Assembly (NCBI GenBank): GCA_003598055.1
Contig: QZKI01000022.1
Coordinates: 15,566 to 79,565, forward strand
Length of the DNA: 64,000 nt
Origin: Candidatus Abyssobacteria bacterium SURF_17
GTDB lineage: Bacteria > Abyssobacteria > SURF-5
Direction of reading: 5' to 3'
Shown: positions 1 through 64,000 of the stretch, one piece after another
How positions within the stretch are numbered: the stretch's first letter is position 1
Layout of the letters: each line of letters opens with the position of its first letter
Program-made: the position numbers and the translations under genes
The notes under the pieces: model-generated
Database searches by the model: none
Told to the model about the DNA's origin: nothing
Seen by the model: the letters and a program-made list of their open reading frames with translations, nothing else

Positions 1-285
1 GCTTTCCTCGCGGAGAATTGCACCCAGGACCATTGGTTGGCCGCCTGCCTGAGCCGCGCTCTTCTTCCGGGCCTCGGCGCGTTGCTCGTCGGTCTGCTCC
101 AGCGCCGCGAGTTGTTCGGCCACTTCTTTCTTCGTTTCGTGCCACATGAGATTGATAAAATCCCACGGTTTCTCATGCTCTCGTTCATCGTACTCCCTGG
201 CAATCGGCCGCATGTGGTTCTGTGCGAGCGCGCGCATTTTCTGCTGAGCGGCGACTATCTGTTCAGGCAATTCGAAGTCGATCAT
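1..285 (-). CDS. acyl-CoA dehydrogenase, N-terminal fragment; gene continues beyond the window start
   Basis: Minus-strand translation from the ATG at 285 gives MIDFELPEQIVAAQQKMRALAQNHMRPIAREYDEREHEKPWDFINLMWHE..., a typical ACAD N-terminus. A GGAGGTG Shine-Dalgarno sits 6 nt upstream. The frame is open to position 1. It is absent from the ORF track because it is incomplete. Confidence 0.55.
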   Translation of the reverse strand, partial: MIDFELPEQIVAAQQKMRALAQNHMRPIAREYDEREHEKPWDFINLMWHETKKEVAEQLAALEQTDEQRAEARKKSAAQAGGQPMVLGAILREES

Positions 286-354
286 TTCGGCACCTCCGGC
301 GGGAGACGAGCGTCCAATCGGCCAAACGGATTTCTCAGGGTGGTATTATAAGCG

Positions 355-386
355 CTCCTCTTTTCGCTTGCAAGCGAAAAGAGGAG
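355..386. promoter_or_regulatory. perfect 32-bp palindrome CTCCTCTTTTCGCTTG|CAAGCGAAAAGAGGAG in the divergent acd/glgC spacer; candidate operator
   Basis: The two halves are exact reverse complements. The palindrome lies upstream of both divergent starts (285 minus, 555 plus). No U-run follows it on either strand, so it is not a terminator. Confidence 0.35.
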
Positions 387-407
387 AGGGAACTCAGCAT
401 TAAGTCC

Positions 408-436
408 GTTGACGAACCACTGATGTTTTGTTAGAA
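408..436 (+). promoter_or_regulatory. candidate sigma70-type promoter for glgC (TTGACG-N17-TAGAAT)
   Basis: TTGACG at 408-413, a 17-nt spacer, and TAGAAT at 431-436, about 120 nt upstream of the glgC ATG. Confidence 0.35.
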
Positions 437-554
437 TTGAGGAGTTAGGAGGTACGGAGGGCGGATGTGAGGGACGCTGGCGGCCCCCGTTTACCTTACA
501 AAAGGTAGGGGTATATCTTATTACGGCCTCTTATTCATAGGAGTTGCGGCACAT

Positions 555-1826
555 ATGCGGAATGTTCTGGCGATACTCCTCGTCGGTGGCAAAGGGGAAC
601 GGCTCCATCCCTTGACGCTCGAGAGGGCGAAGCCCGCCGTGCCGTTCGGCGGAATCTATCGGCTCATCGACTTCACGCTGAGCAACAGCGTCAATTCAGG
701 CTTTCGCCGTATTTACATCCTGACTCAGTATAAATCCGACTCGCTCAATCGCCACGTGAGGAACGGCTGGAGCATTTTCCACCACGAATTCGGCGAGTTC
801 ATCGAGTTGATTCCGGCCCAACAGCGGGTCGGCGAGGAGTGGTATCAGGGAACATCGGATGCGGTGTACCAGAACTTGCATTTGCTCGAGCACGGCGCCA
901 TAAGCAGAGTCATAATCCTTTCGGGTGACCACGTTTATAAAATGGATTACTCGAAGATGCTCGACTTTCATGAGGCCAAAGGGGCCGACATGACCGTGGG
1001 CGCGCTCGAGGTCCCGCGCGCGGAGGGACATCGGTTCGGCATCCTGCGCGTGAACGAGGATGAGCGCGTCATCGATTTCCGGGAAAAGCCGACGGACCCG
1101 TGGCCGGTGCCGGGCAAAGCAGGTTTCGCGTTTGGGTCCATGGGCATCTATGTGTTCAATAAGGATGTGCTCGTGGATGTTCTCCGCAGCTCTCCCGAGG
1201 GGCGTCAGATGCAGGACTTCGGCAGGGACGTCATTCCCTCGATGCTCGATTCCTTTAAGGTTTATGCATACAACTTCATCGACGAGAACAAGAAGGAGGC
1301 GCAGTATTGGAAGGACGTGGGAACGATCGACGCCTACTACGATGCCAACATTGACCTTGTATCGGTCAGCCCGGTGTTCAACCTCTATGACCCGGAGTGG
1401 CCGATTCGCACGTATCAGCCGCAGAATCCGCCTGCAAAATTTGTGTTCGCCCAGGAGTTTGAAGGAGGCCGCATGGGCGTCGCGCTCGATTCGATTGTCT
1501 CCGGCGGCTGTATCGTCAGCGGAGGCAGGGTAAGGCGTTCGGTGCTCTCGTCCAAGGTGCGCATAAACAGCTTTGCCGAGGTGGAAGACTCCATCCTGTT
1601 CGACGGTGTCGATGTCGGGCGTTACTGCCGCATCAGAAGTGCGATAATCGATAAATACGTACAGATACCTCCACGGATGGAGATCGGGTTTGATCTCGAC
1701 AAAGACAAGGAACGGTTTACGGTCACTGATTCCGGCATCGTTGTCATAGCCAAGGGCACGAAGCTGAAGCCGCCACCCGTCCGTTTCTGGATGCCTTCGA
1801 TCGAGAGGGCGGGAAGAGAGCCATGA
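555..1826 (+). CDS. glgC: glucose-1-phosphate adenylyltransferase
   Basis: N-terminus LLVGGKGERLHPLTLERAKPAVPFGGIYRLIDFTLSNSVNSG is the NTP-transferase/GlgC signature. 423 aa. Its stop overlaps the glgA start by 4 nt (ATGA). Confidence 0.93.
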   Translation: MRNVLAILLVGGKGERLHPLTLERAKPAVPFGGIYRLIDFTLSNSVNSGFRRIYILTQYKSDSLNRHVRNGWSIFHHEFGEFIELIPAQQRVGEEWYQGTSDAVYQNLHLLEHGAISRVIILSGDHVYKMDYSKMLDFHEAKGADMTVGALEVPRAEGHRFGILRVNEDERVIDFREKPTDPWPVPGKAGFAFGSMGIYVFNKDVLVDVLRSSPEGRQMQDFGRDVIPSMLDSFKVYAYNFIDENKKEAQYWKDVGTIDAYYDANIDLVSVSPVFNLYDPEWPIRTYQPQNPPAKFVFAQEFEGGRMGVALDSIVSGGCIVSGGRVRRSVLSSKVRINSFAEVEDSILFDGVDVGRYCRIRSAIIDKYVQIPPRMEIGFDLDKDKERFTVTDSGIVVIAKGTKLKPPPVRFWMPSIERAGREP

Positions 1827-3283
1827 GAATCCTGCTTGCAGCGAGTGAAATGGTTCCCTTTTCAAAGACGGGCGGGCTTGCCGACGTGGCCGGGGCGCTC
1901 ACGAAGGCACTGAGCAGGCTGGGACACGAAGTGATTGCGGTCACCCCGCTCTACAAGAGTGTAAAAGAGAAGGGCTTCGCGATTGAGGACATTGACTGCC
2001 CCTTCGGCGTGCCGATTTCAAACCGGGAGGAATATGGAGAGATATTCCGCGCGACCCTTGACAATGGTGTGACGGTATATTTCATTGGAAAGGCTGCGTA
2101 CTACGACCGCGAACAGCTCTACCGCACGCAACAAGGCGATTACCCCGACAATGCCGAGCGTTTCATCTTCTTCTCGAAGGCCGTGCTGGAACTATGCAAG
2201 GTCTTGAAGATCAACCCCGACGTCATCCACTGCAACGATTGGCAGACAGGACTGGTGCCGCTCTATCTCCATACGCTTCAGAGCCGCGAGCCCGTTTTCC
2301 AGAATACGGCCACGGTGTTCACCATTCACAACATTGGCTATCAAGGATTATTCTGGCATCTTGATATGCACCTGACAAACCTGCCATGGGACCTGTTTAT
2401 GCCCGACGGGATTGAGTTCTACGGCAAGATCAACCTTCTGAAAGCCGGCATCATCGGAGCTGACATACTCAATACGGTCAGCCCGAGATATGCGCGGGAG
2501 ATTCAGACACCCGAGTTTGGCGCCGGCCTCGAGGGGATACTGCGGAAACGTTCTGACCGTTTGTTCGGAGTGCTCAATGGGGTTGACTATGACGAATGGA
2601 ACCCGGAAAGCGACAAGTATCTCGTTGCCAATTATGGGCCGGCCGACCTTTCCGGGAAGGCACAGTGCAAGAGAGACCTCGCCGAGCAATTCGGCCTTCC
2701 TGTGAGTGACCACATGCCGGTGATAGGAGTGGTCTCGCGGCTGGACAACCAGAAAGGATTTGACATTTTAGCTCCCGTGATGGATGATATTGTCGAACAA
2801 GGTTACCAGTTCGTGCTCCTGGGCACGGGTGACAAAGAATACCATGCGTTATTTGAAAAGCTGGCAAAGAAACATGCGAAACGGGTCGGCGTGAAGCTCT
2901 TATTCTCGAACGAACTGGCCCACAAGGTCGAGGCCGGCGCTGACATCTTCCTCATGCCTTCCCGCTATGAGCCATGTGGGCTGAATCAGATGTACAGCCT
3001 CAAATACGGGACCGTTCCTCTTGTACGCGCGACCGGCGGTCTCGATGATACCGTTGTAGATTACGCAGCGTCTCCCGCTAACGGCAACGGTTTCAAGTTC
3101 GAGGAGTACTCCTCCACCGCTCTCCTCGCCAAGCTCGCCGAGGCCCGGAAATTTTATGAAAATCCCGAGGAGTGGAATCGCATCATCCAGAATGGAATGG
3201 CATGCGATTTCTCATGGGACGCGTCTGCAGGAAGATATGAAGAACTTTACCAAAAGGCGCTGTCATTGAGCGCAAACAGATAG
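1823..3283 (+). CDS. glgA: glycogen synthase (ADP-glucose type)
   Basis: MRILLAASEMVPFSKTGGLADVAGALTKAL (KTGGL motif). 486 aa. Translationally coupled to glgC. Confidence 0.92.
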   Translation: MRILLAASEMVPFSKTGGLADVAGALTKALSRLGHEVIAVTPLYKSVKEKGFAIEDIDCPFGVPISNREEYGEIFRATLDNGVTVYFIGKAAYYDREQLYRTQQGDYPDNAERFIFFSKAVLELCKVLKINPDVIHCNDWQTGLVPLYLHTLQSREPVFQNTATVFTIHNIGYQGLFWHLDMHLTNLPWDLFMPDGIEFYGKINLLKAGIIGADILNTVSPRYAREIQTPEFGAGLEGILRKRSDRLFGVLNGVDYDEWNPESDKYLVANYGPADLSGKAQCKRDLAEQFGLPVSDHMPVIGVVSRLDNQKGFDILAPVMDDIVEQGYQFVLLGTGDKEYHALFEKLAKKHAKRVGVKLLFSNELAHKVEAGADIFLMPSRYEPCGLNQMYSLKYGTVPLVRATGGLDDTVVDYAASPANGNGFKFEEYSSTALLAKLAEARKFYENPEEWNRIIQNGMACDFSWDASAGRYEELYQKALSLSANR

Positions 3284-3320
3284 CTTCGTAGAACAGACCT
3301 CATACGAGGAGAAATATCAT

Positions 3321-4340
3321 ATGCCGGAACTGCGGAAAGACCCTGTGATTGGTCGTTGGGTTATCATTGCGACCGAGCGCGGAAAGCGGCCGATGGATTT
3401 TCATCCTGACCCCGTGACCGATGACGCGGGTTTCTGTCCTTTTTGTGAAGGACACGAGGACAAGACCCCTCCCGAGATCCTTGCGTTTCGGGACAACCAT
3501 CAGGCAGCGAACAGCCCGGGTTGGAATGTTCGCGTCGTCCCCAACAAATTCCCCGCCCTCCGCATCGAGGGCGACATGGGCAAGATGGGAGTGGGCATGT
3601 ATGACAAGATGAACGGCATCGGCGCGCACGAGGTCATCATCGAGACGCCTGACCACCTTCAGAAACTTCATATGCACACGCCCGAGAGCCTCACCAAGGT
3701 ATTTCAGGCGTACAAGAACAGACTGCTTGACCTGAACAACGACCAGCGGTTCAAGTATATTCTCATTTTCAAGAACGAAGGCCGTCAGGCGGGGGCGTCG
3801 CTGAGTCATCCCCATTCCCAGCTCATTGCCACTCCGGTCACGCCAAAGCGTGTGAGAGAGAAGCTCCTTGGCGCGAAGGACTATTTCAATTACAAGGATC
3901 GCTGCGTGTTCTGCGACATCATCAGGGAGGAGATTTCGCAGGAGGTAAGACTTATCTATGAGAACCGGGGATTCATAGGTTTTTGTCCGTTCGCCTCCCG
4001 GTTCCCGTTCGAGATCTGGATCATGCCGAAGCGGCACAATCCCGATTTCTATAGCATGGACCACGAGGAAATGATGCTGCTCAGCGACACCTTCATCGTC
4101 GTGATGAAGAAGCTCGCCGTCGCCCTGAACCGGCCGCAATATAACTTCATCCTCACCACCGGGCCGGTCCGTTGGGCGAGAATGGGTTACTGGGTCACCC
4201 TTGACGTGGACTTTCACTGGCATATCGAAATCATGCCGAAGCTCACCCAGGTTGCCGGATTCGAATGGGGCACGGGCTTCTACATCAATCCCACCATTCC
4301 GGAGGAAGCGGCCAAATTCCTGAGGGAGGTCGAGGCTTGA
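3321..4340 (+). CDS. galT: galactose-1-phosphate / hexose-1-phosphate uridylyltransferase (HIT family, GalT type)
   Basis: Zn-site FCPFCEGHE and catalytic HPHSQ (HxHxQ) motifs. 339 aa. AGGAG RBS upstream. Confidence 0.85.
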   Translation: MPELRKDPVIGRWVIIATERGKRPMDFHPDPVTDDAGFCPFCEGHEDKTPPEILAFRDNHQAANSPGWNVRVVPNKFPALRIEGDMGKMGVGMYDKMNGIGAHEVIIETPDHLQKLHMHTPESLTKVFQAYKNRLLDLNNDQRFKYILIFKNEGRQAGASLSHPHSQLIATPVTPKRVREKLLGAKDYFNYKDRCVFCDIIREEISQEVRLIYENRGFIGFCPFASRFPFEIWIMPKRHNPDFYSMDHEEMMLLSDTFIVVMKKLAVALNRPQYNFILTTGPVRWARMGYWVTLDVDFHWHIEIMPKLTQVAGFEWGTGFYINPTIPEEAAKFLREVEA

Positions 4341-6523
4341 GTTCCGCCTCCGTCGCTTTCCTCTGGCACATGCATCAGCCGTTTTACCTCGACCGCACCA
4401 CCGGAGAAATATCCATGCCTTGGGTGCGCCTGCATGCCGCCAAGGGCTACTATGACATGATCTCTCTCCTTGAAGACTTCCCGGAGGCGAGGGCAACGTT
4501 CAACCTCGTGCCTTCGCTCATCACCCAACTCCTGGCGTACCGGGACGGGACTGCCACGGACAGATTTTGTGAATGCAGCCGCATCCCGGCCGCCGAACTT
4601 ACATCCGACCAGAGGAAGTTTATCCTTCGCGAGTTTTTCCAGGCGAACTGGGAGAACATGATACGCCCGCACAACCGCTACTGGGAACTCATGCACGAGC
4701 GCGGATTCAAGCTGTATCCGGATACCGTAAACGAGTATACCATCGACAGATTCAACACTCAGGCCTATCGCGACCTTCAAGTATGGTTCAATTTGGCATG
4801 GTTCGGATACCGGGCTCGTAAGAGATTCCCCGTGCTGAAGGAACTCATCCGGAAAGGCCGCTATTTCACCGAGGACGACAAGCACGAAGTTCTCTCGATT
4901 CAGATGCAGGTCATTGGAGAGGTTATTCCTTTGTACAAACGGATGCAGGACCGGGGGCAGGTGGAACTGACGACAAGCCCATTCTACCACCCGATTCTTC
5001 CGCTCCTGTGCGATTCGGAAATCGCATGGCGCTCGATGCCGGGGGCGCGGTTGCCGGAACGTTTCCGTTATCCGGAAGACGCGCAGGCGCAGATTCGGGC
5101 GGCTGTCGCGTATCATGAGGAGACCTTCGGGAAGCCGCCGAAGGGAATGTGGCCGTCGGAAGGCTCCGTCTGCCCGGAAATCATTCCGGTGGTTGCCGCA
5201 GCAGGGATCACGTGGACGGCGACGGATGAGGCGATACTTGCGCATACGCTTAAGTGTCACAATATATATGAGCATCTCTACTTCCCATACAAGGCTTGCT
5301 ATGGCGGCGCCGAGGTTGACATGATCTTCAGGGACCGCGGCCTATCGGATATGGTGGGATTCTCATACTCACGGAACAAGCCGAAGGAGGCGAGTGACGA
5401 CTTCCTTTATCGGCTGCGTCAAATCGCGCGTGCCCACTGGCGGCCCGACCGGGAGCCTCTTGTGCCCATCATCCTTGACGGCGAGAACGCGTGGGAATAC
5501 TATGCCGACGGAGGTGAAGAGTTTCTTTCGCGGGTCTATGAGAACCTGAGCATGGGCGATTCATTGCACATGACCACCGTGGGCGATTTTCTTGCCCGGC
5601 ATGCGGACAGGCGCTACATCGACAACCTCTATTCGGGCTCGTGGATCGGCCACAACTTTGACATCTGGATTGGTGATCCGGAAGAGAATGATGCATGGAA
5701 CTGCATTAATCGCACACGGAAATTCCTGAAGCAGTATGAGGAAAGATGGGGGGATTCCGCGCCGCGACTCGCTCGTGCATGGGAGGAACTGCATGCGGCC
5801 GAGGGCAGCGATTGGTTCTGGTGGTATGGCCCCGATTTCACGACGGACAACGACCCTGAATTCGACCGCCTGTTCCGTATGCATTTGCAGAACGTCTACA
5901 AGGCGCTGGAAGAAGAAGTGCCCCACTATCTTTCGACGCCACTCCTGCGCAAGACGCCGGCGCCGGTCGGACACGTTCCCATGTCGCTTATTCGGCCGAG
6001 AATCGACGGTCGCATCACCGATTTCTTCGAGTGGCAGGGGGCCGGACGATACGAATGCGCCCGGGGCGACAAGGCAATTGCGCTGGGGTGCCGATACCTG
6101 GAACAAATACATTATGGCTTCAGCACCGAGAATCTCTACCTGCGATTCGACATTGACACGTTGAGCGGCATCAGGTCGGAAGACAACACCGTAAAGCTCC
6201 AAGTATACGTCATCGGGCCTCAACTGCACCGGCTCACCATGCCGCTGTATTTTGACGCGGCCGAACGGAAGACATTCACGATTGAACAAAGCCGCGATGG
6301 CGTCACGTTTGAAATGGTGCAGGAGTGCGAGACTGTTGGGTGGAAGAAAATCCTCGAGCTCTCTGTCCCGTTCGCGGCGCTCAGGCTTCAACCGGGACAG
6401 CGGGTGAAGTTCTTTGTGAGCCTGAAAAATGACAGGGTAGAAATGATGCGGTTTCCACGGGAAGGCCTGCTGAGCTTCACCGTGCCCGACGAACATTTTG
6501 AAGCGGAGATGTGGGTCGTGTGA
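4337..6523 (+). CDS. glycoside hydrolase family 57 protein (alpha-amylase / branching-enzyme-like). Start uncertain: TTG at 4337 or ATG at 4370.
   Basis: The LWHMHQPFY...GYYDMISLL N-terminal region is a GH57 hallmark (HxHQP). The longest ORF (start 4265) overlaps galT. The conserved block starts right at the galT stop, so the TTG at 4337 overlapping the galT TGA, or the ATG at 4370, is the more likely start. Confidence 0.8.
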   Translation: MSSASVAFLWHMHQPFYLDRTTGEISMPWVRLHAAKGYYDMISLLEDFPEARATFNLVPSLITQLLAYRDGTATDRFCECSRIPAAELTSDQRKFILREFFQANWENMIRPHNRYWELMHERGFKLYPDTVNEYTIDRFNTQAYRDLQVWFNLAWFGYRARKRFPVLKELIRKGRYFTEDDKHEVLSIQMQVIGEVIPLYKRMQDRGQVELTTSPFYHPILPLLCDSEIAWRSMPGARLPERFRYPEDAQAQIRAAVAYHEETFGKPPKGMWPSEGSVCPEIIPVVAAAGITWTATDEAILAHTLKCHNIYEHLYFPYKACYGGAEVDMIFRDRGLSDMVGFSYSRNKPKEASDDFLYRLRQIARAHWRPDREPLVPIILDGENAWEYYADGGEEFLSRVYENLSMGDSLHMTTVGDFLARHADRRYIDNLYSGSWIGHNFDIWIGDPEENDAWNCINRTRKFLKQYEERWGDSAPRLARAWEELHAAEGSDWFWWYGPDFTTDNDPEFDRLFRMHLQNVYKALEEEVPHYLSTPLLRKTPAPVGHVPMSLIRPRIDGRITDFFEWQGAGRYECARGDKAIALGCRYLEQIHYGFSTENLYLRFDIDTLSGIRSEDNTVKLQVYVIGPQLHRLTMPLYFDAAERKTFTIEQSRDGVTFEMVQECETVGWKKILELSVPFAALRLQPGQRVKFFVSLKNDRVEMMRFPREGLLSFTVPDEHFEAEMWVV

Positions 6524-6562
6524 CGATATCGAGAGGATAGTCCCCCCGACGGAAAGAGGACA

Positions 6563-8692
6563 ATGAAGCCACAGGTAAACTTGATGCTGGGAATTCATTC
6601 CCACCAGCCCGTCGGCAATTTCGACGGGGTGTTCAAACAGGCTTACGAGACATGCTACCGTCCTTTTCTGGAGACTCTTGCCCGCCACCCCGGTGTCCGC
6701 GTGGCGCTCCATTACTCCGGTCCCCTGCTCGAGTGGTTCGAGGGAAACGAGCCGGATTACATCGACATGATCGCAGACCTTGCCGAGCATGGGCAGGTGG
6801 AAATGCTCAGCGGCGGTTTCTATGAACCCATCCTTCCCATCATCCCGCGCGAGGATGCACTCGGCCAGATTGAGATGATGAACGCGTACATACGCAAGCG
6901 CTTCGGGCAAAAGGCGCGCGGCCTGTGGCTGACGGAGCGCGTGTGGGAGCCGCACCTGCCGTCGCTCATCGCGGATGCAGGCCTCAGTTACACGATCATA
7001 GACGAAACGCATTTCGTCTATGCCGGACTCGACGCGCAAGACATGTTCGGGTATTACTTGACTGAGGACAACGGCAAAGATGTGGCTGTATTCCCCATTG
7101 ACAAGCACCTGCGATACTACATTCCGTTCAAACTGCCGGAGGATACGCTTGAGTACTTGCGCACGGTCTCCGCGGGAACCGGCCCCAAAGACATAACCTA
7201 TGGAGACGACGGCGAGAAGTTCGGCGTGTGGCCGGAGACATACAAGTGGGTGTACACCGAGGGTTACCTCGAGAAATTTTTCGCGATGCTCGAGGCCAAT
7301 GCCGATTGGGTGACGATGCCCACGTTCTCGGAATTTGTCGAGTCGCACCCGCCGGTGGGCCGCATCTACTTGCCGACAGCCGCGTACGACGAGATGACGG
7401 AATGGGCGCTGCCCGCGCGCGCGTCAATCCGGTATCAGGACATACTTGACAAGCTGAAGGCTGACGGCGCGTATCAAAATTACCGACCGTTCCTGCGCGG
7501 CGGATTCTGGCGCAACTTTCTGGCAAAATATCCTGAATCCAACCGAATGCACAAGAAGATGCTGCTTGTCAGTCGCAAGGTGCACTCCCTGCGAGACAAA
7601 CGAGCGGCTGAGGCCAAGCGCCACTTATGGCAGGGGCAGTGCAATTGTCCCTACTGGCACGGCCTGTTCGGGGGCCTGTATCTGAATTACCTCAGGTTCG
7701 CAAATTACACACATCTGATCCAGGCCGAACAGTTGGCGGATGGGGCGGACAAGAAGTCTACGCCCGCACTCCGCGTCGAGAACGTCGATTACGATTGCGA
7801 CGGGCACGAAGAGACCATTGTCACCACACCCGTATACGGTGTTTGCTTCAGTCCCGGTTACGGCGGCTCGGTCGCCGAAATCGACTACATGCCGAAATGT
7901 TTCAATATAACGGATGTCATGAGCCGAAGGCCCGAGGCATATCACCGTAAGATAACCGAGGCTTCGACCGGTCATGGGTCAGCCGAGGTGAAATCGATCC
8001 ACGATATCGTTCGCGTGAAGGAAAAAGACCTCGAAAAAAAGCTGTCGTATGACTGGTACGAACGACGCTGTTTCCTCGACCATTTCATCCGGGCCGGAAC
8101 GACCCTGGACGAGTTCGCGCGCTCGCAGTATCTTGAGGAGGGCGATTTCGTCAATCAGCCTTACAATGTCGCGACAAAGAAGAAGTCGCGCGACACATTC
8201 GCGCTTACACTGAAGCGTGACGGTCACCTGTGGACGCCGCAGCGCGCAATACCGATTTCAATCGAGAAAACGTTCACAATCTCGAGCAAGGAAGGAATCG
8301 AAGCACGATATACCATTCAGAGCAGCGTTGAACCCGTCCCGCCGACGATGTTTGCCGTCGAGCTCAATCTCACACTGTTGGCGGGAGACAGCGAGGACCG
8401 CTTCTATGATATTCCCGGCTGTTCCCTGGAGCACAATCGAATGAACAGTATGGGTGAGCTTGAGCCCGTTTCGCTCGTCCGCCTCATTGACCGTTGGATG
8501 AACATCGCGATTGTCGTCGAGTACGAACCTTCGGCCATTTTCTGGAGATTCCCGATAGAAACCGTATCCCAGTCTGAAGGAGGCTTTGAGAGGACGTACC
8601 AGGGTTCAAGCCTCACGGCGCTGTGGTCGCTTTCACTTGATGCGCATGATGTGGTAGGATGCTCAGTCAAGCTAAGGGTGGAGCAGCTCTAG
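6563..8692 (+). CDS. glycoside hydrolase family 57 protein (4-alpha-glucanotransferase / amylopullulanase-like, long C-terminal extension)
   Basis: MLGIHSHQPVGNFDGVF...ALHYSGPLLEWFE is typical GH57 N-terminal catalytic region. 709 aa. Second GH57 in tandem with the previous one. Confidence 0.8.
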   Translation: MKPQVNLMLGIHSHQPVGNFDGVFKQAYETCYRPFLETLARHPGVRVALHYSGPLLEWFEGNEPDYIDMIADLAEHGQVEMLSGGFYEPILPIIPREDALGQIEMMNAYIRKRFGQKARGLWLTERVWEPHLPSLIADAGLSYTIIDETHFVYAGLDAQDMFGYYLTEDNGKDVAVFPIDKHLRYYIPFKLPEDTLEYLRTVSAGTGPKDITYGDDGEKFGVWPETYKWVYTEGYLEKFFAMLEANADWVTMPTFSEFVESHPPVGRIYLPTAAYDEMTEWALPARASIRYQDILDKLKADGAYQNYRPFLRGGFWRNFLAKYPESNRMHKKMLLVSRKVHSLRDKRAAEAKRHLWQGQCNCPYWHGLFGGLYLNYLRFANYTHLIQAEQLADGADKKSTPALRVENVDYDCDGHEETIVTTPVYGVCFSPGYGGSVAEIDYMPKCFNITDVMSRRPEAYHRKITEASTGHGSAEVKSIHDIVRVKEKDLEKKLSYDWYERRCFLDHFIRAGTTLDEFARSQYLEEGDFVNQPYNVATKKKSRDTFALTLKRDGHLWTPQRAIPISIEKTFTISSKEGIEARYTIQSSVEPVPPTMFAVELNLTLLAGDSEDRFYDIPGCSLEHNRMNSMGELEPVSLVRLIDRWMNIAIVVEYEPSAIFWRFPIETVSQSEGGFERTYQGSSLTALWSLSLDAHDVVGCSVKLRVEQL

Positions 8693-8754
8693 CGCGTAAT
8701 TCCGGAAATTCGCGGCATAGGTAAAATAGCCCTGAGGATGGTTGTTGTAGGGCC

Positions 8755-8812
8755 GAATTCATTCGGCTGGAGACCTGGAAGGCCTCATGCGAATAAATTC
8801 GCACCTACAGAC
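8755..8812. repeat. bipartite palindromic repeat element (GGGCCGAATTCATTCGGCTGGA ... ATGCGAATAAATTCGCACCTACAGAC)
   Basis: Two short palindromes (GCCGAAT/ATTCGGC and TGCGAAT/ATTCGCA) plus a CCTACAGAC tail. The same two modules recur at 44515-44586 and the second module twice at 51116-51187. Confidence 0.5.
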
Positions 8813-8873
8813 AGCTTGCGGACATGACGCGAAACTCTGCAAGTGAACACGAACTGAAAGCCAAGACGAATTT

Positions 8874-9827
8874 ATGCCTGCAGAAAGTCCCCGTTATGAG
8901 ATAGCCGTTGTCGGGCCGGGCGCGATCGGATGCCTCTTCGGCGGCCTGCTCAAAGAGGCGGGCCATCGGGTCATCATGCTCGACCATCGGCCCGAACGAG
9001 CTGAATCGATCAACCGCAAAGGCATCCACATCGAAGGCATTTCGGGCACGCGCGACATCGCCATGAAAGCAACCGCGAACCCATCCGATGTGGCAGGGTG
9101 TGATTTCGCCCTCATTGCGACCAAGTCCTACGATACCGGGGTGGCGGTCAACACCATTTCCGGAGTCCTTCGCCCGTCCACGCCGGTGATGACGCTGCAG
9201 AACGGCCTCGGAAACGTCGAATTGATAAGCAGAGCCGTCGGTGATGAAAGGACAATCGGAGGAATCACGTCTCAGGGCGCCACATTGCTCGGTGACGGCT
9301 CTGTCAGACATGCGGGCGCCGGGAAAACCGTCATTGGCACTCCGTCGAACCGACTCACCGAGAATCTCCGCCGGGTTAAGGGCATGCTCGATTCCTCGGG
9401 CTTCGCCCCGCAGATTTCCGACGACCTCGAAAGCACTATCTGGAGCAAGCTCCTCATCAACGTCGGCATAAACGCGCTCACGGCCATAACGAGACTGAAT
9501 AATGGAAGGCTTCTCGAATTCGGGGGAACTCGAAGCATCATGCAGGATGCGGTCAGAGAAGCAGTCGCTGTGGCGGATGCCCGCGGCATAGCGTTGGCTC
9601 ACGGTGACCCACTTGCACAGGTCGAGGAGGTGTGCCGCCTGACCGCCGCGAACGTCTCTTCGATGCTCCAGGATGTGCTCGCACGGAGAAGGACGGAGAT
9701 AGACGCCATCAACGGCGCCGTTGCGCGAATCGGATTGGAGTTGGGAATTCCAACGCCCGTGAATTCAGTTCTCGCCTCGCTCGTGCACACCATAGAATCC
9801 AGCTACCACCTTCAGGTAAGCCGCTGA
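8874..9827 (+). CDS. 2-dehydropantoate 2-reductase family (ApbA/PanE) oxidoreductase
   Basis: N-terminal Rossmann IAVVGPGAIGCLFGGLL, conserved LIATKSYDT lysine, and ketopantoate-reductase-like C-terminal domain. 317 aa. Confidence 0.6.
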   Translation: MPAESPRYEIAVVGPGAIGCLFGGLLKEAGHRVIMLDHRPERAESINRKGIHIEGISGTRDIAMKATANPSDVAGCDFALIATKSYDTGVAVNTISGVLRPSTPVMTLQNGLGNVELISRAVGDERTIGGITSQGATLLGDGSVRHAGAGKTVIGTPSNRLTENLRRVKGMLDSSGFAPQISDDLESTIWSKLLINVGINALTAITRLNNGRLLEFGGTRSIMQDAVREAVAVADARGIALAHGDPLAQVEEVCRLTAANVSSMLQDVLARRRTEIDAINGAVARIGLELGIPTPVNSVLASLVHTIESSYHLQVSR

Positions 9828-10014
9828 TACAGTCAAGGGTGCGTCACGACTCGGCGGGGTGTCGCCTGAACGCTCTCATCTGACAATGAACCTTAAAGGG
9901 CCTATTGCCGAAATAGTGTTCCTTCCGACAATTCCATAAGAACTGTCATTCTGACCATTTTCACCCCGCTGTTGGCGAAGGAGACTTGACCAAGAAGCAT
10001 TCCTTGCTCTCACT

Positions 10015-10173
10015 GTCATTGCGAGTCATGCCACGCCTGAGGCGGGGCATGACGAAGCAATCTCTGAGTGTGTATCCTCAACGTTGCCTATGAGATTGCT
10101 TCGGTCGCGTCGCTCCCTCGCAATGACGGCGCGGATGTTTCTTCCACGCATAACCCCGCCACAGGCGGGGTCG
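10015..10173. repeat. modular nested-inverted-repeat element, copy A (GTCATTGCGAG-hairpin-GAAGCAATCTC ... GAGATTGCTTCG-...-CTCGCAATGAC-tail)
   Basis: GTCATTGCGAG / CTCGCAATGAC and GAAGCAATCTC / GAGATTGCTTC are reverse-complement pairs. The inner hairpin TCATGCCACGCCTGAGGCGGGGCATGAC and the ~45-nt tail GGCGCGGATGTTTCTTCCACGCATAACCCCGCCACAGGCGGGGTCG are shared with other copies (20901-21047, 37730-37854 and others). Confidence 0.6.
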
Positions 10174-10283
10174 AAGGCTCAGAATGACATAAGTGGTTGC
10201 TCCTTTTTGGGCGACGTGCCGAAAAGAGCTGACCCCATTTGAGAAGTTGCCACCTTTTGCCCGGAGAGTTTCGCGGGAAGCGG

Positions 10284-12671
10284 TCACGGAGAGCGAAGGA
10301 ACGGGTTTCGACGAAAAGCGATGTAGGAGAGGGCGTACAGCAGGGCTGAAAGCACGAGAAGGCTCCGGAGTCCATAAACGAGCGATGCGTATTCGAGCAG
10401 TCCGCCGATGACAGCTCCGAGAAGATTGGAGCCGAACGCAATTTCGATTCGAGGGAACCGCTTGAGCAGCGTTGCAAATATGATTCCCGCAAAAAAGATT
10501 GGCAGGGACAGGAAGACGCCGCCAAGCGCGCCGCGAACCAGAATCGAGTATTTCAAGAAACTGCTTACGGGAATCAGGAAATTGAGCAGCAGAGATGCCC
10601 CCAGCAGGGCGTAAATGGGTGTCAGACTCTTGAACTCGAACCGGCTGCAGACATAGTTTGCGGCCAATATCATCAGGAGAATGCAGGAAATCACGAATGA
10701 GTTGACCAGCCAGGTGGAACCGAACATGAGCGCCATGTCGGTAATGCTCTTGAATTCAATCAGCAAGAACGCGCTTCCGAGGAGAAAGAACGGGGGGCTG
10801 ACTTTCTTGGATTCAGGGAATATCCACAAGATGAGGAGTAGAGACAACGCCAACGTGACAGCGAGCACCTTCCAGTAAGGAGCGGGTATTTTCTTTTCTT
10901 TGAGATACAAATATGGCCAATTATCCGTGGTCACGGACGGGGGGTTGACGGGCGCTGGAAGCACATTGGCCAAAATACGGTCTCTCACCGCTCGTGTCTT
11001 GGCTTCGGGAGCGGGATTTTCCAGCAATCGTTCGAGTCCCGGCCCGGCAATATACATGATTCCATTATCGTAGCCGGTTGCGAAGCTGAGCGGCTCGTGT
11101 TGAAAGACTTCCTCCAACATGTGGAACAGGCGATCAGCTATCCACTCGGTGTGCACTCCGAACGTCAATGCGATTATGCCGTTTTCTTTGAGGTGATTCC
11201 TGGCCTCGCGGAAGCTCTCGATGGTATACACATAATTGTCCAGCCTTAGGTTTGACATGCTCGAGAAGAGCGTGTGAGAGTCGAGCAATCCGTATATGAT
11301 GACATCGTACTTCTTATCCGCCTTTCGGAAGTAGGAGCGGGCGTCATCATTGATGAGGCGCACCCGGTCCGAACTATACGGGTCCTCGGGGTGAAGCTCG
11401 CGACCAAGGTCCAGAATGACGGGGTCTATCTCGACGGCATCCACCTCTTGTGCGCCGTATCGCAGGGCGGCCGCCACGTCGTTGCCGGTTCCGGCGCCGA
11501 CAACGAGGACATCATCCGCCGGGAACAACTCATACACAATGTTGTAGGCAAGGGCGCCCGACTTCAGTATCGGGAACTGTTGGCCATGCTCTTCCACGAA
11601 AGCTGAAGAAAGATTGATAATGTTCTGATGATAATCCTTGTTGACATCCAGTCGGTAACCAAGGAGAACTTCGCTGCCACTGGCTTCGACCGTAACGGGG
11701 AAAACATTGATGCGATAGTAGGGTGACCAATACCCCGGTTGTTGGAAGCAGGTCAGAAAGAGGATGAATCCGCCACACAACAGAGCAGTTGCTCCGAGAA
11801 TCACTTTCTCGCCGCGAACCATCCAGAGGAAAAGAACGAATCCAAAGGCAAACCAGACAACCGGGGGGAATTGAAAGAAAGAGATCGCCGAAAAAGCCCA
11901 GACCCCCAGAAAGCTGCCGGCGATATTTATCGAGTAGGCCGTCAAGGGAGAGAAGAACTTCATCATATGTCCTGTCAAGTGTCCGAGCGGAATGAAGCAG
12001 AACACGTTCATGAAGAAAAAGAACAGAACGACTCCGTAGAAAAGCGCCGTTTGCAGCCCGGGCACTTTGGAGAGTCCCCATATATACTCCTGTGAGGCTC
12101 CGGGATATGAAAGGAACGGAGTCAATAGTGTGACCACTATCACTAACGCCGAGAAGACACAGAAGAGCGGCGCAAAGACAACATGGAGGTGGCGGCGGCG
12201 GCTGGCAAGTGAAAAGCCTACACCCAGCCCCAGGAAACAGGAGATGAGCGGGAAGTTGGTGAAGTAGGCAAAAATGCGGAGTTCCGTCGAAAGCCATCGT
12301 ATAACAAGTATCTCGAAGTAAAGTCCCAAGAAGCTGATGAGAAAAAGAGTAAGCGCTTTTTGAGCATTCCCTTGGTTTGCCAGGAATTCGGTCTGCAGCT
12401 CCGCCCGCCTCCGCAGGAACTCCAGGAATCGCTCTCGATATATGAACGAAAGCGTCGACCACACAATGAAGCCTCCGCCCACTATCAGGAGAAACACCTG
12501 AAGGGCGCGAGCTTTCCGCTCTATGTCCGCAAGCTGCCCGCCGGCGGAGAGGTGCGATGCGACCCAGTCCGGTCTGATGATGAAGCCGAATGCGATTGCC
12601 GCGATTCCGCATCCCAGCAACAGCCACCTGAGCCACGGTCGTCGTCGTTGGGCGTTTGGGTAATTTTCCAT
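10284..12671 (-). CDS. spermidine synthase-like (class I SAM-MTase fold) domain flanked on both sides by polytopic membrane domains
   Basis: 795 aa. Central VLVVGAGTGNDVAAALRYGAQEVDAVEIDPVILDLGRE...LINDDARSYF is a SpeE/aminopropyltransferase-type Rossmann. About 8 predicted TM helices lie N-terminal and about 6 C-terminal. Confidence 0.6.
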   Translation of the reverse strand: MENYPNAQRRRPWLRWLLLGCGIAAIAFGFIIRPDWVASHLSAGGQLADIERKARALQVFLLIVGGGFIVWSTLSFIYRERFLEFLRRRAELQTEFLANQGNAQKALTLFLISFLGLYFEILVIRWLSTELRIFAYFTNFPLISCFLGLGVGFSLASRRRHLHVVFAPLFCVFSALVIVVTLLTPFLSYPGASQEYIWGLSKVPGLQTALFYGVVLFFFFMNVFCFIPLGHLTGHMMKFFSPLTAYSINIAGSFLGVWAFSAISFFQFPPVVWFAFGFVLFLWMVRGEKVILGATALLCGGFILFLTCFQQPGYWSPYYRINVFPVTVEASGSEVLLGYRLDVNKDYHQNIINLSSAFVEEHGQQFPILKSGALAYNIVYELFPADDVLVVGAGTGNDVAAALRYGAQEVDAVEIDPVILDLGRELHPEDPYSSDRVRLINDDARSYFRKADKKYDVIIYGLLDSHTLFSSMSNLRLDNYVYTIESFREARNHLKENGIIALTFGVHTEWIADRLFHMLEEVFQHEPLSFATGYDNGIMYIAGPGLERLLENPAPEAKTRAVRDRILANVLPAPVNPPSVTTDNWPYLYLKEKKIPAPYWKVLAVTLALSLLLILWIFPESKKVSPPFFLLGSAFLLIEFKSITDMALMFGSTWLVNSFVISCILLMILAANYVCSRFEFKSLTPIYALLGASLLLNFLIPVSSFLKYSILVRGALGGVFLSLPIFFAGIIFATLLKRFPRIEIAFGSNLLGAVIGGLLEYASLVYGLRSLLVLSALLYALSYIAFRRNPFLRSP

Positions 12672-12952
12672 ATTCCCCTTTCGCGAAAACGAGCCATTCT
12701 AACACCCTCTTGTTTCAGAGGTCAAGCGTGTCGAGCCGCCGCAGTCCCCTCATTGCATGGCAATTCCGATACCGCCGCGACTTTTTTGTGTGCGACATAA
12801 AGGGTGCTTTGCACATGAAGCGGCTGTGTGAATTGCCGCGCACCCGCATTTCTTATTGCTTGCACTTGCGAATCGTTCCCGCCTGTTGTAAGATTTGGGG
12901 GCAAGTCAAGGGATTGGCCGTTTGAACTCGAGCAGAAAGGAAAGGATAGAGA

Positions 12953-13477
12953 ATGCATATGGGAAGAGATTCAAGAAAACACGGAATTCTCTGCGGAGTT
13001 GCGCTTGCGTCGACCCTTCTGCTGCTGGCCACCGCTCTCTGTGCCTGCGCGAACAGCGCCAACAGGACGGGCTCGTCGCATGGCGGCAGCGAAGGGAAGC
13101 CCCTCACAGCAACGCCCGTGGCTCTCTCAGGAATACGGTCAATCAACGTACCGGAAGGGAATCACGTGATACGTGACGCGGAGCAATGGAGGGAATTCTG
13201 GTCGCGATACGCTACGGGGTCCGCGCCGGAAATCGATTTCGAAACGTTTACGCTTGTTGCCGTGTTCCTCGGCCAGAAGCCGAATCCGGGTTACTCGGTG
13301 AAGATTGTCGGAGCAACCGAGTATCGAAGCGAGGTTGTTGTTGATGTGGTCGAGTACTTGCCGTCGCCGGGAATGATGTATGCACAGGTAATCGTCTACC
13401 CGTACGATGCCGCCCTCATCCCGAAGACCGGGAAACCGATTCGTTTTGCGTCAATCGAGAAAGTGGGGCATCCCTGA
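12953..13477 (+). CDS. secreted/lipoprotein of unknown function
   Basis: N-terminal signal peptide ILCGVALASTLLLLATALCACANS with Cys near the cleavage region. 174 aa. Confidence 0.45.
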   Translation: MHMGRDSRKHGILCGVALASTLLLLATALCACANSANRTGSSHGGSEGKPLTATPVALSGIRSINVPEGNHVIRDAEQWREFWSRYATGSAPEIDFETFTLVAVFLGQKPNPGYSVKIVGATEYRSEVVVDVVEYLPSPGMMYAQVIVYPYDAALIPKTGKPIRFASIEKVGHP

Positions 13478-13525
13478 GACAACAGCCGTCAAGAACGTCG
13501 CTGCGCCCTCGCACACTCTTGTGAG

Positions 13526-14044
13526 ATGGAGGGTTTCCCTATGAATCAACAGCCCTCATGGATTGTCCAATACGCGATACGGACCGACGGGTCTGGACTT
13601 CAAGCGGAAATCGACATCCAATTATACCACAAACGGCTGGACGGCATCACCGATGAGCTGACGTATCATTCACATCTGAGAGAATTCGGAACAAAACAGG
13701 AGAATCCGCATTTTCACATCAGTCATCGAATCGTTTCGAGCCTCGACAAGTCCGCGTATGACAGGCTCATGATTGAGGTCGAGCGTCATCGACAGGCTCT
13801 GCGCGGTGAAGCGGACAGATGCAAGCTGTTCCTGAAGGATGGCGAATGGGAGCAGGTAGTCGACTATTCCGGCTTCTCGACGGCTCAAATCATTCAGCGG
13901 ATAGAGACCTATGAGGCCCGGTTCGGCATGTCGCTCGAAGAATGCCGGTCACATTTCACGTGTGAGAAAATGCCTTTCGGCGAGCTGTCGTTGATCATGG
14001 ACTGGGAAGGCCTCGTTGAAGAGCGCAACAGTCGCGCGCCATAG
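13526..14044 (+). CDS. hypothetical protein
   Basis: 172-aa ORF with reasonable codon usage following the lipoprotein gene on the same strand. I recognise no family. Confidence 0.35.
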   Translation: MEGFPMNQQPSWIVQYAIRTDGSGLQAEIDIQLYHKRLDGITDELTYHSHLREFGTKQENPHFHISHRIVSSLDKSAYDRLMIEVERHRQALRGEADRCKLFLKDGEWEQVVDYSGFSTAQIIQRIETYEARFGMSLEECRSHFTCEKMPFGELSLIMDWEGLVEERNSRAP

Positions 14045-14127
14045 CCGACGTCCGAAGGCCGTGCACGAGAGAATGAAGGGGCGCATATGCAATGCGCCCC
14101 TTCTTGGCTTCATGAGCGGGAGAATCT

Positions 14128-15642
14128 TCAGGGCATAGCCCCAGTATGACACTCGTTGCAGTTCGTTTCTTTCCAAGCCTCTCCGATATCCACCGGGTGC
14201 TTAAATTCCAGACCGTCCAATGAGACAGCCGTTTCAGCTTCGGTTCCCTGACTGATGATGACGTGACACGCGTCGCAATCTTTTCCGATGGTCTGACCGG
14301 CCTTGGTAACGTGTCGTTCATCGTGGCAGCGGAAGCAGCCTTCCCATATCAGGTGCCCCACGTTGTCCGGGTAGACGCTCCATTTCACCTTCATGTACGG
14401 GAAGAAATTGTTGCGATAAATATTTTCCAACTCGTCTATTGCCGCCTCGATGAGGGCGGTTTTCGTCCCGTATACGTCGGGGTACTCCGCCTTGTAGTAC
14501 GCTTTCAGCTCATCGGAGATTGTCTGCAGCGCTACGTCGGTCGAATCATATTCGTTCGCCAGCAGTTCCACGCCCTTCGCCTTGATGTATGGCAGGCTCG
14601 GGTCTATTCGCCGAGTCTGCAACGCGAGGTTCACGGCCGCGTTGGGCGAGCGGTATATGTGCGTGGGGCGGTCATGGCAATCGATGCAGTCCATCCTGCG
14701 AATCTCATAGGATTCGGGACTCTTATCGAGCGGCTCATCCTGCGATTCATAGACGGTGACTGTCCCATTTTCATCAGTCTTGCGAATCCAAGCAATGTTC
14801 TGGCGCTGTTTGTCCGTGGCAATGTATTCGATCTTGTTCTCTATGCTCATGTGCCAATGGATTCCGCCGACGGGCGCAAATGTCGGGTCTCCCCCGCCGA
14901 CCCTGATGAGCAGCCGGATGACCCACGGAGTATTCTGTTCATCCGAGAGGAAATGATGGTTCTCCTTTTGAACCGCTCCGTAGAACTGCTTGGGCCAATG
15001 GCATTGCTCGCACGTTTCCTGCGCGGGACGCAGATTCTTGACAGGCACCGGAATCGGCCGCGGATACTTATTGAAAACAGTCGCATAAATCTGATACATA
15101 CCGGAAAGCTTTGATTTCACGAACCAATCGGCGCCAGGTCCTATATGGCAGTCCACGCACGCAACGCGGGCATGGGGAGAATTCCTGTATGCCGTATATT
15201 CCGGCTCCATCACCTGGTGACACGTCTGTCCGCAAAACATGACGGAGTCACTGAAATGGTACGCTCGGTAACTTCCCACGCCGCTGAGCAGAAGGAAAAC
15301 GAGAGCCAGAAGCACGATTCGGGTCAGGATACGCCTGTTTTTCGGCGAATTCAGGTCCAGTGTGGGAAAAAGGGGCATTGCCTCCGGATGCTTAAGGTGA
15401 ATCCTGCGGCGCCTCAGGATTACGCCTATTATGACGAGCAGCAGGCCCACAATCAGAAAAATCGGCAGCACGAAATAGGTGACAATCCCGGTATAGGGGC
15501 TTCCTCCGCCGCCAAAGAAGTCCAAACCAAGGAAAAACAGAAAGAGAAAGAGCGCCGAGCCCCCGATAATCATTCCTGCGATGCTTGTTCTGTTAATGAT
15601 CAGAGGTTTCTTCGCCTTCTCCGGTTGCGAGTTTGAAGTCAT
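14128..15642 (-). CDS. membrane-anchored multiheme c-type cytochrome (7 CxxCH motifs, 3 N-terminal TM helices)
   Basis: Heme-binding motifs CGQTCH, CVDCH, CEQCH, CIDCH, CFRCH, CDACH, CNECH. Three hydrophobic helices lie in the first ~120 aa. 504 aa. Confidence 0.8.
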   Translation of the reverse strand: MTSNSQPEKAKKPLIINRTSIAGMIIGGSALFLFLFFLGLDFFGGGGSPYTGIVTYFVLPIFLIVGLLLVIIGVILRRRRIHLKHPEAMPLFPTLDLNSPKNRRILTRIVLLALVFLLLSGVGSYRAYHFSDSVMFCGQTCHQVMEPEYTAYRNSPHARVACVDCHIGPGADWFVKSKLSGMYQIYATVFNKYPRPIPVPVKNLRPAQETCEQCHWPKQFYGAVQKENHHFLSDEQNTPWVIRLLIRVGGGDPTFAPVGGIHWHMSIENKIEYIATDKQRQNIAWIRKTDENGTVTVYESQDEPLDKSPESYEIRRMDCIDCHDRPTHIYRSPNAAVNLALQTRRIDPSLPYIKAKGVELLANEYDSTDVALQTISDELKAYYKAEYPDVYGTKTALIEAAIDELENIYRNNFFPYMKVKWSVYPDNVGHLIWEGCFRCHDERHVTKAGQTIGKDCDACHVIISQGTEAETAVSLDGLEFKHPVDIGEAWKETNCNECHTGAMP

Positions 15643-15676
15643 CCTAATCCTCCTTGATTCTTGTACACAGCGTGTC

Positions 15677-16510
15677 TCACTTGTAGCCCTTAGCTCTTTG
15701 CGGCGCTTCAGTCAGTTTCAAAACCAGACATTTGGTGGCCCCGCCCGCTTTGATAAATTCAGACATATCGAACTCATGAATATGGTACCCTCTCTTTTCG
15801 AGTGCCGGCCTGAGCGTTTCCTGGCCGCCCTGGGCTTGAATATAATGATTTTCGATGACAATCGCGTTGCATACGAATTGCTCGGCCTCTCGTTCAGTCA
15901 CCTCGATCCGGTCGGAAAAGTTAGCCTTGATGACCTCGAGCGCATACGCATCGAACGCTCCCGGATAATACACCACACTGTCGGCGTTCAACGGACAGAA
16001 GCATGTATCAAGATGATAGAACCTCGGGTTAACAAGCTCGAGCGACACAATGCGTACGCCCAAACGCTCGGCAACGGCGGCATGCGCAGTCACATCCGAC
16101 CTGATGAGATAGCCGGCAAAGGCATTCTCGTCGTCCGAAAACAAGACGTCGCCCTCGCCCTCGAAATAATAGCTTGGCGGAAGGTGATAGACCGTGTACC
16201 CCTTCTCTTGAAACCATGCTTCATAGTGGGAAGCTTCTCCGCTGCGCTCCTTGTTCCGGAAATTGCTCGCGATAAATGTCTTCCCGCGCGCGAGGCCGGC
16301 ATTCGCCGTGAACACCATGTCGGGCAACCCGGAAACCTGCCTGATGAGCTGGACATCCAGCTTGAGCTCGGCCGTGAGAAACCGGTGAAGCGTCTCCCAC
16401 TCCGCTCGCGCAAGCCGCCGATCGGCCTGCCGCTTTAAACTCATCCATGGATTGATTTCGTACTCAATGCCGAAATAATCAGGCGCACACATGAAAAGGG
16501 ATTGGGTCAT
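15677..16510 (-). CDS. guanidino-group modifying enzyme superfamily protein (DDAH / amidinotransferase / arginine dihydrolase-like)
   Basis: N-terminal MCAPDYFGIEYEINPWM and C-terminal catalytic-Cys context KAGGATKCLVLKL are typical of the DDAH/arginine-deiminase fold. 277 aa; start possibly at the internal Met (16492). Confidence 0.6.
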   Translation of the reverse strand: MTQSLFMCAPDYFGIEYEINPWMSLKRQADRRLARAEWETLHRFLTAELKLDVQLIRQVSGLPDMVFTANAGLARGKTFIASNFRNKERSGEASHYEAWFQEKGYTVYHLPPSYYFEGEGDVLFSDDENAFAGYLIRSDVTAHAAVAERLGVRIVSLELVNPRFYHLDTCFCPLNADSVVYYPGAFDAYALEVIKANFSDRIEVTEREAEQFVCNAIVIENHYIQAQGGQETLRPALEKRGYHIHEFDMSEFIKAGGATKCLVLKLTEAPQRAKGYK

Positions 16511-16531
16511 ATGGTTCGGATTGTGGTCGGC

Positions 16532-17755
16532 TCACCCGCTTCCAAGCCTCAATTCTTCGCACAGTTCTCGGAAAAACGGCTCGACGTCGGTAACAATCCC
16601 GAGCGCCTGAAACGAGCCGCGGTCGGCCAGCTTCGTCACGACTGCCGGATTGATATCCACACAGATGGTCTTCACCGTCGCAGGCAGCAGGTTGCCGACG
16701 GCGATCGAGTGAAGCGTCGTGGCAACCATGAGCGCCACACGGACACCGCGAATCATTGCGCGCATTTGCTGCTGCGCCCGTATCACGTCGGTGATGACCT
16801 CGGGCAGCGGGCCGTCGTCACGGATGGAGCCCGCAAGCAAGAACGGCACGCCGTGGGTGACGCACGCATGCATGATCCCGCGTGTCAGCACACCCTTTTC
16901 GACAGCGCTCTTGATTCCTCCGCTTTTCCGGATGGTATTGATGGCGCGCATGTGATTCTCATGCCCGTGCTCGGCCGGAATCCCTTTGTCCAGATACACG
17001 CCGAGCGACGTGCCGTACAGCGCATACTCGATGTCATGCACGGCCAGCGCATTTCCGGCGAACAGCACATTGACGTAGCCCGATTCGATCAGGCGGACGA
17101 AGTGGGGCACAGCGCCCGTGTGCACGATCGCAGGACCCGCCACAACCAGTATCTTCTGCCCCCGATAGCGAACGTCCTGAAAGCAGCGCGCGACATCTTT
17201 GACGACCGCTCCCTTCGGCTTCTCGGTAGAGACCGAGCTTGACATGAAACCGAAGACGTCCTCCTTCGCCGGGCGTTCGAGCGGAGCGACTCTCACCCCT
17301 CGATGACCGACAACAATGAGGTCACCCGCGCGAGCCTCACTGATGGGCACGCACTCGGCGAGGGAGCAGTCGGCGGAGACGCGAATGCCGCAGTCCATCT
17401 CAGGCTGTTGCACCTCTATCCATCGGCCGCCGCACCTGATGAATGTCTGCTGGTTTGTCGTCGAATAGAAATTGTCGGGAAACACGCCGTCCTTCTCAAC
17501 GCGCTCCGACGCGCAGTCCTGCTCATCCACCGGAACGGCGCCGTGGTGTCGGATTCTCTTGAGAACATTCTCGAGTGTCGCCGCATCTTTGGCCGTCAGC
17601 CGTATCCGGGCGTAACTCGGGTCTTCCCTCTTCTTGCCCACTCGCAATTCTTCGATGTGGAAATCAATCCCATTTCGTACAATGTCATCGAGGATTTTGG
17701 GGAGCAACAGGGAATCAATGATGTGGCCGGAAATCTCGACGGTGTCACTGTACAT
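16532..17755 (-). CDS. TIGR00300-family protein (archaeal/cyanobacterial-type ornithine cyclodeaminase-like)
   Basis: 407 aa. The size and overall pattern resemble the TIGR00300 family that forms the C-terminal domain of cyanobacterial ArgZ/AgrE. Tightly linked between putA and the GME gene. Assignment from memory, not searched. Confidence 0.5.
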   Translation of the reverse strand: MYSDTVEISGHIIDSLLLPKILDDIVRNGIDFHIEELRVGKKREDPSYARIRLTAKDAATLENVLKRIRHHGAVPVDEQDCASERVEKDGVFPDNFYSTTNQQTFIRCGGRWIEVQQPEMDCGIRVSADCSLAECVPISEARAGDLIVVGHRGVRVAPLERPAKEDVFGFMSSSVSTEKPKGAVVKDVARCFQDVRYRGQKILVVAGPAIVHTGAVPHFVRLIESGYVNVLFAGNALAVHDIEYALYGTSLGVYLDKGIPAEHGHENHMRAINTIRKSGGIKSAVEKGVLTRGIMHACVTHGVPFLLAGSIRDDGPLPEVITDVIRAQQQMRAMIRGVRVALMVATTLHSIAVGNLLPATVKTICVDINPAVVTKLADRGSFQALGIVTDVEPFFRELCEELRLGSG

Positions 17756-17758
17756 CGC

Positions 17759-20700
17759 TCATAACTCCTCGATAGGAGCGAACCCGTGCCTCATGATATT
17801 TTCGCTCACTGTCTGCGGAAGCAAGAATTGGATGAGGTAGTCCGGCCCTCCGGCCTTCGAGCCGATACCCGACATCTTGAAGCCGCCGAAGGGTTGCCGC
17901 TGAACGACCGCCCCGGTTATCTTCCGGTTTATGTAAAGGTTGCCGACCATGAAGTACTGTTTGGCCAACTCAATATGTTTCGGACTCCGCGAATAGATGC
18001 CACCCGTCAGGCCGTATTGGGTAGCGTTTGCAATCTGTAGCGCTTCCACAAAATCACACGCGCGCAAAACGGCGAGCACCGGCCCGAAAATCTCCTCCTG
18101 CGCGAGCGCACTTCCGGGTGCGACATTGGCGAATATCGTGGGGCCGACAAAGAATCCTTCTGTGAGATGGGATACGTCAACCTCCAGCAGGAGCCGAGCT
18201 TCGCGCCGTCCTCTCTCGATGTATCCACGAACTTTCTCGAGCGCCTCCGCATCAATGAGCGGCCCCACGCGAGTTGACGGCTCCTCGGCCGGACCGACCC
18301 GGAGGCTCCGCGCCGCCTCGACCAGGCGAGGCACAAAAACATCATACACGCTCTCCGTCACAATCACCCGCGAAGCCGCCGAACACTTCTGCCCCTGATA
18401 GCCGAATGCCGACGCGACAACGCCGAGCACAGCCGCATCAAGGTCTGCGCTCTCATCCACGATAATCGCGTTCTTTCCCCCCATCTCGGCCACGACTTTC
18501 TTGATTCCGTTCCGGGACGGATGCTCAGCGGCCAGCAGGTTGATACGAGTGCCCACCTCGCGCGAGCCGGTGAAGGCGATGAAATCGGTCTCCGGACTCT
18601 TCACAAGATGCTCGCCGACAGTCTTACCCGGTCCGGGCACGAGATTCGCCACACCGGAGGGAATGCCGGCCTCCTCGTATATCTGCATCAGATGGACGGC
18701 AATCACCGGCGATTGAGGCGCGGGCTTCATGATGACGGCATTGCCCGCGGCAATCGCCGCCGAGGACATGCCGGTCAGTATCGCGAACGGGAAATTCCAC
18801 GGGGCAATGACGGCGCCCACTCCGCGCGGCAGGTACACATACTCATTTCGCTCGCCGGGCAGCCGGGCCGTCAACGTGTCCGCAGTGAGCCGGACTATTT
18901 CGCTGGAATAATATCTCAGGTAATCGATGGCCTCAGCGACATCAGCATCCGCCTCGCGCCATGTCTTGCCGACCTCGTACACCTCGAGCGCAGCAAGCTC
19001 GAAGCGCCGATGCTGCATGATGTCCGCCGCGCGCAGGAGCAATTCGGCGCGCTCCTCGGCTGTTGTCTGCCTCCACGCCTCGAATGCATCCCGCGCCCGA
19101 TTGAGCGCATCTTCAGCATGCTCGACTGAAGCCTCGGCGACCCGGCCGACAACCTGATGCGGATACGACGGATTTATTGATACTGCCGTCTTCTCTGTGT
19201 CAATTCGTTCGCCGCCAATGAGCATCGGATATGACTGACCCAGCCGCGAAGCCACTTCCTCGAGCGCATTCCGCATCCGACGCCTTGATTCTACATGTGA
19301 GAAATCGACGATCGGCTCGTTTTCAAACCCCGGACGCTTCCGCGCGGGCTTTGCCGGTGGGGCGACAACTCCCTTTCCTCTTTCCAGCGATATGACCTCG
19401 CGCGGGTCCCCAAGCAATTCTTCCGGTGACAACCCCATGAAGAAATCCTGGCGGAGAAATGACTCATTCGAGGTGTTCTCCAGCATCCTGCGCACGAGAT
19501 AGGCCATGCCCGGAAGCAGCTCTCCGAACGGCGTGTATATCCTAAGTGGATACGGCGTTTTCAAGATAGCGCTCTTTATCGGGTCGCCCATGCCGTAGAG
19601 CATCTGGAACTCGAGCTGTGACGGCTCGATGCCGAGCGCCTCGGCGCAGGCCATCGCATGGGCCATGCTTCTAATGTTGTGGCTGCCGATAGCCGTCCTG
19701 ACGGAGGGGAAATGACCCAGCAGAATCTCGGTCAAGCGCTCGAAGTTGGCGTCGGTCTCGGCCTTCGAGGTGAACACCGGTATCTGCCAGCCCATCTGCT
19801 TTGCATTGATAAGTTCATAATCCCAGTATGCACCCTTCACCAGCCGGACGGTGACAGGACACCCCCGACCGCCGACCCAGTCAAGCAGGCCGAGGAGCAT
19901 GTTCTCCGAGCCACGCAGATACGCCTGAATCACAATGCCCGCGCCGGGAAAGTCGCGAAACTCCTGCTCCCCGAAAAGGTCGCGGAAAATCTCGAGCGTG
20001 AGCTCGCCATACTCATACTGCTCCATATCCACGTACACGAACGCGCCGACCTCTCGCGCAACCCGCACTATCTCGCGAAGCCGTCGCTTGACGACCTCTT
20101 TGCTGCCGACTTCGTTCACCGGGTCAAACTGCGAGAAAAGTGAAGAGAGCTTGAGTGATATATTCGGGCCGTCATGCGCCAGCGCGTCTGCTTCGAGTTC
20201 CTTCCATGCGGACGCCAACGTGCGGAGCGCTTCCTTGTATGCGTTCATGTATCGGTCGGCTTCCGGTTCGCTCACCACCGCCTCGCCAAGCAAATCTAAG
20301 GTGAACGTCATTCCTTGCTTGCGGATTTCCCGCAGGACCGCCAAGGACTCCTGGACGTTTCCGCCGGCGATGAACCTGTGGGCCATCCGTGTCATCATCG
20401 AGCGGGTCTCTTGGGCGAGCAGCGAACGCGTGACCGCCGCAGGACTCGAAAGGTCTATCCCAACGCGGAGGAACGCCGGGAACTCCCTGTTCGAGCGGGG
20501 GAAATACTGCTGCAAGTGGCTGACAATTTGTCGCGGAGTCCGCAGCGCGGGGAAGACATCCACAAAACGCAGAAGTTGCGTCTTCATGGTGTTATTCTTC
20601 ATGCACCATTCCAGAAGCTGGTTCTCCCACCACTGCGACTTGAAGACCGAAGGCGTCTTCTCCTCCACCTCGGAGAACAGCTCGAAGCCGATTGTCTTCG

Positions 20701-20767
20701 TTCGCAACTCCACATGATTGCTGTCGAGAGGATGCGACCGCATCAAGAACGAAACTCCCCTGTGCAA
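17759..20767 (-). CDS. putA: bifunctional proline dehydrogenase / delta-1-pyrroline-5-carboxylate dehydrogenase (PutA, no DNA-binding domain)
   Basis: 1002 aa. N-terminal PRODH beta8alpha8 region. C-terminal ALDH domain with the FTGSREVG, EMGGKNAIIV and catalytic GQKCSAASR motifs. Confidence 0.9.
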   Translation of the reverse strand: MHRGVSFLMRSHPLDSNHVELRTKTIGFELFSEVEEKTPSVFKSQWWENQLLEWCMKNNTMKTQLLRFVDVFPALRTPRQIVSHLQQYFPRSNREFPAFLRVGIDLSSPAAVTRSLLAQETRSMMTRMAHRFIAGGNVQESLAVLREIRKQGMTFTLDLLGEAVVSEPEADRYMNAYKEALRTLASAWKELEADALAHDGPNISLKLSSLFSQFDPVNEVGSKEVVKRRLREIVRVAREVGAFVYVDMEQYEYGELTLEIFRDLFGEQEFRDFPGAGIVIQAYLRGSENMLLGLLDWVGGRGCPVTVRLVKGAYWDYELINAKQMGWQIPVFTSKAETDANFERLTEILLGHFPSVRTAIGSHNIRSMAHAMACAEALGIEPSQLEFQMLYGMGDPIKSAILKTPYPLRIYTPFGELLPGMAYLVRRMLENTSNESFLRQDFFMGLSPEELLGDPREVISLERGKGVVAPPAKPARKRPGFENEPIVDFSHVESRRRMRNALEEVASRLGQSYPMLIGGERIDTEKTAVSINPSYPHQVVGRVAEASVEHAEDALNRARDAFEAWRQTTAEERAELLLRAADIMQHRRFELAALEVYEVGKTWREADADVAEAIDYLRYYSSEIVRLTADTLTARLPGERNEYVYLPRGVGAVIAPWNFPFAILTGMSSAAIAAGNAVIMKPAPQSPVIAVHLMQIYEEAGIPSGVANLVPGPGKTVGEHLVKSPETDFIAFTGSREVGTRINLLAAEHPSRNGIKKVVAEMGGKNAIIVDESADLDAAVLGVVASAFGYQGQKCSAASRVIVTESVYDVFVPRLVEAARSLRVGPAEEPSTRVGPLIDAEALEKVRGYIERGRREARLLLEVDVSHLTEGFFVGPTIFANVAPGSALAQEEIFGPVLAVLRACDFVEALQIANATQYGLTGGIYSRSPKHIELAKQYFMVGNLYINRKITGAVVQRQPFGGFKMSGIGSKAGGPDYLIQFLLPQTVSENIMRHGFAPIEEL

Positions 20768-20900
20768 ACTTCAAAATCCCTCATGAATTTGCGAAGAAAC
20801 TACAGGAAGTCTAACAAAGATTGCCTTGCGCGTCAATGAGCAGCAGGGCTTCGACAAAGGGAGGAGACCCGGGTGGCACTCAAAGAATTCCTGAGGTTGT

Positions 20901-21047
20901 TTTTGCGAGAAGCGTAGCGATGAAGCAAACTCCATTTCTTCGGAGATTGCTTCGCTCGGGCCTACGGCCCTTCGCTCGCAATGACGGCTCGGATGTTCCT
21001 TTCACACATAACCCCGCCGCAGATGGGGTCGGATGCTCGCAATGACG
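20901..21047. repeat. modular nested-inverted-repeat element, copy B
   Basis: Contains GAGATTGCTTCG...TTCGCTCGCAATGAC and the tail GGCTCGGATGTTCCTTTCACACATAACCCCGCCGCAGATGGGGTCG, nearly identical to copy A. Lies in the putA-upstream intergenic region. Confidence 0.55.
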
Positions 21048-21083
21048 ATTCCCAGGCGGGTTGTCCTTTGACGCATTGGAGTG

Positions 21084-22181
21084 TCAGTATGCGCCGTATT
21101 CCAGGGCGCAGCGGAACATCATGCGGATGTTATCGGGATTGGCGTTCGGAGGCGCTTCGCATCCGGAACTCAGGATGAAGCCGCCGCCGTCGGCGCAGGT
21201 GTCGATGAGGCTCTTGCATGCCTTCTCGACTTCCGCCGGCGAGCCGAATGCGAGCAGTGTGGGGTCTACATTGCCTTTGATGCAGAGTTTTCCGCCGAGA
21301 ATTCGCTTCGCATGAGCCATATCGGAAATATCCAGCTCGACAACGGCAGAACCGACGGGAAGCTCGGTGAAGTATTCCATCAACGGGTCCCAATTGCCGT
21401 CAAGATGCAGGATGACGAGGTAACCGGCCTTGGAATATGCCATGACCTGCTCTTTCAACCACGGCCACGCGAACTTCTCAAACATCCGTGGCGACACCAT
21501 CGAGCTTGAGAACTTCAGACTGGGCATACAGATGTTCTTCGCCCGCAGGAGACGGGCAATACGGAGCGTATTCTGTATTATCGTGCGGTTGTGTCTTTCA
21601 TTAATAGCGGTCATCTTCTCGGGAGTGTCAAGCAAATCGGTGAACCCATCGCTCCCTCGATAAAAGAGCATCAGCTCGGCAGGCAGGTAGGAGATTGCTT
21701 CCTGCCAGGGGACCGTGTCACAGTGTTTCCTCCAGTATGCCATCCAGCGGAGATGCTTGAACAGATGCCAGCTCATGGTCTTGATGACCTCGCGGCGGCC
21801 TATGCGGGCATGCGAGCGCATTCTCGAAAAGCCTCTTTCCAGGACCGAATCGTATATCTCAGGCCCGGCCTGCACGCGCTCCATCATCTGAGGCATCTCG
21901 GTATCGAAGAAGCGCCAGTCGTAATAGAGCGCGCTGTAGAGAATGGGAACCGTCGCGGTGAATGCGAAGCGCATCGGGGTGAGGTTCATGGTGTCCGGGA
22001 GGCCGTCGTAGTATTCGAATGCCTTGAGCGAAGCCCGGTGGCAGGCATCGACATCCCAGATGAAATCATGCATGCGCGTGCCCGTCACGCTGGCGAAATG
22101 ATAAATCATGAACGGAGAGACGGGAACATAGTCAGGCTTTTTGAGGGCAATGGCGGCGGCCACGCGTTCGGCGGATGTCAT
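21084..22181 (-). CDS. uroporphyrinogen decarboxylase (URO-D) family protein, MtaA/CmuA-like methyltransferase fold
   Basis: 365 aa. The C-terminal half (VILHLDGNWDPLMEYFTELPVGSAVVELD...KLCIKGNVDP...GGGFILSSGCE) matches the URO-D TIM-barrel family. Confidence 0.55.
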   Translation of the reverse strand: MTSAERVAAAIALKKPDYVPVSPFMIYHFASVTGTRMHDFIWDVDACHRASLKAFEYYDGLPDTMNLTPMRFAFTATVPILYSALYYDWRFFDTEMPQMMERVQAGPEIYDSVLERGFSRMRSHARIGRREVIKTMSWHLFKHLRWMAYWRKHCDTVPWQEAISYLPAELMLFYRGSDGFTDLLDTPEKMTAINERHNRTIIQNTLRIARLLRAKNICMPSLKFSSSMVSPRMFEKFAWPWLKEQVMAYSKAGYLVILHLDGNWDPLMEYFTELPVGSAVVELDISDMAHAKRILGGKLCIKGNVDPTLLAFGSPAEVEKACKSLIDTCADGGGFILSSGCEAPPNANPDNIRMMFRCALEYGAY

Positions 22182-22196
22182 TTCTCCTCGGGTGGG

Positions 22197-22976
22197 TTAT
22201 GAGGCCGGACGCTTGACACACGAAAGACAGAACCGGCCGACTTCGTCAAATAAGATGTGGCGGTCTCTGTCGAGGGGAGCCTTATGGCGGCTGTTTTCGA
22301 GATGAACGAGCCTTTTTTCCGTGCTGCTCACGGAATCGAATATGTGTTTTCCGCTGTCTTTCCAGATAACATCGTCGCGGCGGGACTGAACGATGAGTAT
22401 CGGCGCGGTCACGCGCTTGAATATGGCGCGCGTCGCTTCCATCATTTCCACAAGTCGAAGCACGCTCTGGGAAGGATAACTCTTGTATCCGACGAGGTAT
22501 TCTGACAAGGTTTTGTCCGCAAGGCTGGTAAACCCAAGCTTCGGGATGTTTGCGCCGAGCACGGAGCCGAGCTTTGCGGCCAACTTCAGGGTTCGCTCAC
22601 CGGCAACGCCGCCCTTCGGGAAGGCCGGCGCACAGATGGTGACGACGCCGTCAACACCACGCATTGTCGCCAGTTGCAGCGCCAGTAATCCCCCCATGCT
22701 AAAGCCCACAATGACGGCCGCGTCATTATTCTCCTTCAGCCTTGCATATTCCATTTCGACCATTCCCAACAGCTTTTGGTTGGAAATGTTCGCGAAATCC
22801 TTCAACGATGTTCCGTGTCCGGGCAACGTTATGGCCTTGGTAATGACCCCTTGCGTGTTCAGGTGGACCCGCATAGGTTCCATGAGGGCTGCGGTATCAC
22901 CGAACCCGTGAACGAGCAGACAGCCCACATCTCCTCGGACGAACGAAAAAGCCGGGCTCTGCTTCTCTTTCACCAT
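22197..22976 (-). CDS. alpha/beta-hydrolase (carboxylesterase / lysophospholipase-like)
   Basis: GFSMGG nucleophile elbow, upstream HGFGD oxyanion region, C-terminal His. Start taken at the internal Met (MVKEKQ). Confidence 0.75.
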   Translation of the reverse strand: MVKEKQSPAFSFVRGDVGCLLVHGFGDTAALMEPMRVHLNTQGVITKAITLPGHGTSLKDFANISNQKLLGMVEMEYARLKENNDAAVIVGFSMGGLLALQLATMRGVDGVVTICAPAFPKGGVAGERTLKLAAKLGSVLGANIPKLGFTSLADKTLSEYLVGYKSYPSQSVLRLVEMMEATRAIFKRVTAPILIVQSRRDDVIWKDSGKHIFDSVSSTEKRLVHLENSRHKAPLDRDRHILFDEVGRFCLSCVKRPAS

Positions 22977-23079
22977 CGCGTCCCTATCAGTCACGTGTAA
23001 GCCCTCTATCTTCCATCACAGAATAGCCGGATTGTGCTTTTTTTGTCGAACCTGCCGACCATAGTTCAGGACGCTCGGC

Positions 23080-23313
23080 CTAATAGTAGTAATGCCCCTT
23101 GAATAGGCCGACGTTTCTCAGAAACCGATACGCGCCCGTAATGGCTGCGCCTAGGATGACCGCCATCGAGAACAGGCTTACTGCAACCGTGAATGTGAAA
23201 GCGGAAGTGGCATCCATCGCAATACCCCCATGTGTCAAGAACGCAAAGGCGACCGGCGCACCGAGCGCCGTCCCAACGGAAACCCTGACTGTGTTCTTAA
23301 CCGTCTTGCTCAT
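23080..23313 (-). CDS. small hydrophobic protein (possible; weak)
   Basis: 77-aa ORF with two hydrophobic segments and no recognisable family. Could be spurious. Confidence 0.2.
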   Translation of the reverse strand: MSKTVKNTVRVSVGTALGAPVAFAFLTHGGIAMDATSAFTFTVAVSLFSMAVILGAAITGAYRFLRNVGLFKGHYYY

Positions 23314-23556
23314 TCCATTCCCCCCCAGTCATTCAACTACCTGTTCTCTCTATATCCAAGAAGTATGCCACCCAACCAAGAAAGGCTCTATTTGTTGTCT
23401 ATCTTTTCTTATTGCAAAGACTTATGGAATGGTCTTGGGACGGGCGCTGGGCTGGGAAATGAATGATTTCCGCAATACCTGTCATGCAGCGGTGCAGTGT
23501 TTTTATTGCATCTTATGCCTCGGTCAATTTCCAAATCCGTATTGATAAAAAGAAAG

Positions 23557-23600
23557 CCCGGATTCCGTCCCTCGTGTTTCGAGTACAGGAATCCGGGCCG
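23557..23600 (-). terminator. rho-independent terminator downstream of the 23635-24084 gene
   Basis: On the minus strand, GCCCGGATTCC...GGAATCCGGGC forms an 11-bp GC-rich stem followed by CTTTCTTTTT. Confidence 0.5.
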
Positions 23601-23634
23601 ATCAGCGAAAATCTGTGGATGGAGAAGTCAGCGC

Positions 23635-24084
23635 TTATTGTTCTGCGGGGTTTTGTCCGTGCTCGCAGTCTTCGTGTGCCTTGCCAGCCGGCATTGCCGC
23701 ACAGCAATCGCCCGAGCCTGCGGAATGATTATCCATCGAGCATCCACTTGCAGAGGGAACAGTGATATTGACCGTCTTTTTTTCGCCGCCCGGCAGCGTG
23801 AATGTCAGGGCGGTTTCATTCTCATTTGCGGCGATCATCTTGAACGAGGAGTCGTACAGCAGCGCTCCCACCGCGCCGTCATTCATTGGAACGATACGAA
23901 GATACTGCTCGCCGACCTTGACGACGGGCACCTGCTCTTTCAGCATGCTCTTCGTTTCCGTTTGCTGGGTGTCTTCTGCCGTCGCGGCTCCGCTCGCGAG
24001 AACCCTTTGCGCCAGCGGCGTCCCGAGAATGAATACCGCTATCGCTATCCCTGCCAGCAGCCAATTTCTTACCTTTATGTTCAT
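23635..24084 (-). CDS. secreted protein with Cys/His-rich C-terminal tail (possible metal-binding)
   Basis: Start taken at MNIKVRNWLLAGIAIAVFILG (signal/anchor). C-terminal ...SASGCSMDNHSAGSGDCCAAMPAGKAHEDCEHGQ. Confidence 0.45.
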   Translation of the reverse strand: MNIKVRNWLLAGIAIAVFILGTPLAQRVLASGAATAEDTQQTETKSMLKEQVPVVKVGEQYLRIVPMNDGAVGALLYDSSFKMIAANENETALTFTLPGGEKKTVNITVPSASGCSMDNHSAGSGDCCAAMPAGKAHEDCEHGQNPAEQ

Positions 24085-24514
24085 CAAATTCCTCCTGTGT
24101 GTTAATTCCGGGGACATGATACCGATTCTCTTGGAAGGCGAAAGAAATGGCTACTCTTTCCGTCCGAGTATGCCAAGTTCAAATGGGTATCATGTCTCCG
24201 GAACACCGCTTCCTTGTAGCCACACGCACTCAAACGGGGACAATATGAGCAAATTCTGAGCCGACTGCAAAATCAATCTATAGAAATAGCATAACACCTG
24301 TGTTTCCAAGCTGCTATGGATTTTTCCATGATTTGTCCGTGGATCTCTATTCTGGGGCATTTGCCGAATTTCAACCTGAGCGCTGCGTGAAATGCCACAA
24401 CGGGATTCCGCAGGGGCGAACGGCCGCGGACCTTTCAACCACAAGATTGAGGCTTGGACAGGTTCTCAGATACTTCCCATCGGCGGATGGGTCTACTGAA
24501 GCACTAAAATAAGA

Positions 24515-24548
24515 CCGGACCGGCTTATGTGAATCGGCCGGTCCGGAG
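24515..24548 (-). terminator. rho-independent terminator of nrdJ
   Basis: CCGGACCGGC ... GCCGGTCCGG 10-bp stem. On the minus strand it is followed by TTATTTTAGTG, about 25 nt past the nrdJ stop. Confidence 0.5.
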
Positions 24549-24571
24549 CAATGGCCAAGCAGTCCATTTCC

Positions 24572-26902
24572 TTAATTACACTTCGAGTAGCCGCAGACGC
24601 GGCAGACGATGCAACCGCCCTCGCGCTCGATTTTCGCGCCGCAGTCCGGGCACGGTTTGGAGAGCGCCACGCTCGGTTCCGGGCGCTTTTCGGTCTCGAC
24701 CTCTCCGTTGACTTCTTCCTCGACGACCGGGCGGTTGGACATCTTTGTGTATTTCTCGATTGCTCGCCCGATGGCATCCGGACACGAGAGACAGCGTATC
24801 TCGGAGTTGCTCCTCTTCGACGCGACGGTTGAGAGGCAGCGGATTCCCTTTAGTTGCTCGATGAGCGCATCCACGCTGATACCCGACCTGAGCGCGAGCG
24901 AAACCAGCCGGCTCGTGGCTTCCGATTGCGACGGGCAGCCGCCGGCCCTTCCCGTGCTTGTGAACACCTCGCAGATTCCCAGCTCATCGGAATTGACGGT
25001 CACATACAGGTTGCCGCAGCCGATGACGACCTTCTCGGTCGTGCCGTGGGTGACGGTTTTGCGCGGGCGCGGTGTTATGGAGCCATCCTGCACATGCGCG
25101 TCGGACTTTCTGGTAATGCTTTTTGTCCACACTTGCTCGCTGCGGCTGCCGTCGCGGAAGATGGTGACCCCTTTGCATTCCAGCTTATAGGCCAATCGGT
25201 ACACCTTCTCGACATCAGCCTGGGTCGCGGTATTGGCAAAGTTGACGGTTTTCGAAACGGCGTTATCGGTATGCTTCTGGAATGCCGCCTGCATCTGGAC
25301 GTGCCACTCCGGCGAAACATCGTGCGCGGTCACAAATATCTTCTTGATGTCGGCGGGTACCTCCGCCAGTTCGCCGATTCCTCCCGCCTCGGCCATCTTC
25401 TTCATGACCTGCGGCGAGAAAAATCCTTGTTCCTTTGCCATTTGGCGGAAAATCGGGTGTACCTCGATGAGCTCGTCGTTATCGAGCACGTGGCGCGTGA
25501 ACGCAATCGCAAATATCGGCTCGATACCGCTCGAGCATCCGGAGATTATGCTGATGGTGCCCGTCGGCGCAATCGTTGTCACGGTCGCATTGCGCATCGG
25601 CTTGCCCGAGTTCGCATACGTGCTCTTGGCGTAGTTCGGGAACGAGCCGCGCGCCTCGGCAATCTTGGAGGATTCGTCGTGCGATTTATCCTGGATGAAC
25701 GACATCACTTCGTCGGCCACTTTGAGCGCCTCTTCGGAGTTATACGGGATGCCCATCCGGATGAGCATATCGGCAAATCCCATTACACCCAAGCCTATCT
25801 TGCGGTTGGCGAGTGTCATCTCCTTTATCTTCGAGAGTGGATAGTTGTTGATGTCGATGACATTATCGAGGAAATGGACGGCCATTCGTGCGGTACGCGC
25901 CAGCTTCGGGAAATCCACCTCATAGTGACTGTTGCGCTTCACGAGCATTTTCGCCAGATTGATCGAGCCAAGATTGCAGGACTCATACGGGAGCAGTGGC
26001 TGCTCGCCGCACGGGTTCGTGCTCTCCATTTTGCCGACCAGGGGTGTCGGGTTGGAAGCATTGATGCGGTCAATGAAAATGATGCCCGGATCCCCGTTCA
26101 GCCATGCATGCTCGACAATCATGTCGAAGACCTTACCTGCCTTGAGGCGCTCGACGGTCTTTCCGGTGCGCGGATTGACTAGCTCGTACTCTCCGTCGGC
26201 CTCGAGAGCCTTCATAAATTTCTCGGTGAGCGCTACGGAAATGTTGAAGTTGTTGAGCTGGCTCTCCTGCTCTTTGGCGACGATGAACTCGAGGATGTCC
26301 GGATGGTCCACGCGGAGAATGCCCATGTTGGCGCCGCGACGGGTGCCTCCCTGTTTTATCGTTTCCGTCGCCATGTCGAATACTTTCATGAATGAGATGG
26401 GCCCGCTTGATATGCCTTTGGTCGAGAGCACGGTGTCGTTCTTCGGGCGTATCTGCGAAAAGGAAAAGCCCGTGCCGCCGCCGCTCTTGTGAATGAGCGC
26501 CGTGTCTTTCACAGCCTCAAAGATGCTGTCCATCGAATCCCCCACGGGGAGCACGAAACATGCGGAAAGCTGCCCGAGCTCGCGCCCCGCATTCATGAGC
26601 GTGGGCGAATTGGGCATGAACTCCATGTTCGTCATAAGCGAGTAGAATTCCCTCGCTCTTGACAGCACATCGGCGGTTTCATTATAGATTCTATCTACAC
26701 CGGCGATGGTCATGGCCACTCGCCAGAACATGTCCTCTGGTCGCTCAACCGGCTTGCCGTCCTCGCTCTTCTTTAAGTACCGCTTCTCCAATACCTTAAG
26801 GGCATTCACCGTAAACTCGATTTCGGCTTTCGGCGGCGGAAGAAGGCTCGCCTTTGAAGTTCTCGTTACGCTGGCTCTCTTGCCACTTTTCACCGTCGGC
26901 AT
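24572..26902 (-). CDS. nrdJ: ribonucleoside-diphosphate/triphosphate reductase, class II, adenosylcobalamin-dependent
   Basis: 776 aa. N-terminal NALKVLEKRYLKK...FMPNSPTLMNAG and the later C-terminal cysteine pairs. C-terminal Zn-ribbon CPDCG...CIVCRVCG. Confidence 0.9.
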   Translation of the reverse strand: MPTVKSGKRASVTRTSKASLLPPPKAEIEFTVNALKVLEKRYLKKSEDGKPVERPEDMFWRVAMTIAGVDRIYNETADVLSRAREFYSLMTNMEFMPNSPTLMNAGRELGQLSACFVLPVGDSMDSIFEAVKDTALIHKSGGGTGFSFSQIRPKNDTVLSTKGISSGPISFMKVFDMATETIKQGGTRRGANMGILRVDHPDILEFIVAKEQESQLNNFNISVALTEKFMKALEADGEYELVNPRTGKTVERLKAGKVFDMIVEHAWLNGDPGIIFIDRINASNPTPLVGKMESTNPCGEQPLLPYESCNLGSINLAKMLVKRNSHYEVDFPKLARTARMAVHFLDNVIDINNYPLSKIKEMTLANRKIGLGVMGFADMLIRMGIPYNSEEALKVADEVMSFIQDKSHDESSKIAEARGSFPNYAKSTYANSGKPMRNATVTTIAPTGTISIISGCSSGIEPIFAIAFTRHVLDNDELIEVHPIFRQMAKEQGFFSPQVMKKMAEAGGIGELAEVPADIKKIFVTAHDVSPEWHVQMQAAFQKHTDNAVSKTVNFANTATQADVEKVYRLAYKLECKGVTIFRDGSRSEQVWTKSITRKSDAHVQDGSITPRPRKTVTHGTTEKVVIGCGNLYVTVNSDELGICEVFTSTGRAGGCPSQSEATSRLVSLALRSGISVDALIEQLKGIRCLSTVASKRSNSEIRCLSCPDAIGRAIEKYTKMSNRPVVEEEVNGEVETEKRPEPSVALSKPCPDCGAKIEREGGCIVCRVCGYSKCN

Positions 26903-27293
26903 TCCTTATTCCCCCCTCATCATAATTATGTATAAATCCTTAAAATATCGAAAGTTGCGCATTGCCGAAGCCTTGATGGCGCATGTCCCGAAGAGACAAC
27001 AACCCCCGTTTCTTCACTCATGATTCTTGAGATGGCTTACTGCAGGGCCGAAAACTATCTTACACCGCGAAGGCCGGAAAGTCAATCAATCTCATTTACG
27101 ATCGACAACTGAAAAAATAACTTCTACACCTGCGTATTCTTTGATATTCGGTGGATAATCGGAAGTTTTCAGGTCAATTCTTCGGGAGCTCTGCTGTTTC
27201 AGGTGTCTTGTGCCAGTATTTCAGAAGTCTGCACCGCGCAGAACGTTACCATCTCCTTCTAATCGTCTATCCTGTGGCATCCTTAACTATAGC

Positions 27294-27309
27294 ACACAAT
27301 ATGTAGTGT
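27294..27309. promoter_or_regulatory. candidate NrdR box (ACACAATATGTAGTGT) in the nrdJ leader
   Basis: 15/16 match to the published NrdR-box consensus acaCwAtATaTwGtgt. Palindromic. About 390 nt upstream of the annotated nrdJ start, inside a 1.16 kb ORF-free region. Confidence 0.4.
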
Positions 27310-27960
27310 TGTCAATAGGAAAATTCCGCCACCTTCTTCGTGTCCGACCTCCTGCGGTCGCAACTTTTGGAGTGGTCATTGGTTCCGAACTACCGGAGGC
27401 GGGCGTCGGAATTTCAATTTGTGAATACGGCGAGGTGTTCCCTCCCCTTCCGTGAGGACAACCCGGCGGTGAGTCTCCCTTCATCACACACGGTACCGCT
27501 AAATGTTTGTGTAGCAGCGGCAGTTTTCATACAGGAGCGCATGGCTTGCGCTCTAAGAAGAGAAGAAGCGGCCGCATCCCGACTTTTCGGCAGTATCAAG
27601 GCTGCAGTATTCTCTGCACGCAAGTTGGTGTCCGCATGTTTTACGGAAGCCTGTTACATCGGTGTGGTTTCCTGCACGCCTGCCCTTTCCGAATTCTTCG
27701 ATTCGCGTTGACTTGCCATTGCGAACTTTGTTAAACTAACACTGTGAGCAGGATTCGCCTTGAGGAATAGCGCTACAAAGCTTCCTTATGGGTTCCCATA
27801 TTCCTGACAGTCATTGTTTGGTTCAACTATGCTTGATTCCGGCTTCAAAGGAAATCTAGAGAAGGTGAGCGTCGCAGCTTTTCTCCGGCATCTTTCCATC
27901 ATAGATGGTTGTGCAGACGCGGCAGGAGTGAACAGCGCGGCGTAGACACAACCCCGGACT

Positions 27961-28023
27961 GTTATTGCGAGGGGGTCGAAAGCAATCTCTTTATCATAGG
28001 GGGATTGCTTTGCTGGCAACGAC
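27961..28023. repeat. modular nested-inverted-repeat element, short copy F
   Basis: GTTATTGCGAGGGGGTCGAAAGCAATCTC ... GGATTGCTTTG-CTGGCAACGAC is a degenerate version of the GTCATTGCGAG/GAAGCAATCTC module. Confidence 0.4.
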
Positions 28024-28063
28024 CTCGGTTCGGAGATCATGACAGGAATTCAAGGTTTCGAAA

Positions 28064-28798
28064 GTGAGTAATAGAAAGATGTCTGCACGGAAGTATGACT
28101 ACGTCTTTCTCGATGCCGGATACACGCTTTTCACGGCGAATCCGTCTCCCGCGAGGTTTTACCATCAGGTGTGCACGCGTCATGGAGCGGAGTTCACATT
28201 GGAGCGGTTGACTGGTGCTATGCGTGAAGTATGGGTGGAACACGTGATTCCCGAGATGACCGACCCCGAGGCTGACCTTGTGTGTTCCGACGAAGAAGAC
28301 CGCATGTGGTGGTGGAATTACGACAGAGAGGTATTCAAACGATTGGGAATCCTGGAAGAGAAGCAGGAAGGGATTTTCGCGGAGATCTACCGGTTCTTCA
28401 GTGACCCGGCGGCATGGGAACTGTATCCGGATACGCTCGAATCGCTTGAGCAGCTCAGAGCGAGCAACCTGTCGCTGGCTATCGTTTCGAACTGGAACTC
28501 CAGCCTCGGAAAGATAGTTGATGGGCTCAAACTGGCCGACTATTTCGACTTTGTCATCTCGTCGGCCGAAGCGGGATGGAAGAAGCCATCGCCACGCATA
28601 TTCGAACTGGCGCTCGAGCGCGCGGGAGCCGATGCCCCGCGCGTTGTTCACATCGGCGATACCTACCAGACCGATGTGCTTGGGGCACGGAAAGCAGGCA
28701 TCAGGGGTATCATGCTTGACCGGCGTGGCGGAACTCATCACGATCATGAGGTGATAACCTGCTTGACGCAACTCCATTCGCTGCTGGCGCACGGATGA
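28064..28798 (+). CDS. HAD-superfamily hydrolase (subfamily IA-like)
   Basis: Motif I FLDAGYT (the second Asp of DxDxT is absent), motif II IVSNW, motif III K in GWKKPSP, motif IV GDTYQTD. 244 aa. Confidence 0.7.
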   Translation: MSNRKMSARKYDYVFLDAGYTLFTANPSPARFYHQVCTRHGAEFTLERLTGAMREVWVEHVIPEMTDPEADLVCSDEEDRMWWWNYDREVFKRLGILEEKQEGIFAEIYRFFSDPAAWELYPDTLESLEQLRASNLSLAIVSNWNSSLGKIVDGLKLADYFDFVISSAEAGWKKPSPRIFELALERAGADAPRVVHIGDTYQTDVLGARKAGIRGIMLDRRGGTHHDHEVITCLTQLHSLLAHG

Positions 28799-28882
28799 CA
28801 CGAGGAAACGCAACAGAAGAGGACTGACGGCTCCACTCCGAGGAAGGACATGATAGTGCCGACTTCGCTGACGGGGGAATGA

Positions 28883-29716
28883 ATGAAGAAACAGATTGAC
28901 AACTATCAGATACTAGGCGTCATCGGGAATCCGCAGGAGAGCCGCGTGTTCCTCGTGGAAGAAGTGGGCACCGGCAGGAAATTAGCCCTGAAGGCCCTAC
29001 CGATGGACTTCTTCGACAGCGAGCGGGAATTCAACTCATTTGCGCAGGAGGTCGAAAAGGTAGCTCAGTTTCGGTGTCCCAATCTGGTCGCATATTACAA
29101 GCTTCTGGGGAAGTACACGGAAGGGCTCATTCTTACTGAATATGTCGAGGGGATGAATCTGAAGGCATATGTGGACAGCCAGCAGCATCCTTTCTCAGAG
29201 TTACTCCGCATAGCAATCCAGATCCTGAAGGGTGTTCAGTACCTTCATCATTTCAAGATGCTGCATCAGAATCTTAAGGCAACCAACGTATTGATAAATT
29301 CGAACCTGAGCATAAAGCTCTCTGATTTCTATTTCTCGAAATATTTCAACCGTTGGCGGAAGCGACGCGGTTATCCTTCCGTAGAAGCGGTCAAGTTTTT
29401 TTCGCCGGAACAGGTGAAGGATAAATCGCTCGACGCGCGAAGCGATTATTATTCGGTGGGCGTGCTGCTATTTTACCTGTTCACCCGTGTGCTGCCCATC
29501 AGGGGAACATCAATGCAAGAGATCATGCAGAAACATCTGCGGATGGGCGTCGTTGAGGTTCCATCGACGATTAATCCGGAGGTCCCGCCCGAGGTGAGCG
29601 GCGTCGTGATGAAGATGCTCCAAAAGAAGCCGAGGAAACGGCTGTCGTCGCTTTCGGAGCTTATCCTCGACCTCTCGCGGATGGAACAACGCCAGCAGAA
29701 ATCTGCGGGAATCTAG
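28883..29716 (+). CDS. protein-kinase-like domain protein, predicted pseudokinase (HRD->HQN, DFG->DFY)
   Basis: Glycine-rich loop LGVIGNP, beta3 Lys in LALKAL, hinge LTEYVEG. The catalytic loop HQNLKATNVLI lacks the catalytic Asp. Activation segment DFYFS...SPEQ. Subdomain IX SDYYSVGVLL. Confidence 0.6.
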   Translation: MKKQIDNYQILGVIGNPQESRVFLVEEVGTGRKLALKALPMDFFDSEREFNSFAQEVEKVAQFRCPNLVAYYKLLGKYTEGLILTEYVEGMNLKAYVDSQQHPFSELLRIAIQILKGVQYLHHFKMLHQNLKATNVLINSNLSIKLSDFYFSKYFNRWRKRRGYPSVEAVKFFSPEQVKDKSLDARSDYYSVGVLLFYLFTRVLPIRGTSMQEIMQKHLRMGVVEVPSTINPEVPPEVSGVVMKMLQKKPRKRLSSLSELILDLSRMEQRQQKSAGI

Positions 29717-29750
29717 AGTTTGTCCCGCGCTCGTGAGGATGGATATGTGC

Positions 29751-29859
29751 GGGGGCGCAGGGCTGTGCGCCCCTACAACAAGAATTGCGGCTGCTTCGCA
29801 AAGAGTTGACCGCATCTCGTGTGGAGGGGCGACCCGACGTCGGGTCGCCCCTACAATTG
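29751..29859. repeat. two REP-like GC hairpins with CCCCTACAA tail (GGGGCGCAGGGCTGTGCGCCCCTACAACA; GGGGCGACCCGACGTCGGGTCGCCCCTACAATTG)
   Basis: Members of the GTAG-headed hairpin family repeated through the window. They sit in the kinase-PilZ spacer. Confidence 0.5.
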
Positions 29860-29900
29860 CCAAAGGGCCGCGATACCGGTTTCAGAACGTTGGTACAGGG

Positions 29901-31019
29901 ATGATTCCGATTCCGCTTGCGATTGACCCCAACTATATCACGATTCTTGAGTATCTGAGGCCGCCCAGGCCAAGTGCAGCCACTCTGTGGTGGGTACTTG
30001 CGACAATTCTCGGTGCGGGCCTGGTATTCGCCCTGTTCGAAATAGTCTCCCGTTACATCCGCCGGAGTCGGCAAATGAAGAAAAGCCGCGACGATTTCAA
30101 TCAGCTCACCCTTGTTTGTCAGTTAGCTCCGGAAGAAGTGACCCTTTTGAGGCGGCTCATCCTCGTGTGCGGCATACGACGCCCCGACCGGCTCTTCACC
30201 TCATTCGAGCTCTTCAATAGATGCCTGGAGGAGCAGGGGCCGGCGGCATCGGGTCCGCTGAGCGAGTCCGACATTGCGAGGCTTCGCATCATTCGGAATA
30301 AGGTGTTCTTCGGAGAACGGTCCCGAGTGCCTCCGATACGGAGCACGCATGCGTTACGACCCAACCAATGGCTCCATCTGAGACGAATGGCAAACGGGAA
30401 GGTGTTTATGGCGCCCGTTATTGAAGCCGGCGACAGCGGGCTTCTTGTTGCGACGCCTCGCATAAAGGGGCAGTATATGGAAGTCAAACCGGGAGAACGG
30501 TTCGAAATTTATTTCTGGCGTGACAGAGACGCGAGTTATCATTTTGCATCCGAGGTGATCGGCCAGTCGGGGATGCACTATCTGATCACGATTTTCAAGC
30601 ATGTTGACGACGTGGAGCGGATTCAACGCCGCCAATACCACCGTGTTGAGACCTCGATACCCGTTGTCGCGTTTCCTCTTCCCCGGGAAGAACTCGACCG
30701 AATCGGACGGAACGAGCCCATCATTGACACCGAGCGCCCCGGCCTGCGTGGATATGTGGTTGATATCAGCGGAGCCGGGTTTGCGTTCGTCGCTCGCGCA
30801 GAGCTCAAGCCTAATGACCTGATATATATCGATCTGCCAAGCGAAGATGAAGATTCCCGGATTCCCGTCATCGGGAAGATATTGAGCGTGTCGAGGAGAG
30901 GAAGAACGGACGAGTTCATCATGCATGCCGAATTTGCCGGACTCACCACTGACGCCCACGAGAAGATATTCCGACTCATCTATTCACAGGCCAGACAAGA
31001 GGCACTGCCCGCTGTCTGA
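29901..31019 (+). CDS. membrane-anchored PilZ-domain protein (c-di-GMP receptor), YcgR-like two-domain arrangement
   Basis: C-terminal PilZ motifs RRQYHRV (RxxxR) and DISGAGFAF (DxSxGG). One N-terminal TM (WWVLATILGAGLVFALF). Start taken at Met 29901, downstream of the REP hairpins that occupy the upstream part of the longest ORF. Confidence 0.6.
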   Translation: MIPIPLAIDPNYITILEYLRPPRPSAATLWWVLATILGAGLVFALFEIVSRYIRRSRQMKKSRDDFNQLTLVCQLAPEEVTLLRRLILVCGIRRPDRLFTSFELFNRCLEEQGPAASGPLSESDIARLRIIRNKVFFGERSRVPPIRSTHALRPNQWLHLRRMANGKVFMAPVIEAGDSGLLVATPRIKGQYMEVKPGERFEIYFWRDRDASYHFASEVIGQSGMHYLITIFKHVDDVERIQRRQYHRVETSIPVVAFPLPREELDRIGRNEPIIDTERPGLRGYVVDISGAGFAFVARAELKPNDLIYIDLPSEDEDSRIPVIGKILSVSRRGRTDEFIMHAEFAGLTTDAHEKIFRLIYSQARQEALPAV

Positions 31020-31121
31020 CGCCAATTCCCTGCCGCCAACGGCACATCGTTGAACTGAAACGATATAGAATCGACTCTTGTTCTCAGTGAAGTCGATTTC
31101 GGCTGCACTCATATATGATGG

Positions 31122-31931
31122 TTACTTCCCTTTGAACTCCGGCGGTCGCTTCTGCATGAAGGCCTGAACTGCCTCGACGACGTCTTCGCACGGCAGGACC
31201 GCCGCGTTCTTCTGCGCCGCGTATTCGAGGCCGGGATACACGCCGTGCTCACGGCTGTACAGGAGCACTTCCTTTGTTCCCTGCACTGCGAGCGGGGAGC
31301 AGGCTGCGATTTCGGCTGCAAGCTGCTTTGCCTGTTCGTAGAGGCTGTCTTTGTCCTCGCAGAAACGGGTGATGAATCCAATGCGAAGGGCCTCTTCTGC
31401 GCTGAAGTTTCTTCCCGTCAATGCCAACTCGCGGAACCAGCCGTGGCCTATGATATGGGGGAGACGCTGGAGCGTGCCGAGGTCGGCGATGAGCGCCATT
31501 TTGGTCTCACGCACGGAGAAAATCGCGTCTTTGCTTGCCATGCGGATGTCGCACGCGCTGACGAGGTCCACGCCTGCCCCGACGCAATGGCTGTGAACCG
31601 CGGCGATGACCGGCTTTCGGCACTTCTCGATGGCGTTCATGCCTTCCTGAGCTTCAATGATTTTCCTGCGATTGTTCTCGCGCACATCCGCGGTCGGGGA
31701 TTCGGCGAACCAGCTTGCGGCTTCGACCAAATCGAGGCCTGCGCTGAATGTCTTTCCCTCGGCCTTGATGACGATTACGCGCACTTCGGGGTCATTGTCG
31801 AATCTTGGGAATAGTTCACGCAACCCGGAAAAGAAATCGAAGCCCATCGTGTTACGCTTTTCGGGTCGGTTGAATGTCAACCAGGTGATGAATCCTTCTT
31901 TCTCGACCTTGAAAGGGCTATTATCGCTCAT
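31122..31931 (-). CDS. enoyl-CoA hydratase/isomerase (crotonase) family protein
   Basis: ITWLTFNRPEKRNTM...FSAGLDL oxyanion-hole motifs. 269 aa. Confidence 0.85.
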   Translation of the reverse strand: MSDNSPFKVEKEGFITWLTFNRPEKRNTMGFDFFSGLRELFPRFDNDPEVRVIVIKAEGKTFSAGLDLVEAASWFAESPTADVRENNRRKIIEAQEGMNAIEKCRKPVIAAVHSHCVGAGVDLVSACDIRMASKDAIFSVRETKMALIADLGTLQRLPHIIGHGWFRELALTGRNFSAEEALRIGFITRFCEDKDSLYEQAKQLAAEIAACSPLAVQGTKEVLLYSREHGVYPGLEYAAQKNAAVLPCEDVVEAVQAFMQKRPPEFKGK

Positions 31932-32102
31932 GAATTTCCTCCGTTTGATGGTTTTCTATCGGGGTCAATGGTGCGCGTTGATTATACCATCGGGCTGAAC
32001 GATATCCAAAAAATCCTGCTGAAAGAAGAATGGGGCGGTATAGACGGAAAGGGCGACCCTGCGGGGCCGCCCTTTTGTTGCATGCCTCGGCGCGTTAGCT
32101 GC

Positions 32103-33233
32103 TCAGATTTTTTCCAGAGGCCGCTTCTGGCCGGCCATTTCGTTCTCCGATGCTACCTTCAATCGTAATTCCCTCGGGGATGCAAAAATCGGTTCGCGCT
32201 CGAGCCGTTCGAGCCTGAGGGCCTCGGTCGGGCACGTGACCGTGCACGCTCCACAGCCCATGCAGCGGGTTTCATCAATTTGGGCTTTGTCGGCGCCGTC
32301 GGGCAGGGAGATTGCCTTGAAGAAACAGCGGTCAACGCATGTGGCGCACGCGGCGCAATCGTCGCTCACCCGCGCGACGAAGTTGGAGCGAGCAAATGCC
32401 CTTGGATTGTCCCATCTCGTCAGGCCGCGCGTGATGGAGCAGCAGCAGCCGCAGCAGAAGCAGATGACGCCATCTTTCATCTCGACGGCGTTATCGGTCA
32501 TGACGACGAGCCCGAGGTCTCGCATTTCTTCGGCAAATTTTTTTGCTTCTTCCCGCGTCACCTGTTTGCCATCGCCGCGGCCGACCATGAGCATTGCAGG
32601 CATGCCCACGAACAGGCACGATCCCACGGGATACTTATCCTTGCACTCGCGGATTCCGAGCTTGTCGGTCCGGTTGCGGCACGGGCACGGTGCCAGCGCG
32701 AGCGCTCCCAAGTTGGCCTGGTCCAAGAACACATCGAGTTCCTCATGAGAAAGCACCTGCTGGCCCCCTGAAATTGACTGGTCCACGGGCACGGCCCGGC
32801 GCTGTGGAGTACCTTTCGCCGACGATTCATAATAGCGGTAGAAGCCGTCCTTAATGTAGTACTGCTGGTACAAACGGCCAGCTTTCATGGCATCTTCGTC
32901 ATCGGCATTTCGAAATGGGTGATAATTGACCAGAAGCGGGATTACCGGAAGCATGTATTGTCCGCCGAATCCGATAATTACGCCTCTTTCCGTCAGTCGC
33001 CCGAGAACTTCTTCGACTTCACTGACAGGTTTCCCGGCCCTCTCAGCGACCTCTTCCGCCGTCAAACGGTTCGGGTCGACCGAAAGGAACGAAGCCACCT
33101 CTGCTTCTTCGGGTTTCAAAAGAATCTGAAGATACTCGAGAAAAGCCGGAGAGAAATCTCCGTCTACCTTCGGCACGCCCGTGATGTTCATGTCAAGCTT
33201 TTCGGCGAGCGTTTTGTATGGAGACGTCGTCAT
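32103..33233 (-). CDS. Fe-S protein: N-terminal winged-helix-like domain + Cys-cluster (CPC..C..CFCCGCCC) + two CxxCxxCxxxCP ferredoxin motifs (paralog 1, divergent)
   Basis: 376 aa. Ferredoxin motifs CAACATCVDRC and CMGCGACTVTCP. Shares domain order and about one third identity with the next two genes. Confidence 0.6.
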   Translation of the reverse strand: MTTSPYKTLAEKLDMNITGVPKVDGDFSPAFLEYLQILLKPEEAEVASFLSVDPNRLTAEEVAERAGKPVSEVEEVLGRLTERGVIIGFGGQYMLPVIPLLVNYHPFRNADDEDAMKAGRLYQQYYIKDGFYRYYESSAKGTPQRRAVPVDQSISGGQQVLSHEELDVFLDQANLGALALAPCPCRNRTDKLGIRECKDKYPVGSCLFVGMPAMLMVGRGDGKQVTREEAKKFAEEMRDLGLVVMTDNAVEMKDGVICFCCGCCCSITRGLTRWDNPRAFARSNFVARVSDDCAACATCVDRCFFKAISLPDGADKAQIDETRCMGCGACTVTCPTEALRLERLEREPIFASPRELRLKVASENEMAGQKRPLEKI

Positions 33234-33309
33234 TACCTTCTCCTCCTGATACCATCAGTTTGCTTTGCGAGTTAGCCCATAGCCGTTTCGAGGGGCAACG
33301 CAATGGAGC

Positions 33310-34413
33310 CTAAATCAGCCCTTCGAGAGTGCGGCCCGTCTTCTGTGCCTTTTCCATTGTCCAGGTGATCATGTTTTCCGGCGGGACGTCGATGTGCTCT
33401 TCATCCTTGCGTACAAGTGAGAGCGCTCCGCTGGGACACGTGACCACGCACACGCCGCACCCGATGCAGCGGTCTTGGTTTACTTCATAGTATTCGCTCC
33501 GCGATTCGATGGCCCCAACAGGGCATCGCTCATCGGCGCAGACGCCGCATGCGACGCATGTTTCCGGGTCGATGTTTGCCAGGTAATTGGATTTCGCAAG
33601 CATATGAGGCGATTTCGCCATCTTCACGCCGCGCAGGATCGCGCAGCAGCACGTGCAACAGTTGCAGATGAACACGTGGTCGTCCTGCACATTCCACGAA
33701 TTGTGCACGAGGCCTTCTTCCTCCGCCTTCTTGAGCAGTTCGAGCACTTCTTGCTTCGTTGCTTTTCGCGCGCCGCGGTACTCGATGTCGAACCCGTGCG
33801 GGTCGGGCGAGAAGGCGATGCAGTTGTTCATCGTCCTGTTGCAGCCTTTGCCGATGATCTTCATTTCCTTGCGGCAGATGCAGTCGGAAACAGCCCATGA
33901 TTGGGCTTTCTCGACCATGTTTGAGACTTTCTCGAACGGGAGCACGGTGAGCTCGTTCGGAATCGCCTGCTCTACGGGATACACCCGTATTTGTGCCGGC
34001 GCTTCCTTTCCCACGTGCTCGATGAACGCCTCTTCAAGGTATTGCTCGAACAGCTCGACGTATTCCTTGTCGAGCCGCGCGAGCTGAAACTCGTGAATCC
34101 CGAGAATGAACGGGAACGCGCTGTACATGCGGCTTTCCGCCGGCCCCATTCCCATGAGCTGGCCCTTTGAGGTCATCCTTTCGAGGATTTCGGCCATTTT
34201 CTTCGGGTCGCGGCCCAACCGCTCGGTTACCTGCTCGGCTGTCTCCGGCACCAATTTCATTTGTGATGCGACTTCGGCCTCCTCCTCCGTGAAAATCTTC
34301 TTGAGGATTCTTATCTCGACACCGCTCTCGGTCTTCGGATACCCGTGCGGCATCGCTTCGAGATGTTCGGCTAATTTCTGATAACTCCCTTTGCTCATGA
34401 ATCGTCCCTCCAA
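33310..34413 (-). CDS. Fe-S protein, winged-helix + Cys-cluster (CNCCTCCC) + 2x[4Fe-4S] ferredoxin motifs (paralog 2)
   Basis: 367 aa. Motifs CVACGVCADERCP and CIGCGVCVVTCP. Very high identity to paralog 3, roughly 80% or more by eye. Confidence 0.6.
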   Translation of the reverse strand: MEGRFMSKGSYQKLAEHLEAMPHGYPKTESGVEIRILKKIFTEEEAEVASQMKLVPETAEQVTERLGRDPKKMAEILERMTSKGQLMGMGPAESRMYSAFPFILGIHEFQLARLDKEYVELFEQYLEEAFIEHVGKEAPAQIRVYPVEQAIPNELTVLPFEKVSNMVEKAQSWAVSDCICRKEMKIIGKGCNRTMNNCIAFSPDPHGFDIEYRGARKATKQEVLELLKKAEEEGLVHNSWNVQDDHVFICNCCTCCCAILRGVKMAKSPHMLAKSNYLANIDPETCVACGVCADERCPVGAIESRSEYYEVNQDRCIGCGVCVVTCPSGALSLVRKDEEHIDVPPENMITWTMEKAQKTGRTLEGLI

Positions 34414-34455
34414 GCAACAAAACTCTCGTTCCGTTACAATAAGAATTTTCGGTCG

Positions 34456-35571
34456 TTATATCAGGCCTTCCATGGTGCGGCCGGTTTTCTGCGCTTTTTC
34501 CATTGTCCAGGCGACAATGTTATCGGGCGGAATGTCGATTTCGGCCTCGTCTTTCCTGACGAGCGAGAGCGCGCCGCTCGGGCACGTGACCACGCACACG
34601 CCGCAGCCGATGCAGCGCTCGCGATTTACTTCATAATGCTCGTTGCGCGCGTCGATTGCCTGCATCGGACATCTCTCGTCGGCGCACACGCCGCAGGCAG
34701 CACAGGTGTCCGCATCAATCTGTGCGTAGTAATTCGACCTAGCCGCGAAATTAGGCGCCTTCTTTATTCCGCGAAGCACGAGGCAGCAGCATGTGCAGCA
34801 GTTGCAGACAAACACATGGCTGTCCTGCACGTTCCACGAAGTGTGCACGAGACCTTCCTCCTCCGCCTTCTTGAGCAGTTCGAGCACTTCTTCCTTCGAG
34901 GCCTTCCGCGCGCCGCGATAATCGATGTCGAACCCATGCGGGTCCGCTGAAAATGCGATGCAGTTATTCATCGTAGCGCCGCATCCCTCGCCCAATATCT
35001 GCTTCTCCTTGCGACAAATGCAATCAGCTACGGCCCAGGCCTGAGCCTTCTCGACCATGCTTGAAACTTTTTCGAAGGGGAGCACGGTGAGTTCGGCTGT
35101 TATTGCCTGCTCCACGGGATAAATACGGACCTGGGACGGCGCTTCCTTCCCCACTGCGTCGGCATAAGCCTCCTCGAAATACTGCTCGAACAACTCTGCA
35201 TATTCCCTGTCAACTCGCGGCAATTGAAACTCGTGGACGCCGGCAATAAAGGGGAATGCACTGTACATGCGACCATCCTTAGGGCCCATCCCCATAAGCT
35301 GCCCTTTGGACGTCATCCTTTCCAGTAACTCGGCCATCTCCTTCGGCTCACGGCCGAGACGCTCGGCCACCTGGTCTGCATTCTCCGGCATCAGCTTCAT
35401 CTGCGACGCGACTTCGGCTTCCTCTTTCGTGAAAATCTTCTTCAAGATTCTTATCTCAATCCCGCTCTTGGTCTTCGGAAACCCCTGCGGCATCGCGTTG
35501 AGATGTTCGGCTAGGTTCCTGTACGTGTCTTTACTCATAGCTGTCTCCCTCCAAAGGACACCAATGGCCAC
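34456..35571 (-). CDS. Fe-S protein, winged-helix + Cys-cluster + 2x[4Fe-4S] ferredoxin motifs (paralog 3)
   Basis: 371 aa. Near-identical architecture and sequence to paralog 2, suggesting a recent tandem duplication. Confidence 0.6.
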   Translation of the reverse strand: MAIGVLWRETAMSKDTYRNLAEHLNAMPQGFPKTKSGIEIRILKKIFTKEEAEVASQMKLMPENADQVAERLGREPKEMAELLERMTSKGQLMGMGPKDGRMYSAFPFIAGVHEFQLPRVDREYAELFEQYFEEAYADAVGKEAPSQVRIYPVEQAITAELTVLPFEKVSSMVEKAQAWAVADCICRKEKQILGEGCGATMNNCIAFSADPHGFDIDYRGARKASKEEVLELLKKAEEEGLVHTSWNVQDSHVFVCNCCTCCCLVLRGIKKAPNFAARSNYYAQIDADTCAACGVCADERCPMQAIDARNEHYEVNRERCIGCGVCVVTCPSGALSLVRKDEAEIDIPPDNIVAWTMEKAQKTGRTMEGLI

Positions 35572-35637
35572 CGGCGTTCTCTACCATCCACATGGCAAAC
35601 CACCGCGCTTGCAAGTCGGCCGGGCCAGAGGAACTCT

Positions 35638-36300
35638 TCATTCGAATCCTTCTGTCTTCGGCTCGGGTAGTGTCTCTCGTATTTCCTCCTGTCTGTTCGT
35701 TGCCTGTTTACCCTCGTGTGTCAACCATCCCTCTATCAATTGGTGCAGCATATCGATGTTGCGCTCCATGATTTGCGGGTCTTTGTGAGTTTTGCGGAGT
35801 AAGAACATTCCTTGAGTTTGGGCAAGCACGAATTCGGCAATCTGGCTTGAGGGCAATTGCTCCCGAAATATGCCTGCTTGCTTTCCCTCTTCAAAGCAAT
35901 GCTCGAGTCGGTCTGCGCCTGCGCGGAAGAACGCGCTCAACGCCTGCCGCAGTGGCTCATGGATCGCACTCATCTCCTGCGCCAGATTTCCGAATGGACA
36001 TCCGAGTTCACCCAGCGGAGAGGTTCCAAGGGCGAGGATTCCGTCGAGGAAAGCATATATTCGTTGGAGAGGATTGAGTGCTGGATTGTCGAGGGATGGC
36101 TCAATCACGCGACCATAAAACCACTGCATTCTCCCGGTGAGCACCTCGAAGCCGAGCTGTTCTTTGCTGTCGAAATGGTAGTAGAAGTTGCTCTTGGTGA
36201 CGGAAGCGATGTCGAGGATATCCTGGATGCTGGTGTTATTGAAGCCCTTGGTATGAATAAGCTTAGCGGCTTCGATGAGGATTTTCTGTTTGGCGCTCAT
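35638..36300 (-). CDS. TetR/AcrR family transcriptional regulator
   Basis: N-terminal HTH ILIEAAKLIHTKGFNNTSIQDILDIASVTKSNFYYHF. 220 aa. Confidence 0.85.
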   Translation of the reverse strand: MSAKQKILIEAAKLIHTKGFNNTSIQDILDIASVTKSNFYYHFDSKEQLGFEVLTGRMQWFYGRVIEPSLDNPALNPLQRIYAFLDGILALGTSPLGELGCPFGNLAQEMSAIHEPLRQALSAFFRAGADRLEHCFEEGKQAGIFREQLPSSQIAEFVLAQTQGMFLLRKTHKDPQIMERNIDMLHQLIEGWLTHEGKQATNRQEEIRETLPEPKTEGFE

Positions 36301-36370
36301 TGATGTCCTCGCGTGAGTAGTACTGACTGGTTGGTCCTAATGATATCACCCGTTCTGGAATCTGTCAAGT

Positions 36371-36456
36371 CTTTTTTTCATTCTTTTTTTCAGTCTTTTT
36401 TTCCGTGCCGCTTTCGTCCCGGGAATTTGCCCGGGAATTTGCCCGGGAATTTGATT
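36371..36456. repeat. three T7 tracts phased at 12 bp, followed by a 3x tandem 12-bp direct repeat (CCCGGGAATTTG)
   Basis: TCTTTTTTT occurs three times (36371-36401). CCCGGGAATTTG occurs three times head-to-tail (36416-36451), then TTGACG. Located in the divergent TetR/ADC-like intergenic region. Confidence 0.5.
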
Positions 36457-36481
36457 GACGAAGCATATGCATCGAGCGTAC

Positions 36482-36526
36482 GGGCGAACCTTGTGTTCGC
36501 CCATGGGCGCAATGAATTACGCCCCC
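36482..36526. repeat. pair of REP-like hairpins (GGGCGAACCTTGTGTTCGCCC; GGGCGCAATGAATTACGCCCC)
   Basis: GC stems with an AATGAATT loop, related to the TGCGAATAAATTCGCA and GGGCGCA...TGCGCCCC families. Confidence 0.4.
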
Positions 36527-36773
36527 CTGAGTCTGTCCCACAATTGCGCTTCATCCCCTTTCTCGCCTGACATTCTTTGCGCCCTTTGCGTCTTTGCGGT
36601 TAGAAAACTCCTTGGGCAAGAGCAGGTTCGCCCCCGCAACTGACCTCCTCATAATGTTTGATGCATTTTCCAGTCTCATCTATGAGCAATTTCGACGACT
36701 TAACATTGCATTCCGAAAAGGTTGCTGACAAACTTAGAGAAATTACATTCAGTCACGAATACTGTTCGGCGCT

Positions 36774-37583
36774 TTGGCGGAAGGAGAGGTCAGCATGGGT
36801 TTTGTGAAATCGTATGAGGAGATAGCGAAGGCGTACCGTGAGACAGGGGAATTCTATGATGCGGAGATGCTCGCGGTTGTGTGGGAGACGAAACCGGAAA
36901 TCGTCGCCAGGTTGCTGCCGCCGCCGCTCAAACCATCTTCCAGACCGCTGGCGCTCGCTTTTGTCGCGAATTATCCGAGGACCAACTTCGGCGTAACGTA
37001 CCTTGAGGCCGCGCTGTTTCTGCGGGCTGAGTTAAACGGCGAGGCAGGCGTTTACTGCCTTTCGATGCCGGTGACGAACGACATGGCGATGGCCGGCGGC
37101 CGCGAGGTATACGGGTATCCAAAGAAGATTGCCAGAATCGAGTTGAACCGCAACGGGCAGGATGTCGAGGGCTGGGCCGAGCGACATGGTGTCCGTTTCT
37201 TTGAAATAAGGGCAAAGCTGACCGGCAAGTTCAATGTTGAGGGAGCTCAGAACACCTTTTCAGAGATTCTGAGTGGTAACGGTGAATCTGTTGTGGTCGC
37301 ATACAACTTCAAGCATTTTCCCGCGCCCGAGGGTGGCGCATTCGATTATCATCCCCGTCTCATTCGCGAAGAGGTGGAGTTCCGCCCGAGCTCGATTGAG
37401 GGCGGCGAGGCTGAGATCGTGATGAAGCCGTCGGATTTCGACCCGTGGGCCGAGGTGGAGGTGGTCAAGCTTCTCGGCGCGATTCACACCAAAGGTAACA
37501 ACTCGATGCAAAAAGGCAAGGTTGTCGCCGAGGCAGACCCGGCCGAGTTTGCGCCGTATGCGTTTCTGAAATGGGATATGTAG
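36774..37583 (+). CDS. acetoacetate decarboxylase (ADC) family protein
   Basis: 269 aa. ADC-like beta-cone fold features including a GYPKK segment (candidate Schiff-base Lys) and a size typical of the family. Alternative start at 36792 (MGFVKSY). Confidence 0.55.
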   Translation: MAEGEVSMGFVKSYEEIAKAYRETGEFYDAEMLAVVWETKPEIVARLLPPPLKPSSRPLALAFVANYPRTNFGVTYLEAALFLRAELNGEAGVYCLSMPVTNDMAMAGGREVYGYPKKIARIELNRNGQDVEGWAERHGVRFFEIRAKLTGKFNVEGAQNTFSEILSGNGESVVVAYNFKHFPAPEGGAFDYHPRLIREEVEFRPSSIEGGEAEIVMKPSDFDPWAEVEVVKLLGAIHTKGNNSMQKGKVVAEADPAEFAPYAFLKWDM

Positions 37584-37729
37584 GAGACCGGCGAGCTTCT
37601 TGGCCGATGAAGTGAGTGAGGCCAACACCCATTATGTCAGCCTGAGCGAAGCGAAAGATCTCTTCTCCGCAACGAGGGTCCGCCCAATCAAGATTCTTTG
37701 CTCCACTTCAAAGAAACCGCGCCACCTTG

Positions 37730-37854
37730 GTCATTGCGAGGGAGCAGAGGGGCGCAGACCCGAGCGACCGAAGCAATCTCCTTGGCACATACAGGCTGGT
37801 GCAGAGATTGCTTCGTCATGCCCCGCCTCAGGCGTGGCACGACTCGCAATGACG
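37730..37854. repeat. modular nested-inverted-repeat element, copy C
   Basis: GTCATTGCGAG...GAAGCAATCTC ... GAGATTGCTTCG-TCATGCCCCGCCTCAGGCGTGGCACGAC-TCGCAATGACG. The inner hairpin is the reverse complement of the one in copy A. Lies in a convergent intergenic region. Confidence 0.6.
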
Positions 37855-37888
37855 ATTAGAACCTGCCGATTTCTAGGCAAAAGGCGCC

Positions 37889-39235
37889 TCACGCCGAGAA
37901 ATATCGTTCCTGTGATTCTTCGAGCGTTTCGCGCAGCACGCGCATGGCTTCGTCTATCTGCTTCTCGGTTATGATGAAGGGCGGCGCCATCATGATGTGG
38001 TCGCCGCGCCCTTGCTCGTCTTCGTAGTAACCCGGGTAGAAGAACACTCCTTTCATCATGCACTGCATGATGATGTCCATCTTCACCTTCTTCTCCTTCG
38101 GGAACGGCTCTTTCGTTTTCTTGTCTTTCACGAACTCGATGGCCCACAGCAATCCTTTGCCGCGCACATCGCCGACCATGGGCAGCGACATGAGCTGGAG
38201 CAGGCTTTCGTGGAGATAGTTGCCCATTTGCTCGGCGCGCGCGATGAGCTTCTCCTTCTCGATGATTTTCTGAACTTCATTGCCGACCGCGCAGGAGAGC
38301 GGATGCGCCGAGAATGTGTATAAATGCTGGAACTCGACCTCGTTGTTCTCGAACAACTCGACGAGCTCGCTGTGAACCGCCATGCCGGCGAGCGGCGCGT
38401 ATGCGCTGCCCACGCCCTTCGCAAACGTGGCGATGTCGGGCACGACGCCGAAATGGTCCATCCCCATGTTCCTGCCGGTGCGGCCGAAGCCGGTCACGAC
38501 CTCATCCGCAATGAAGACGACGTTGTGCTTGGTGCACGTCTCGCGGATTATGGGATAGTATTCGGGCGGCGGCACCGTTCCACCCGACGCCGAGGCAACA
38601 ATCGGCTCCGCAATGAATGCGGCGACCGTGTCCGGTCCCTCGGCGAGGATTTTCTTCTCTAGAGCGAGCGCGCAGTCGATGTCACAGTTCGGATATTCTT
38701 TGTCGAAGGGACAGCGGTAGCAGTAGCATGCTTCGATTTTCGGGTTGTTCCACAGCATCGGCGTAAAATCCCGCATGCGCGGCTTCACATCGCCGACGGA
38801 GAGCGTGGCAAATGTCATTCCGTGATAGCTCAGTTTTCGCGAAACGACCTTGTATTTCGACGTCCTCCCTGCGACGACGTGATACTGGCGCGAAAACTTG
38901 ATGGCCGCCTCGTTGGCCTCGGAGCCGCCCGAACAGAAGTAGATGCGGTTGAGATCCTTCGGCATGAGTTTCTTGATTCGCTTTACGAGTTCGATTCTCG
39001 CTTCCGACGCGAACACGGGCAGGATATATGAGACTTCCTCGAGCTGCTTCTGTGCGGCCTTCGCAACTTCCTTGCGACCGTGGCCGATGTTGACGGCCAT
39101 TGGTCCGCCGGAAAAATCAAGCAGCTTTCGCCCGTAGTTATCGTGCAGGTACACGCCTTCGGCCTTCGTGATGAGGATTGGCGGCACATGCGGGTGCTTG
39201 ATGAACATATTGTCTACAATGTCCTGCATCTCCAT
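37889..39235 (-). CDS. class III (PLP fold type I) aminotransferase
   Basis: 448 aa. The GGPMAVNIGHG, Lys-bearing FIADEVVTGFGRTG and TFAKG region are typical of omega-aminotransferases. Confidence 0.85.
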   Translation of the reverse strand: MEMQDIVDNMFIKHPHVPPILITKAEGVYLHDNYGRKLLDFSGGPMAVNIGHGRKEVAKAAQKQLEEVSYILPVFASEARIELVKRIKKLMPKDLNRIYFCSGGSEANEAAIKFSRQYHVVAGRTSKYKVVSRKLSYHGMTFATLSVGDVKPRMRDFTPMLWNNPKIEACYCYRCPFDKEYPNCDIDCALALEKKILAEGPDTVAAFIAEPIVASASGGTVPPPEYYPIIRETCTKHNVVFIADEVVTGFGRTGRNMGMDHFGVVPDIATFAKGVGSAYAPLAGMAVHSELVELFENNEVEFQHLYTFSAHPLSCAVGNEVQKIIEKEKLIARAEQMGNYLHESLLQLMSLPMVGDVRGKGLLWAIEFVKDKKTKEPFPKEKKVKMDIIMQCMMKGVFFYPGYYEDEQGRGDHIMMAPPFIITEKQIDEAMRVLRETLEESQERYFSA

Positions 39236-39460
39236 ATGGGTAAACCTCCATTGAAGCGGAGACAGCGTTCACGGCGAATCCGGATTCCCGGAATTACGAG
39301 GGATCCACGCCCCTTGTCAAACTAGAAAGTTATACTTGCTAGTTGTTCCATTCTAGCCGCAGCGTTTCCGGTTTGTCAAGAGCAGCATACCCCGTCGCGA
39401 GGGGGCATCAGCAAAAGAAATATCTTCAGGCGTTGACCTGTCTCGTCCTTGCGAGTATCT

Positions 39461-39910
39461 CTAGCCGCTTTCGATGAGTTCGAGGACAAACGGCTTCGTA
39501 TCCAGGTAGGCATAGCGCCGCAGCCCCTGACCTTGTTGGAGCACTCGAAACCCCTTCTTGCGGAACTCGGCGAGTCTGCCGTCGAAGTCGGAAACATACA
39601 TGGCGACGTGATGAATGCCCTCGCCGTGGTTCTTGAGAAAATCCAGGTGAATTGATGGTCCTTCCTGTATTTCGATGAGTTCTACCTGAACGGGGCCGAG
39701 CTGAAAGAAAGCGAGCTTGCCCTTTATCATGACCTCCTGGCCGTTACCCAGTCTTGCCGGGGCTTCACCCTCGACAACAACGAAGGAGCCTTCGCCGAAA
39801 ATCGGCTCGTAGCGGCGGACGCATTCGTCGACACTACGCACCACCACGCCTATTTGGTCAATACGGCTGAAGAGGGATTCATCGGGTTTCTGGTCAGCCT
39901 GTTCCATCAT
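39461..39910 (-). CDS. VOC/glyoxalase-family protein (methylmalonyl-CoA epimerase-like)
   Basis: 149 aa. IDQIGVVVRSVDE...GIHHVAMYVSD, two betaalphabetabetabeta modules. Confidence 0.7.
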   Translation of the reverse strand: MMEQADQKPDESLFSRIDQIGVVVRSVDECVRRYEPIFGEGSFVVVEGEAPARLGNGQEVMIKGKLAFFQLGPVQVELIEIQEGPSIHLDFLKNHGEGIHHVAMYVSDFDGRLAEFRKKGFRVLQQGQGLRRYAYLDTKPFVLELIESG

Positions 39911-39944
39911 CTCTTCCTCTCGGCTTGAGCCCGCGTTGATGGTG

Positions 39945-39975
39945 CAGGGCGCAGCATGTTGCGCCCCTACAACCT
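39945..39975. repeat. REP-like hairpin GGGCGCAGCATGTTGCGCCCCTACAACC
   Basis: Same family as 29751-29859, 51015-51040 and 61037-61067. Confidence 0.5.
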
Positions 39976-40067
39976 TCTATTGAGCGCTTCTTCGCAGAAA
40001 ACAAAAGACCCACGCCGCGTTGGGGATAACTTTTATGGGAGTGGTTCGCGAGCAGTCCCATTGGTTC

Positions 40068-41489
40068 TTAGTCGCACATCGCGTCGATTTCCGACAATAC
40101 TTTGTTGAGCACTTCGACGCCGAAGTCGATCTCCTGCTCTGTAATAGTGAATGGCGGCGCCACGCGGACGGTGTTCGGCACGGTTGAGCCGACCATTACT
40201 CCATTGAGCACGCATTTTTCGGAGATTAGCATCTCGGGATACTGAGAGATATCGCCTGTATACGTTGCGAACCGGTCGTCCTTGACGAACGGTTCCTTGG
40301 TAGCCTTGTTCTTGACCACTTCGAACCCGCCGAGCAAGCCTACGCTTTGGGCGAGCCCTACGCACTTATGCTCGCCCTCGAGTTCCTTGAGTTTCTTGTG
40401 GAGGTACGCCCCCTTTTGCGAGACGACGGCGGGAATGTTTTCCTCGAGCATGAATTCGACTGCCGCCGCAACGCTCGCGGCCACGACGGGATGCCCTGCA
40501 AACGTGCTTCCGGACCAGTAGCGGTATTTGTCAAGCTCACGGGCGATATCTTGCGAGATGACGATACCCCCCACCGGCAGCGCGCACCCGTTCATCCCTT
40601 TGCCAATGGTCATGATGTCCGGCGTGACTCCCTCATAGAGTTGATAGGCGAACCATTTGCCGCATCTGCCGAAACCGCAGATGACCTCGTCGTCAATCCA
40701 GAGAATTCCGTGCCGCCGCGTCATCGCGCGGAGCTGAGGGATGTACTCGGGCGGTGGATTGATGGCGGAGCCTCCGTAGAATATCTCGGTCACGAACGCG
40801 GCCACCGTCTCGGCCCCGATGGTTCGGATGAGGTTCTCAGATACCTTGATGCAGGCAAGTGTCCCATCGGCCTGCTTGCACGAGGGGTAGGTATGTCCGA
40901 GCGAGCAGCGGTAGCAATACGGAGCGGGAACGATGTGAAAGCCTCCGCCGGGGAAGTTCGGCACATCACGAATTTCGGCGGAGCCCGGCGAGGCCAAGGT
41001 CGCCCGATAGTAGCGGTTGCGCGACGCGCCCGCGGCGCCGCTCGTCGAGCCGTGGTAGGCATATTCGCGCGTGATGATGTTCGGCCGCCCCGTGATATTT
41101 TTGGCGATTGCAAATGCCTGCTCATTGGCTTCACTGCCCGTCGTGACGAATCGGACGCGGCCGGCCCATCCGTCGCCGCCGAGCAGGTCTTCCATGATGA
41201 GCTTCGCGGCGCGGGACCGGTATTCGGTGCAGAAGAGTTCCTGCACGTAGCCCACCTTGTCGAGGGCTTCCTTGATGGCAGCGGTGACGCGCGGATGCTT
41301 GTATCCGAGGTTGGCGGCGATCACCTGGCTGCAGAAATCGAGCAGCTTCATTCCGTTTGCCATGTGCACGTAATTGCCCTCGGTGTGGCTCACCGGCAGG
41401 TAGCGGTATTCATCTGCTGCCTGTTTGACATGGAGATAGTACTTGCTGTCCCATTCATAGATGCGTTCCCAATCGGTCTCGTGTTGCAT
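40068..41489 (-). CDS. class III aminotransferase (second copy)
   Basis: 473 aa. DFCSQVIAANLGY..., GxTxGSEANE, WIDDEVICGFGRCG motifs. Confidence 0.85.
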   Translation of the reverse strand: MQHETDWERIYEWDSKYYLHVKQAADEYRYLPVSHTEGNYVHMANGMKLLDFCSQVIAANLGYKHPRVTAAIKEALDKVGYVQELFCTEYRSRAAKLIMEDLLGGDGWAGRVRFVTTGSEANEQAFAIAKNITGRPNIITREYAYHGSTSGAAGASRNRYYRATLASPGSAEIRDVPNFPGGGFHIVPAPYCYRCSLGHTYPSCKQADGTLACIKVSENLIRTIGAETVAAFVTEIFYGGSAINPPPEYIPQLRAMTRRHGILWIDDEVICGFGRCGKWFAYQLYEGVTPDIMTIGKGMNGCALPVGGIVISQDIARELDKYRYWSGSTFAGHPVVAASVAAAVEFMLEENIPAVVSQKGAYLHKKLKELEGEHKCVGLAQSVGLLGGFEVVKNKATKEPFVKDDRFATYTGDISQYPEMLISEKCVLNGVMVGSTVPNTVRVAPPFTITEQEIDFGVEVLNKVLSEIDAMCD

Positions 41490-41516
41490 AATTCATTCTC
41501 CTCCCGCAAAAAGCTG

Positions 41517-42314
41517 TCAGGTTCCCGTTTCGCTGGGAGACCGCGGACTTTTCTTTTGACGCCTGCTTCGCGATTGAAACGTGAATTGCTCGCCGAGGTA
41601 GACGCGTCGGGCGTGAGGGTTTGAGACGAGCTCGTGCGAGCTTCCCGACACCTCTACCCTGCCCTCGTATATCAAATAGGCCCGGTCAACGACCTCGAGC
41701 GTTTCACGGACGCTGTGGTCGGTGAGGAGTATGCCGATACCCCGGTCGCGCAGCTTCCTGATGAGTTCCTGAAGGCTGAAGACGGAAATCGGGTCCACAC
41801 CGGAAAAAGGCTCGTCGAGCATGATAAAATAGGGTGAATTGACGAGCGCACGACATATTTCCAGTCTTCGGCGCTCGCCGCCGGAGAGCGTGTAGGCGAG
41901 TTGTTTGGCGAGGTGGCCGATACCGAACTCTTCGAGCAAGCTTGCGGCGCGTTCCCGGCGCTCTTTAGCGGGGCAACCGGAATGTTCCAATATCGCGAGC
42001 AAATTTTCTTCAACGGTGAGCTTGCGGAAGACAGAGGGCTCCTGCGGCAGATATCCGATTCCCATTCGCGCTCGTTTGTACATTGGCAGCCGGGTGATTT
42101 TCTCGCCATTGAGGGCCACCTCTCCTTTGTCTGGCGTGACCAGCCCAATGATCATGTTGAAAGTGGTGGTCTTGCCGGCCCCGTTCGGTCCCAGCAGCCC
42201 GACAATCTCTCCCGCGAGAATCTCAAGCGAGACCGAATCCACCACCTTGCGGCTCTTGAAATACTTCACGAGCGACCATGTGATGAGCGATGCGTTTGAA
42301 GCGGGAGCATTCAT
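41517..42314 (-). CDS. lptB: LPS export ABC transporter ATP-binding protein
   Basis: Walker A GPNGAGKTT, signature LSGGERRRLE, Walker B ILLDEPFSGVD. Position downstream of lptA/lptC. Confidence 0.85.
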   Translation of the reverse strand: MNAPASNASLITWSLVKYFKSRKVVDSVSLEILAGEIVGLLGPNGAGKTTTFNMIIGLVTPDKGEVALNGEKITRLPMYKRARMGIGYLPQEPSVFRKLTVEENLLAILEHSGCPAKERRERAASLLEEFGIGHLAKQLAYTLSGGERRRLEICRALVNSPYFIMLDEPFSGVDPISVFSLQELIRKLRDRGIGILLTDHSVRETLEVVDRAYLIYEGRVEVSGSSHELVSNPHARRVYLGEQFTFQSRSRRQKKSPRSPSETGT

Positions 42315-42862
42315 TCCGTTTTTGCTTTTTCGATAGCCTCGGGATACACGATGCCTCTCACATTGCCCTCTGCAACGACCTCGTCGGAGTCCATGAAAAT
42401 CGTGATCTTATTCGCGGCGAGTTCTCCACGCGAATCCTTCACGTGAGGATCTTTGAGAAGCTCGATGATGTTCCTGTCACCGCGGTAGACGGCCAGATCG
42501 GTGGTTGCTTCCGTGCCAAGCCGGTGCACTTTTACCCGGCCCTCAGCCTGGACTTTTTGAATCTTCTTGAGGTCTTGTTCATAATAGATGGTGATTCTTT
42601 CCGCCCGAATCCTTGTCTCATTATTCTGTTTGTCCACCATGATGATGTCAACCGCCCCGTCAAAGACCTGCGGCTTGCCTTTCTGTCTCGTGAGGGTCAT
42701 CGAGTCGGCATGGATGAGGCGGAACTCCTCGACCTCAGGCAGCCGGGGAACCAGGCCGGTCTCCTCATTCTGTTCCGACTTGGATGGCTCGTTTGCGCCG
42801 AAGGCGAGCGGCGCCCAATGCATCGCGAGTATGAAGACAGCGCACCACAAACACAGTCTCAT
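42311..42862 (-). CDS. lptA: LptA/OstA-N family periplasmic LPS transport protein
   Basis: Signal peptide. The beta-jellyroll OstA-like region (ADSMTLTRQKG...FDGAVDII...AERITIY) and the 4-nt overlap with lptB support the call. Confidence 0.7.
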   Translation of the reverse strand: MRLCLWCAVFILAMHWAPLAFGANEPSKSEQNEETGLVPRLPEVEEFRLIHADSMTLTRQKGKPQVFDGAVDIIMVDKQNNETRIRAERITIYYEQDLKKIQKVQAEGRVKVHRLGTEATTDLAVYRGDRNIIELLKDPHVKDSRGELAANKITIFMDSDEVVAEGNVRGIVYPEAIEKAKTE

Positions 42863-43449
42863 AGGTCCATGTCCCCCTGATGGATGGTTCCCTCAACCTT
42901 GAAGATCTTGAACGTCTCGGCTTCGGGCGAAAGCTCAAAACCCTTTCCTTTTATGATGGAATCGCCTCGGCTCATCGTCACGACGCCCTCTCCCCTGAGG
43001 ATCTCTTCAGCCTGGTTCCACGCGAGCGCATCAGTGGTCATGCGGTTGCCGTCGGACGTCGTAACGACGACGTTTCCTCGCAGCTTGGCGTTTCCGGTGG
43101 CGGCATTGTACATGGCGGAGTCAGCGGTTGCCTCGGTGACTCTGCCATTCTCGGCATAATACGTTATCTTGACCTTGCTGAGACGCGTCGGCCCGTCGCC
43201 CTCTTGCTCAACCGATTCGGCTGCCATCTCCCACTGGAGTTTCCCTCCCTTGCTCTGGGAGTACCTCACGTCCTGGAGCTTTTGGGCGAGCTTGTCGGGC
43301 TGCGCTGATTGCTCAATTTCCGTTTCGGCCGAATTCTCTTCAATGACAAGCTTCTCCGGCTTATTGCTGCACGACAAGGAAGACAACAGCAGACCCGAGC
43401 ATAGAACGAACAGAACTCGGGGCAGCAACTTCATTATCATAAACGTCAT
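42859..43449 (-). CDS. lptC: LptC-like inner-membrane-anchored LPS transport protein
   Basis: Single N-terminal TM. About 190 aa. Followed by lptA and lptB in the canonical order. Confidence 0.6.
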   Translation of the reverse strand: MTFMIMKLLPRVLFVLCSGLLLSSLSCSNKPEKLVIEENSAETEIEQSAQPDKLAQKLQDVRYSQSKGGKLQWEMAAESVEQEGDGPTRLSKVKITYYAENGRVTEATADSAMYNAATGNAKLRGNVVVTTSDGNRMTTDALAWNQAEEILRGEGVVTMSRGDSIIKGKGFELSPEAETFKIFKVEGTIHQGDMDL

Positions 43450-43547
43450 TTTAAACCAACACGGTGTGTTTTACAAGCCTGACTGACGCGCGGCGGGAAA
43501 AGAGGGAGGTATGGGATAGCCATGGCTCGCTTTGCTTGAGATTGCTT

Positions 43548-43576
43548 CGGTCACCGCGCTTCCCTCGCACCGACGA
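43548..43576. repeat. degenerate fragment of the GAGATTGCTTCG...CTCGCAATGAC module (copy D)
   Basis: GAGATTGCTTCGGTCACCGCGCTTCCCTCGCACCGACG. Confidence 0.35.
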
Positions 43577-43643
43577 TTGGCGGGCGTGTGCATCATAAGA
43601 GGAAAGCGTCGAAGGAGCTTTGGAGCGCTCCTACCCGCAGGTT

Positions 43644-44402
43644 TCACGCACGATTTTTTTCGTATATGATGCGGAGGCCGACGAGCGTGAGCATATGGTT
43701 CACTTCTTGAATCTCTTGAGAATATTTCGCAATCACTGCGGCAAGGCCTCCGGTCGCGATGACTTTCGGCAGGCCTTCCATTTCCTTTCGGATGCGCTTT
43801 ACCATGCCGTCGACCATTTCCGCATAGCCGTATATCAAGCCGGAGCGTATGCTCGAGTCGGTATCCTTCCCGATAACGCTTTTCGGAGCCGTCAGCTCCA
43901 CGCGTGGCAGCTTGGCGGTTCGCTGGAACAGGGCCTCTGCCGAGATGGTTATGCCCGGGAAGATTGCGCCGCCGAGGTACTGCGCTTTGGCCGACACAGC
44001 GTCAAAGGTTGTCGCGGTGCCGAAATCCACGATGATGAGCGGGGCTCCGTAGAGGTTGATACCTGCGACTGCATTTACGATTCTATCGGCGCCAACTTCC
44101 CGGGGGTTATCATAAAGAATTGAAAGGCCTGTTTTCACTCCCGGCTCGACACTTATCGGCTCGCATTTGAAATAGCGGTCGCATACTTCCTCAAGCATGC
44201 CTTGCAGCGGCGGAACGACCGAAGAGATGCATACTCCCTTCACCGCTTCCGTATCAAGGTCGGCTTCACGAAACAGATTTCTGAGAACGACCCAGAATTC
44301 GTCGCCTGACCTCCGGATGTCGGTGGATACGCGCCAGCTCACCAGGAGGTTCGTGTTGTCATAAACGCCCATCACCATCTGTGTGTTGCCGACATCTATG
44401 AC
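43644..44402 (-). CDS. coaX: type III pantothenate kinase
   Basis: MLLVIDVGNTQMVMGVY N-terminus (DxGNT phosphate-1 motif), ASKHA fold. Adjacent to birA, the Baf arrangement. Confidence 0.85.
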   Translation of the reverse strand, partial: VIDVGNTQMVMGVYDNTNLLVSWRVSTDIRRSGDEFWVVLRNLFREADLDTEAVKGVCISSVVPPLQGMLEEVCDRYFKCEPISVEPGVKTGLSILYDNPREVGADRIVNAVAGINLYGAPLIIVDFGTATTFDAVSAKAQYLGGAIFPGITISAEALFQRTAKLPRVELTAPKSVIGKDTDSSIRSGLIYGYAEMVDGMVKRIRKEMEGLPKVIATGGLAAVIAKYSQEIQEVNHMLTLVGLRIIYEKNRA

Positions 44403-44514
44403 GAGTAGCATATGTTGGCACCCCCATCGTTCGAACAAAAAATGTTTCTTTGAAACCGTGCCTGTGCACTTGCGCAAGTTAGGGACAGAGAATCAGTATC
44501 GTGGTCCTGTAGGG

Positions 44515-44586
44515 TCGAATTCATTCGACTGGATATGAGCGCAAAGTTGCTGAAAACATTATGCGAATAAATTCGCACCTACGAGA
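44515..44586. repeat. bipartite palindromic repeat element (GGGTCGAATTCATTCGACTGGA ... ATGCGAATAAATTCGCACCTACGAGAC)
   Basis: Second full copy of the 8755-8812 element; both modules are present. Confidence 0.5.
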
Positions 44587-44638
44587 CCGAAGCCAGGGTA
44601 GCAATTGCGAGACAGATTTTCTGTCCTTTCTTCCTCTG

Positions 44639-45610
44639 TCACCGCACTATGGTCACATCGCCGTGCGACACAGGCCGCAGGCTGCCATCCTTTTCCTCGA
44701 CGATGAGGGAACCGTCATCGTCCAGGTCGCGCGCGATTCCTTCCACGTATCCCTCACGCATTTGCACCCGCACATGTCTGCCCAGCGTGCACGAGAGGTC
44801 ACGCCATTGTTTCAGAACGTTCCCGCTGCCGTGCTGCTTGAAATGCACGTACTGGGTGTCAAACTCGCGCAAGACGCGCCGGAATACTTCCGGTCGGTCG
44901 AATTGCTCCCCTTTTTCGATTCTCATCGAGGTTGCTATCGCCGCCACCTCCGCCGGAAACATCGAGGGCGTCTGATTCACGTTGAGTCCAAAGCTCGCGA
45001 TAACATGTCGCACCGCATCTTGCTCGGCGACGAGTTCAGTTAGCGCTCCGCAAATCTTGCGGCCGTTTACCGTAACATCGTTCGGCCATTTTATTCGCGC
45101 ATCAAAAGTGTACTGTTCGCTGAGCACCTTTGCAACAGCCACGGCGGTAAGCAGTGTGAGTTTTGGTACATCCCTCGGCGGCATGGCCGGGCGCAAGACG
45201 ATGGAAGCCCAGACGCCGCAGCCGGAGGGGGAACTCCATTTCCTGCCGAGCCGACCACGCCCTCCGGTCTGAGATTCGGCGACGATTACGGTGCCCTCGG
45301 CGCACCCTTCGCTCGCGAGCGAGCCTGCAACGTCGATCGTCGAGGGAACAGAATCGAATGAAACGACCGACTGTCCGATGATGCGCGTGTCGAGGTCAGC
45401 CTCGATGTCAAGTCCGACGATGCGCTCGGGCGCAGCCTCGAATCGGTAGCCTCGGTTGGCGCATGAGCCGATGCGAAAACCCATCTTCCGCAGAGATGCA
45501 ACCGATTTCCATACCGCGGATCGCGACACCCCAAACGTATGGCTCATGGCCTGACCCGACACATATGCGCCCTCTGCATGACGGAGCAGCTTCAGAATTT
45601 CCTTTTCCAT
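44639..45610 (-). CDS. birA: bifunctional biotin-[acetyl-CoA-carboxylase] ligase / biotin operon repressor
   Basis: N-terminal HTH (MEKEILKLLRHAEG...), biotin-protein-ligase catalytic core (GRGRLGRKW = GRGRxGR motif), C-terminal SH3-like domain. Confidence 0.85.
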   Translation of the reverse strand: MEKEILKLLRHAEGAYVSGQAMSHTFGVSRSAVWKSVASLRKMGFRIGSCANRGYRFEAAPERIVGLDIEADLDTRIIGQSVVSFDSVPSTIDVAGSLASEGCAEGTVIVAESQTGGRGRLGRKWSSPSGCGVWASIVLRPAMPPRDVPKLTLLTAVAVAKVLSEQYTFDARIKWPNDVTVNGRKICGALTELVAEQDAVRHVIASFGLNVNQTPSMFPAEVAAIATSMRIEKGEQFDRPEVFRRVLREFDTQYVHFKQHGSGNVLKQWRDLSCTLGRHVRVQMREGYVEGIARDLDDDGSLIVEEKDGSLRPVSHGDVTIVR

Positions 45611-45673
45611 GGGGATTCGTTCGTGAAGAGTGTTATCCAGCGTGCCCGTCGCATATGCCATGTGGATATGTGG

Positions 45674-46540
45674 TTAAGCAGGCCGAAGCTCAAGGGCAAT
45701 ATCCAGAATAGGCGCTGAATGCGTCAGCGCGCCGATGGAAATGGCATCAACGCCGGCCGCGGCAACCTTGCGCACATTCCTGAGTGAAACGTTTCCGGAT
45801 GCCTCGAGCAGGATTGCCTTTTTCGACGCGCGGGCGATTGCGACTGCTTTGGCAAGCGTCTCGACGTCCATGTTGTCCAGCAGAATTGCGTCGGCCCCTG
45901 CTTCGACAGCTTCCTTCACCTGCTCGAGCGTCTCGGCCTCGACCTCCACCTTCTGAAGATGTCCCGCCCTCCGCTGGGCGGCGGTGACGGCCGCAACGAG
46001 AGCGGCCGGAGCGCCCTCAGCGGGAGTTTGAAATCGCAGGTGATTGTCTTTTATCAAGATGCCGTCGTAAAGCCCGAAACGGTGATTGAATCCCCCGCCT
46101 GCCCGCACCGCATACTTTTCGAGGATTCTGAGCCCTGGGGTAGTCTTCCGTGTATCCAGAATTCTTGTGGAATATTCTTTGACGGCTTCGACGAAGCTGG
46201 CCGTAAGCGTAGCGATTCCTGAGAGGTGTTGCAGAAAGTTGAGGGCCACCCTCTCGGCCTTGAGGACGGATGCTGCCGGGCCGGAGACTCGCGCGATGAC
46301 GTCGTTCCGGGACACCTTCACCCCGTCCTCGACCGCTTGCTCGAAAGTGACACGCGCATCGAGACGCCGGAAACACAAGCCCGCGACGGGAATGCCGGCG
46401 ACCATGCCCTTGGCCCGCGAAACAATCTTACCCTTCGCCGCCGCATTCGGGTCTATCACCGCGTCCGTGGTGATATCGCCGGACCCGATATCTTCGTTGA
46501 GAGCCTCATCGACGAGGCGGCACACTTCAAGAAGATTCAT
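45674..46540 (-). CDS. nadC: nicotinate-nucleotide pyrophosphorylase (carboxylating) / quinolinate phosphoribosyltransferase
   Basis: From Met at 46540: MNLLEVCRLVDEALNEDIGSGDITT...TRKTTPGLR...KDNH. Confidence 0.85.
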   Translation of the reverse strand: MNLLEVCRLVDEALNEDIGSGDITTDAVIDPNAAAKGKIVSRAKGMVAGIPVAGLCFRRLDARVTFEQAVEDGVKVSRNDVIARVSGPAASVLKAERVALNFLQHLSGIATLTASFVEAVKEYSTRILDTRKTTPGLRILEKYAVRAGGGFNHRFGLYDGILIKDNHLRFQTPAEGAPAALVAAVTAAQRRAGHLQKVEVEAETLEQVKEAVEAGADAILLDNMDVETLAKAVAIARASKKAILLEASGNVSLRNVRKVAAAGVDAISIGALTHSAPILDIALELRPA

Positions 46541-49208
46541 CCGTCGCCTGCTTCCGGAGGTCCCTCGCATCCTTATCTGGCTTCTTCTTCTGGGTCTTTG
46601 CCTGTCTGACATTCTGTCGCCTGCGCGAGAACAGTTGCTGCCAGACGAGAACAACAGGAGCGGCTATGAACACCGTCGAATATGTTCCGCTGATGAGGCC
46701 GATAAAGAGTGTGAAGGAGAAGTCTCGGGTGACCTCGCTTCCGACGAAGAAGAGAACGAGGACGACGAACAGCACCGTAAGCGATGTGATGATGGTACGC
46801 GAGAGCGTTTCATTTATACTCTCATTGAGCAGCTTAGTGAATTCCTGTCCACGGCGCAGGCGCATGTTTTCGCGGACCCGGTCGAATATGACTATCGTAT
46901 CGTTAATGGAGTAACCGAAGATGGTCAGAAGCGCGGCGACCACCGGCAGTTGTATCTGACGGCCCGTGAGCGCGAGCGCGCCCATTGTGATAAGCACATC
47001 GTGAAATAATGCAACGACGCCGCCGATACCGAACCGGAATTCGAACCGGAGCGCGACATAGATGAGAATACCGATGGTTGAATAGAGGATAGCAAGCAGG
47101 GCTTTGTTGCGCAGGTCTGCGGTTACGGCTGCACCGACCTCTTCCGTCCGCTCAACCTCGAAGGGGGTCTGAACGGCCCCCCGGAGCACATCGGCGATTT
47201 TCTGACCTACCAAAACCGCGCTATCATGCTCCTCGGCTGATTCGTCGGCTTCGGCTTCCACCGTGGTCCGGATAAGGATGTCCCGCGGGCTTCCGTACTG
47301 CTGGACCACGGTCTCTGTGAGCCCCCCGGCAGAGAGAGCGCTCCGAACCGCCTGCGTGGTGACTGGCTCGTCAAACCGGACGTGGAGGACCGTGCCGGGC
47401 GCAAAGTCGACGCCGAGGTTGTCGTTGCCGCGGACGACGAATGTACCCATCCCTATCAGGATGACTGCGAGCGATATCGCGATTGCCACATACCTCACCG
47501 AAATGAAATTGATGCTTGGTTTGGACAGTGCCTGCAGCATGGTAATCTGGCTTATCCACCGGCGCTGCGTGAGGAGGTCAAAGATTGTGCGAGTGACAAA
47601 CAGGGCGGTAAACAAGCTGATGATAAGACCGACGGTGAGCGTCACTGCAAATCCCTTCACGGGTCCCGTGCCGAACTGGAACAGAACCGCGGCGGTGATG
47701 AGGGTCGTGAGGTTTCCGTCGAATATCGGGAGGAACGCCTTCGCGTATCCCGTGTCGATGGCTGACCGCAATGTCTTCCCCTTGCGGAGTTCCTCGCGTA
47801 TCCGCTCGAATACGAGCACGTTTGCGTCAACGGCCATGCCGATGGTGAGGATGATTCCTCCGATGCCGGGCAATGTGAGCGTGGCGCGGAAATAGGCGAG
47901 GAACGCGACCAGCGTCACGAGGTTCAAGATGAGCGCCAAATTCGCAATTGCGCCCGCAACCCGGTAGTACACAATCATGAAGATTGCCACGATGAAAAGG
48001 CTAGCGAGCGCGGCCCTGAATCCGTACTTAATGGATTCGATGCCGAGCGTCGGGCCTACGGTGCGCTGCTCGATGATTCGCACCGGCGCGGGCAGAGCGC
48101 CCGAGCGCAACACGATGGCGAGGTCCTCGGCTTCCTGGGGCGTGAACTGACCGGTAATCTGGCCGTACGTGGTTATCTTCGACCTGATTGACGGAGCCGA
48201 CTCGACGACTCCGTCCAGCACGATGGCCAACTGCTTATGGAGGTTCGCTTCGGTGAGCTTCCCAAATGCCGAGGAACCCGTGCGACTCAGTTGAAAGTCA
48301 ACGGCGGATGACCCCAACTCATCCCTGCCGATGCGTGCGTCCACAAGGTCCGCGCCGGTGACCGAAGCTTCTCTCTCGAGGAGGTAGTACGCTTGTTGGC
48401 CTTCAATTCTCTCTGATTGCAGCGGCGCGAGGAACGTGTTGGCGGGAAGTCTCTGATTATACCGGCCGAGCAATACGTATTCGGGCGCAGGCCCGTCCAC
48501 CACAATGTGAAAGCTGAGTTGGGCTGTGCGGCCAATCAAATCGATGACACGCTCAGGGTCTTCCACGCCGGGCAATTGCACGAGGATCCTGTCGTTGCCT
48601 TGTCGCTGGATAACCGGCTCGGCCACCCCGAACTCATCGATGCGGTTGCGCATGGTCTCGAGCGCCTGTTTGACCGATATCGTTTTCAGATAAGAGAATC
48701 GGTCCGAGGACATGGAGACGAGCAGTTTGTCTCCGGCATCCTCAACGTCTAGGTCCGTCGAGTACTGATTGATTGATTTCTTGGCTTCTTCCTTCACCGA
48801 GGCCGTCACAGGGATGACAATCGTGTGGTTCTCGACCGAGAGCGAGCCCACGATCACTCGATTCTCGATGAAATACCTGCGGAGATTGTTCTTGAGGCGC
48901 ACCATCTCGTTGGTGATGGCGGCGTCTGCGTCAACCTGAAGCACGAGGTGCATGCCGCCCTGCAGGTCGAGCCCCAGATTGACCGCTTTGGTCTTATCGC
49001 CCTTGTACCAGCGGTAAAAGTACGTGTTAACGTCCTCGGAGAGCGTCGGTTTGGGATGCTCAGCGTCGTATTTCCGGTATTCCTCCATGAGCGCTTTGCG
49101 CTCGGTGTTGTCGAGCGTCGCCCATTTGATCGTCGGGTAAAGATACCATATGGCCAGCAGAACGACGACGCCAATGAGCGCGAACCGCCAGCCGAGTTTT
49201 TTCCGCAT
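46527..49208 (-). CDS. secDF: fused protein-export membrane protein SecD-SecF
   Basis: 893 aa. N-terminal TM plus a large periplasmic domain, two 6-TM modules, and a basic C-terminal tail. Confidence 0.9.
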   Translation of the reverse strand: MRKKLGWRFALIGVVVLLAIWYLYPTIKWATLDNTERKALMEEYRKYDAEHPKPTLSEDVNTYFYRWYKGDKTKAVNLGLDLQGGMHLVLQVDADAAITNEMVRLKNNLRRYFIENRVIVGSLSVENHTIVIPVTASVKEEAKKSINQYSTDLDVEDAGDKLLVSMSSDRFSYLKTISVKQALETMRNRIDEFGVAEPVIQRQGNDRILVQLPGVEDPERVIDLIGRTAQLSFHIVVDGPAPEYVLLGRYNQRLPANTFLAPLQSERIEGQQAYYLLEREASVTGADLVDARIGRDELGSSAVDFQLSRTGSSAFGKLTEANLHKQLAIVLDGVVESAPSIRSKITTYGQITGQFTPQEAEDLAIVLRSGALPAPVRIIEQRTVGPTLGIESIKYGFRAALASLFIVAIFMIVYYRVAGAIANLALILNLVTLVAFLAYFRATLTLPGIGGIILTIGMAVDANVLVFERIREELRKGKTLRSAIDTGYAKAFLPIFDGNLTTLITAAVLFQFGTGPVKGFAVTLTVGLIISLFTALFVTRTIFDLLTQRRWISQITMLQALSKPSINFISVRYVAIAISLAVILIGMGTFVVRGNDNLGVDFAPGTVLHVRFDEPVTTQAVRSALSAGGLTETVVQQYGSPRDILIRTTVEAEADESAEEHDSAVLVGQKIADVLRGAVQTPFEVERTEEVGAAVTADLRNKALLAILYSTIGILIYVALRFEFRFGIGGVVALFHDVLITMGALALTGRQIQLPVVAALLTIFGYSINDTIVIFDRVRENMRLRRGQEFTKLLNESINETLSRTIITSLTVLFVVLVLFFVGSEVTRDFSFTLFIGLISGTYSTVFIAAPVVLVWQQLFSRRRQNVRQAKTQKKKPDKDARDLRKQATDESS

Positions 49209-49339
49209 TTATTGCCTCCAACAGATTTGGGGTTGCCAGATTACAGGAGCCTTATGCATTCTCACGAATTCCGCCTTCTCCTCGCGTAACGATAATGAAC
49301 AATGAACCTATCCGGCGACGGTAGCCTCGGGAATATATT

Positions 49340-49369
49340 GCAGGGGCACGGCACGCCGTGCCCCTGCAG
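49340..49369. repeat. perfect 30-bp palindrome TGCAGGGGCACGGCACGCCGTGCCCCTGCA (REP-like)
   Basis: Exact reverse-complement halves. GC-stem family similar to GGGCGCA...TGCGCCCC. Sits in the secDF-yajC spacer. Confidence 0.45.
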
Positions 49370-49508
49370 GCAAACGAGCAAACTATTGACTTCATATCAC
49401 GTTCGTTCACAATGGCATGGTTTCGTAAGGGCGGCCCTGTGTGACGGTCGGTAGCAAGCCATGCCGGGCGCCCCACTGAACTGCAAACGTGACCGGCTGA
49501 AGCAACCG

Positions 49509-49847
49509 CTACTCCTCCGCCCTCTTCCCAACTTCTTCTCGTTCGCGCACAGTCGCGATTGCGCCGAGGGTGAAGCGAAGGTTTACCTTCTCAGCGACCT
49601 CAACGATAACGTCTTTGTCGCTTACTTTGACGACGACGCCGTACAGGCCGCCGGTCGTTATCACCTTATCGCCCTTTTTCAAGCTTTTCAGCATTTCCTG
49701 ATGCTGACGCTGCTTCTTTGATTGGGGACGAATGAGGAGGAAGTAAAAGACCACGAACATCAGGATGAGCGGAACGAACATGCCTCCGAGGGGGCCAAAA
49801 GGTCCGCCGCCCTGCTGTGCCTCAGCCGCATATGCCAGAGATTCCAT
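49509..49847 (-). CDS. yajC: preprotein translocase subunit YajC
   Basis: 112 aa. Single TM plus the conserved LKKGDKVITTGGLYGVV motif. Confidence 0.85.
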   Translation of the reverse strand: MESLAYAAEAQQGGGPFGPLGGMFVPLILMFVVFYFLLIRPQSKKQRQHQEMLKSLKKGDKVITTGGLYGVVVKVSDKDVIVEVAEKVNLRFTLGAIATVREREEVGKRAEE

Positions 49848-49870
49848 AGTCCTCCGCCGTTCGGTTGTCG

Positions 49871-51040
<1,170 letters not shown>

Positions 51041-51115
51041 TTCTTGGCCTACCTCTCGGCCCGCGTCTTTCGTCTTTCCCAATTCCCCTTCAGCGATTGT
51101 TTCCTGCTTGTGTAG

Positions 51116-51187
51116 GTGCGAATTTATTCGCATGCGGATGACGAAAACAAGCCGGAAAAACCATGCGAATGAATTCGCACCTACAGA
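51116..51187. repeat. inverted pair of the TGCGAAT-AA-ATTCGCA / CCTAC element (BIME-like)
   Basis: GTAGGTGCGAATTTATTCGCAT at 51116-51137 is the reverse complement of the ATGCGAATGAATTCGCACCTACAGAC unit at 51161-51186. Confidence 0.5.
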
Positions 51188-51243
51188 CAAACATACCAGA
51201 TTGCGAATTAGGGGACAGATTCCGCTTCCCCTTTTCCCCCTTT

Positions 51244-52278
51244 TTACAGGATGAGCATGGCATCGCCGTAACTGTAGAACCGGAATTGTTCTTTGACCGC
51301 CGTTTCGTATGCCCGCATGATGAGGTCGCGGCCTGCAAAGGCGCACACGAGCAGGAGCAGCGAGCTGCGCGGCAGGTGAAAATTCGTTATGAGCGCGTCG
51401 GCGGAGCGGAACGTATGGCCCGGATAAATGAAGATGTCGGCAATCCCTTCGCCCGCCTCATATTCGCCTTTTTCCGTGACCACCGTCTCGAGGAGCCGGA
51501 GCGTGGTTGTGCCGACTGCTATCACTCGTCCTTCGCGTCGCCGCACCTCGTTCAGACGACGAGCGGTTTTTGCAGTCATCCGGTAGCGCTCCGGGAAAAT
51601 CGTGTTCTTCTCAACCTCCTCGTGCTCGAGCGGCTGAAAAGTTCCCAGGCCTATATGTAAGGTGACGAACTCGACCGAGACACCCTTGTCGGAAAGCTCC
51701 TTCAGGAGTTCCGAGGTGAAATGGAGCCCCGCGGTCGGCGCGGCGGAGGCCCCTTCCCTTCGCGCAAACACCGTCTGGTATCTATGAATGTCGTCTGATT
51801 CGGCCTCGCGCCTGATGTACGGAGGAAGCGGAATCTCACCTACCCGCCAGCAGAGGCGCCTGACGTCACCTACGGAAAATTTGAGCGTCTTTATCGCGCC
51901 CCGGTCCTCTACGACTTCCACGGTATCGGCCTGTCGCGCGCCTTCTATCGAAAGAAGTGTTCCCGCCTTCAGGCGGCGGCCCGGGCGCGCCATCGCTTCC
52001 CACGTGCCCTTCTCAATCTCGTTCAACAGAAGCAGCTCAACGTGAGCTCCCGTTTCCACTTTTCGCGCACGGAGACGTGCAGGAAACACTTTGGTGTCAT
52101 TCAGGACCAGAGCATCCCCGCTTCCGAAATGACCGATGATTTCCGGGAATGTTCCGATGCGGATACTGTTGGATGCGCGGTCGACGACCATCAGGCGTGA
52201 ATGCCCTCTGCGCGGAGCAGGATGCTGGGCTATAAGCTCCGGCGGCAAGTCATAGTCGAAATCTGAAAGTTTCAGCAT
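51244..52278 (-). CDS. queA: S-adenosylmethionine:tRNA ribosyltransferase-isomerase
   Basis: MLKLSDFDYDLPPELIAQHP N-terminus is highly characteristic of QueA. About 345 aa. Confidence 0.9.
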   Translation of the reverse strand: MLKLSDFDYDLPPELIAQHPAPRRGHSRLMVVDRASNSIRIGTFPEIIGHFGSGDALVLNDTKVFPARLRARKVETGAHVELLLLNEIEKGTWEAMARPGRRLKAGTLLSIEGARQADTVEVVEDRGAIKTLKFSVGDVRRLCWRVGEIPLPPYIRREAESDDIHRYQTVFARREGASAAPTAGLHFTSELLKELSDKGVSVEFVTLHIGLGTFQPLEHEEVEKNTIFPERYRMTAKTARRLNEVRRREGRVIAVGTTTLRLLETVVTEKGEYEAGEGIADIFIYPGHTFRSADALITNFHLPRSSLLLLVCAFAGRDLIMRAYETAVKEQFRFYSYGDAMLIL

Positions 52279-52383
52279 CGGATGGTTCACCGGTCTGTAC
52301 TACTATCGTTCAATTTCATGATCTTCGTCGCGATTTTCCGGCGACATGCTGTATAGTAACCATGCAAACGAACTTGCACATGC

Positions 52384-52431
52384 AAGGGCGCAATAAATTA
52401 CGCCCCTCTGCGCCTGCCGTAGGGGCGCGAT
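52384..52431. repeat. REP-like GC hairpins with AATAAATT loop (GGGCGCAATAAATTACGCCCC ... GTAGGGGCGCGATTCATCGCGCCC)
   Basis: Links the GC-stem and AT-loop families: GTAG head, GGGCGC stems, AATAAATT loop. Confidence 0.4.
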
Positions 52432-53019
52432 TCATCGCGCCCGATCTGTTTGGTTGCGGCCGTGCCGCTCTATGCGAGCTTGAGACGAACCGGGCGAGTG
52501 GAATCGCTCCTTCTCGCTGTAAATGCAGCCGCAGTATTTCTGCCGGTACAGCCCCATTTCGCGCGACAGTTGGCGGGTCTGCGGCCAACCCGGCCGAAAA
52601 TCCTCGTAATAGAATTCGATTCCGTACTGCAATCCGGCGCTCTGGCCGACTTCGCGAATGAGGTCGTGCTTCTGATACGGGCTTACAAGGAGGGATGTGC
52701 TGAATGCATCGAACCCCTGGGCCGACGCTTCGCGAGCCGCTCGTGACAAGCGCAGGTGGTAGCATGCTACGCAGCGATTGCTTTCACGGTATGCGACAAG
52801 TCTGAAATACTCCTCCACATCGTACTCATTGCAAATCGTTGCCGGTATGGCCTCGATTTCGAGCAATTTCCTCGCCGAATCCAGCCGGAGGTTATGCTCG
52901 GCCAGCGGATGGATGTTGGGATTATAAAAGAATCCGTGCACATTGTGGCCTCGTTCCCGCAAAGTCTTCACGGGATAGGTGGCGCACGGTCCGCAGCAGA
53001 TGTGGAGAAGAAGCTTCAT
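52432..53019 (-). CDS. queH: epoxyqueuosine reductase QueH (DUF208)
   Basis: N-terminal MKLLLHICCGPCATYP (CCGPC signature of DUF208/QueH). 195 aa. Adjacent to queA and tgt. Confidence 0.8.
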   Translation of the reverse strand: MKLLLHICCGPCATYPVKTLRERGHNVHGFFYNPNIHPLAEHNLRLDSARKLLEIEAIPATICNEYDVEEYFRLVAYRESNRCVACYHLRLSRAAREASAQGFDAFSTSLLVSPYQKHDLIREVGQSAGLQYGIEFYYEDFRPGWPQTRQLSREMGLYRQKYCGCIYSEKERFHSPGSSQARIERHGRNQTDRAR

Positions 53020-53106
53020 GCGTAACTCGTAAGACTGTGCATTTCGACACAGGAGAATCCGGCTTGAAAAATGCAGGATTATAAGGCGCTGCCGATGGCC
53101 CTGAAA

Positions 53107-54129
53107 CTAAAACAGTTCTTTCTGCCGGCTGCCACGTTTGAAACCGAGGTGCTCGAATGCTCGGTCGGTCGCGACCCTTCCCTGCCGCGTGCGATTGACG
53201 AATCCGATTTTGAGAAGGTAGGGCTCGACCATATCTTCCAAGGTGTCCGCTTCCTCGTTCAACGTGGCCGAGAGCGCATTGATTCCGACGGGTCCGCCTC
53301 CGTAATGCTCGATAATCGTGTGGAGGAATTTTCTATCCAACTCGTCCAGCCCGCGGGCATCTATGCCCTCGAGATCGAGCGCCTCGACAGCGACTTGTTC
53401 TTCCACTCTACCGTCGCGTTTGACCTCGGCGAAATCGCGCACTCGCCTGAGCAATCGATTTGCCACTCGCGGGGTTCCGCGCGAGCGCTTCGCTAACTGG
53501 TCGACGGCCGGCGCTTCAATTTCTATTCCCAGGATACGGGACGAGCGCCAGATAATTTGTGCAATCTCTTCGGGAGGATAAAAATCGAGATAGTGATAGA
53601 TGCCGAATCGCTCGCGGAAGGGCGCTGTCAGAAAGCCTGCGCGGGTGGTTGCGCCGACGAGGGTGAAATGCTTGAGCTGCACCTTGATGCTCTTCGCGAA
53701 TGCCCCTTTGTCCACGAGGAAGTCCACCTGAAAATCCTCCATGGCCGGGTAGACGAACTCTTCGATTACTCTGGGGAGCCGATGGATTTCGTCGATAAAG
53801 AGCACGTCGCCGTGCTCGAGGTTCGTGAGAAGCCCCATGAGGTCGCCCGTTCGCTCGAGGGCAGGCCCGGAGGTGGCGACGAGGTTTGTGCCCATCTCGT
53901 GCGAGATCACGTTCGCGAGCGTCGTCTTGCCGAGACCCGGCGGGCCATAGAAAAGGACGTGTTCATGCGGCTCGCCGCGTCCGCGCGCCGCCTGAATCGA
54001 GATGGACAATTTCTCGACGATGTTCTTCTGGCCGATGTATTCGGAGAGCGTCTTCGGCCTGAGACTCCAACTGAAGGTCTCATCGACCTCGGAGAGCGGC
54101 CTGCCGTCAACGATGCGTTCGCGCGTCAT
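53107..54129 (-). CDS. ruvB: Holliday junction branch migration DNA helicase
   Basis: Walker A GPPGLGKTT, sensor motifs, C-terminal winged helix. 340 aa. Confidence 0.93.
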   Translation of the reverse strand: MTRERIVDGRPLSEVDETFSWSLRPKTLSEYIGQKNIVEKLSISIQAARGRGEPHEHVLFYGPPGLGKTTLANVISHEMGTNLVATSGPALERTGDLMGLLTNLEHGDVLFIDEIHRLPRVIEEFVYPAMEDFQVDFLVDKGAFAKSIKVQLKHFTLVGATTRAGFLTAPFRERFGIYHYLDFYPPEEIAQIIWRSSRILGIEIEAPAVDQLAKRSRGTPRVANRLLRRVRDFAEVKRDGRVEEQVAVEALDLEGIDARGLDELDRKFLHTIIEHYGGGPVGINALSATLNEEADTLEDMVEPYLLKIGFVNRTRQGRVATDRAFEHLGFKRGSRQKELF

Positions 54130-54773
54130 GATGTCATCTTTTCAGTGTGTGTCTCTCGCTGCTGCTTGAAAATCTCGCGGATGAGTTCTTCGGCGGTCTC
54201 CGCGTGCACATCCGAGGAAAGCGCACGGCGGAGGAGGATTTCCGATTCGGCGGCTGAGTAGCCGAGCTGGAGCAAAACGTCGATAACTTCGTCCTTGAAG
54301 TCGGGCTCATGCACCGGCCTGCTGGTCTCTTCATGGTCGCGGAGCAGCGCAAATTTCGCCAGTTTTCCGTTCAGCTCGGCGATGATTTTCTCTGCAGTAC
54401 GCCTGCCAATGCCCGGAAGCGAGATGAGCGCAGGAACGTCCTTGCACTCTATCGCCTTCGCAATCGACGGGACGGGAGCTGCAAGCGCCCTAAGCGCGAC
54501 ACGGATGCCCATGCCCTGCACGGTTATGAGTTTCTCGAAGAACTCGCGTTCGAGGTCGCTTAAGAACCCCGCGAGACGCGGAATCGGATTCGAGACGCCC
54601 ATTCCTCCTTCGAGGTAATGGAAGGTGAAGAACGTGACTTCCTTGCCGCGCAAGTTTCGCAGGCGGTGAACGATTCCGCTCGGGATCAGGAGGTCATAGG
54701 CGATGCCGTTGTGCTCGACAGTGGCCTTGTCTTCACGCAGTTGAATGAGCTTGCCCGTAATTCTCGAAATCAT
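54126..54773 (-). CDS. ruvA: Holliday junction DNA helicase subunit RuvA
   Basis: From the internal Met MISRITGKL...; two HhH motifs (LISLPGIGRRTAEKII). About 215 aa. 4-nt overlaps with ruvB and ruvC. Confidence 0.85.
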   Translation of the reverse strand: MISRITGKLIQLREDKATVEHNGIAYDLLIPSGIVHRLRNLRGKEVTFFTFHYLEGGMGVSNPIPRLAGFLSDLEREFFEKLITVQGMGIRVALRALAAPVPSIAKAIECKDVPALISLPGIGRRTAEKIIAELNGKLAKFALLRDHEETSRPVHEPDFKDEVIDVLLQLGYSAAESEILLRRALSSDVHAETAEELIREIFKQQRETHTEKMTS

Positions 54774-55285
54774 TGAGCAGTTGACTTTACTGGGGGCGAT
54801 GACAAACATCCGTGCATGAGCACATTGTGATGGCACAGCGCGACCGCGAGAGCGTCGGCCACGTCGGGCGGATGCGGCGCCTGGCGGAGCCCGAACACAT
54901 GCTGCACCATTCGCTGAACTTGCTCTTTGCTCGCTCGCCCGTGGCCGGCGAGCGAGTTCTTGATCCTTGTCGACGCGTAGCTGACAACGGGTATCCCTGC
55001 CTGGGCGGCCGTCACGCAGACGACGCCGCGCGCGTGCCCCATGAGAATCGCCGTGCGGGGATGCGCGTACTTGCTGTACAGCTCTTCGACAACCACAACG
55101 GTGGGAGCAAATTCGCGAATGACTTCCGTCATGCCGCGATGAATTTCAAGAAGTCTTGTTTCCAGAGGGTCTTTGTCACGACTGCGAAGCACTCCGGCCT
55201 CGACGAGGAGCGGTTGTCGTTCCGCCACATTGATGATTCCGTAGCCGGTGGCCGAGAGGCCGGGGTCAACCCCCATGATTCTCAC
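54770..55285 (-). CDS. ruvC: crossover junction endodeoxyribonuclease
   Basis: MRIMGVDPGLSATGYGII (RNase H-like DxG...), 171 aa. Confidence 0.88.
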   Translation of the reverse strand: MRIMGVDPGLSATGYGIINVAERQPLLVEAGVLRSRDKDPLETRLLEIHRGMTEVIREFAPTVVVVEELYSKYAHPRTAILMGHARGVVCVTAAQAGIPVVSYASTRIKNSLAGHGRASKEQVQRMVQHVFGLRQAPHPPDVADALAVALCHHNVLMHGCLSSPPVKSTAQ

Positions 55286-55341
55286 GGTGTCGGGGGATTC
55301 GCCGCCGGAGATTGGGCTGCTCTTTTTTCCGCGAATGCCGT

Positions 55342-56091
55342 TCAGCCTCCAATCTTTGCCATCACTTCTTCAGGAATATCGAAGTTGGAGTATACGTGCT
55401 GGACGTCGTCTTGCTCCTCGAGCGCATCCATAAGCCTCAGAGCCGACTCGGCGGTTTTTCCGTCCACACGCACCGTATTCTTTGGAAGCATCGTGATTTC
55501 CGCGCTCGCGACGGGAATGCCCTTCTTTTCGAGCTTTTCCTTCACATCTATCACTTCGTTCGGCGCTGTGACGATTTCGTGCGTATCGCTCTCGGACCGG
55601 ACATCTTCCGCGCCTGCCTCGAGGGCCGCGTCAAGCATCAGGTCCTCGGATGCATCTACGGCATTCACCAGTATGAGACCCTTTTTCTCAAAGTTCCAAG
55701 CGACGCATCCGGTTTCGCCGAGATTTCCGTTGTTTCGGCTCATAACGTGGCGGATTTCCGCAACGGTTCGTTTCTTGTTATCGGTGAGCACATCTATCAT
55801 GATGGCGACGCCGCCCGGGCCGTATCCTTCGTATGTCACTTCTTCAAAGGATATTCCGCCGAGCTCGCCCGTGCCCTTCTTGATTGCACGGTCGATGTTA
55901 TCATTGGGCATATTAGCGGCCTTGGCGGCATTGATGATGGTGCGCAGACGAGGATTAAAGTTGGGGTCGCCTCCCGCATCGCGAGCAGCAACCATGATCT
56001 CGCGAATCAGCTTGGAGAATATCTTTCCGCGTTTTGCGTCCTCTTTCGCTTTGATGTGCTTGACTTTACTCCATTTGGAATGGCCAGACAT
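55342..56091 (-). CDS. yebC: YebC/PmpR family DNA-binding transcriptional regulator
   Basis: [28 protein letters not shown] is the canonical N-terminus. Confidence 0.85.
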
Positions 56092-56303
56092 AGACGTGCC
56101 CTTTCCCACGACGGCAGACAATCGCGCATTGTCTGATGCTCCGTCGCCCGCGCCGCAGTGATTACATCTACACCGTAACTCCTTAAATTATAACAGAAGA
56201 AGTCGTGTTTTTCAATGCGGTCGAGACCTCTGTAAGCGTCTCAATTTGCGGGTATTGCCGCTGTTATTCACTCCGGGGTCACCCGTAGGCCGCAAGCACC
56301 ATG

Positions 56304-57092
56304 TCACTTCGGTTTGCTGCAGCGGAAGATGAGGAAGTAAGCGATGGTGCGCGTGTCGGCCAGTTGGGGATATCGCCTGATAGTCTCCTCATCGGCATAT
56401 GGCTCTTCCATCCGCTCCAGAACAAAGCCTGCATCAACGAGCAGGTTGACCCAACTGCTGAGGGTTCGCCGGAAAACGGGAATCCTGAACTTCCCGAACT
56501 GCCGCTCCACTTCCGGCGGCGCGGCGCTGTGCATCCACTCTTCGACTTCATGTTCGGGGGGAAAGAAATAGTCGCCGCATTCGATTGCAACCTTTTTCCC
56601 TGATTCATCGTATATCCACTTCCAGCGTGGAGTTTGGAAGCACGGATGCGTGATAGAAAACTGAAAGGAACCGCCGGGCTTGATGATGCGCCAAATCTCG
56701 CGTATGACCTTTTCATGATCGGGAGTGTCCATCAGGCTCATGGTAGCAATCGCGAAGTCGAAGCAGGCGTCGGGAAAAGACAGGTCTGCGGCGTTCGCGC
56801 AGAGGTAGCGAATGCCGAGGGGCTGCTCCTTCTCTTTCTCACGCGCATGGGCCAGAAATTTTCCCGATATGTCGAGCGCGGTCATCCGGGCGCCGCGTCG
56901 GGCGACGAGGCGCGTATTATGCCCTTCGCCGCATCCTATGTCCAGGCCGCTGAGACCCGAAATGTCGGGGAGCATCTTTAAGAACGCCGGCGTGTTCACA
57001 TGGTCGCGATAGACGTCATACCCTCCGCGTGCAAGTCTGGTCCACACCTCGGCGTTTTCATCCCACCTCTTGCCTACATCTTTGTGGTCCAT
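56304..57092 (-). CDS. class I SAM-dependent methyltransferase
   Basis: Motif I LDIGCGEGHNT, motif post-I LDIS. 262 aa. Confidence 0.8.
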   Translation of the reverse strand: MDHKDVGKRWDENAEVWTRLARGGYDVYRDHVNTPAFLKMLPDISGLSGLDIGCGEGHNTRLVARRGARMTALDISGKFLAHAREKEKEQPLGIRYLCANAADLSFPDACFDFAIATMSLMDTPDHEKVIREIWRIIKPGGSFQFSITHPCFQTPRWKWIYDESGKKVAIECGDYFFPPEHEVEEWMHSAAPPEVERQFGKFRIPVFRRTLSSWVNLLVDAGFVLERMEEPYADEETIRRYPQLADTRTIAYFLIFRCSKPK

Positions 57093-57178
57093 GTGATACT
57101 CACCCTATCAGGAAGACCGTTTAAGAAAACGTTCGGCATCAGGCAGAATGAGAAGCCTCGGAAAAGCAGGCCCTAAAA

Positions 57179-58321
57179 TCATTCCTGCTGTTTGCTTTCC
57201 TTCCTGCCCTGCTTTTCCAGCAAATAAAGTCTGTGTATGTCGCCGAATCTGTTTGTGAGCTTGAACATTTTTCGCTTCAGGGGGCTTCCGGAATAAAAAT
57301 AAAGACCGCACGGTTCAACGGAATCAATAAGGCGCAGCTTGGTATAATTGTCAATCAAGCTGTAGTGAACACGCTTAATATTGTTCTTAATCGCGTAATC
57401 AAGCGAAGCTACTATTACGCGTTCATAGGCAAAGCTCTTCTGGGAATAATCACGGTTGAAACCTCCGAGGACTCCTCCCATATCTGAACCGCTGACCTGA
57501 AATGTATGGAACCCGGCGATCGTGCCATCCACACGCACAAGGAAATGAACATATTTATGTGAATTGAACACGTCTGTCTCAAAGATATTGTCCTCAAAGA
57601 ATTTCTGACAGGGAGTGTTGACTCGACTATTTTCGACTGAGCATTCAACACAGGACTTCATCTGTTTTCTATCCGGGTCAGAAACGGGGCCCTGCTGAAC
57701 CTCGGACGTGACATCCTTCCTCCTTCTTGCCAGGTTCTTCTTGAGACTCCGATGTTCAGCGAGATATTCGGATATGTCCTTATACCTTGTCGCATCGAGC
57801 CAGGCTTCTGAGGAAGAGGGATATTTAAGAAACCCTTCAGTTTGGTAGATATCATCATGAATCGACGTGTCCACGACTATGACCATATCGGCTTCTTTTT
57901 CATTCTTCAAATAGGCGAGAAACGCTTTCATGATATCATTTGCCATTGCCGGTTCTTGGTAGAAAAAGGGCCTCGTAAGATTTGACGTGATTAAATTGCG
58001 AAAGGATAAATAGACACAGTTGTTGGCAAGTACTGATAGACTCCCCGCCAATTGCCTCAGAAATCGGTTATTTCTTAAGGCTGAATAGGAAGTCCGGAGG
58101 TCAAATGGCCTGGTCCTTACGAAAAGCCCCAGCCCTATCAATTCATCATCCCTATAAACCTTCAAATAGAAGAAGCTCACTCGCGAAGTTGATCTTGCAA
58201 TCCATTCACCAAAGAGATCCCAGACATTATCGGACAGCTCCTGCTGTTTGAGATGTCTCGAGAATACCTCTTTCTCTTGTTCCGTCAGTGTTATCTCTTT
58301 TCTGCAGCATGTGGTATTCAT
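57179..58321 (-). CDS. FemAB / BioF2-like (GNAT superfamily) acyltransferase-family protein, in a lower-GC segment
   Basis: 380 aa. The SLKKNLARRRK segment resembles the S(K/R)xxRRxIRKA motif of the FemAB/Acetyltransf_6 family. The C-terminal half is GNAT-like. Local GC is visibly lower than in the flanking genes. Confidence 0.4.
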   Translation of the reverse strand: MNTTCCRKEITLTEQEKEVFSRHLKQQELSDNVWDLFGEWIARSTSRVSFFYLKVYRDDELIGLGLFVRTRPFDLRTSYSALRNNRFLRQLAGSLSVLANNCVYLSFRNLITSNLTRPFFYQEPAMANDIMKAFLAYLKNEKEADMVIVVDTSIHDDIYQTEGFLKYPSSSEAWLDATRYKDISEYLAEHRSLKKNLARRRKDVTSEVQQGPVSDPDRKQMKSCVECSVENSRVNTPCQKFFEDNIFETDVFNSHKYVHFLVRVDGTIAGFHTFQVSGSDMGGVLGGFNRDYSQKSFAYERVIVASLDYAIKNNIKRVHYSLIDNYTKLRLIDSVEPCGLYFYSGSPLKRKMFKLTNRFGDIHRLYLLEKQGRKESKQQE

Positions 58322-58519
58322 TGCCAGGCGTCTCCTAACCAGCTAGGGTCATGCGATGTGCTTGAGCAATTCGTCAGGAAAGAATGCTCCGTGAGAGAAA
58401 GTATATCAAAAGGTGTTGGCTTTTTCATGAAAGCCGGAAACGCGGGTCGGAGACACGATCTCCGAACAGTAACAAAAGGGATGGAATGCGTTCTTGGATT
58501 GAGACGGGGCAGCTACGGT

Positions 58520-59254
58520 TTATTTCCGCCGTTTGGAGGGTTTGGCGCGAGCCGTTGAATCGGTAAGCTCGTGAAAACGGAGCGCGGCTTCGGGCGCGTT
58601 GGCCTCTTCTTCGTGCTTGAAGAAGACGAATGCCTTCTCCCAGTTCTGCGAGAGGATTCTCTCCATCCATTGAGACAGGTCGGCATCGGTGTAATCGGAG
58701 CGGCGCAGGCGGAGGTATCCCCATGTGGCCGTGCTGATGATTTCATTGGCCGGACTCTCATCGGCGTCGGCAGTGCACAGGCTGCATCCTCGTTCACGAA
58801 GCAGGTCGGGGATTCCGGCATCGAGCCAGGATGGGCTGCGGAACTCGAATGCACAGGTCACATTGCCATGAATCTGATTGAGAAAATCTTCCAATGCGGA
58901 GCGGTCTGCGCGAAAACTCTTGGGAAACTGAAAGAGGACCGGCCCCAGTTTCCTGTCGAGAACCGACAGAGTCGTGAAAAGGTAGCTGGTCTCCTCGCCC
59001 ACATCTTTCAGACGTTTCACATGCGTTATGACCTGCGGCGCCTTGAGCGCAAAGATGAAATCGTCGGGGACCTGTTCCGCCCAGGATGTGAGGACGCTCT
59101 CTTTGGGCATGCGGTAGAACGTGTTATTGATTTCCACCGTGTTGAAGCGTTCCGAATAAGCGCGAAGCATTTCCTTGGGCGAGATTTTTTCAGGATAGAA
59201 TTTCCCTTTCCACTCCTTGTATGCAAACCCGCTTGTGCCGATATAGATTTTCAT
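58520..59254 (-). CDS. DUF72 (UPF0759) family protein
   Basis: MKIYIGTSGFAYKEWKGKFYP...FNTVEINNTFYR is the DUF72 signature N-terminus. 244 aa. Confidence 0.8.
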   Translation of the reverse strand: MKIYIGTSGFAYKEWKGKFYPEKISPKEMLRAYSERFNTVEINNTFYRMPKESVLTSWAEQVPDDFIFALKAPQVITHVKRLKDVGEETSYLFTTLSVLDRKLGPVLFQFPKSFRADRSALEDFLNQIHGNVTCAFEFRSPSWLDAGIPDLLRERGCSLCTADADESPANEIISTATWGYLRLRRSDYTDADLSQWMERILSQNWEKAFVFFKHEEEANAPEAALRFHELTDSTARAKPSKRRK

Positions 59255-59329
59255 GGTTCACGCTCCTTCGCCCCTCTGCGAATGAGTTCGCAGTTACACA
59301 ATTACGAGAGAGAGTCCCTGTCCTGCAAA

Positions 59330-59388
59330 TCCCCCCTACCCCCCTTTGCCAAAGGGGGATTGGTGGTTCCCCTTTGTGAAGGGGGTGA
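59330..59388. repeat. two tandem similar GC hairpins (CCCCCTTTGCCAAAGGGGG; CCCCTTTGTGAAGGGGG) just after the ligD stop
   Basis: Inverted repeats seen directly. No U-run follows, so their role as a terminator is uncertain. Confidence 0.3.
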
Positions 59389-61005
59389 TCACGTTTCGTT
59401 TTTCATCCCCGGCTTCCTTTTCGGTTTTTCGCGCGCGACATCGCGGGCGGCTTTGTCCTCGCGCAGTCTCACGAAGACTGGCTGTCTCATGACCGCATCT
59501 TCTGTCCAGCCGGGAAAAGAGACTTCGCAGACCAGTTTCGGCTTCAGCCAGGTGACCGCGGCATTGGTTTCCGGTTCCACTCCAAAGGGGCACTTTTTTC
59601 GGATTAGCGGGTCCATTTTTTCGCGGATTGCCTTCAGGTCTTTCGCAGAGAATCCGCTCCCGCAATGACCGATGGAAATCAGATCGTTCCCGTCGTACAC
59701 GCCTAAGACGAGGGCGCCGAAATGTCTTCTTCTCCCCCTTGGTTCCGTGAATCCTGCGATGACGGCCTCCTGCGTGAGATGCGTCTTGACTTTCAGCCAC
59801 TGCCGGCTTCTTTTGCCCATCCGGTACGTGCTTTGAGAATGCTTGGCGATAATTCCTTCGAGACCCTTTTCTCTGGCGGCATGGAAAAACGAAACGCCTT
59901 CTTCCCATACGTGGTCGCTGAATCTGATGTTCGAGCCCGCCGGGAGGATTTTCTTCAGGAGTTCTTTTCTCCTGAGCAAGGGCAGGTTTGTGAGGTCATG
60001 TCCCCGGAAGTACAGCAGGTCAAAGACATAATAGAGCAAATGACCGCTTCCGGATTTTTGGTGATGCCTCAACATCTGGAAATTGGGGCGTCCCTGGTCG
60101 TCTACGACAACGATTTCGCCGTCCAGGACGGCCTCGAATCCGAATTCGCGAAGCGAGTCTGCGATAGGAGCGAATCTTTTGTTGAAAGAAATCTGGTTTC
60201 GGGAATAGAGCGAGACGTTTCCGTTGCGGATATCGGCAATGGTGCGGTATCCGTCCCATTTCACCTCAAAAATCCAATCGGGATGGTCAAACGGTTTCTT
60301 GATGAGCGTCGCGAGCATCGGCTTTATGGCCGACGGCACTTTCTTAACGGGCGCATCCCTCAGGTCTTCGCTTTCCATTGCTTCGCGAAGACGAATCCGG
60401 CTTACTCTCTTTTGTTCTGAGGATTTCGTCGGTTTTGCTTCGGAGATATCCTCCAGAGTCTTGTGCGACACTATGGAACGGTTCTTCTTGAGGATTTCAT
60501 CTTTCGTCGCATATTGGTCTTTTTTCTTCAAAAGCAGCCACGACTTCCCGTCCTTCCCCGTTTTCACTAGTGCAAATTCACCACGAAGCTTTTCGCCCGC
60601 GACAACGAACTTCACATTTCCTTTTCTCAATCCGTCGAGAAGAAGTTTCTCACTTTCTTTTCTGTCTTTGGCGGAAGGATGTTGATAAAAGCCCCTGTCC
60701 CAGATGATAACGCTTCCTGCGCCGTAATTGCCCTCCGGGATGACTCCCTCGAAGTCCTTGTAATCAAACGGATGGTCTTCTACCATAACGGCGAGTCTTT
60801 TCACGGAAGGATTCAGCGAGGGCCCTTTGGGGACAGCCCAGCTCTTCAGCACGCCCTCGAGCTCGAGTCTGAGGTCATAATGAAGGGCACGTGCCGCGTG
60901 CTTTTGAACAACGAAAATGAGATGGTCCGCCTTGCGACCACGAGCCGGCTTCGGTTCGGGCGTCTTCTCAAATTTCCGTTTGGATTTGTATTCTTTCAGT
61001 GCCAT
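59389..61005 (-). CDS. ligD: ATP-dependent DNA ligase LigD, phosphoesterase (PE) + ligase domains
   Basis: N-terminal PE domain HYDLRLE...SWAVPKGPS. Ligase motif I EVKWDGYR (KxDG) with downstream nucleotidyltransferase/OB motifs. Start placed at MALKEYKSKRKF (61005), downstream of the REP hairpin. Confidence 0.85.
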   Translation of the reverse strand: MALKEYKSKRKFEKTPEPKPARGRKADHLIFVVQKHAARALHYDLRLELEGVLKSWAVPKGPSLNPSVKRLAVMVEDHPFDYKDFEGVIPEGNYGAGSVIIWDRGFYQHPSAKDRKESEKLLLDGLRKGNVKFVVAGEKLRGEFALVKTGKDGKSWLLLKKKDQYATKDEILKKNRSIVSHKTLEDISEAKPTKSSEQKRVSRIRLREAMESEDLRDAPVKKVPSAIKPMLATLIKKPFDHPDWIFEVKWDGYRTIADIRNGNVSLYSRNQISFNKRFAPIADSLREFGFEAVLDGEIVVVDDQGRPNFQMLRHHQKSGSGHLLYYVFDLLYFRGHDLTNLPLLRRKELLKKILPAGSNIRFSDHVWEEGVSFFHAAREKGLEGIIAKHSQSTYRMGKRSRQWLKVKTHLTQEAVIAGFTEPRGRRRHFGALVLGVYDGNDLISIGHCGSGFSAKDLKAIREKMDPLIRKKCPFGVEPETNAAVTWLKPKLVCEVSFPGWTEDAVMRQPVFVRLREDKAARDVAREKPKRKPGMKNET

Positions 61006-61036
61006 GTGTGCGAATGATTCCCAAACATCGGCGTTG

Positions 61037-61067
61037 TTTGTAGGGGCGCACGGCCGTGCGCCCCTGC
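61037..61067. repeat. REP-like hairpin in inverted orientation TTGTAGGGGCGCACGGCCGTGCGCCCCTGCC
   Basis: GTAG head plus GGGCGCA/TGCGCCC stem. Confidence 0.45.
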
Positions 61068-61109
61068 CACGCGACAGATTCATAATCCGAAATAATTCAA
61101 CCAAAGACC

Positions 61110-61214
61110 GTCATTGCGAGCGAAGGGCCGCTTGCCCGAGCGAAGCAATCTCTGCACGCATTCTCAACTGCCTCCAACGAGATTGCTTCGGTCGCTTTGC
61201 TCCCTCGCAATGAC
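61110..61214. repeat. modular nested-inverted-repeat element, copy E
   Basis: GTCATTGCGAG-CGAAGGGCCGCTTGCCCGAGCG-GAAGCAATCTC ... GAGATTGCTTCGGTCGCTTTGCTCCCTCGCAATGAC. Confidence 0.6.
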
Positions 61215-61307
61215 TGCACCGGAGGAACGTCACTAGTACAGTCCTCTTTGCCCGGAGACGGGGATAGAGCCCTACCATGGCTCTGTCCCCATCTGTTCAA
61301 TTCCATG

Positions 61308-62213
61308 TTATAGATGAGGAAGCTTCTGCTTTTTCACGATCACATCTTGAAAGAGGTCACCGTTCTTTTCGGCTTTGCTCACAGCTTCTGAATACATGAC
61401 TTGCAGCTTTTCCGGGTCGTTCTGGCCGACTGATTCCTCCAGTTCCTCCCATGCAAGGGGAAACGAAACGACTGGTTTCTCGCCCCCCCGCAAGGAATAC
61501 ACGCATATCATCGTCTTTGCAGAATCGTTTTGAGACCAGTCGATGAATACCTTTGTTTCCCTCTGTTTCTTCGCCATTCTTGCAGTCACAAGTTCCGGAT
61601 AATTTTTCTGCATGATTTCCGCCACGGCCTTCGCGAATGTCTTCGTGTCCTCAAAGGTGGTCTCTTTGCGGTTCAAGGGGACATAGAGATGGAGTCCCTT
61701 TTTGCCGGAGGTTTTCACATAACTTGAGAGCCGCAACTGAGAGAACAAGTCGCGAAGTATCAACGCCACGCGCGCGCAATCGATGATGTTTGCCCCATCG
61801 CCCGGGTCCAGGTCGAAGACCACGGAATCAGGCGTTTCCCGGGAAGCGGCCTTCGCCAGCGGCACATGCAGTTCAAGAGACGCAAGGTTCGCCACCCACA
61901 TCAGCGTTTCAAGGTCATCGACGAGGCACATGGTCATTGGCTCTCCGTCGTCAAGGCGAATCTCCGCCGTCTTCACCCAGGGCGGACGGTGAGAAGGACA
62001 TCGCTTCTCGAAAAAGGGCTCTTTTTCCACTCCTTCGGGATACCGCTTCAAGGTCAATGCCCGGTCTCTCAAATGGGGCAGAATGAACTGTGCAATCCGG
62101 CGGTAATACTCGAGGATATGCGCCTTCGTGAAACCGTACGATGGATAGAGGTCCTTTTCAAGGTTCGATAAAGCGAGTCTTTTCCCGCTGATCTCGACAA
62201 TTTTTCGGCTCAC
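61308..62213 (-). CDS. LigD polymerase/primase (Prim-Pol) domain protein (stand-alone NHEJ polymerase)
   Basis: 301 aa. Archaeo-eukaryotic primase-like motifs (VFDLDP...; KTSGKKGLHLYVPL; SQNDSAKTMICVYSLRG). Stop and start overlap the Ku gene by 4 nt. Confidence 0.85.
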   Translation of the reverse strand: MSRKIVEISGKRLALSNLEKDLYPSYGFTKAHILEYYRRIAQFILPHLRDRALTLKRYPEGVEKEPFFEKRCPSHRPPWVKTAEIRLDDGEPMTMCLVDDLETLMWVANLASLELHVPLAKAASRETPDSVVFDLDPGDGANIIDCARVALILRDLFSQLRLSSYVKTSGKKGLHLYVPLNRKETTFEDTKTFAKAVAEIMQKNYPELVTARMAKKQRETKVFIDWSQNDSAKTMICVYSLRGGEKPVVSFPLAWEELEESVGQNDPEKLQVMYSEAVSKAEKNGDLFQDVIVKKQKLPHL

Positions 62214-63055
62214 CGGTTCTTCTTCACCTTGCGCATGCTCTTCTCCAGAGCCGCGACCAGATCGGCCGGACTTTCCCCTTCTTCTACCTCTACTTCCGGA
62301 GCCTCGACCGGGGCTTTCTCCTTCGTCTTCTTCTTTATAAGCTCCATGATTTTTTCCCGGCGCTCGTCCGCATATTTCTCCGGGTTGAAGTCCGCCATCA
62401 TTTTTTTGATGCTCTTCTTCATACGGCTTTTGTGTTCGGCTTCGACCTTTTCTTCTTTCGGCAAAATGTCTTCATGGGGAAGTATTTCTTTGCTGTAATG
62501 AAGCGTAAACAAGGCCAGTGCCCCATCCCTGCTCTTGACGGCTACGAAGTATTCGCGCTCACCGAGCACGAATTTTGCCAACCCGGCTTTGTTTGTCCGT
62601 TGCATCACCTCGACCAGCAAACGATACGATTTCTCTCCGCCTTTCAGAGGAACGAGATAGTACGGATGGTCATAATAGATGGAATCCACTTCCTTCATAT
62701 CGATGAATTCGACGATCTCGATGGTGCGGCTGCGTTCGGGCGATACGGATTCCAGTTCTTCCTCCGTTATCTCGATGTATTTGTCCGGCTCGATTTCGTA
62801 TCCCCTGATAGTCTCCTCCGGAGTGACAATCTTCTCTCCACTCGGGCAGAACATTTTTCTCGCGAGTGGAGAATAGTCCTCGCTGTGGAGCATGCGAAAA
62901 GAGACACGGCCGGTTTCCACGGCCTTAACCAACTGCACGGGAATCGCAACCAGGCTGAAACTGATTGTTCCGCTCCATATTCCGTGCGGGGATATTTCAT
63001 CACCCCTGACTGACGGCGACCTCGACGGCGTGCGGTCAGAGCGCGATTTTCTCAT
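62210..63055 (-). CDS. ku: Ku protein (paralog 2, basic N-terminal extension)
   Basis: IWSGTISFSLVAIPVQLVKA...YYDHPYYLVPLKGGEKSY is the Ku beta-barrel core. Its ATG follows the Ku-1 stop immediately (TGAATG). Confidence 0.85.
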   Translation of the reverse strand: MRKSRSDRTPSRSPSVRGDEISPHGIWSGTISFSLVAIPVQLVKAVETGRVSFRMLHSEDYSPLARKMFCPSGEKIVTPEETIRGYEIEPDKYIEITEEELESVSPERSRTIEIVEFIDMKEVDSIYYDHPYYLVPLKGGEKSYRLLVEVMQRTNKAGLAKFVLGEREYFVAVKSRDGALALFTLHYSKEILPHEDILPKEEKVEAEHKSRMKKSIKKMMADFNPEKYADERREKIMELIKKKTKEKAPVEAPEVEVEEGESPADLVAALEKSMRKVKKNR

Positions 63056-63835
63056 TCAGGCCACCTTCTTCAGGCTCGCTTCAAGAGCTTCAAGCAGCTT
63101 GTCCGATGTTGTGGGCTTCAAGCGCTTGGGGCGCGCGACCACGACTTTTTCTCCGCGCGCTTTTTTCTCGATTAAATGGCGCAGCTCCTTCTGGTGTTCG
63201 TCCTCGAATTTCTCCGGCTGAAAAGGAGCCGCCAACTGATTCACGAGGTCGCACCCGATTTTCAGCTCTTTTTCCGACAAAGGAATCTTATGAACTTCCT
63301 GCAGTTCAAGAACCTTCACCGGAATCACTTCATCGGCATACCGCAACGTATTCAGGCGAAGAATCTTCCCACTCGCCTGCAACGCCCCGAGATATGACCG
63401 CTTTCGCATGGTCCAGGTGCAGACAGCTTCCACTTCCATCTCCTTCAACGCTCCGACAAGCGCATTATATTCTCTCGAGGACGCATCCGGCTCGAGGTAG
63501 TAGGCACGGTCAAAGAAGATGGGGTCGATTTGGTCGATTTCGACGAATTCGTGGACTTCGATTGTGCGGCTGCTTTCAGGAGCGGCTTGTTCGAGTTCCT
63601 CAGGGTCGACGATGATGTATTTCCCCTCCTCCACCTCGAACGCCTTGACCTGCGCTTCCGTCGGCGTCGGTTTCTTCTCATATGCGCAGACCATCTGTTG
63701 GCGCAGTCTCACGTGGTCACGCTTGTGAAGGAGGTGAAACTGAATCCGCTCCTCCTTGATTGCGGTATGCAGTTTCACCGGCACACTCGTATCCCCAAAG
63801 TGGATGTATCCTTTCCACATTGCTCGTCCCGCCAT
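63056..63835 (-). CDS. ku: Ku protein (paralog 1)
   Basis: MAGRAMWKGYIHFGDTSVPVKLHTA...FFDRAYYLEPD, canonical bacterial Ku. 259 aa. Confidence 0.88.
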   Translation of the reverse strand: MAGRAMWKGYIHFGDTSVPVKLHTAIKEERIQFHLLHKRDHVRLRQQMVCAYEKKPTPTEAQVKAFEVEEGKYIIVDPEELEQAAPESSRTIEVHEFVEIDQIDPIFFDRAYYLEPDASSREYNALVGALKEMEVEAVCTWTMRKRSYLGALQASGKILRLNTLRYADEVIPVKVLELQEVHKIPLSEKELKIGCDLVNQLAAPFQPEKFEDEHQKELRHLIEKKARGEKVVVARPKRLKPTTSDKLLEALEASLKKVA

Positions 63836-64000
63836 TGAGGTCCTCCGTACCCCCTAAGAAATAGGGATAAAAGGGAAATAAGCACCCGTTCGGTTCCTCG
63901 TTTTCCCGCCGTCACGGGCGCACTTAAGAGCAGATGATCTGTTTCGCCCTTGTACTTGTTTCACTTATATAAGTATCGCACAAAATACCCCGCCAGCAAA

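Follow-up and report, generated by a model that had tools for sequence, protein, structure and literature searches.

Tandem 12-bp repeat arrays in the upstream region of a predicted autoregulated tetR promoter of Candidatus Abyssubacteria SURF_17

Two short tandem arrays of equal period lie close together in the spacer between a tetR-family repressor gene and a divergent gene of the acetoacetate decarboxylase-like (ADC) family in Candidatus Abyssubacteria SURF_17, a lineage described in PMC6121073. Do these arrays belong to a regulatory region, and how did they arise? The question was addressed in a stretch of 64,000 nucleotides of one contig, referred to here as the window, whose numbering is used throughout. 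The window is identical to part of JGI contig Ga0104761_1000059 (107 kb, metagenome 3300007354), and the TetR that it encodes matches the SURF_17 protein with 100% identity. The most fitting description of the feature is an upstream region of the predicted autoregulated tetR promoter that has been enlarged by repeats; it is small in size and specific to one lineage. The features of the locus are collected in Table 1.

Table 1. Features of the tetR/ADC locus in window coordinates
Feature	Position	Strand	Description
GC-rich hairpin	32048-32075		After the last Fe-S paralog gene
Three paralogous genes of ~370-aa proteins	32103..35571	-	C-terminal 2x[4Fe-4S] domain; downstream of tetR
tetR-family repressor gene	35638..36300	-	220 aa; Pfam TetR_N + TetR_C_13; first gene of an apparent operon
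Candidate TetR operator	36339..36318	- (reading)	22-bp imperfect palindrome TAGGACCAACCAGTCAGTACTA; abuts the -10 and spans the predicted start
tetR core promoter (predicted)	36340..36368	-	TTGACA-17-TGaTATCAT
Array 1	36368-36403	- (for promoter)	AGTCTTTTTTTC x3 (GAAAAAAAGACT x3 on the tetR strand); period 12, 3.0 copies, 91% matches
Array 2	36418-36453		CCCGGGAATTTG x3; period 12, 3.0 copies, 100% identical; -85 to -120 of the tetR promoter
Hairpin 1	36482-36502		GGGCGAAC-CTTGT-GTTCGCCC; 8 perfect pairs
Hairpin 2	36505-36524		GGGCGCAATGAATTACGCCC (GGGCG-N10-CGCCC); 8 pairs (one of them G-T) on the minus strand
Third, weaker array	36574-36598		TCTTTGCGC x2.9; 82% matches; same spacer
ADC-family gene	36795..37583	+	Pfam ADC 1e-54; start is the ATG at 36795
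Class-III aminotransferase gene	37889-39235	-	Convergent with the ADC-family gene

Gene neighbourhood, promoter and candidate operator of tetR

The spacer separating the divergent tetR and ADC-family genes occupies positions 36301-36794 and measures 494 bp, not the 470 bp given in the initial annotation. On the minus strand, tetR and the three Fe-S paralogs apparently constitute one operon. With NCBIfam, neither the TetR nor the Fe-S proteins received a specific name, and the JGI label of the TetR orthologs is 'repressor of nem operon' (NemR-like). On the other side of the spacer, the ADC-family protein comprises 262 aa, the same length as its orthologs; the aminotransferase gene, which had been placed with it in one co-oriented cluster, is in fact convergent with it. 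An Rfam scan of positions 35500-37500 (E <= 1) yielded no match. The open reading frame at 36313-36570 was considered as a coding sequence and rejected, since it has no family match and its frame is not kept in the closest relative, locus L002, with respect to which it is interrupted by one 4-nt and several 1-nt indels.

The module formed by tetR and the Fe-S paralogs was found to be conserved in the fetched loci, which represent several candidate phyla; Abyssubacteria SURF_5 and a MAG with the label Lindowbacteria are among them. The gene upstream of tetR, on the other hand, was different in every relative. The ADC genes closest to that of SURF_17 (86-89% identical) are preceded by a co-directional gene, which encodes Peptidase_M19 in three of the loci (L013-L015), and they are followed by a convergent gene where the contig reaches far enough; none of them has a divergent tetR. 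Given these differing tetR neighbours and the lack of a divergent tetR beside the closest ADC genes, the adjacency of TetR and ADC is, as judged from gene order, specific to the SURF_17 lineage, and the divergent pair is not kept as a unit in the relatives. A second TetR operator near the ADC gene was not found in the whole window, and no promoter or operator linking the ADC gene to the arrays was recognised. We also considered whether the segment 36530-36603 might be what remains of the 3' end of a Peptidase_M19 gene, with which it shares the colinear matches TCCCACAA and TTTGCGGTTA. This was rejected as unsupported: a tblastn search for such a relic in the spacer returned nothing, and the score of the local DNA alignment was reached by 124 of 1596 random window segments.

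The consensus scan detected a single promoter match in the region, located on the minus strand in front of tetR. It consists of the -35 hexamer TTGACA (36368..36363), a 17-nt spacer and the extended -10 element TGaTATCAT (36348..36340), and scores 11/12 with the extended -10 (TG). Transcription is predicted to start near position 36333, from which all array positions given below are counted. The pattern of the 22-bp palindrome that follows the -10 occurs only once in the 64-kb window, and a segment of 33 nt spanning the palindrome and the 5' leader is identical to L002 at all 33 positions.

For comparison, 23 further orthologous tetR loci were gathered via exact-protein look-ups and one metagenome scan. 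The same succession of -35, 17 nt, -10 and palindrome was present in the resulting 24 orthologous loci, from several candidate phyla: TTGAC(A/T), 17 nt, TAnnnT and then, a few nucleotides further on, the 22-bp palindrome, whose consensus across the 24 promoters is TAGGACCAACCGGTTGGTCCTA and which is perfect in L021 and L022. Palindromes are the typical binding sites of TetR-family proteins, and an operator placed over the transcription start is the classic geometry of TetR-family self-repression. Since this layout recurs in all 24 loci (phylogenetic footprinting), it is the palindrome at 36318-36339, rather than the repeats, that is the probable TetR operator. The comparison also provides a usable promoter/operator model for the TetR and Fe-S module, TTGACA-17-TGnTAnnAT followed by TAGGACCAACCGGTTGGTCCTA. 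The promoter, its start site and the alpha-CTD contacts considered below are predictions, made by analogy with E. coli-type RNA polymerase.

Tandem arrays and hairpins of the spacer

Arrays 1 and 2 were called by Tandem Repeats Finder and by a second repeat search, and the third, weaker array by Tandem Repeats Finder. Arrays 1 and 2 are the two top-scoring tandem repeats of the window; they are unrelated in sequence and are separated by a gap of 14 nt. The expected number of exact 36-nt arrays with period 12 in 64 kb is ~2e-10, and the search for the 12-mers of both arrays elsewhere in the window revealed only near-matches at chance level. The middle copy of array 1 reads ATTC, which accounts for its 91% matches. 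The T7 runs of this array (36372-78, 36384-90 and 36396-402) correspond on the tetR strand to A7 tracts at -39/-45, -51/-57 and -63/-69, and the promoter-proximal unit shares the first T of the tetR -35 hexamer. The T7 tracts and the three-copy 12-mer reported in the initial annotation are therefore real, and the positions noted for them (36371-36401 and 36416-36451) were right within 1-3 nt, with array 2 as a whole located 2 nt farther right.

Array 2 contains CCCGGG, a sequence that is not avoided in the window, where 13 other sites were counted; for this reason array 2 is not notable as a cluster of restriction sites. When single-stranded, the array can fold into a CCCGGG/CCCGGG hairpin (-10.9 kcal/mol, z = -2.3), which may favour slippage. 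The array had been described as running into TTGACG, and this hexamer does lie just past it, at 36455-36460, but as a promoter element it has no -10 partner at a distance of 16-18 nt. Neither sigma70 promoters (consensus scan) nor sigma54 promoters were found on the plus strand of the spacer. No promoter, operator, sigma54 site or RNA family was found for array 2; apart from introducing 24 bp of extra spacer, this array most likely serves no function.

A genome-wide scan of 596 Gb for two tandem CCCGGGAATTTG units produced three unrelated matches: one within a coding region of Pseudarthrobacter, one upstream of a thymidylate-kinase-like gene in an Acidobacteriaceae MAG, and one consisting of six degenerate units between divergent genes in a Bacteroidota MAG. 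By our own estimate, three matches in a data set of this size are compatible with chance among 12-nt tandem duplications.

The two hairpins described as REP-like beside the arrays are both present (Table 1). Their folding energies of -15 and -16.8 kcal/mol, with z = -4.4 and -4.0 against shuffled sequences, are those of stable GC-rich hairpins such as REP elements form. Membership in a dispersed family was supported for hairpin 2, which belongs to a group of GC-rich palindromes, but not for hairpin 1, of which no second copy was detected in the 64-kb window. Hairpin 2 is identical at 19 of 20 positions to 52386-52405 (blastn of 36502-35 against 52383-416: 85% over 34 nt, E 5e-5), and its core, GGGCGCA-loop-TGCGCCC, is shared with hairpins at 14079, 29753, 39947, 51015 and 61044. 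The 12-mer GCGCCCCTACAA has four exact matches in the window, and 11 matches with up to 2 mismatches, compared to 4.7 expected. Several members of the family continue with CTACAA. According to inspection of the ORF map, the members fall in gaps between genes, apparently at gene 3' ends, and they may be either REP-like elements or the usual terminator hairpins of this genome. Hairpins 1 and 2 would then be copies or relatives of the common GC-rich palindromes of the genome, here located between two transcription units. In addition, GGGCGAACCT at 36482 and AGGTTCGCCC at 36624-36633 form a 10-nt inverted pair, 132 nt apart.

Origin of the two arrays

The sole close relative that covers the region is L002, which comes from another metagenome, encodes a TetR 88% identical to that of SURF_17, and is placed on a contig ending 142 nt upstream of tetR. 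At the place of array 1 this locus carries a single GAAAAAACAC, and at the colinear place of array 2 a single CAATTTCGCGGG; its sequence across both places reads ...CAATTTCGCGGGagaaaggggccaGAAAAAACACTTGACA / ...cgttaatCAATTTCGCGGGagaaaggggccaGAAAAAACACTTGACA..., with one copy per unit. When both arrays of the window were collapsed to one unit each, the two sequences could be aligned end to end, interrupted only by three gaps of 1 nt and one of 4 nt. Upstream of the -35 hexamer the identity between the window and L002 is ~79% (own count), and at the third codon positions of tetR it is 73.5%. Among the 23 other orthologs, no exact tandem array of period 6-20 was detected within 260 nt upstream, in a test that is blind to imperfect arrays such as array 1.

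As L002 carries one copy of each unit in a colinear context and no exact array was found in the 23 other orthologs, both arrays are, on this comparison, recent lineage-specific triplications, that is, gains of two units (+24 bp) each. Within the lineage, the comparison covers one assembly, the source contig of SURF_17, which was all that exact-protein look-ups returned; a metagenome scan with the 23-nt operator sequence gave no match, and it also missed the L002 contig, in which this 23-mer is present. Slipped-strand or template-slippage duplication would have made both arrays, and they would have arisen in a synteny breakpoint, a spacer with a near-neutral rate of evolution. Their equal period and copy number, at a distance of 14 nt, would be a coincidence under independent neutral slippage; otherwise either a local slippage hotspot or selection on the upstream region may be involved.

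Possible effect of the arrays and comparison with known systems

The alpha-CTD of RNA polymerase contacts minor grooves with centres near -43 and -53, sites at -63 and farther upstream being available to it as well, and counts of A/T tracts in these subsites predict the strength of an UP element (PMC3326320). It has been shown experimentally that A/T tracts beside the -35 hexamer tune promoter output via alpha-CTD contacts and DNA shape (PMC4081817). Array 1 is situated where UP elements are found, at approximately -38 to -59 and directly upstream of a sigma70-type -35 hexamer, and its A-tracts extend over the -41..-43 and -51..-57 subsites. It matches 10 of the 14 specified positions of the -59..-38 UP consensus (own count). 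The AT fraction of the tetR promoter in the window is 0.8 at -38/-47 and 0.9 at -48/-57.

An A/T-rich proximal subsite is also common in the orthologous promoters. Runs of at least four A or T residues were present at roughly -37 to -49 in 14 of the 24, and the mean AT fraction was 0.63 at -38/-47, compared to 0.47-0.52 farther upstream. One of these promoters (L018) carries A5..T5..A6, a UP-like pattern without repeats. Array 1 is probably a UP-like element that was expanded by tandem triplication. The expansion would have multiplied a pre-existing proximal A-tract, from a single tract as in L002 to three with centres at -42, -54 and -66, and the A7 tracts would then occupy the proximal, distal and far-distal docking positions of the alpha-CTD. 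The third tract (centre -66) would be placed off the alpha-CTD face, because the spacing is 12 bp rather than ~10.5 bp.

The array would be expected to change, and probably to raise, the recruitment of RNA polymerase at the tetR promoter. The sign of this effect is uncertain, since A-tracts upstream of strong promoters can be inhibitory (Ellinger et al. 1994, as cited in PMC4081817). Some intrinsic curvature would be added as well. In the initial annotation the A/T tracts were regarded as phased and bending. They are indeed sited where an influence on a promoter is possible, upstream of the tetR -35, but they are phased by 12 bp and not by 10.5 bp, so that their bends add only in part: the vector sum of three bends, each rotated by ~51 degrees per 12-bp step, amounts to ~2.3 single-tract bends (own calculation). 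TetR bound to its operator would still shut the tetR promoter off. Taken as a whole, we consider it reasonably likely that the feature represents the distal upstream portion of an autoregulated promoter of the sigma70 type, which serves tetR and apparently the three Fe-S genes.

The same observations could be explained by pure mutational debris: both arrays and the third one would be neutral products of slippage, the position of array 1 would be incidental, and neither of the two promoters would experience a measurable effect. The confinement of the arrays to one lineage is in agreement with this explanation, as are the divergence of the upstream region at about the rate of third codon positions and the presence, in the same synteny-breakpoint spacer, of a third short array and orphan hairpins. 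However, what array 1 multiplies is exactly the A-tract of the proximal UP subsite, which is enriched in the orthologous promoters, and A-tracts at -43/-53 are known to affect sigma70 promoters (PMC4081817, PMC3326320). The proximity of the two best repeats also argues against it, since two independent repeats would lie within 14 nt of each other with a probability of ~0.002 over the whole window, or of ~0.01-0.02 on a rough, uncomputed estimate for non-coding DNA. We regard neutral debris as rather unlikely. Phase-variable contingency loci usually have units of 1-7 nt in many copies, at a position that is sensitive to length. A locus of this kind, in which slippage within the population alters the copy number of the 12-mers and tunes the tetR/Fe-S operon, would fit with repeats that are perfect or near-perfect, with a copy number that shifted at least once between lineages (1 versus 3), and with the placement of array 1 against the -35 hexamer, the position at which sabA of H. 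pylori has a tract whose length works as a rheostat (PMC4081817). Nevertheless, we regard phase variation as very unlikely, considering that three copies of a 12-nt unit imply low slippage rates compared to the classic repeats of 1-7 nt, and that the gene downstream is a self-repressed regulator and not a surface antigen. The more specific proposal that the arrays form a copy-number 'rheostat', in which UP subsites (array 1) and 12-bp spacers (array 2) are gained or lost through slippage, so that the TetR-gated Fe-S operon is tuned within a deep-subsurface population, is decidedly unlikely; if true, it would represent a contingency-type mechanism in a slow-growing uncultured lineage, with unusually long repeat units.

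The repeats might instead be bound by a protein, as operator or iteron-like sites for TetR or another regulator, e.g. a direct-repeat-binding response regulator. Three identical direct repeats upstream of a promoter would suit such a role, and tandem CCCGGGAATTTG units recur in three unrelated genomes, in one of them as six degenerate copies between divergent genes, although this number of matches in 596 Gb is within reach of chance by our own estimate. TetR is already accounted for by the conserved palindrome in the -10/+1 region: it is an inverted repeat over the core promoter and start that accompanies the regulator in all 24 loci, whereas the arrays are direct repeats at -37 to -120, outside the core promoter. 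Moreover, the two arrays differ in sequence, and the single units present in L002 could not serve as a direct-repeat site. Iterons are direct repeats of ~17-22 bp that occur in several copies in replication origins, beside a rep gene. Here the unit has only 12 bp and is present three times, the neighbours are tetR and the genes of the Fe-S, ADC-family and aminotransferase proteins on a 107-kb contig of chromosomal type, and neither a replication gene among the neighbouring genes examined nor origin features nearby were seen. With single-copy units in L002 and no exact array in the 23 other orthologs, the earlier interpretation of the repeats as iteron or operator arrays was not upheld, and protein-binding repeats of any kind are highly improbable. 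Insertion of the arrays as part of a mobile element (a MITE or a REP cluster), which the initial annotation had named as one outcome that would undo its reading, is barely credible. In its favour are the REP-like hairpins 30-70 nt away and the 10-nt inverted pair GGGCGAACCT/AGGTTCGCCC. However, the flanks of each array and the segment between them are colinear with L002, neither the 12-mers nor the surrounding spacer (hairpin 2 excepted) have further copies in the window, and the arrays are not flanked by terminal repeats or target duplications. This explanation was rejected on the grounds that the sequence is colinear with that of L002 and that further copies are lacking in the window.

UP-like A-tracts and promoter-proximal tandem repeats are both familiar, and the upstream region of the tetR promoter with its expanded repeats is a new and fairly ordinary instance of them. 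If our interpretation of array 1 holds, it offers a clear-cut natural case in which a promoter acquired distal UP-like subsites in a single step, through tandem duplication of its proximal A-tract, in a candidate lineage. Beyond that, it is an ordinary, lineage-specific irregularity of an intergenic spacer.

The locus resembles other autoregulated TetR-family promoters in that the repressor gene is the first of its operon and the 22-bp palindrome overlaps the start and is conserved alongside the regulator; it differs in that tandem arrays are present which are no part of the operator system, and, in contrast to NemR-like systems, the regulated genes are Fe-S paralogs and not nemA/gloA. With REP/BIME elements it has in common the GC-rich palindromic consensus of hairpin 2, found at at least six other apparently intergenic sites in 64 kb, while hairpin 1 is single in the window and both hairpins are without the CTACAA tail of the best family members. 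In the H. pylori sabA T-tract rheostat (PMC4081817), as in array 1, a repetitive T/A-rich element abuts the -35 and changes its length by slippage, and the expected mechanism, via alpha-CTD contacts and local DNA shape, is the same; the sabA element is a mononucleotide tract varying between strains, whereas here a 12-nt unit is present three times and varies at the level of lineages. In position, the locus resembles UP elements and upstream A-tract promoters such as E. coli rrnB P1 (Ross 1993, Estrem 1998 and Aiyar 1998, as cited in PMC4081817): the A-tracts described here directly precede a consensus -35 and occupy the proximal and distal alpha-CTD subsites, at about -42 and -54, and a proximal A/T tract is common among the orthologous promoters too. 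Compared to these elements, in which an A-tract is followed by a T-tract with a phasing of 10-11 bp, the predicted element of SURF_17 is built of three 12-bp units, is phased by 12 bp, and extends to a third tract at -66.

Predicted promoter and probable operator of tetR, and the genes behind it

A conserved promoter and operator model was found upstream of tetR in 24 loci from several candidate phyla: TTGAC(A/T)-17-TAnnnT and, behind it, the 22-bp palindrome TAGGACCAACCGGTTGGTCCTA. The loci listed for this model are the window, its closest relative L002, the Lindowbacteria-labelled locus L004, and the fetched loci L009, L010 and L018-L038. The window TetR comprises 220 aa, compared to ~193-197 aa in most orthologs, which lack its C-terminal extension of 26 residues.

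Two or three Fe-S paralogs are located behind tetR in the fetched loci; this order is seen in L004, L005, L009 and L010, where the fetched contigs are long enough. The N-terminal ~270 residues of the three paralogs in the window received no confident assignment in Pfam or NCBIfam, and the third paralog gave only weak, below-threshold matches of the HTH type. An internal repeat was observed in the second paralog gene.

Coordinates of the features in the window and in the fetched loci
Feature	Locus	Position	Strand	Remark
Three tandem Fe-S paralogs, ~370 aa	window	32103-35571	-	2x[4Fe-4S] domain at C-terminal end
21-bp unit x2, 85% matches	window	33895-33935		within second Fe-S paralog gene
C-terminal extension of TetR	window	35638-35715		3' end of tetR
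Conserved promoter and palindrome	window	36318-36368		layout kept in 24 loci
Short array TCTTTGCGC x2.9	window	36574-36598		tetR/ADC spacer
TTTCGTG-type unit runs	L004	236-290, 555-600		upstream of tetR
Six degenerate CCCGGGAATTTG copies	L008	3872-3947		Bacteroidota MAG DASVIU010000318.1
GGGCGCA-loop-TGCGCCC hairpins	window	14079, 29753, 29827, 39947, 51015, 52386, 52423, 61044		

Repeats within and outside the spacer

The short TCTTTGCGC array in the spacer resembles the unit runs of L004; no further copies were identified in the non-coding parts of the window. The 12-mer CCCGGGAATTTG also recurs elsewhere: its degenerate array in L008 separates divergent genes (lipoate-ligase-like and pyruvate dehydrogenase E1). 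Two-copy arrays were found within a coding region of Pseudarthrobacter and, in an Acidobacteriaceae MAG, ahead of a thymidylate-kinase-like gene. This recurrence in Bacteroidota, Pseudarthrobacter and Acidobacteriaceae genomes may be due to chance.

A family of GC-rich hairpins, often with CTACAA following, is scattered through the window, and its 12-mer GCGCCCCTACAA has four exact matches there. The hairpins, in some places arranged as tandem pairs, apparently occupy gaps at the 3' ends of genes. They represent either REP-like elements or terminators without T-tails.

The upstream partner of ADC

The region 36530-36794, upstream of the acetoacetate decarboxylase-like gene ADC, was compared with the loci of its closest orthologs (L012-L016). 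In these loci the upstream gene is co-directional, and in L013-L015 it encodes a Peptidase_M19. Since no Peptidase_M19 gene is present anywhere in the window, in this lineage ADC has become separated from the gene that usually precedes it.
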